Positions 1 to 64,000 of a stretch of 64,000 nt of DNA are shown in pieces (position 1 is the stretch's first letter; each line of letters begins with the position of its first letter). Origin of the DNA: the human T2T-CHM13v2.0 reference genome, Homo sapiens. Made by a program: the position numbers and the translations under genes. The notes below the pieces were generated by a model. It did no database searches and was not told where the DNA came from. It saw nothing but the letters and a program-made list of their open reading frames with translations. The stretch lies in NCBI RefSeq assembly GCF_009914755.1, contig NC_060932.1. One strand, 5' to 3'.

Positions 1-570
1 ATAGGCCTCCCACAGTCTCTCGTAGAATTGTGCTGGACTTTCTTCTTCTCCCTGAATGACCTCAGAGAGCTTGTTAACATTTGTGGCCTTCTGAGCTCCC
101 CTCATTAATCCTTCCAAGAGAGCTTCCCTGTCTCGGTTTAGCCTTGGCATATCCTCTCTTCCATGTGGGTCCAACTGGGGGTCGGTTCCTGGCAACTGGG
201 TCCTTCCATAGTCTTGGGGGTTTTGATACTCAGTTGGTGCATGTTCCTCTAGCCACTTAGTTGCTGCTTGGAGGACTCTCCGCCTTTCTTCGCTGTTAAA
301 GAGGAACATGAGCAACTGGTGCCAATCAGCCCAGGTGTGGTTGTGGGTCTGGATAACAGCTTGGAGCAAATCAATTAGGGATTGTGGCTTTTCGGTATAG
401 GGCGGTGTATTGTTTTTCCAGTTGAGAAGGTCGACGCAGGTGAAGGGCTGGTACCCAAAAACACGCCTCTCCACCACGTGACCATCCTCATCTATCCCAG
501 TCTATCGCTGCTCTATCAGGGGCATTTGTGTCCCCGTTTAGGGTCATAAACGAGCTGCCGAGGGAGGGGT
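1..570 (-). mobile_element. HERV-E-like gag (capsid) fragment, paralogue of 19661-20230
   Basis: Aligns to 19661-20230 with the same offset (19,660) at both ends; encodes degenerate capsid motifs (YQPFT..DLLNWKNNT..EKPQ..IDLLQAVIQTHN.TWADWHQLLMFLF) on the - strand; continues beyond the window edge. Confidence 0.85.
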
Positions 571-589
571 ACAATGGCGCAATGCGACT

Positions 590-930
590 TGCCGCAATTA
601 ATAATCTCAATTATTAATTCACACTAATATTTATCAATATTAATAACCCATAATATAATTTTTAAAATCAATACTGATAATAATGATAATTAATATTAAA
701 TATTTATGCTAACGATAATAATACATGATTAATATTAATGATTAATGAGACCTGATATTAATAACTGATATTGATCTTATTCATTAGAAAACAGTAATAT
801 TAGCTCCTAATAATTCTTGTTAATATTAATAATCTGAAAACTATTTATTAGCAATTATTTCTTAATATTAATATTAATATTGGTCATTCATATTGATGTT
901 AATAAATGAGGTATAATTCATGCTCATATT
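590..930. repeat. Very AT-rich low-complexity block (TAATAT/ATTAAT-rich), copy 1
   Basis: Nearly pure A/T with recurrent self-complementary AATATT/ATTAAT words; homologous to 22750-23080. Confidence 0.85.
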
Positions 931-1800
931 ACACCCTAATACCTCAGTGGGTGTACACCCACCTGTGATATTGCTCCTAAAGTCCAGTGAGGGAGAGAGT
1001 ATGATATTAAGTTCAATATCGCAGTAGGTGTACACACAGCCGGTGATATTGATCTGAATATAATCTCCAGGGGGTGGAGTATGACGTTATTCCCAATATA
1101 GCACTGGGTGTGCATCCACCCGTTGATTTTGCTCCTAATATTCACCGAAGAAGAGAATGCTGTTACTCCCAAAATAGCAGGAAGTGTACACCCCCGAGTG
1201 AGATGGTCCCTAAAAATATTCCAAGGCCGAGGGGGTGATGTGACGACATATACGGCAGAAAGGGGACACCCCCAAGGATATTGTTGGCATGATCCTGGAG
1301 GGAAGAGGATAATATTACTTTCAATATCAGAAAAGGCGGACATGCCCCCAGTGATATTGTTTCTAATTGCAACGTGGGACAGGAGGACATGACACCCGAT
1401 ATCCCAGGGAGTAGAAACAGCCCTGAGATACTGTACCTAATATTCAGGGAGGAAGAGGATGATATGACTCCCAATACAGACGAGTGTACAACTTCTGCAC
1501 ATCCAGGGTGTACACAGGTCTGTGAAACAGTTCATAATCTGCAGAAGGGGAGATGATATTACTCACAATATGATAAACAGGCTGTGAGACCACCGCGGAT
1601 CCTAAGAGCCAGGCGGGCAAGAGGGGCTGGCTCTTACTCCCCGCATCGCGGGAGGCGCCTCACCCCCCTGCCATGTGGATCGTCATATCCAGGAGGCGAG
1701 AGCGGGGTGATATGGCTCCCCGCATCGTGGGGTGCTCCTCACCCCCCTGCGATGTGCTTCGTCATATCTAAGGCGGGTAGTGGGGAGTGATATTGCTCCC
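930..1800. repeat. SATR1-type satellite (~75-bp unit)
   Basis: Diverged tandem unit GATATTACTCCCAATATCGCAGGGGGTGTACACCC..GTGATATTGTTCCTAATATCCAGGGGGAGAGGA; SATR1 vs SATR2 naming from recall. Confidence 0.75.
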
Positions 1801-1869
1801 CGATTTTTCCTTGGATTCTTTCTGTACTGCCACCCTCGTTTCACGCCCTGGCCCATTATCTTCCATATT

Positions 1870-4350
1870 CTCGCAAGATGCGGCTGCTAAAGTCGCAGGG
1901 GCTATACACCCTTCAATATTTTTCGTAATTTTGTTGGGGATTGTTAAACCTGATATCACAGGACTCTTTACACTGTGATGTTATTCCCAATATCCTAGCG
2001 GGTCATTAATAATAATGTCACAATGTGTGTACACTTTGTGATGTTACTCTTGTTCTCCTAAGCGGAGGTTACTTTTATTGTCACACGGGGTATGTTCCCT
2101 TTGATAGTATTCATAACATCCTAGAGGGATGTCACTTCTTATGTCACAGGGTTTGTACACCTTGTCAAATTACCCGTATTATCCTCATAAGATGTCACTG
2201 CTCATATCACAGAGGGTGTACACTCTGTGATCTTGTCGTCATATTCTAGGGACATGTTACTTTTAATGTCACAGAGGGTGCGCCCCTTGTGAAATTATTC
2301 GTTATAATTTTGTGGGATGTTACCTCTAATGTCACACGGCGTGTACACACAGTGATGTTTCGTGCAATATGCTATGGAAATGTTACTCGTAATTCACAGG
2401 TCCTGTACACCCTTTAATATTCTTCGTAATCTTCTAGGAAAACGTTACTTTTAATGTCACAGGGCCTGTAGACCGTGTCATAATATTTGTAATATCCTAG
2501 CGAGAGTTCACTACTAGTTTCACAATGCGTGTACACCCTTTGATATTATTCGTAATGTCCTGAAGAGATGTTACTATTGATGTCCCAATGCAGGTACGTT
2601 CTCTGATTTTATTCGTTATATCCTCGGGGGATGTTACTTCTAATGTCACACGGGGTGTGCTCCCTGTGTTCTATTTCGTAATATCCTGGGGCAATTTTAC
2701 TTTTAATGACACAGGGGGTGTACACATTGTGATTTTATTTGTGGTAATCTAGAAAGATGTTACTCCTAATGTCAGAGGGCTGTACACCCTGTGATATTAT
2801 TCATAATTTCCCAGGGGTCTATACTCCTATTGGCACCGTCGATAACACCCTGTGACATTATCCGTTAACATTCTAGCGAGATGATACTCCTCATGTCACA
2901 GGGGGTGTACACCCCATGTTATTATTCTTACTATTCTTGGGGGATGTTACTCCAAATGTCACAGGGATGTACACCCTGTGATATTATTCACAGTGTACCA
3001 GAGGGATATTAGCACTAATGCCATGATGCGTGTCCACCTTGTGATGTTATTTGTCATATCCTAACGTCACAAGGGGTGTGTTCCGTGTGATATTCTTCCT
3101 AACATCCTAGACGGATATTACTCCTAACGTCACAGGGTGTGTACACCTTGTCACTTCATTCACAATATCCTAAAACTACTTTATTCCTCAGCTCACAGGG
3201 GGTGTTCACCCTGTGATATTTTTCCTCATAGTTTTGTAGGGTGTTACTCCTAAAGTCACACGGGGTGTACACAGAGTCACACAGTGATATGAGTTGTAAT
3301 AGTCTATAGACATGTTACTCGTAAATCACAGGGGCTGTACCTGCTGTGATATTATTCATAATATTTTATGGGAATGCTGCTACTATTGTAACGGGGGTGT
3401 ACGCCCTGTGATATGACTCGTCATATCCCAGAGGGATGTTACTACTGATGTCACAATGCCTGTACAGCCTGTGATATTATTTGTCATATCCTAAAGAGAT
3501 GTTACTACTAAAGTCACAATGCATGTACACCCTCTGATATTATTCGTTATATCCTCGGGGGATGTTACTCCTAATGTCACACGGGGTGTACTCCCTGTCA
3601 TATTATTCGTAATATACAAGGGGGATGTTATTTTTAATGTCACCGGGGGTGACATTACGCATTAAAAATGTGTATTCCACGCCTGTGACACTATTCCTAA
3701 TAACCTAGGGGCATACTCTTCTGAATGTCACATGGGGTGTACACCATGTGTGTACACCTGCTGTGATATTATTTGTAATATCCTAGGGGAATGTTACTCC
3801 TGATGACACAGGCAGTGTACACCATGTGTGTACGCCTCCTGTGTCATTATTCACAATATCCTAGGGGGATGTTTCTTTTAATGTCACAAAGAGTGTACAA
3901 AACGTCATAGGAGGTGTACACATTGTGACGTTATCTGTAATACCCTAGAAAGATGTTACTCCTAATATGTCACAGGGGCGTACACAGTTTGATGTTACTT
4001 ATAATCTCATAGAGAGATATTACTTCAAATGTCACAGTGGATGTACACACACAGTGTATACCCTGTGATAGTATTCATAATATCCTAGGGAGATACAACT
4101 CCTGATGTCACAGTGCGTGTACCTCGTGTGTGTACACCCTTGATATTAGTCGTAATATCCAGGGTAAATATTACTCCTCATATCACACAGAGTGCACACT
4201 CTGTGATATTTTTCATCATACTTTAGGGAGATATTCCTTCTAATATCACAGTGAGTGTACCCCATATGTGTATACTCTATGACAGTATGTTCTATATCCT
4301 AGGGAGGTATTACTCCTAATATCACAGTGGGTGTTCACCCTGTGATATCA
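1870..4350. repeat. SATR2-type satellite (~63-64-bp unit)
   Basis: Tandem unit GTGTACACCCTGTGATATTATTCGTAATATCCTAGGGGGATGTTACTCCTAATGTCACAGG repeated dozens of times with divergence. Confidence 0.8.
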
Positions 4351-4353
4351 TTC

Positions 4354-5370
4354 TTATTTGACCTTGCTGCCTTTTTTAACCCACACTACAAAAGGCATGG
4401 AACAGATAAGGAGATATTGACATTAGACTGTGCTGCCGTGCGGCCGCCGCAGGACGCTTTTAATATCCCTGTTTCTCAGGCTGTAGATGAAGGGGTTCGG
4501 CATGGGGGTGACCACCGTGTACATCACTGAGGCCACTGCAGCCTTTCCCGGGGAAGATGACACATCTGAACTGAGGTACCCCCAAAAGCCTGTTCCATAA
4601 AATCAGCAAACAACTGACAGGTGAGACCCACAGGTGGAGCAGGCCTTATACTTCCCACCTGATGATGAAACCCTCAGAATGGAGGAAACAATCTTATAGT
4701 AAGAGAAAAGGGTCCCCGAGATGGGAAGAAAACCAAATATGGCAGCAGGGGAATACATGATTATGTTATTGGTGAAGGTGTCGCAACATGCAAGATGGGG
4801 GAGTTGAGAAGGTTCCCAGAAGAAATTAGGAATTTCCACATCCTTGAAGCAGGTCATTTGTAAGGCAATCAAGTTGTGCACCTGGGCGTCTAAAAGAGAC
4901 TGAGAAAAAAAAGACAACAAAACTAGAAAGCCACAGAAACACGGGTTCATGATGGCTGAATGATATAGAGGGTGACAGATGGCTACAAACGGGTCATAGG
5001 GATCACACTCAGGAGCATGTCTCTCTTCCATGCCTCCAAAAATGGCAAAGAGAGACATGGGAGTCAGGCAGCCTGCCTAGGAGATGAGTCTGCTGTGAGA
5101 TTAGATGTCCACAATCATCTTGGGGACCATGCTGGAGGTGAAACCGATGTCAGGCAAGGACAGGTTGGAGAGGAAGAGGTACATGGGGGTGTGGAGGTGG
5201 GAGTCAGGGCTGACGGCCAGGATGATGAGCAGGTTCCCCAGCACCGTGACCAGGCACATGGACAGGAACAGTCCAGCGAGGACAGGCTGCTGTTCTGGAT
5301 CCTCTGAGCTTCTAGGAGGAGGAATAAAGAGACATCTGTTAAATTCTGCGGGTATGTAGAGATTGGACAC
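4354..5370 (-). pseudogene. OR7E15P: Olfactory receptor family 7E pseudogene (probably OR7E15P by position)
   Basis: OR motifs [44 protein letters not shown] in split ORFs 5101-5370 and 4603-5058; stop after MIVDI (5101), disrupted MAYDR motif (PYDP), stop at 4603. The family call is strong; the specific symbol is from recalled gene order near LONRF1. Confidence 0.8.
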
Positions 5371-6048
5371 CTTTTGCCTAGGAAAGAGGGTTCAAAAATC
5401 GGAAACAAGTAAACCAACACCCAGCATCGTGTCTGCACTTTGGATAGAAGCAATTCACAAGTCATGTTTTCAGATTTCAGAACAATCCACACTCAGCAAT
5501 ATTTTGCAGTTCTGACAAACTTAATTGTCTTCTAATGCTTTCATCATTGATTTCTGTGTTATTCACTTCTTGCTGTACACACCTGTCTTAGAGACACTAG
5601 ATTCAAGAATGTTCCAAGAACCAGATCATAATATAGAACAAATTCACAATTACTAGAAAATACAGCCTATCTTTTCCGAAGAAAACTCTGTAATGGAACC
5701 ATTTTCCTCACTTTAAGAAAAAGGTTATTCTAATTAAAGGAAATTAAGATCTCATTTTCTTTGATTCGAATACACTGATACAAATTCCCTTGATGTAGAA
5801 GATTTATAAGCACTGTATAACAGCTGAGACGATGCCATCTGGAAATGAAATGAAAGTTGATAGTTCATAAGCAGAAAATAGTTCCACAGGCCAGATAGGT
5901 CCTAGTGATTTTGTCATTATGTTTTCTGACTTTTCTCCTTCCAGAGAGTAATTGCTTCCTCAAATCGGTGGGTCTTGTTTTAAAATTCATGGAAGCTCTA
6001 ACTCCTGTCCTTAGGTTAGGTGGACTTAGAGTTTTCATCAGAACATTT

Positions 6049-6350
<302 letters not shown>

Positions 6351-6865
6351 CACGCACTCTGTCACACTGATGTCACACTGATGACAGCCAATTTTTGTGA
6401 ACCAAGGAAGTGTCAATTCAATAATTCACATAGATTTTTACTTTTGCTGTCTCCTGTATGCCAAGCAAGATATCGGCTCTGGGGAATCAGAAACAAAAGA
6501 GACTCACTTGTTCCTCTCACAGTACCCAGTACTTACTGAGAGAAGGACAAAAAAAATGTCCTGCGTGGAATACAGGGAAACCAGAACTTCAGGTCAGGGG
6601 ATATTTCTGTTGGACTGTGTGGAGTTTAAGCCTAAAATATTAACGAAGGGCACCGACGATCTGTTTAATCATCGCTCAGTTCTATTGGATCAACTAGAAA
6701 TCAACTCAGATGAGAGTGCTGAGTCCCAGAGGATGGACATCTCACCCCTTGCCATACAGATAAGTAGAAAGGGTGGTACTGAAAATTAATGGCCAGACTC
6801 TAAGTCCCAGGTACTATACTTGATGGTCTCCCAACTCTCAAAAAGTTGTGGGGTTTTTTTGGGGG

Positions 6866-7064
6866 GTTTTGTTTTTGTTTCTTTGAGATGGATTCTCGCT
6901 CTGTTGCCCAGGCAGGAGTGCAATGGACAGATCTCGGCTCACTGCAACCTCCGCATCCCAGGTTCAAGCTGTTCTCTTGCCTCAGCCGAACACCTGACCT
7001 TGTTATTCACCTGCATCAGCCTCCCAAAGTGCTGGGATTACAGGCATGACCCACCGCGCCCAGC
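6866..7064 (-). mobile_element. Alu with internal deletion
   Basis: Reverse Alu in which TTGCCTCAGCC is joined directly to GAACACCTGACC, skipping the central linker region. Confidence 0.85.
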
Positions 7065-8761
7065 TTCAAAAAGTTTTAAGCAGAGCTCAGAGGTCTTAAT
7101 CACAGGCACATTGGAGGAGCATTTTTGAAATGGTTTCCAGCTTCCTCAATATGAATGGAAGCCAAACTCTGAATTGATGACCCCTTTGAGGAAGCCCAGA
7201 GCTGTAAGGAAAGCCAGGAACAGGGGCAAGGGAGAGAGGCATCCCGAATGATCCTGTGCCCATTCTTTCTGGAATCTTTGATGTGATCTCAGCTACCCTT
7301 TCCATACTTGACGCAGTGATTGTGGCACCCACTGCTCTAGCTGTGTTCTACAAGGGACCCCCAAAGGGAAGGGCACAGGGAGCAGGGGCGTCGGCCTGAG
7401 TGACAAGGATTTCAGAAGGCAGGTTGGATGCAGGGAGAGAACTGGCCAAATGTCATGTGTCTGGACTTAGACTGCCTGGTTCAAATTGGACTTCACCCTT
7501 TTTGACTTCACGATCTGCTACAAGTTCTATGAAAATGCGTTGCTCCTTTTCTAGTCTGTAAAATCATCATGAAATGTGCACTAATAACGTGGAGACTATG
7601 CAGATGAAATGAAACAAGCTGCATAGAGCACAGAGCTCAGAGCCTGGCCTTCAGGAAACCCTCAGTAAGGGTTCATGATGCCATGGTGTCCGTCATCATC
7701 GTCTTTATCCTCATCATCACCTTCATCCTCTTTTTGTTGTTCTGATGGATTAGTTTAGAGGGACTCATTCCCTGCTATCATGGGTGAGATGTCTATGAAA
7801 AGGATAACCAGTTGGGGAGGAAAGCAACATTTTGAATGAGATTTCCGAGAGAGACCCCCCCCCACCATAACCAAGAACAGAAACTCCACAGTCTGCTGAG
7901 CTGACAGTTTGCACATTGGTCTCCTCCCATCTGCCCACGGCACTCTCCTGTTTGTCCTGAGGAGGAGGAAACCAAACAAGGCTCCCGACGGTCCCTCAGC
8001 ACTCACGGAACCGCCCTTCCCCTCTGCTGGGCCATGACCACGGAGAACAGGTCCACTGTCCTCCCTGCGTGGTGCACACTGGGGGCTCAGACTCCGTCCT
8101 CAAGGCTGGCAAGAAGACAGGGTGAGACATGAGCCTCCTGATACAGGTGACGGGTGTGGAGCCCACAGGACTGGAACCTCACATGCAGGGCTGGAGGCAC
8201 AGACTGACTATTTACTATTCTGTGGCCTGGGAGGCTCAAGGCACAGAGCTCCTCATTAGCCAAAGTCGCCCAAGTTCCCCAACCTCCAAGGATTTCCTCA
8301 TAATTATGAAAGAAGAAGAGAAAAGTGAGTGTCCATAGAAGCTCTGGGGCTTTTCCTCTAATCAGGAGGAAGCTTGTGTGGATTATTCGCTTCTTTCTTT
8401 CCTTTTGCAAGACCGAAGTGCTTTTGTTTTCATCTGTTATGATGGGAAAATATACCACGTATACATCTTAAAAATTATAAATATATATTATTTCATATAG
8501 AATGGCCAGTATCAACATTGACAATTTCCACTATTTTTCAGTTTACAGTTTAATCACATTAGGTACATTCACAGTGTTTAGCAACCATCACCGCCATCAT
8601 CTCCAGAACAGTTTTATCTTTCAAAATGGAAATTGCACCCATTAACCAAACTCTCCATTCCTCTCTCTCGCCCATCCCTGGGGGCCACCATTCTATTTTG
8701 CAGCTCTATGAGTTTAACTACTCTAGACCCTTGATGTAGGTGGAATCCTACCGTGTTTAAT

Positions 8762-9063
8762 TTTTTTATTTGTTTGTTTTGGAGACAGAGTCTTTCTCTG
8801 TAGCCCAGGCTGGAGTGCGGTGGCATGGTCTGGGCTGACTGCAACCTCCACATCGGGGATTCAAGCGATTCTTGTGTCTTAGTCTCCCGAGTAGCTGGGA
8901 TTACAGGTGTGCGCCACCACGCCCAGCTAATTTTTGTATTTTTAATAGAGACGAGCTTTCACCTTATTGGCCAGGCTGGTCTCGAACTCCTGACCTTAAG
9001 TGATCTGCCTGCCTCAGCGCCCCAAAGTGCTGGGGTTACAGGTGCGAGCCACTGAGCCTGGTC
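8762..9063 (-). mobile_element. Alu (AluS-like)
   Basis: Reverse-complement Alu consensus, both arms. Confidence 0.95.
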
Positions 9064-9104
9064 GTGTTTATCCTTTTGGGATTTATTTACTTCACTGACG
9101 ATAA

Positions 9105-9731
<627 letters not shown>

Positions 9732-9964
9732 TAGGCTGAATAATACTTCATTGTGTGTGCATACCACAGTTTCTAAATTGAAACAAATTTCTAAAAAGGA
9801 AATATTTTTAAAATATCTCGGAATGTGAAACTTCAGGGATACTGTGCCCATTTTATTCTTTTCTATTTCCCATCTTATGTATATGTGAGTGTATAACAAA
9901 GCAGCAATCAATGTGTGTATAAATCCCCAACTTGAAGAAATGTAAAATGAAAATGCTAAGTGGT

Positions 9965-10297
<333 letters not shown>

Positions 10298-11150
10298 AAC
10301 ATGCTAAATGGTAAGAAAAAACAGCATAATAAACATTTGTATGGTGTTGATGGACAATGCATTTGAAGATCATAGTTGAAGAAATCAGATTACAATTAAC
10401 TTCTCTTCTTACTCATTGGAGCTTGATGCCTCTAAAAACTTCTTCATTGGAACAACCTCTGGTGCTTAAAAAAAAAAAAAAAAAAAAACCACATACTCAC
10501 ACAGGTGCAAGTAAATCAGAATCTCAGGTATTGAGACCCAGGCCTCATCATTTGTAAGCTCCCCAGTTCATATGACTCAAAACCAAGATTGAGGACCAGT
10601 GACATGGATCTCTACACACAAACTGCCTAAATAGATTCTCTAGAACAGTTTATAAAGAAATTCCACATAAACTCTGGAAGAGGATATGAATTTCATGTAC
10701 AGTATATCCTCACTTAACATCTTTGAAAGTCTCTTGGAAACCTCACCTTTAGGCAAAATTCTGTATAGTGAAACCACGGATTCCTCACCAATATTATAAC
10801 CAAACAACTTTGAACACACCAATGGTGTCGGAGGACCTTCTGTACATTGTCTCCATAAAGTCAATTTTCAGGGAATTCCAAAATGAAGTGAGGACTTCGT
10901 GTGTATAAAAAGATGGTTGTGATTCCACCTGGATGACAGTGTTATTGCGCAGAAACTAAAGGAGGCTGCCTAGATATAGAGGATTCAGTCATGAGGTTTC
11001 TGCTCAACAAAGGATCCCAGAATCCTCACCCATTGCAGTTAAAGACATAACAAAGAAAGCAATATTCGCATAGGAAATGCGGAAAGGAATAAAAGCCATC
11101 AAGCCACAAAAATAATGTGACTAAGGGGCAGGATTTGCAGATGCAGAGAT

Positions 11151-12147
11151 TTAATGTGGTTGCCCTTTCTCACGCACACAAGAAAAAGGATGGAACAGAT
11201 CATGAGATTCGACTGTTCTGCTGCGCAGCCTCCGCAGGGCACTTTGTATGTCCCTGTTTCTCAGGCTGTAGATGAAAAAGTTCAGCATGGGGGTGACCAC
11301 AGCCTACATCACTGATGCCACGACACCATTCCTGGGGGGTAGTGCCACAGCTGAAGTCAGGTACATGCCAATGCCTGTTCCATAAAATCAGCAAAGAGCT
11401 GCCAGTTGAGAGCCATAGGTGGAGAAGGCTTTATACTTCCCATCTGATGATGACATCCTTAGAATGGAGGGGACAATTTTATAGTAAGATAAAAGGATCC
11501 CTGAAATGGGAAGAAAACCAAACATAGTACTATCGAAATATATGAATATGCTATTGATGACGCTGTCAGAACAGGCAAGGTTGAGAAGTTGAGAGGGGTC
11601 ACAGACAAAACTAGAGTTTTCCACATTCTTGAATAAGGTGAATTGTAACACAATCCAACTGTGCAGCTGGGAATCCAACAAGCTAAGGAAAAAGGACAGC
11701 AAAACTAAGAAGACACGAAGGTGAGGATTCATGATGACTGGATAGTGCAGGGGGTGACAGATGGCCACAACTCTGTCATAGGCCATCACAGGAGCATGTC
11801 TTCCATACATGCAAAAAGGACCAAGAAAGATATCTGTGTCAGGCAGCTCACATAAGAGATGACTCTGCTATGCGACTGCATGTCCACAGTCATCTTGGGA
11901 ACAGTGGCCGAGGTGAAACCGATGTCAGCCCAGCACAGGCTGGAGAGGAAGAAGTACATGGGGGTGTGGAGGTGGGAGTCAGAGCTGACAGCCAGGATGA
12001 TGAGCACGTTCCTCAGCACCGTGACCAGATACATGGACAGGGACAGCCCAGCGAGGATGGGCTGCAGTTCTGGATCCTCTCAGAGAGAGTCCCAGGAGCA
12101 CTTTTCAGACACCTGTGAGATTCCGTGGCTCTGTGTGACTTGGACAC
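11151..12147 (-). pseudogene. OR7E10P: Olfactory receptor family 7E pseudogene (probably OR7E10P by position)
   Basis: Motifs [59 protein letters not shown]; frameshift just before MAYDR (~11790) and stop at 11388; OR7E-type C-terminal extension ending TAA at 11151. Symbol from recalled gene order. Confidence 0.8.
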
Positions 12148-12795
12148 CTTGAGAAGAAAAGAGGATTGGAAAAATGAAAAGATAAAAACCAGCCTTAATG
12201 CTGTGTGCACATTTTGGATGCCAGCAATTCACAAGGAATATTTTCACACTTGAGGACCATACACCATCAGCAATATTTCTCAGTTGTGACAAACCCCAAA
12301 ATCTCAGAATTATGACATGATTTACTTTTTTCCTCTTCAACTCTTTCTGTACATACTACTTTAGAGAAAATCCACTGAAGAATGTTAGAAGACCAAAAGG
12401 TAATACATAAGAAATCCCTAATCTCAGTAAAATACGGCCTACTCTTTTCAGAAAAAACAAAATGCAATACAAATGTTCTTCTCTCTTTAAGAAAAAGATC
12501 TCAGACTAATTGAAAGAAATTAAGAAGCAGGGAAATACACTCTATTTTATTCTGACACCGTGCTACCAATTCCTTTGATGTAGAATATCTCAAAGGATGA
12601 TACAAGAGCTAGGACCGCATTCTCTAAAAACGAAATGGAACCTTAGAGTTCTTAATCGGAAGACCTTTTCCCATGCCAGTTACTTTTCACATTTATTATC
12701 ATCCTTAGGTTTTCTGACATCATTTCTTCATAAAAGTACATGCACACTCAAATATGGGAGCTGTGTTTCCAAATTAATTGAATATAGAACTCTTG

Positions 12796-13011
12796 GCCGA
12801 GCGCGATGGCTCACACCTGTAATCCCAGCACTTTGGGCAGCCGAGGCTGATGGATCACCTGAGATCAGGGGTTCCAGACCAGCCTGGCCAACGTGGTGGA
12901 ACTCCATCTCTAGTGAAAATAAAAAAACATTAGCCGGGCGTGGTGGCAGGTAACCCTAGCTACTCGGGAGACTGAAGCAGGAGAATCCCTCAGAACCTGG
13001 AAGGCAGAGAT
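12796..13011 (+). mobile_element. Alu, 3'-truncated by satellite
   Basis: Alu consensus up to GGCAGAGATTG, then an abrupt switch to satellite TACACCCTGTGAT; no A-tail. Confidence 0.9.
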
Positions 13012-14150
13012 TGTACACCCTGTGATATGATTTTTGATATCCTAGGGAGATATTGCTCCTGACATCAGAGTGGTCGTACACCATGTGATATTATTTGTAA
13101 TCACCCAGGGAAATATGATCCCTAATATTACAGTGGGTGCACACTCTGTGATGTTATTTGTAATGTCCTAGGAACATATTATTCCTAATATCAAAGTGGA
13201 CGTACACTATGTGTGTACACTCTGTGATCTAATTCGTAATATCCCAGAAAGATATTTCTCCTCATATCACAGTGAGTGTACACTCTGTGATATTATTCGT
13301 ACTATCCTAGAGAGATATTGCTCCCAGTATGACAGTGGGTGTACACCCTGTGATATGATTCATAATATCCTAGAGAGATATTACCTGTAATATCACAGTT
13401 TCTGTACACCCTGTGGTGTTATTTGTAATATCCTAGGGAGATATTATTCCGAACATCACAGTGCATGTACACCATGGGTGGACACCCTGTGATGTTATTC
13501 ATAATATCCTAGGTGGATATTACCCTTAATGTCACAGTGCGTGTACACCAGGTGTATACACACTGAGATGTTACTCGTAATATCCTAGGGAGAAATTACG
13601 CCTAATGTTACAGTGGGTGTACACCATGTGTTTCTATTCTGTGATGCTATTCATAATATCTTAGAAAGTTACTAGTCCTAGTGCCACAGTGGGTGTGTAC
13701 CATGTGTGTACACTCTGTGATGTTATTCGTATTATCCTAAGGAGATAGTTATAATATCACCGTGGGTGTCCCTCATGTCTGTACTCCCTGTGGTGTTATT
13801 GGTTACGTCCTGGGTTGATATTACTCCTAATATCACCATGGGTGCACAGCATGGGTGTACATTCTGTGATGTTATTCGTAATATCCTAGGGAGATATCAC
13901 TCCTTATGTCATAGTGGGTGTACAGCCTTGTGATATTATTGGTAGTATACTTGGGATGTATTACTCCTGTTATCACAGTGGGTGTACACCCTGTGATAGT
14001 ATTTGTAATATCCTAGGGAGATATTACTCTATACCCTGTGATATTATTTGTGACCTTTTAGGGAGCTATTTCTCCTAAAGTCAAAGTGGGTGTACACCCT
14101 GTAATATTCTTCCTAATATCACTGTGGGTGTACACCATGAGTGATATTTT
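13012..14150. repeat. SATR2-type satellite
   Basis: ~63-64-bp unit, some units with an extra CATGTGTGTACA insert. Confidence 0.8.
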
Positions 14151-16170
14151 TTCTAATATCCAGTGGGGGAGAGGATGATATTGCTTCCAATGTCACAGAA
14201 GGTGTACACCCCCCTGTGATATTGTTCCTAATATCCAGGGAAGGAGAGGATGATATTATTCCCAATATCACTGGGGGTGTACCACCTCCCGCCGGGATAT
14301 TGTTGCTAATATCCGGAGGTGGAGAGAATGATGTTACTTCCAATATCACAGGGGGTGTACACCACCCCTGTTTGTAAACACCCCCTGTGATATTGCTCCA
14401 AATGGCCTGTGAAAGAGTAAATATTACTCCCATTATCGCAGGGGGTGTTCAGCCCTGCTGATATTGTTTTCTAACATCCAGGGAAGGAGAGTATGATATT
14501 ACTCCCAATATGGCAGGGGTTGTACAACTTTTTGTGTTATTGCGCCCAATATCCAGGGAAATAGAGGATGATATTACTCCCAATATCGAAGTAATTCTAC
14601 AGCACCCCTGTGATATTCTTCCTTATATCCAGAAAGGAAAAGAATGATACTACTCCCAACAGCGTAGGAAATGTACACCTGCGCTATGATATCTTTCCCA
14701 GTATCCAGGAGGGGAGAGGATCATACTGCTTCCAATATCGCAGGGCGTGTACACCCCCTCTGTGATTTGTTGCTAACGTCCAGGTTTGGGGAGAACGACA
14801 TTACTCCCAATATCGCAGGGGGAGTACAACTCCCGTGACCTTGTTAGTCATTTCCTGGGTGGAGAGGATGATCTTACTCCCAATATCGCAGGGGGAGTAC
14901 ACACCCTTGTGAAAATCTCCCTAATATCCAGAGGGAGAGAGGATAATATTACTCCCAGTACTGCAGGGGGTTTACACAGCCCTGTGATACTCTTCCTAAT
15001 ATCCACAGGGAAAGAGGATGATATGACTTCCAATATCGAAGGGGGCTTATGCAACCCTGTGATATTGTTCCTAATATCCAGAGCGAAAGAGGATGATATG
15101 ACTCTCAATATCACAGGGGGTATACACCCCTCCTGTACTATTGTCCTGAATACCCTGGGAGGGAGAGGATAAGGTGACATTGAATATCGCAGGGAATGTA
15201 CACCCTCCTCCTCTGATACCCTTCCTAATATCCAGGGGAAGAGAGGATAATTTTAGGCCCAATATCGCAGAGGCAGTACACCCCTCCTGTGATGTTGTTC
15301 CTAATATGCAAGTGGGGACAGGATGATACTACTCCCAATATCGCAGGGCTGTTCACATCCCCAGTTTCATATTTCCTAATATGTAGGGGAGAGACAATTA
15401 TATGACAGCAAATGTCACAGAGTCTGTACATCCCTTCCTCGTATTGTTCCTAATATCCATGGGGGAAGAGGATGATATCAAATATCAAAGGGGGTGTACA
15501 CACCCCACCCCTACGATCTGCTCTCAATATTCTTGAGGGGAGACGATGATATTACTCCAAATATCGCAGGGGTTGTTCACACCCCCCTGTGATATTGTTT
15601 CTAATATCCGCGGGGGGGAGAAAATAATATTACTTCCAAGATTGCAGGTGGTGTAAACCCCACCTGAAATATCGCACCGAATATCCAAAGAGGGAGAGGA
15701 TGGTATTCATACCAACATCGAAGTGTGTGTACACGCCCCTTGTGATATGGTTTTTAATATCCAGGGGGCGGGAGGATGATATGATTCCCAACATCCCAGA
15801 GGCTGTACACTACCCCTGTGATGTTGTCCCTAACTTCCAGAAGGGAGAAATTGATATCACTCCCAATATCTCAGAAGTTGTACATCCTCCGTGATATTGT
15901 TCGTCATATCCAGGGAGGCACAGGATGACATTCCATTGAATGTCGCGACAGACGTACACGCACTGTGTGATATTGTTCCTAATATCCACGAAGGGAGAGG
16001 ATGATATTACTCCCAGTAAAGCAGTGGGTGTACATTATCCCTGTGTTATTGTCTCTAATATCCGGAGCCGGGGGAGGGGAGTAGAGGATAACATTCCCTC
16101 AAATTTAGCAGGCGGTTTGACGCCCCTTGTGGTGTTGTTTTAAATATGCAGCGGGGAAGACTTTAATACT
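14150..16170. repeat. SATR1-type satellite
   Basis: ~75-bp purine-rich unit ...ATCCAGGGGGAGAGGATGATATTACTCCCAATATCGCAGGGGGTGTACAC... Confidence 0.8.
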
Positions 16171-19100
16171 ATTTTGGATAGTCCGATTCACCTGCTCCAC
16201 CTTTCCAGAACTCTGAGGCCAGGAGGCGGCATGCAGTTTCCGTGTGATCCCCAATACCTTTGCCGTCTTCTGTACCAAGTCAGCCACAAACGCAGGCCCG
16301 TTATCTGAGCCGATCCGTAAGGGCAGTCCAAATGTAGGAATCAGATCTGGAGGAAGCACAGGGGTTACTTTATGAGCTTTCTCAGTTCGTGTTGGATAAG
16401 CCTCCACCCACCCAGAGTAGGTACACCCAAGAACTAGTAAATGCTTGTTACCTCCACACTTTGGCACCTCTGTGAAGTCTACCTGGAGATCTTCAAAGGG
16501 GGCTGCTCCATAAGCTTGTATGCCGGACGGAACAGCTGGACCTTGCCTCGCATTATGCTGTCGGCAGGTAACACACCACTGGGGCACCGTTTTGACAAGG
16601 GCTGACAAATGCGAGATGTGGAAATACCAGCCTACCAACTTTTCCAGTGACTCCTGACCTAGATGGGTGGTTTTCTGCGCAGCCAGTACAACTGCAGCTC
16701 CTAGCAGCTGTGGCACAGCTACTCTGCCATCTGGTAACTGAATCCATCCTTCCTCCATCACTTGTCCTTCCCTCTACCTGGAGAAAGTCCTTTTCTTCCT
16801 TAGAATAAGTAGGTCCAAGATCAGGTGCTTGAGGGAGCAGAGGGGCTGTGACTGATGCCCGGAAGGGGGCAGATGCTGCTTGTCGAGGCTCTGAGTCAGC
16901 ACGGGAGTTCCCCAAACCCACCAAGGTGGAAGCTCGCTGGTGTCCTCTGCAATGCACAACTGCCACCTTGTGGGGTTTCCATACTGCTTCTGATAATTGC
17001 AAGATTTCTTGTGGTTACTTTCTGTCTTTTCCCCCAGAGTTCAGCAGGCCTTTTTCTTTCTATCATGCTCCATGCACTTGAAGGGTTAAAAAGGCATACA
17101 GAGGATCAGCGTAAATGTTGACAGTCTCACCTTCACTGAGTTCTAAAGCCCAAATTAAAACAATGAGTTCAGCTTTCTGAGCTGAAGTGCCCTGGGGCAA
17201 AGATCTGGCTTTAACAACAGTGTCCAGGGTTACCACTGCATACCCTGCACCTCTCTCTCTTTGGGGGTTGAAGAAGCTGCTCCCATCCACCTATAGTTCC
17301 TGGTCTGCTGATGCCTAAGTCTGGTCCCAGAGGTCAGGTCTGCTAGAGTCAACAGAGTCCAACACTTCTATACAATCATGATCGACAGGGCTCTCTGATA
17401 CCGGGAGCAAGGTGGCAGGGTTTAGGGTGTTACAAACTTCAATGGTTATACGGAGATTTTCACGGAGCAAAGTTTGGTACTTGGTGAGTCTGGCATTCGT
17501 TACCCAATGACGTCCTTTAGTATTCATTAAAGTCACCACAACACGGGAGGCCTTTATGTTCAGGTTTTGGCCAAGAGTCAGCTTATGTGCTTCTTGTACT
17601 AGCAGGGCAGTTGCTGCCAAGGCCCTCAAACACGGGGGCCATCCTTTCTGCCAGGGCCCCACAGTTTGGGTTCAAAGTCCAGCTGCCATTTTTTCTCTCT
17701 CTGATGCATACAATGGAAAAGGCTTTGTCAGATCAGGTAGCCCCAGGGCTGGGGCTGACATAAGTTTTTTCTTTAACACATGAAAGACTTGCTGTTGTTG
17801 GGATCCCCATTCAAAAATTCCTGGTCCCCGCCCCCTTGTGACCTCATACAAAGGTTGGCTAATACTGCAAAATTTGGGATCCACAGTCTACAAAACCCCA
17901 GGGCTCCTAAGAATTCTCTCACCTGCCTTCTGCTCTTAGGCTCTGCTAGATTGCAAATGACCTGCATTCTTTCTGATCCCAGGCTGACTTCCCCCTTTCG
18001 GATAGTAAATCCCAAGTAATGTACCTGCTGTTGGCAGATCTGAGCTTTCTTCTTGGACACCTTCTACCCACAGTCCTCCAGGTGCTGGTGTAGGGCATCT
18101 GTTCCCTTGGCGCACCCGACTGCCGTGGGGTGTCCCAGCAAACGGTCATCAACCTACTGGAGAAACATGCAGCCTAGGTCTCTGCTGGGAAACTTCTGGA
18201 AGTCTCCAGCCAACACCTCCCCGAAAATGGTGGGGGAGTTCTTGAACCCTTGGGGAAGCCCAGTCCAAGTGTACTAAGTAGTGACACCTGACTCCAGATC
18301 TTCCCACTGAAAGGCAAACAGCTTCTGCCTCTCAGGGGCTAATCTGATAGGCAAGAAAGCATCTTTCAGGTCCAAGCAGGTGAACCAGCTGTCCTCAGCT
18401 GTCAGCAACCCCAACAATGTGGACGGGTTAGGTACTGTTGGATGTAAAGTCAGTGTAGCTTGATGAAGCAAGCGCAAATCCTGTACTGGCCTGTAGTTCT
18501 TGGTCCGTGGCTTGGGAACAGGCAGGAGGGGAGTGTTCCATGGAGACTGACAAGGAACTCTAATTCCAAAAGGTCTTAGGTGCTTGAGATGGACCTGGAT
18601 ACCTTGAAGGGCTTCTCTGGGGACCGGGTCCTGTTTTTACCTAACCGGCTGGGCCCCAGGCTTCACTTCTATGAGTACAGGGGCTTGGTTGACTGCCAGC
18701 CCTGGAGGGTTGTCTTCCGCCCGTACTCTTGGCCATCGCTTAGCCAGAGCTGGTCTTATCTCTTGGTCCAGCTCAGTGAAGAAAAGTCTCCATTCCTCCT
18801 CTCGGGAGACTATAAGGGTCATAACGACTCCCGTTCCAGGTAACTTTAGCAGCAAAGAGCCGTGCTCTGTCAAAGAGATAGTGGCTCTCAGCTTGCTAAG
18901 CAAGTCCCTTCCCAACAAGCGCAAGGGACAGTTAGGCGTGTACAAAAACTGCTGAATGACTTTAGGTCCTCCTACAGTACAAGTCCGAGGCAAGCAGAAA
19001 GCTTGCTTTGCTGAAACCCCCGTGGCTGCGATGATGTCAATAGTCTTTTTGGATAAGGGGGCGACCGGGGTGGTTACTAGCGAATGTTCAGCACCAGTAT

Positions 19101-19179
19101 CTACAAGAAAATCAGTGTCTCTACCCCCGACTGTCGTTCTGACCAGAGGCTCTTTGAGGACACTTGAGCCCAGTCTCCC
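16171..19179 (-). pseudogene. ERV pro-pol (protease, RT, RNase H, partial integrase), disrupted
   Basis: FLVDTGAEHS (protease, ~19080-19110); LDLKDAF and PQGFKNSPT (RT); YVDD mutated to *VDD (TAG at 18154-18156); DGSSF/SAQKAEL (RNase H); LQVDFTE, SDNGPAF, PQSSGKVE (integrase); several stops and frameshifts. Confidence 0.92.
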
Positions 19180-20697
19180 TCAGTCCAATAACCTTTCTGC
19201 CAGGTTGAGCAGGGCCCCTTCCTCCTTGTCTGGGGCCTCCTGCTCTGAGTCACCTTGTTTTCTTTTGAGCTGAGGGCATTTGTTCTTCCAACATCCTATT
19301 TCTGTACAATAAGCACACTGGTTACACTGCAAACTCTGACAGCCAAGCTGAGTTTCTTTCCCAGGGCCCCCCTTCCCTTGCCTCTCTCAGGGGGCCCCTC
19401 TGATTGCTGCAGCTAACAAACAGGTCGGTGTTTCCCCGGGCCTGACATTCATTCTCTTTGCAGTTTTCCTCACGGCTTACTGCACCCCTGTTTACAAACA
19501 CCTGGTTAGCTATTTCTAATTATTGCGATGTATTCATCCCTGCAAGCCCAGCCTGTTTCTGCAGTTTTCTTCTCATGTCTTCTGCGCTTTGACTGACTAA
19601 AGCCATGTGAATCATGCGCTGATTATCAGGGCTATCGGGATCAAAGGGAGTATACATACGATAGGCCTCCCACAGTCTCTCGTAGAATTGTGCTGGACTT
19701 TCTTCTTTTCCCTGAATGACCTCAGAGAGCTTGTTAACGTTTGTGGCCTTCTGAGCTCTCCTCTGTAATCCTTCCAAGAGAGCTTCCCTGTCTCAGTTGA
19801 GCCTTTGCATATCCCCTCTTTCATGTGGGTCCCACTGGGGGTTGGTTCCTCCTAACTGGGTCCTTAGATAGTCTCGGGGTTTTTGATAATCAGCTGGTGT
19901 ATGTTCCTCTAGCCACTTAGTTGCTGCTTGGAGCACTCTCTGCCTTTCATCTCTGTGAAAGAGGAACATGAGCAACTGGTGGCAGTCAGCCCAGGTGAGG
20001 TTGTGGGTCTGGATAACAGCTTGGAGCAAATCAATTAGGGCTTGTGGCTTTTCAGTATAGGACAGGGTATTGTTTTGCCAGTCGAGAAGGTTGGCAGAGG
20101 TGAAGGGCTGGTACACAAAAATGCGCCTCTCCACTACGTGACCATCCTCATCTATCCCAGTATACCGCTGCTCTCTCGGGGGCATTTGGATCCCCATTTG
20201 GGGTTGTAAAGGAGCTGCCAAGGGAGGGGTTTCTCCTAAGTCCTCACCTCCTCTCTTGTCTACTCTCGGTGGCCTAGGGATATGCTTGTCTTGCGGAGGT
20301 GCAAGCACTGTGGGCTCAAGAGTGGGGAGCCTCTTTCCCTGGTAAGGGGAGGGCACCACTAGGATCACTGGTGCCATCTCCTGCAATGCATCCTCTTATG
20401 CTGGGTGGAATAGAACTTCAGGAGTTGATTTCCCTGGGCGGGTGGAGCAGGATCCTTCCTTAGGTATCTGTCCCTTTGCTACTAGTACTGTTGCTGCCTG
20501 CCCTCTTAGCCACTGTGGGAGGGTCTAGCACCAGCCGTCACCAAGTGTCTATGTATACGAACTGGTCTAGGTATCGTTTACCAGTTACCTTGTGCCACAC
20601 CTTAGAAACAAGGGACCTGTCCAGGCTTCCTTCTGATGGCCGACCCACTTCTAATGGTGGGCAATCTATTTCTGACAAGGTTCTAAGTTCCCCTGGT
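19180..20697 (-). pseudogene. ERV gag (matrix 5'-deleted, capsid, nucleocapsid)
   Basis: PGELRTLSEIDCPPLEVGRPSEGSLDRSLVSKVWHKV (matrix); major-homology-region-like VIQGKEESPAQFYERL; zinc knuckle CAYCTEIGCWKNKC; TGA at 19180-19182 before pro. Confidence 0.9.
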
Positions 20698-20764
20698 GGT
20701 CTAGTGGTTGGGATTTGGCGCTCTCACTGCTGCTGCCCGCATTCGATTCCTGATCAGGGAACCA
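20690..20764 (+). tRNA. tRNA-Glu(CTC) pseudo-copy with encoded CCA, embedded at the ERV primer-binding site
   Basis: CCCCTGGTGGTCTAGTGGTTGGGATTTGGCGCTCTCACTGCTGCTGCCCGCATTCGATTCCTGATCAGGGAA+CCA; about 62/72 identical to recalled human tRNA-Glu-CTC; anticodon CTC at 20723-20725; several mismatches are CpG-type decay. Probably non-functional. Confidence 0.9.
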
Positions 20765-20769
20765 AGAAA

Positions 20770-21126
20770 TCAAATAGGAGAAGCAGGGGACCAAGTCCCT
20801 CAGACAGCGGATTCGAGAAGAAAGAGGTTTTTTGTTCAGCCGGGAACGTCGGCAGACTCGCATCTTAAGAGCCCAGCTCCCTGAAGGAAGACAGAGTTCC
20901 TGGCCCGTTTAAGGGCTTACAACTCTAAGGGGTTCCACGTGAAAGGGTCGTGATGGATTGAGAGCACATGTGCTTAGAGTGGGGGTGGTTAATCTTTTCA
21001 TCTCAGGCCGGCTCATCATTGCCACCAGCTGGTCTTGCCACCGACTTCATTCCTGTTGTTTTTCCAGTTTTACTTCCCCCTCCTCTTCAGAGACAAGAGA
21101 CAGTAGAGAAATGGCTTCTCTCCTCA
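20770..21126 (-). mobile_element. LTR2-family LTR (5' LTR of the provirus)
   Basis: Starts TG at 21126; contains GCTCTCAATCCATCACGACCC..CCCCTTAGAGTTGTAAGCCCTTAAA typical of LTR2; polyA signal appears mutated (AACAAA); followed by TTTCT-PBS. Confidence 0.75.
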
Positions 21127-22570
21127 GGGCGACAGGATGATATTACTCCCAATATCGCAGGGGGCGTACACAGCCCTGTGATATTGTTCCTAATATCCAG
21201 AGCGAAAGAGGATGATATGACTCTCAATATCGCAGGGGGTGTACACCCCTCCTGTAATATTGTTCTTCATACCCTGGGAGGGAGAGCATAAGATGACATT
21301 GAATATCGCAGGGAATGTGCACCCTCCGCCTCTGATACACTTCCTAATATCCAGGGGAAGAGAGGATAGTTTTACTCCCAATATCGCAGAGGCAGTACAC
21401 CACCCCCCGCCCCGTGATATTGTTCCTAATATCCAAGAAGGGAGAGGATGATACTTCTCCCAGTCAAGCAGTGGGTGCACATTACCCCTGTGTTATTGTC
21501 TCTAGTTTCCGGGGGCGGAGAGGATAACATTCCCTCAAATTTGGCAGGTGGTTTCACGCCCCTTGTGGTATTGTTTTTCATATCCAGCGGGGGAGACAAC
21601 AATACTACTCTCAATATCACAAGAAATGTGCATCCCCCTATGATATTGCTACTAATATCCAGGGGTAGAGAGAATGATGTTACTCCTAATATAGTCAAAG
21701 TGTCCACCCCCTTCTTTGCTATTGTTCTTCATATATGGAAGGCAAGTATGATATGACTCTCAATATGAAAGGAGGAATACACGCCCCTGTGATATTGTTG
21801 TCAGTAGGCAGTGGAGGAGAGAACGATATTACCCCCAATATCGCAGGAAGTGTACACCCCTCTGTGATCTTGTTCATAAGGTTCAATGGAAAAGATGATC
21901 TTGCTGGAAATATGGTAAATACGCTGTGTGTCCACAGTGGCTGCTAACATGCAGGGAGGGAAGGGGGTTGATATTACTCTGCGCATCAGCGGAGGGTGTC
22001 CACGCCCCTGAGATGTGGCTCCTAATATCCATGGGGAAGGGGGATATATATTACTCCCCACATCACTGGGGGTGTCTACCCCCCCGCGATGTGGCTCGTA
22101 ATATCGGGGGTGGGGGGGGGTGATATTTCTCCCCGCATCGCGGGGGTCGCCCGCCCCCGTGCGATGTGTATCGTAATAGCAAGGGAAGGAGAGGGGGATG
22201 ATATTACTCCCCGCATCGTGGCAGAGTCTATCACAGATCAGGATACTATCCACCCCCTGGGATATGGGGAGTACACCCGCTGTCATATTGGGAAAAATAT
22301 CATACTCTTCCCCCCTGAATATTAGGAACAATATCATGGAGGGGGTGTTCATCCCCTGCCATATTGTGAGTCACGTCATTTTCTCTACCCCTGGACATCA
22401 AGAACAATGTCACAGGGGTGGTGTACAACCCCTGCGAAACTGGGAGATATATCTTCCTCTCCACCTTTGGATGTGAGGGACAATATCACAGGGGAGGTCT
22501 ACACCTTCTGGATTATTGGGATTAATACCGTGCTGTCCCCGCCCGGATATTAGCAACAAGATCACAGATA
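21127..22570. repeat. SATR1-type satellite
   Basis: Same ~75-bp unit, with a CpG-rich variant stretch at ~21950-22220. Confidence 0.8.
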
Positions 22571-22579
22571 TTAAGTGGA

Positions 22580-23080
22580 ATGGCACGATATTACTTATCA
22601 CAATTAATAATATCACTTTTAATATCAATATTACTTATCGCAATTAATATCAATTTCAATATCAATATTACTTATCGCAATTAATAATAATAATAGTAAT
22701 GCAATTAATAATTAATAATCTATAATATCCATTTTAATATCAATATTACTTATCGCTATTAATAATATCAATTATTAATTGATACTAATAATTATCAATA
22801 TTAATAACTGATAATATAATTTTAAAAATCATACCAATAATAATGATAATTAATATTAAATAGTTATACAAATGATAATAAATGATTCATATTAATGATT
22901 AATAACGCCTGATATTAATAACTGATATTGATCTTATTCATTAGAAAACAGTAATATTAGCTCCTAATAATTAATATTAATATTAATAACCTGAACACTT
23001 TATTAGCAATTATTTATTAATATTAATATTGGTAATTCATATTCATGTGAATAATAAATGAGGAAAGATGAATACGAATC
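22580..23080. repeat. Very AT-rich low-complexity block, copy 2
   Basis: Internal repeats of AATATCAATATTACTTATCGC; homologous to 590-930. Confidence 0.85.
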
Positions 23081-24230
23081 TTACACCTAATATCTCAGTG
23101 GGTGTACACCCACCTGTGATATTGTTCCTAATGTCCAGGGAGGGAGAGAGCATGATATTCCGTTCAATATCGCACTAGGTGTACACCCACCCGGTGATAT
23201 TGATCCGAATATAATCTCCAGGGGGTGGAGTATGACGTTACTTCCAATATAGCACTGGGTGTGCATCCACCCGGTGATTTTGCTCCTAATATTCACGGAA
23301 GAAGAGAATGCTATTACTCCCAGTATGGCAGGAAGTGTACACCCCTTCTGTGACATTGTTCCTAATATCCGGAGGGGGAGAGGGTGATATTACTCGCAAT
23401 ATCGCAGGCTGTGTACACCCACCCTCTAATGTTGTTCCTAGTAGCCCGGAAGCGAGAGGACGATATGACTCCCCACACAGCAGGAGGTGTACACCCATCC
23501 GGGGATATTATTCCTAATATCCATGGAGAGGAGAGGCTGATATTACTCCCAATATCGCAGGGGGTGTACATCCAGTCTTGATACTGTTCTTAATATTCAA
23601 AGGCGGAGAAGTTGATATTACTCCCAATATCACAGAAAGTGTACAAACCCGTGTGATATTGTTTCTACTATCCAGAAGAAGAGAAGATGATATCACCCCC
23701 CCCCCCCCCCCATCACAGGAGGTGTACACCCACTCTGTGATATTTTTTCCAATGTGCAGGGCAGGGGAGGATAATATTCTTCTTAATAGCACTGGGTGTG
23801 TACAGCCCCACTGTGATATGGTCCTTAATATTCCAAGGCGGAGAGGATGATCTTACTCCCAATACTGCAGAAAGTGTACACCACCCCAGTGATATGGTTC
23901 CCATGATCCAGGAGAGAAGAGGATGATATTACTTTCAATATCGCACGGGGTGGACACACCCCCAGTGATATTGTTCCTAATTTCATCGTGGGAGAGGATG
24001 ATACTACACGGAATGCCCCTAGGGGTAAAAACACTCCTGTGATATTGTTCTTAATATCAAGGGGAAAGAGAATGCTATTACTCCAAAGAGTGCAGAGGAT
24101 GTGCACCCGTCGGTGACATCGTTGGTAATTTCCAGAGGCGGAGAAGATATTACTGACAATAACGTGAACACGCTGTGTGACCACCGAGGATCCTCATATT
24201 CACGGGGGGAGAGGGGGTTGATAGGACTCC
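23080..24230. repeat. SATR1-type satellite
   Basis: Same unit; its start is homologous to 930-1460. Confidence 0.78.
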
Positions 24231-24289
24231 CCCCTTTTTCCTGGGATCTTTTGTCTACTGCCCCCCTTGGTTCACACCCTGGAACATTG

Positions 24290-27200
24290 TTTTCCATATT
24301 CTAGCAAGATGCCACTACTAAAGTCACAGGGGATATACACCCTGCGATATTATTCGTCATATTGTAGGGGAATGTTAATCCTGTTGTAACAGGACTCTAC
24401 ACACTGTGATGTTATTCCCAATATCCTATCGGGTCATTAATAATAATGTCACAATGTGTGTACACCTTTTGATGTTATTCTTGTTCTCCTAAGCGGAGGT
24501 TACTTTTATTGTCACACGGGATATATTCCCTTTGATAGTATTCACAACATCCTAGAGGGATGTCACTGCTTATGTCACAGGGTTTGTACACCTTGTCAAA
24601 TTACTCGTATTATCCTTATAAGGTGTCACTCCTCATATCAGAGAGGTGAGATTCTAGGGAATTCTAGGGGATTCTAGAGGTCGTATTCTAGGGAAATGTT
24701 ACTTTTCATGTCACGGAGGGTGTACACCTTGTGAAACTTTTCGTTATAATTTTGTGGGATGTTACCCCTGATGTCACACGGGGTGTACACAGAGTGATGT
24801 TACGTGCGATATTCTATAGAAATGTTACTCGTAATTCACAGGTCCTGTACACTCTTTCACAGTCCTCGTAATAGTCTAGGAAAACATGACTGCTAATGTC
24901 ACAGGGCAAGTAGACCCTGTCAGAAAATTCATAATATCCTAGCGGGAGTTCACTTCTAATTTCACAATGCGTGTACACCCTTTGGTATTATTCGTGTTTC
25001 CTGAAGAGATGTTACTACTGATGTCCCAATGCAGGTACGTTCTCTGATATTATTCGCTATATCCTTGGGGGATGTTACTTCTAATGTCACATGGGGTGTA
25101 CTCCCTGTGTTCTATTTCGTAATATCCTGGGGCAATTTTACTTTTAATGACACAGGGGATGTACACATTGTGATATTATTCGTGATATTCTAGAAATACG
25201 TTATTCCTAATGTCACAGGGGTGTACACCCTTTGATAGTATTCATAATTTCCCAGGGGTCTATACTCCTATTGGCACAGAGGATAACACCCTGTGACATT
25301 CTTCATCATGTTCTAGCGAGATGATTCCCCTAATGTCACAGGGGGTGTACCCCCTGTGATATTATTCTTACTATTCTAGGGGGATGTTACTCTTAATGTC
25401 ACAGGTGTGCTCCTTCTGTGATATTATTGAAAATATGCTAGCAGGATATTATGACTAATGTCACAATGCCTGTACACCTTGTGATATTATTAGTAATATT
25501 CAGGGGGGATGTTACTCCTAACGTTACAGGGGTGTACACCGTGTGATATTGTTCCAAGTATTGTAGGGGGATGTTACTCCTAGTGTCACAGGGGGTGTAC
25601 ACCCTTCGATGTTATTTGTAGTCTTATAGAGAGATATTACTTTAAATATCACAGTGGGTGTACACACATGGGGTACACCCACTGGCATATTATTTGTAAT
25701 ATCTTCGAGAGATATCACTCCTAATATCACAGTGGGTGTACCCCATGTGTGTACACCCTGTGATATTATTTGTAATATCCATGGTAAACATTACTTCTAG
25801 TAATCCACAGAGGGTACACCCTGTGATAGTTTTCATAATATCATAGGGAGATATTGCTGCTAATAACACAGTGGGTGTACACCATGTGTGTACACTCTGT
25901 GACATGAGATAGCTTATATCCTAGGGAGACAGTCCTTCTAATATCAAAGTGAGTTGACACCCTGTGATATCATTCGTAATCTCCTAGAAAGATGTTGCTG
26001 CTAATATCACAGAGGGTGTGCCCCCAGTGACATTATTCTTAATATCCCAGGGAGATGTTACTCCTAATGTCACAGGTGGTGTTCACACTGTGATAATATT
26101 CGTAATATCCTAAATGGATGTTACTGCTGATGTCACCACACGTGTACATCCTCTGTATTTGTTCGTTATATCCTCGGGCGAGGTTACTCCTACTGTCACA
26201 TGAGGTGTACTCCCTGTGATATTATTCCTAATATCCTAGGTGGATGTTACTCCTTGTGCCACAGGGGCTGTGCGTTTAGTGATATTATTCACAATATCCT
26301 AGAAAGACGTTACTCCTCAGGTCACAGGGGATGCACACCCTGGGATATTATTCGTACTACCCTAGGGGACATTACTCCAAATGTCACAGAAGGTGTACAC
26401 TCTGTGATATTTCTCATAATGTGTCAGGGAAATGCACTCCTAACGTCACAGGGCATGTGCACCATGTGTGCACAGCCCTTATGATGTTATTTGTAATGAT
26501 CTCAAGGGATGTTAATCCTAATATTCCATATGCTATTAACCATGTGTGAACACCTTTGTGATATTCTTCCTAACATACTAGAAGGATGTAACTCCTAACA
26601 TCATATGGGGTATATGCCATATGAGTACACATTCTGTGATATTACTCATAACATCGTAGGGAGATGCTACTCCTAATTTCACAAGGTGCGTACATGATGT
26701 GTGTACTCCCCCTCTGATGTTATTCGTAATATTCTAGGGGAATGTTGCTGCTAATGTCACAGGGAGGGTACACCATGTGTATGCAACGCTGGTAATATTA
26801 TTTCTAACAGCTTGAGGAGATGTTCCTCCTAATGTCACCTGGAGTGTACACAATGTGTGTACACCTTCTGTGATATTATTCGGAAATCACAGAAAAAGAT
26901 TATGCCTAATGCAACAGGATGTGTACACCGTGTGCGTCAACTGCCTTTGATATTATTCGTAATATACCAGGGGGTGTGACTTTTCATGTCACAAAGGGTG
27001 TACAAAATGTCACAGGGTGGGTATGGCTTATGATATCATTCCCAATATCCAGAAGGATGTTACTCCTGCGGTCACAGGGGGTGTACACCCTTCGATAATA
27101 TTTGTAGTCTTATAGGGAGATATTACTGTAAATCTCACAGTGGGTGTACACTATGTACACTGTGTTTACACTCACTGTGATATTATTTGTAATATCTCAG

Positions 27201-28010
27201 AGATATTACAGAGTTATAACTCTCTCTGTTATATTAGAGAGTTATATCTCTCTAAGACAGTACAAATAATACCACAGTGGGTGTACCTCATGTGTGTACA
27301 CCCTGTGATATTATTTGTAATATCCATGGTAAACATGACATCTAATAGCACAGAGTGTGTACTCCCTTTGGTATTTCTCATACTTTCATAGGGAGATATT
27401 GCTTCTAATATCACAGTAGGTGTACACCATGCACGTACATTCTGTGATATGATACCTTCTATCCTAGGGAGATATCTCTCCGAATATCACAGTGTGTGTA
27501 CACCTTGTGATATTATCCATAATGTCCTAGAAGGATGTCACTCCTAATATGACAGAGGGCGTACACCCAGTGGTATTCTTCGTAATATCCTAGGGAGATG
27601 TTACTCCTAATGTCACACGGGGTGTACACCCATGATATTCTTCGTAATATTCTAGGGGGATGTTACTTAAAAAGTCACAGGGGGTATACACCCTGTGATG
27701 TTGTTTGTAACATCCTAAGATGTTACCCTTAATGTCACATGGGGTGTACACCCTGTGATATTACTCGGAATATCTTATGGGGATGCTACTCCTAATGTCA
27801 CAGGCTGTGTACACCCTGTGATATTATTCGGAATATCCACAGAGACGTTACTTTTGATGCCACGACTGGGTCCACGCTTTGATATTTTTTGTCATATCTT
27901 AGGGAGGTATTACTTCGAATATCAGAGTGGTTGTACACCCACTGTGATGTTATTCGCAATACCCTAGGGAGATATAACTTTTAATATCACCGTAGGTTTA
28001 CACACTACTA
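24290..28010. repeat. SATR2-type satellite
   Basis: ~63-64-bp unit; 24290-25420 is paralogous to 1860-2960. Confidence 0.8.
27261..27319 (+). ncRNA. MIR5692A2: Satellite-derived hairpin matching annotated miR-5692a precursor
   Basis: TACAAATAATACCACAGTGGGTGTAC...GTACACCCTGTGATATTATTTGTA folds back on itself; contains the recalled mature sequence CAAATAATACCACAGTGGGTGT (27263-27284). Confidence 0.7.
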
Positions 28011-28021
28011 CACAGTGGATC

Positions 28022-29567
28022 CAATAGGGGAGGGAACAGGTGGGAGCCCCACCCCCTACTGAGTTGGCAGGGCAGGAGCCCCACACTCATGGATGCAGTT
28101 GCAGCCACCCAGCTATGGCTCCAGACCTGGGCATGCCTGCACTCCTGGAAGCCCCCCCTGGCCCCACAGGCTCAGAAGTGCCTGCTCCTGCTTCTCCCCT
28201 CTCCTGACACCTGCTCCAATTCTGGAGCAAAGTTGAGGCTGAACCCGGGTGCTATCTCAACCTGGCTGGATGTGTGCGTGCTAGGGGTGGTGCTGACACA
28301 CCAGTCCCACCACCTTGACCCCCTTTGAATTTTGGGCACCAACAAGCAGGGGCGGGAGGCCAAGGGGGCCCTGAGGGCGGTTTGGCACAAGCCTGCCGGT
28401 GCCTCTTGGTAGGAACAGCCTGGTTGCTGTGGATGGCATGTTGATGGTGGCAGGATGGAAAAGGGTGGGTCCTGGTGAAACCTCAACTTCAAGCCAGGGA
28501 TGGCCTGAAGCCTGGGGCCTGAGCTGCCAGTTCCAGCTGGAGTCCACTGCCTGGAGTGAGTACATATGGAGCTTTTTCCCCAGCCCACCCATGGCCGCCC
28601 ATGGACCGATCAGCACACACTTCCCCTCCTGAGCCCATAAAAACCCTAGAGTCAGTAAGACTCAAACAGACCCTCAGGACTACCAGCTGCAGGAAGGAGC
28701 TACCCATTGTGAGTCTCCTTGACTCTTCTGGATGACCTGCTTGTGGAAAACAGCTACCCACTTCAGGTCTCTTCTCTGCTGAGAACTGGACACTCTATGG
28801 GATGACCTGCCTGTGGAAAAGAGCTACCCACTGAGGGTCTTCTCTCCACTGAAAGCTGGACACTCAAATCAGGAAGACCTGCCTGCAGAAAGGAGCTACC
28901 CACTTTGGGTCTCCTGAGAGCTGTTCTATCACTCAGTGAAGCTCCTCTCTGCCTTGCTCACCTTCCAGTTGTCTGTCCACCTCATTCTTCCTGGATGCAG
29001 GGAAAGAACTCAGGACTTGCTAAATGGTGAAACTGAAAGAACTATAACACAAACAGGGCTGAAACACATACCCCCCTTGCACCCCAACTCACCACATTGT
29101 GGGTGACAAGAAGAGCTACAGCTATTTGGGGAGTCCAGACCTAAAGGGTGCCTAAGCCAGGGCTGTGACACCCTCTTTGGAGCTCTGTGGTTCCTGGCAT
29201 CTCCAAGCTTCTGGGTGCCACAGTGTTCCCCTTGTCCAGATGTGGGTGCCTGCAGTGGAAGCCACGTGGTGCATCTGGTCCAGCTGCAACCGCGCATGAA
29301 GGTGCCCACCCCAACACAGCAGCTGGTGTGCCTGGCTGTGTGCAGTGTCTGGACCCTGCATGCACTTGCCCACACACCCCTCGCTGCTCCGTGCCTGGTT
29401 CGCTCTTGGCAGGTGGGGGATCTGGGCTGGTAGCAAAAGCCAAGCACGGCCTGCCAGGCTGAGTGGCCAGAACAAGCCCAGTGGGCATGAGCATTACTCA
29501 GGCAGAAGGCACCACCGGCCACAGACATTTCTGGCTGGCAAAGTGCCACCCCAAGGATCCTGTGACA
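28022..29567 (+). mobile_element. MER52-type (ERV1) LTR, 5'-truncated
   Basis: GGGTCCTGGTGAAACCTCAACTTCAAGCC..CCTGAAGCC; internal tandem GAGCTACCCAC repeats (28690-28915); terminus GGATCCTGTGACA. Confidence 0.7.
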
Positions 29568-29672
29568 GGAAAATCACTTGAGCCCAGGAGTTTGAGGCTG
29601 CAGCAAGTTATGATTGTGCTACTGCATTCCAGCCTTGGCCATAGAGCAAGATCCTGTCTCTAAAAAAAAAAA
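29568..29672 (+). mobile_element. 3' remnant of an old Alu monomer (FLAM/AluJ)
   Basis: ATCACTTGAGCCCAGGAGTTTGAGGCTGCAG...CCTGTCTCT followed by poly(A). Confidence 0.85.
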
Positions 29673-30029
29673 GATGATTGACTGACATTTGCAAAATCCT
29701 AGCTGAGGAACTGGGGGCAGAAACAGTCCAGTCTGTGTAACCAAGAGAAGTCTCAAATGGTGAGGCATCAAAGAAAGAATTTTAGCCTTACCCTAAAGGG
29801 ACATGGATTTTTAAAAGGTTGAAAAATAGTGCTTTAGGGATGGTTCCAAGGCCTAAACCCTCAATAAATTGCTTTTTTTTTCTCAAAAAATAAAAATGGC
29901 CAAAGTTTTTGGAAACCATAGCATATATCTAATGCCACCAAACCATAAGCAAAACTCATCTGTTCTTTAACATATGCAGTTTGGTTCTTCTACTGACTTG
30001 TTTTTATAACACTGACCTACAATTTAAGA

Positions 30030-31226
30030 AAAAGTATTAGGAATTTAGCTTTTATTCAAAATTAAATAAGCAAAAGCAAAAATTTTAAGAAACTTTTACA
30101 AATTACTTACATAAAAGAAAGTTAATAAGGACAGTCACAAATTTGCAACAAATAATTACAAAAGTTTCTAGGGCAGCATGAATATAAACCATGTTGCAGC
30201 ATGGTGATCTAACTGTGATATGAATAAGGCATAACTAACATTTGCACCGAGACCAGAATTAAAAACAAAAACAAACTTTAAAAGCTTAGTTCTATATTAA
30301 ACTTCTTCTCTTTTCCCAGATCCTTAATGGGTTTATACTATGCATTTTTTTTTAAAACAAACACATCATGTCAAACTATAAATTACACAAATGGGCAGTT
30401 AATGTGAAAAGCCCCCTAAAATGTACAAACTAACTGGTACTGAATTGAGTTCTCCCTTTACCTTTATGTACAATTAAATGTAAACCATATTTTCACAGTT
30501 TTGAGTGTTTTATGAATAGATGCACAGTACCATGTCAGGTTTACAATTGTTCCTGAAAACTGGCTCTAGGTTCTGCATCCAATGCCTGTCGGCCACTGTG
30601 ATGCAAGTATTTACATAAATAAGAAACTGTGTCATAGTCAATGGTCAAGACAGTTCAGCAAGAGCAGTATTTCCAACAAAGAATGATCCTCAACACGATA
30701 TTTTACATACTTGTGCAAATATAAGCATTAGGACAGATATATCTGAGGCAAATTCAATTTGCAAAAACTTGTATCGCTACTCTTGTAAACTTGGGCAATA
30801 AATGACCCTCGGCAAGTTCTGCTCTCTATGGCTTTTTTGTTTGTTTGTTTTAAAATTTTAAAGCCAGAGAAAATACACACACACTACCCAACCCCCACAA
30901 GCACACACGCACGCACACACACACACACACACTCTCTCACAGACATAAAGAGTTCTTATTTCATTTTAGAGTATGGTACATAGTGCAACTTCACAATGTA
31001 GAGGTTCGACACACATTCAATGCGTGTTTTTCTGTGCAAGTTCTTAGTGGTCTAAATCCTAGTTGAAGGTATTCATTTGCAGAACCACATGATTCAGGAG
31101 GTCGAAGGAAAAAGAAAAGTTTCATTAAATTTCTGAAACCAGCACTAGATGTGCAAAGGCAGCAGACAATCTGGCCATCAATGCAGCCAGATTAGGGTCA
31201 CTTTAAAGGGAGATCCAAAGAGTTAG
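30030..31226 (-). other. LONRF1: LONRF1 3'UTR (includes a (CA)n-type microsatellite at ~30876-30945)
   Basis: Lies between the stop codon and AATAAA; free of interspersed repeats and AU-rich; 3' end approximate. Confidence 0.8.
30051..30056 (-). terminator. LONRF1: LONRF1 polyadenylation signal AATAAA
   Basis: TTTATT on the + strand about 1.17 kb downstream of the stop codon, followed by U-rich sequence on the - strand. Confidence 0.75.
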
Positions 31227-63551
<32,325 letters not shown>

Positions 63552-64000
63552 GGCCCGCGGAGGGCTGCGCCGCCGCCGCCCGCCGCCACGGTCCCGGAGC
63601 CTCCCGGGCGCGCGGCTCCGCACGCGGCCCGCGAGCAGGGGGGCGTGGCGCGCGGACACGGCGGGGCTGCGCGCGCCCGGGAAGCCCCGAGGGCGGGGCC
63701 TGGCGAGGGCGGGGCCGGGCTCGGCGACGGCGCCCGGGACTCCCCCACGCCGCCCGCGGCCGCGCTCCCGAGGAGCCAAGCGCTGGGCCCCGCCCCTTCC
63801 GAGCCCCCTCCGGGTGGGGGACGCAGGTCGGATGATTCCTCCGTCGGAGATCTAATTGGCTTCTCCGGAAAGGAGGGCTCGGCTCGTGACGGAACAAAGC
63901 CGGAAGGACCCCGGAGCTTCAGTCCCCGCTTGCCTGTCTGCCAACGCCGCCACCTGCGGTGGCCCTCGCCCCTGCCGGGGGTTGGGGGACGCTCCCCTGC

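What the first reader, a model, noticed from the sequence alone, without database searches (positions are those of the whole stretch)
20670..20775. Entire mature tRNA-Glu primer captured inside a HERV-E provirus and fused to gag by microhomology
Seen: directly inside the LTR (TTTCT-TGG...), the 18-nt PBS (20747-20764) is not followed by a viral leader. It continues through the complement of the whole 72-nt tRNA-Glu(CTC). On the provirus strand the complement of the tRNA 5' end (CCACCAGGG) then runs straight into matrix codons PG-ELRTL. The leader, splice donor, packaging region and gag ATG are missing. Knowledge: plus-strand strong-stop synthesis normally copies 18 nt of the primer (including CCA) and halts at m1A58, here position 20746, which remains A; HERV-E matrix reads TPGKLRTL (ACACCAGGGA, from recall). 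Inference: RT read through A58, copied the primer to its 5' end, and then made the second strand transfer at an ~8-10-nt microhomology in gag. That would make this a germline fossil of failed strong-stop and a retrovirus-dependent, L1-independent route to tRNA pseudogenes.
Basis: partly seen in the sequence, partly recalled or inferred. Interest (0 to 1): 0.85.

Follow-up and report, generated by a model that had tools for sequence, protein, structure and literature searches.

The report
Whole primer tRNA inside HERV-E fragment
An ancient retrovirus remnant on human chromosome 8 carries a DNA copy of the entire tRNA that primed its replication, a copying accident already known from HIV, and the piece was later multiplied as part of a known duplicated block.

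Summary
On the minus strand a complete LTR (21126-20765) is followed by the 18-nt tRNA-Glu primer binding site. It then runs without a break through the complement of the rest of tRNA-Glu(CTC), and joins HERV-E gag 30 codons after its start, inside an 8-9-nt identity. About 610 nt (leader and gag start) are missing. Read-through of the primer during plus-strand strong-stop synthesis, followed by a misplaced second strand transfer, fits every feature. Three corrections apply. First, this is not a private fossil of this locus. Eight other places in the same genome carry the identical junction and also share the flanking satellite array. So it was one old event, later copied as a block: the published SATR-HERVE-SATR flank of the OR7E 'Xiao/DA' core duplicon. 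Second, the mechanism is in print for HIV-1, with 44 proviruses carrying tRNA(Lys3) inserts at the deletion junction. This is therefore a germline, whole-tRNA member of a known kind. Third, spread beyond the block did use L1. Three dispersed partial copies carry L1-type target duplications. One has the ends expected of a Pol III transcript of the tRNA-plus-U5 unit. Neither tRNA-finding program recognises the copies as tRNA today.

The parts
21127..24100 (.). Tandem array with a 75-76-nt period (SATR-type) abutting the 5' end of the LTR. This same flank is shared by all eight paralogues.
   Evidence: Repeat families D6, D8, D9, D13, D14. Flank shared contiguously with L002-L009. Named SATR1/SATR2 only from the literature, not tested here.
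20765..21126 (-). 5' LTR of LTR2 type, complete at its 5' end. It starts TGAGGAGAG and ends ...GATTTCT.
   Evidence: Aligns along its whole length to the ~365-nt LTRs of L010, L011 and L012 at 82-85%. The name LTR2C comes from the RepeatMasker label of the related locus L063 in Table S3 of PMC13174262.
20747..20764 (-). 18-nt primer binding site, complementary to tRNA-Glu nucleotides 59-76 including CCA.
20690..20746 (-). Complement of tRNA-Glu(CTC) nucleotides 58 down to 1, contiguous with the PBS. 20746 is the A58 place. 20690 is the odd base (C on +, where T is expected).
   Evidence: Not called as a tRNA by ARAGORN or Rfam.
20691..20698 (-). Join: CACCAGGG is common to the end of the tRNA complement and to gag codons T-P-G. 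It is 9 nt if the next A is counted; 13 of 16 positions agree further back.
   Evidence: Alignment of the window, the tRNA complement and 19 normal copies. 12 of the 16 copies that keep the site read CACCAGGGA exactly. About 0.03 such 9-mers are expected by chance in 8 kb.
16172..20689 (-). HERV-E internal part: gag lacking its first 30 codons, then pro and pol up to the integrase core. Many stops and frameshifts. No integrase C-terminus, env or 3' LTR.
   Evidence: ORF pieces. Pfam Gag_p30, RVP, RVT_1, RNase_H, zf-H2C2 and rve. The array resumes at about 16171.
14100..16171 (.). The same 75-76-nt array on the other side of the fragment. 15002-15337 and 15967-16171 are paralogous to 21121-21462 and 21414-21607.
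   Evidence: 88.6% over 342 nt; 84.9% over 205 nt.
20685..20833 (+). Inferred transcription unit read on the plus strand: 5-nt leader, tRNA-like part, CCA and antisense U5 up to the first T-run (20828-20833). These are exactly the limits of the retrocopy L063.
   Evidence: L063 matches only window 20685-20834. T-run located. Pol III transcription itself is inference.

Best explanation
A HERV-E virus primed by tRNA-Glu(CTC) made one faulty DNA copy.

During plus-strand strong-stop synthesis the reverse transcriptase did not halt at nucleotide 58 of the primer still attached to the minus strand. It copied the tRNA to its 5' end. The 3' end of that over-long strong-stop DNA could no longer pair at the PBS. 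It paired instead with the minus strand where gag happens to read the same 8-9 bases (13 of 16), 30 codons into gag, and synthesis went on from there.

The product had a normal LTR and PBS, then the complement of the whole tRNA, then gag. It lacked about 610 nt of leader and gag start. It entered the germ line inside a satellite array. It later lost its 3' part, and was then copied at least eight times as part of the SATR-HERVE-SATR flank of the OR7E 'Xiao/DA' duplicon. The window holds one of these copies.

Shown by the calls: the anatomy, the shared junction, the shared flanks and the missing segment. Inferred: the order of the enzymatic steps, integration by integrase, and the cause of the read-through.
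For: 1. The PBS runs on into the cognate tRNA with no break, in antisense, including the A58 place.
2. None of 21 normal copies continues beyond 22 nt. At position 19, 18 have G, 2 have A and 1 has T.
3. The join lies in an 8-9-nt identity between the 3' end of the tRNA complement and gag. About 0.03 such matches are expected by chance per 8 kb.
4. 607-615 nt, including the gag ATG, are missing relative to 4 of 4 normal copies.
5. No direct repeat of 5 nt or more and no A-run flank the tRNA.
6. The LTR reaches the same 5' end as in 3 of 3 closest normal copies.
7. Nine of nine junction-bearing loci have the same join, and 8 of 8 paralogues share the upstream array contiguously. The same nine loci, and no others, came back with three different queries.
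8. The block matches the published SES element with OR7E (passages). OR7E paralogues lie within 17 kb of 8 of the 9 loci.
9. The same kind of product is documented in HIV-1: tRNA(Lys3) inserts of 7-54 nt that define the deletion junction in 44 proviruses.
Against: - One base does not fit a clean transfer. All nine copies and L063 have G where both parents have A. That needs a misincorporation at the transfer, or a mutation before the first duplication.
- The 3' LTR is gone, so no 4-bp target duplication can show integrase-mediated entry.
- How the minus strand was completed across the join is not addressed by any data.
- No misincorporation signature of tRNA modifications is visible.
- Only one event is seen, so nothing can be said about its frequency.
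- Repbase or Dfam consensus sequences could not be consulted.
- Ji and Zhao 2008, which first described the 'modified HERV-E', was not held.
Confidence: 0.85

Rival explanations
1. The tRNA-bearing genome was a replicating, trans-complemented HERV-E variant. The nine copies would then be separate integrations.
For: Nine copies with an identical junction, 8-15% apart. Li et al. 2009 speculate that Xiao/DA moved with HERV-E machinery.
Against: 8 of 8 paralogues share the upstream array and the LTR boundary contiguously with the window. c2 and c13 share it with each other at 91.7%. No copy with other flanks was found in three searches. The leader region between PBS and gag is absent; from general knowledge this holds the gammaretroviral packaging signal.
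Confidence: 0.04
2. An ordinary L1-mediated tRNA retropseudogene landed next to the PBS, and a separate deletion removed the leader.
For: tRNA retrocopies are common. L1 did move related pieces (L063, L064, L065).
Against: The tRNA would have to land in antisense exactly in register with the 18-nt PBS so that CCA and nucleotides 59-76 coincide. No target duplication and no A-run are present. The other end sits in an identity with gag.
Confidence: 0.02
3. Genomic rearrangement or gene conversion with a tRNA-Glu gene occurred after integration.
For: The region is a hotspot of duplication and conversion (literature passages).
Against: tRNA-Glu genes are not followed by CCA (one search shows GCC, GTC and TGA after the gene). 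The copy carries no gene flank on either side. The orientation and register are those of a primer annealed to the PBS.
Confidence: 0.02
4. The read-through and misplaced transfer happened one or more replication cycles before the integration seen here. The provirus would then have inherited the structure rather than created it.
For: Once formed, the structure would be copied faithfully, since the extra tRNA complement lies downstream of a normal PBS. The odd G could be a later replication error.
Against: No second integration of the variant is seen. The variant lacks the gag start and the leader, so each further cycle would need help and packaging without the usual signal.
Confidence: 0.07

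Closest known systems
Defective HIV-1 proviruses made by deferred (aberrant) second-strand transfer with tRNA(Lys3) inserts (Hardy et al. 2025, PMC12657518; passages read)
   Same: Intact U5 and PBS, followed by further complement of the primer tRNA. The tRNA insert marks the deletion junction, and synthesis resumes downstream on the viral genome. Read-through of position 58 is invoked.
   Different: Those are somatic proviruses of a lentivirus in patients, with inserts of 7-54 nt. Here the virus is an endogenous gammaretrovirus-like element fixed in the germ line tens of millions of years ago. All 57 nt beyond the PBS were copied, and the element was later multiplied by duplication. The passages I read do not discuss homology at the join (0 occurrences of 'microhomology').
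m1A58 / position-54 stop model of plus-strand strong-stop (Fukuda et al. 2021, PMC8599865; passages read)
   Same: It explains why 18 nt are normally copied and what happens when the stop fails.
   Different: That paper states that cDNA continued beyond position 54 cannot be integrated. The copy here, like the HIV cases, shows that it sometimes ends up in a chromosome.
SES (SATR-HERVE-SATR) flank of the Xiao/DA composite elements, the OR7E core duplicon of 8p23.1 (Li et al. 2009 PMC2700803; Mohajeri et al. 2016 PMC5088589; passages read)
   Same: A HERV-E piece between satellite arrays next to OR7E pseudogenes, with many interchromosomal copies, and an 8p23.1 location.
   Different: The text of Li et al. 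has 0 occurrences of tRNA, PBS or 'primer binding' and calls the element only a 'modified', inactive HERV-E. The original description (Ji and Zhao 2008) was not held, so it may say more.
Small-RNA/L1 chimeric insertions, including 21 tRNA/L1 chimeras (PMC13174262; passages and supplement file 2 part 2 read)
   Same: L063 is listed there as tRNA-Glu-GAG:1-75 plus LTR2C:439-501 (antisense) plus L1PA5. It is in sense orientation and was inserted as one unit.
   Different: It is the only 1 of the 21 rows with a 'tRNA,LTR' partner. The table gives no interpretation. Most of the others are half tRNAs in antisense.
Strong-stop-DNA hypothesis for the origin of tRNA-derived SINEs (Ohshima et al. 1993; only the title was seen in a reference list; content recalled; paper not held)
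   Same: A tRNA joined to retroviral U5/R sequence as the seed of a Pol III retroposon.
   Different: That proposal concerns minus-strand strong-stop DNA with its primer. Here the tRNA-U5 unit exists because the plus strand copied the primer and the product was integrated as part of a provirus. Only two tRNA-sense retrocopies are seen, so this is not a SINE family.
Helenus/TRIMp3 LTR retrotransposons with tRNA-like sequence (Kojima 2024, PMC10886601; passages read)
   Same: A tRNA-like sequence inside an LTR element.
   Different: In Helenus the tRNA-like part lies in the LTR, serves as a promoter and is not complementary to the PBS. Here it is the primer itself, downstream of the LTR and continuous with the PBS.

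Membership tests
Provirus formed by primer-tRNA read-through and misplaced second strand transfer | A normal U5 end and full 18-nt PBS, followed without a break by more complement of the cognate primer tRNA | tested here: met
   All 57 further nucleotides are present. 0 of 21 normal copies show this.
Provirus formed by primer-tRNA read-through and misplaced second strand transfer | The tRNA insert marks a deletion that starts right after the PBS and resumes downstream in the viral genome | tested here: met
   607-615 nt are missing relative to 4 of 4 normal copies; it resumes 91 nt into gag.
Provirus formed by primer-tRNA read-through and misplaced second strand transfer | Integrated like a provirus: two LTRs and a short target duplication | tested here: inconclusive
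   The 5' LTR is complete at its outer end. The 3' part is absent, because the array resumes within pol, so no target duplication can be read.
HERV-E (ERV1 with tRNA-Glu PBS, LTR2-type LTR) | PBS complementary to the tRNA-Glu 3' end | tested here: met
HERV-E (ERV1 with tRNA-Glu PBS, LTR2-type LTR) | Gammaretrovirus-type gag-pro-pol related to the multi-copy family | tested here: met
   Pfam domains. The gag piece is 86-94% identical to more than 30 other loci. The family name itself comes from the literature and from a RepeatMasker label of a related locus, not from a library search here.
SES flank of the Xiao/DA OR7E core duplicon | A HERV-E piece bracketed by satellite arrays, next to an OR7E pseudogene, in several interchromosomal copies | tested here: met
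   Arrays on both sides. OR7E10P and OR7E15P are in the window (hub annotation). OR7E lies within 17 kb of 8 of the 9 loci. There are nine copies on chromosomes 2, 3, 8 and 13.
L1-mediated tRNA retropseudogene (for the window copy) | Target-site duplication and an A-rich 3' end around the tRNA | tested here: not met
   There is no direct repeat of 5 nt or more within 60 nt on either side, and no A-run.
Functional tRNA gene | Cloverleaf recognised by tRNA finders | tested here: not met
   ARAGORN found 0 genes in 19000-23000. Rfam gave no match at the gathering score or at E up to 1. None was found in 11 related loci at E up to 0.01.
tRNA-derived SINE | A Pol III unit with a tRNA head that has made many retrocopies | tested here: not met
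   Only two tRNA-sense retrocopies were found (L063, L065). A third (L064) is viral-sense. Pol III transcription was not tested. It resembles how a SINE works but is not a family.

The most novel reading that the evidence does not exclude
The retroviral accident created a new Pol III gene: a faithful DNA copy of a mature tRNA (internal promoter included) followed by antisense U5 and a T-run.

This ~150-nt unit was transcribed from block copies and retroposed by L1. That would make it a natural, datable example of a tRNA-derived retroposon being seeded by retroviral reverse transcription, as long proposed for SINE origins.

The basis is L063. It starts 5 nt before the tRNA part, ends in the T-run and is fused to an L1PA5 3' end with a 12-nt target duplication. 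It also carries lineage marks of the block: the AAGTT leader, the odd C, and a G-to-T change in the variable loop. L065 is a second tRNA-sense retrocopy with an 11-13-nt target duplication.
Probability: 0.35. Interest if true: 0.75.

Novelty: new member of a known kind. Interest (0 to 1): 0.55.

Why it matters
It shows that failure of the plus-strand strong-stop, followed by a homology-guided rescue, is not only a source of dead HIV proviruses in patients. It also happened in an ancient gammaretrovirus-like virus and reached the germ line, with the whole primer preserved.

It gives a precise anatomy for the 'modified HERV-E' at the edge of the Xiao/DA core duplicon, a driver of 8p23.1 instability. 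That HERV-E has one LTR, no leader and no gag start. This bears on the published speculation that these duplicons moved as composite retrotransposons.

It also offers a concrete case for testing whether retroviral replication errors can seed Pol III retroposons.

Tried and rejected
- ARAGORN and Rfam gave nothing for the tRNA-like stretch. I therefore relied on similarity to real tRNA-Glu genes.
- I first took the LTR to be truncated and of another subfamily, because plain blastn gave only 76-81% over its 3' part. A more permissive alignment showed it is full length against L010-L012.
- I considered that the nine copies might be a replicating subfamily. The shared flanks rejected this.
- I considered Harlequin as the family. 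The passages in PMC4724089 describe a different mosaic, and I could not test it further.
- I looked for more dispersed copies with three further queries and a pattern search. Nothing turned up beyond L063, L064 and L065.
- I first read L064 as a tRNA-sense retrocopy. Its 12-nt target duplication and A-tail show it is a viral-sense retrocopy joined to other sequence, so it does not support the Pol III reading.
Only two paralogues were extended, so the 3' boundary of the fragment is known for the window and c2 only.
- A search for Olsen and Swanstrom 1985 found 0 papers. I recall that paper as describing the same pathway in avian sarcoma virus DNA, but I did not see it.
- No structure or complex prediction was relevant.

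Full report
**What is there**

Read on the minus strand, window 21126-20765 is an LTR. It aligns along its whole length, at 82-85%, with the ~365-nt LTRs of the three closest ordinary copies (L010-L012). It begins at the same point as they do.

[quoted passage not shown] Without a break, the complement of the remaining 57 nucleotides of the tRNA then runs down to 20690.

A search of the window's own genome with 20690-20764 returned real tRNA-Glu genes at 85-89% identity over 71 nt. ARAGORN called 8 of 10 of those loci Glu-CTC and 2 of 10 Glu-TTC. The window keeps the CTC anticodon and the CTC-type D arm. Most differences from the gene are at CpG sites.

The stretch is a decayed copy. ARAGORN and the Rfam tRNA model do not call it, neither in the window nor in 11 related loci.

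**The join with gag**

Downstream of the tRNA complement the frame reads ..PPGELRTLSEIDCPPLEVGRPSEG... Ordinary copies read MGQTQSKPTPLGT.LKN...GDYGVTMTPGKLRTLCEIDWP.

The 3' end of the tRNA complement and gag share CACCAGGGA, and 13 of 16 positions agree further back. Of the 19 ordinary copies aligned, 16 keep the site and 12 of those read it exactly. The other 3 have an 18-nt gap there.

A 9-nt match is expected about 0.03 times by chance in an 8-kb genome.

In 4 of 4 ordinary copies examined, 607-615 nt lie between the PBS and this site. In the 2 of 4 that keep a start codon, the gag ATG lies 91 nt before it. The leader and the first 30 codons are therefore absent from the window copy.

None of 21 ordinary copies continues into the tRNA beyond 22 nt. 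At the A58 place 18 have G, 2 have A and 1 has T. The window has the complement of A.

No direct repeat of 5 nt or more and no A-run flank the tRNA.

One base is unexplained. Where both the tRNA complement and gag have A, all copies have G.

**The rest of the element**

Pfam finds Gag_p30, RVP, RVT_1, RNase_H, zf-H2C2 and rve on the minus strand between 20395 and 16105. The frames are broken many times.

At about 16171 the 75-76-nt tandem array resumes. The integrase C-terminus, env and the 3' LTR are therefore missing.

The array piece left of the fragment (15002-15337 and 15967-16171) is paralogous to the piece right of it (21121-21462 and 21414-21607). This is the pattern expected if a provirus-bearing array recombined, within pol, with an empty array copy. 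That last point is inference.

**One event, many copies**

The 341-nt junction query found eight other places that span the junction, at 81-88% identity, on chromosomes 2, 3, 8 and 13. The other 31 scored matches stop at the tRNA 5' end; 40 of 436 candidates were scored.

All nine loci have the same join, including the odd G.

All eight paralogues share the upstream array and the LTR boundary contiguously with the window. For example, L003 matches at 91.6% over 3364 nt.

Queries taken from two other copies gave back the same nine loci and no others.

The nine differ by 7.9-15.0% over about 880 nt (mean 11.2%), or 5.8-13.6% by K2P outside CpG context. That means tens of millions of years; the exact figure depends on the rate assumed.

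OR7E paralogues lie within 17 kb of 8 of the 9 loci.

This is the published block. Mohajeri et al. 2016 describe an ~18-kb core duplicon with OR7E flanked by SATR2, SATR1 and ERV1 (passages). Li et al. 2009 call its conserved flank SES, SATR-HERVE-SATR, a 'modified', inactive HERV-E, and date Xiao to 25-18 Myr (passages). Their text has no occurrence of tRNA, PBS or 'primer binding'.

The founding paper, Ji and Zhao 2008, and Newman and Trask 2003 were not held.

**Mechanism**

The anatomy is what plus-strand strong-stop synthesis gives if it does not stop at position 58 of the attached primer. U3-R-U5-PBS is extended by the complement of the tRNA, and its 3' end can then only prime where the minus strand offers a match.

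The same product class is in print for HIV-1. Hardy et al. 2025 report one sequenced provirus and 43 GenBank sequences in which tRNA(Lys3) inserts of 7-54 nt define the deletion junction. They call it deferred second-strand transfer (passages).

Fukuda et al. 2021 show that m1A58 is needed for the stop in vitro. They state that cDNA continued beyond position 54 cannot be integrated (passages). The present copy and the HIV cases show exceptions.

From recall only, Olsen and Swanstrom 1985 described such molecules for avian sarcoma virus. A search found no held copy.

I found no paper describing a whole primer tRNA in an endogenous retrovirus. This rests on the searches and on the passages of Vargiu et al. 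2016, who scored only 18-nt PBS motifs.

Public RepeatMasker tracks probably already label the tRNA. They do so for L063.

**Beyond the block**

Three further partial copies exist.

L063 (chromosome 2) matches only window 20685-20834:
- It has five bases of the gag-side flank, the full tRNA part, CCA and about 70 nt of antisense U5 ending in a T-run.
- It is fused to a high-copy repeat with an A-rich tail. That repeat gave 839 candidates, and 40 of 40 scored matches were 95-97% identical.
- The insert lies between the two halves of an Alu, with a 12-nt direct repeat.
- It is row 4 of the tRNA sheet in Table S3 of PMC13174262: tRNA-Glu-GAG:1-75, LTR2C:439-501 antisense, L1PA5. It is the only 1 of 21 rows with an LTR partner.
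- It carries marks of the block lineage.
- Its ends are those expected of a Pol III transcript of the tRNA-plus-U5 unit. That is inference.

L065 is tRNA-sense. It starts at tRNA nucleotide 7, ends at an internal A-run of U5 and has an 11-13-nt target duplication.

L064 is viral-sense. It is joined to other sequence, with an A-tail and a 12-nt target duplication, and shares marks with the L007/L008 branch.

A pattern search with up to 3 mismatches found 4 sites, all already known, and 0 for the reversed control.

**Verdict**

However, the window holds one of nine duplicates of a single old event inside a known duplicon, and the mechanism itself is known from HIV-1.

What appears new is the germline, whole-tRNA example, its place in the Xiao/DA flank, and the hint that the resulting tRNA-U5 unit behaved as a small retroposon source.

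Noticed in passing
L063:1521-1784 (own genome, chromosome 2, 205836420-205836683): Chimeric retrocopy: 5-nt leader, tRNA-Glu-like part, CCA and ~70 nt of antisense U5 ending in a T-run, fused to an L1PA5 3' end with an A-tail. It lies inside an Alu with a 12-nt direct repeat. It is listed without comment in Table S3 of PMC13174262.
   Followed up: yes
L065:463-562 (chromosome 2, 11584662-11584761): Tailless tRNA-sense retrocopy: tRNA-Glu from nucleotide 7, CCA and 31 nt of antisense U5 ending in an A-run, flanked by an 11-nt exact direct repeat (13 nt with one mismatch). Whether it comes from a block copy or from another LTR2C-type source is open.
   Followed up: partly
L064:424-627 (chromosome 3, about 106879123-106879326): Viral-sense retrocopy: part of U5, the PBS and the tRNA complement down to about nucleotide 14, joined to ~80 nt of unrelated sequence and an A-tail, with a 12-nt target duplication. 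It shares marks with the L007/L008 branch. The nature of the join is unexplained.
   Followed up: partly
window 15002-16171 and 21121-21607: The array stretch just left of the ERV fragment is a paralogue of the stretch just right of it (88.6% and 84.9%). This suggests that the provirus lost its 3' part by exchange with an empty array copy.
   Followed up: partly
L019, L027, L028 (chromosome 11 copies), at the gag site that aligns with window 20690-20707: Three ordinary HERV-E-like copies lack exactly 18 nt covering the same short motif at which the tRNA join occurred. Two more loci show the same shortened match.
   Followed up: no
L010-L030, 4 nt after the PBS: In 18 of 21 ordinary copies the PBS is followed by G and then CGA. 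That is a mismatch at the A58 place followed by three more bases complementary to tRNA positions 55-57. Compare the second-stop idea of Fukuda et al. 2021.
   Followed up: no
window 27261-27319: The annotated MIR5692A2 lies inside the 63-nt-period tandem array (repeat families D1-D3 have members at 27285-27646).
   Followed up: no
L019-L022, L024, L027-L030, upstream of the PBS: These HERV-E-like copies have a different sequence in place of the LTR2-type U5 directly before the PBS. They may be the HERV-H/HERV-E hybrid elements described for type II DA.
   Followed up: no
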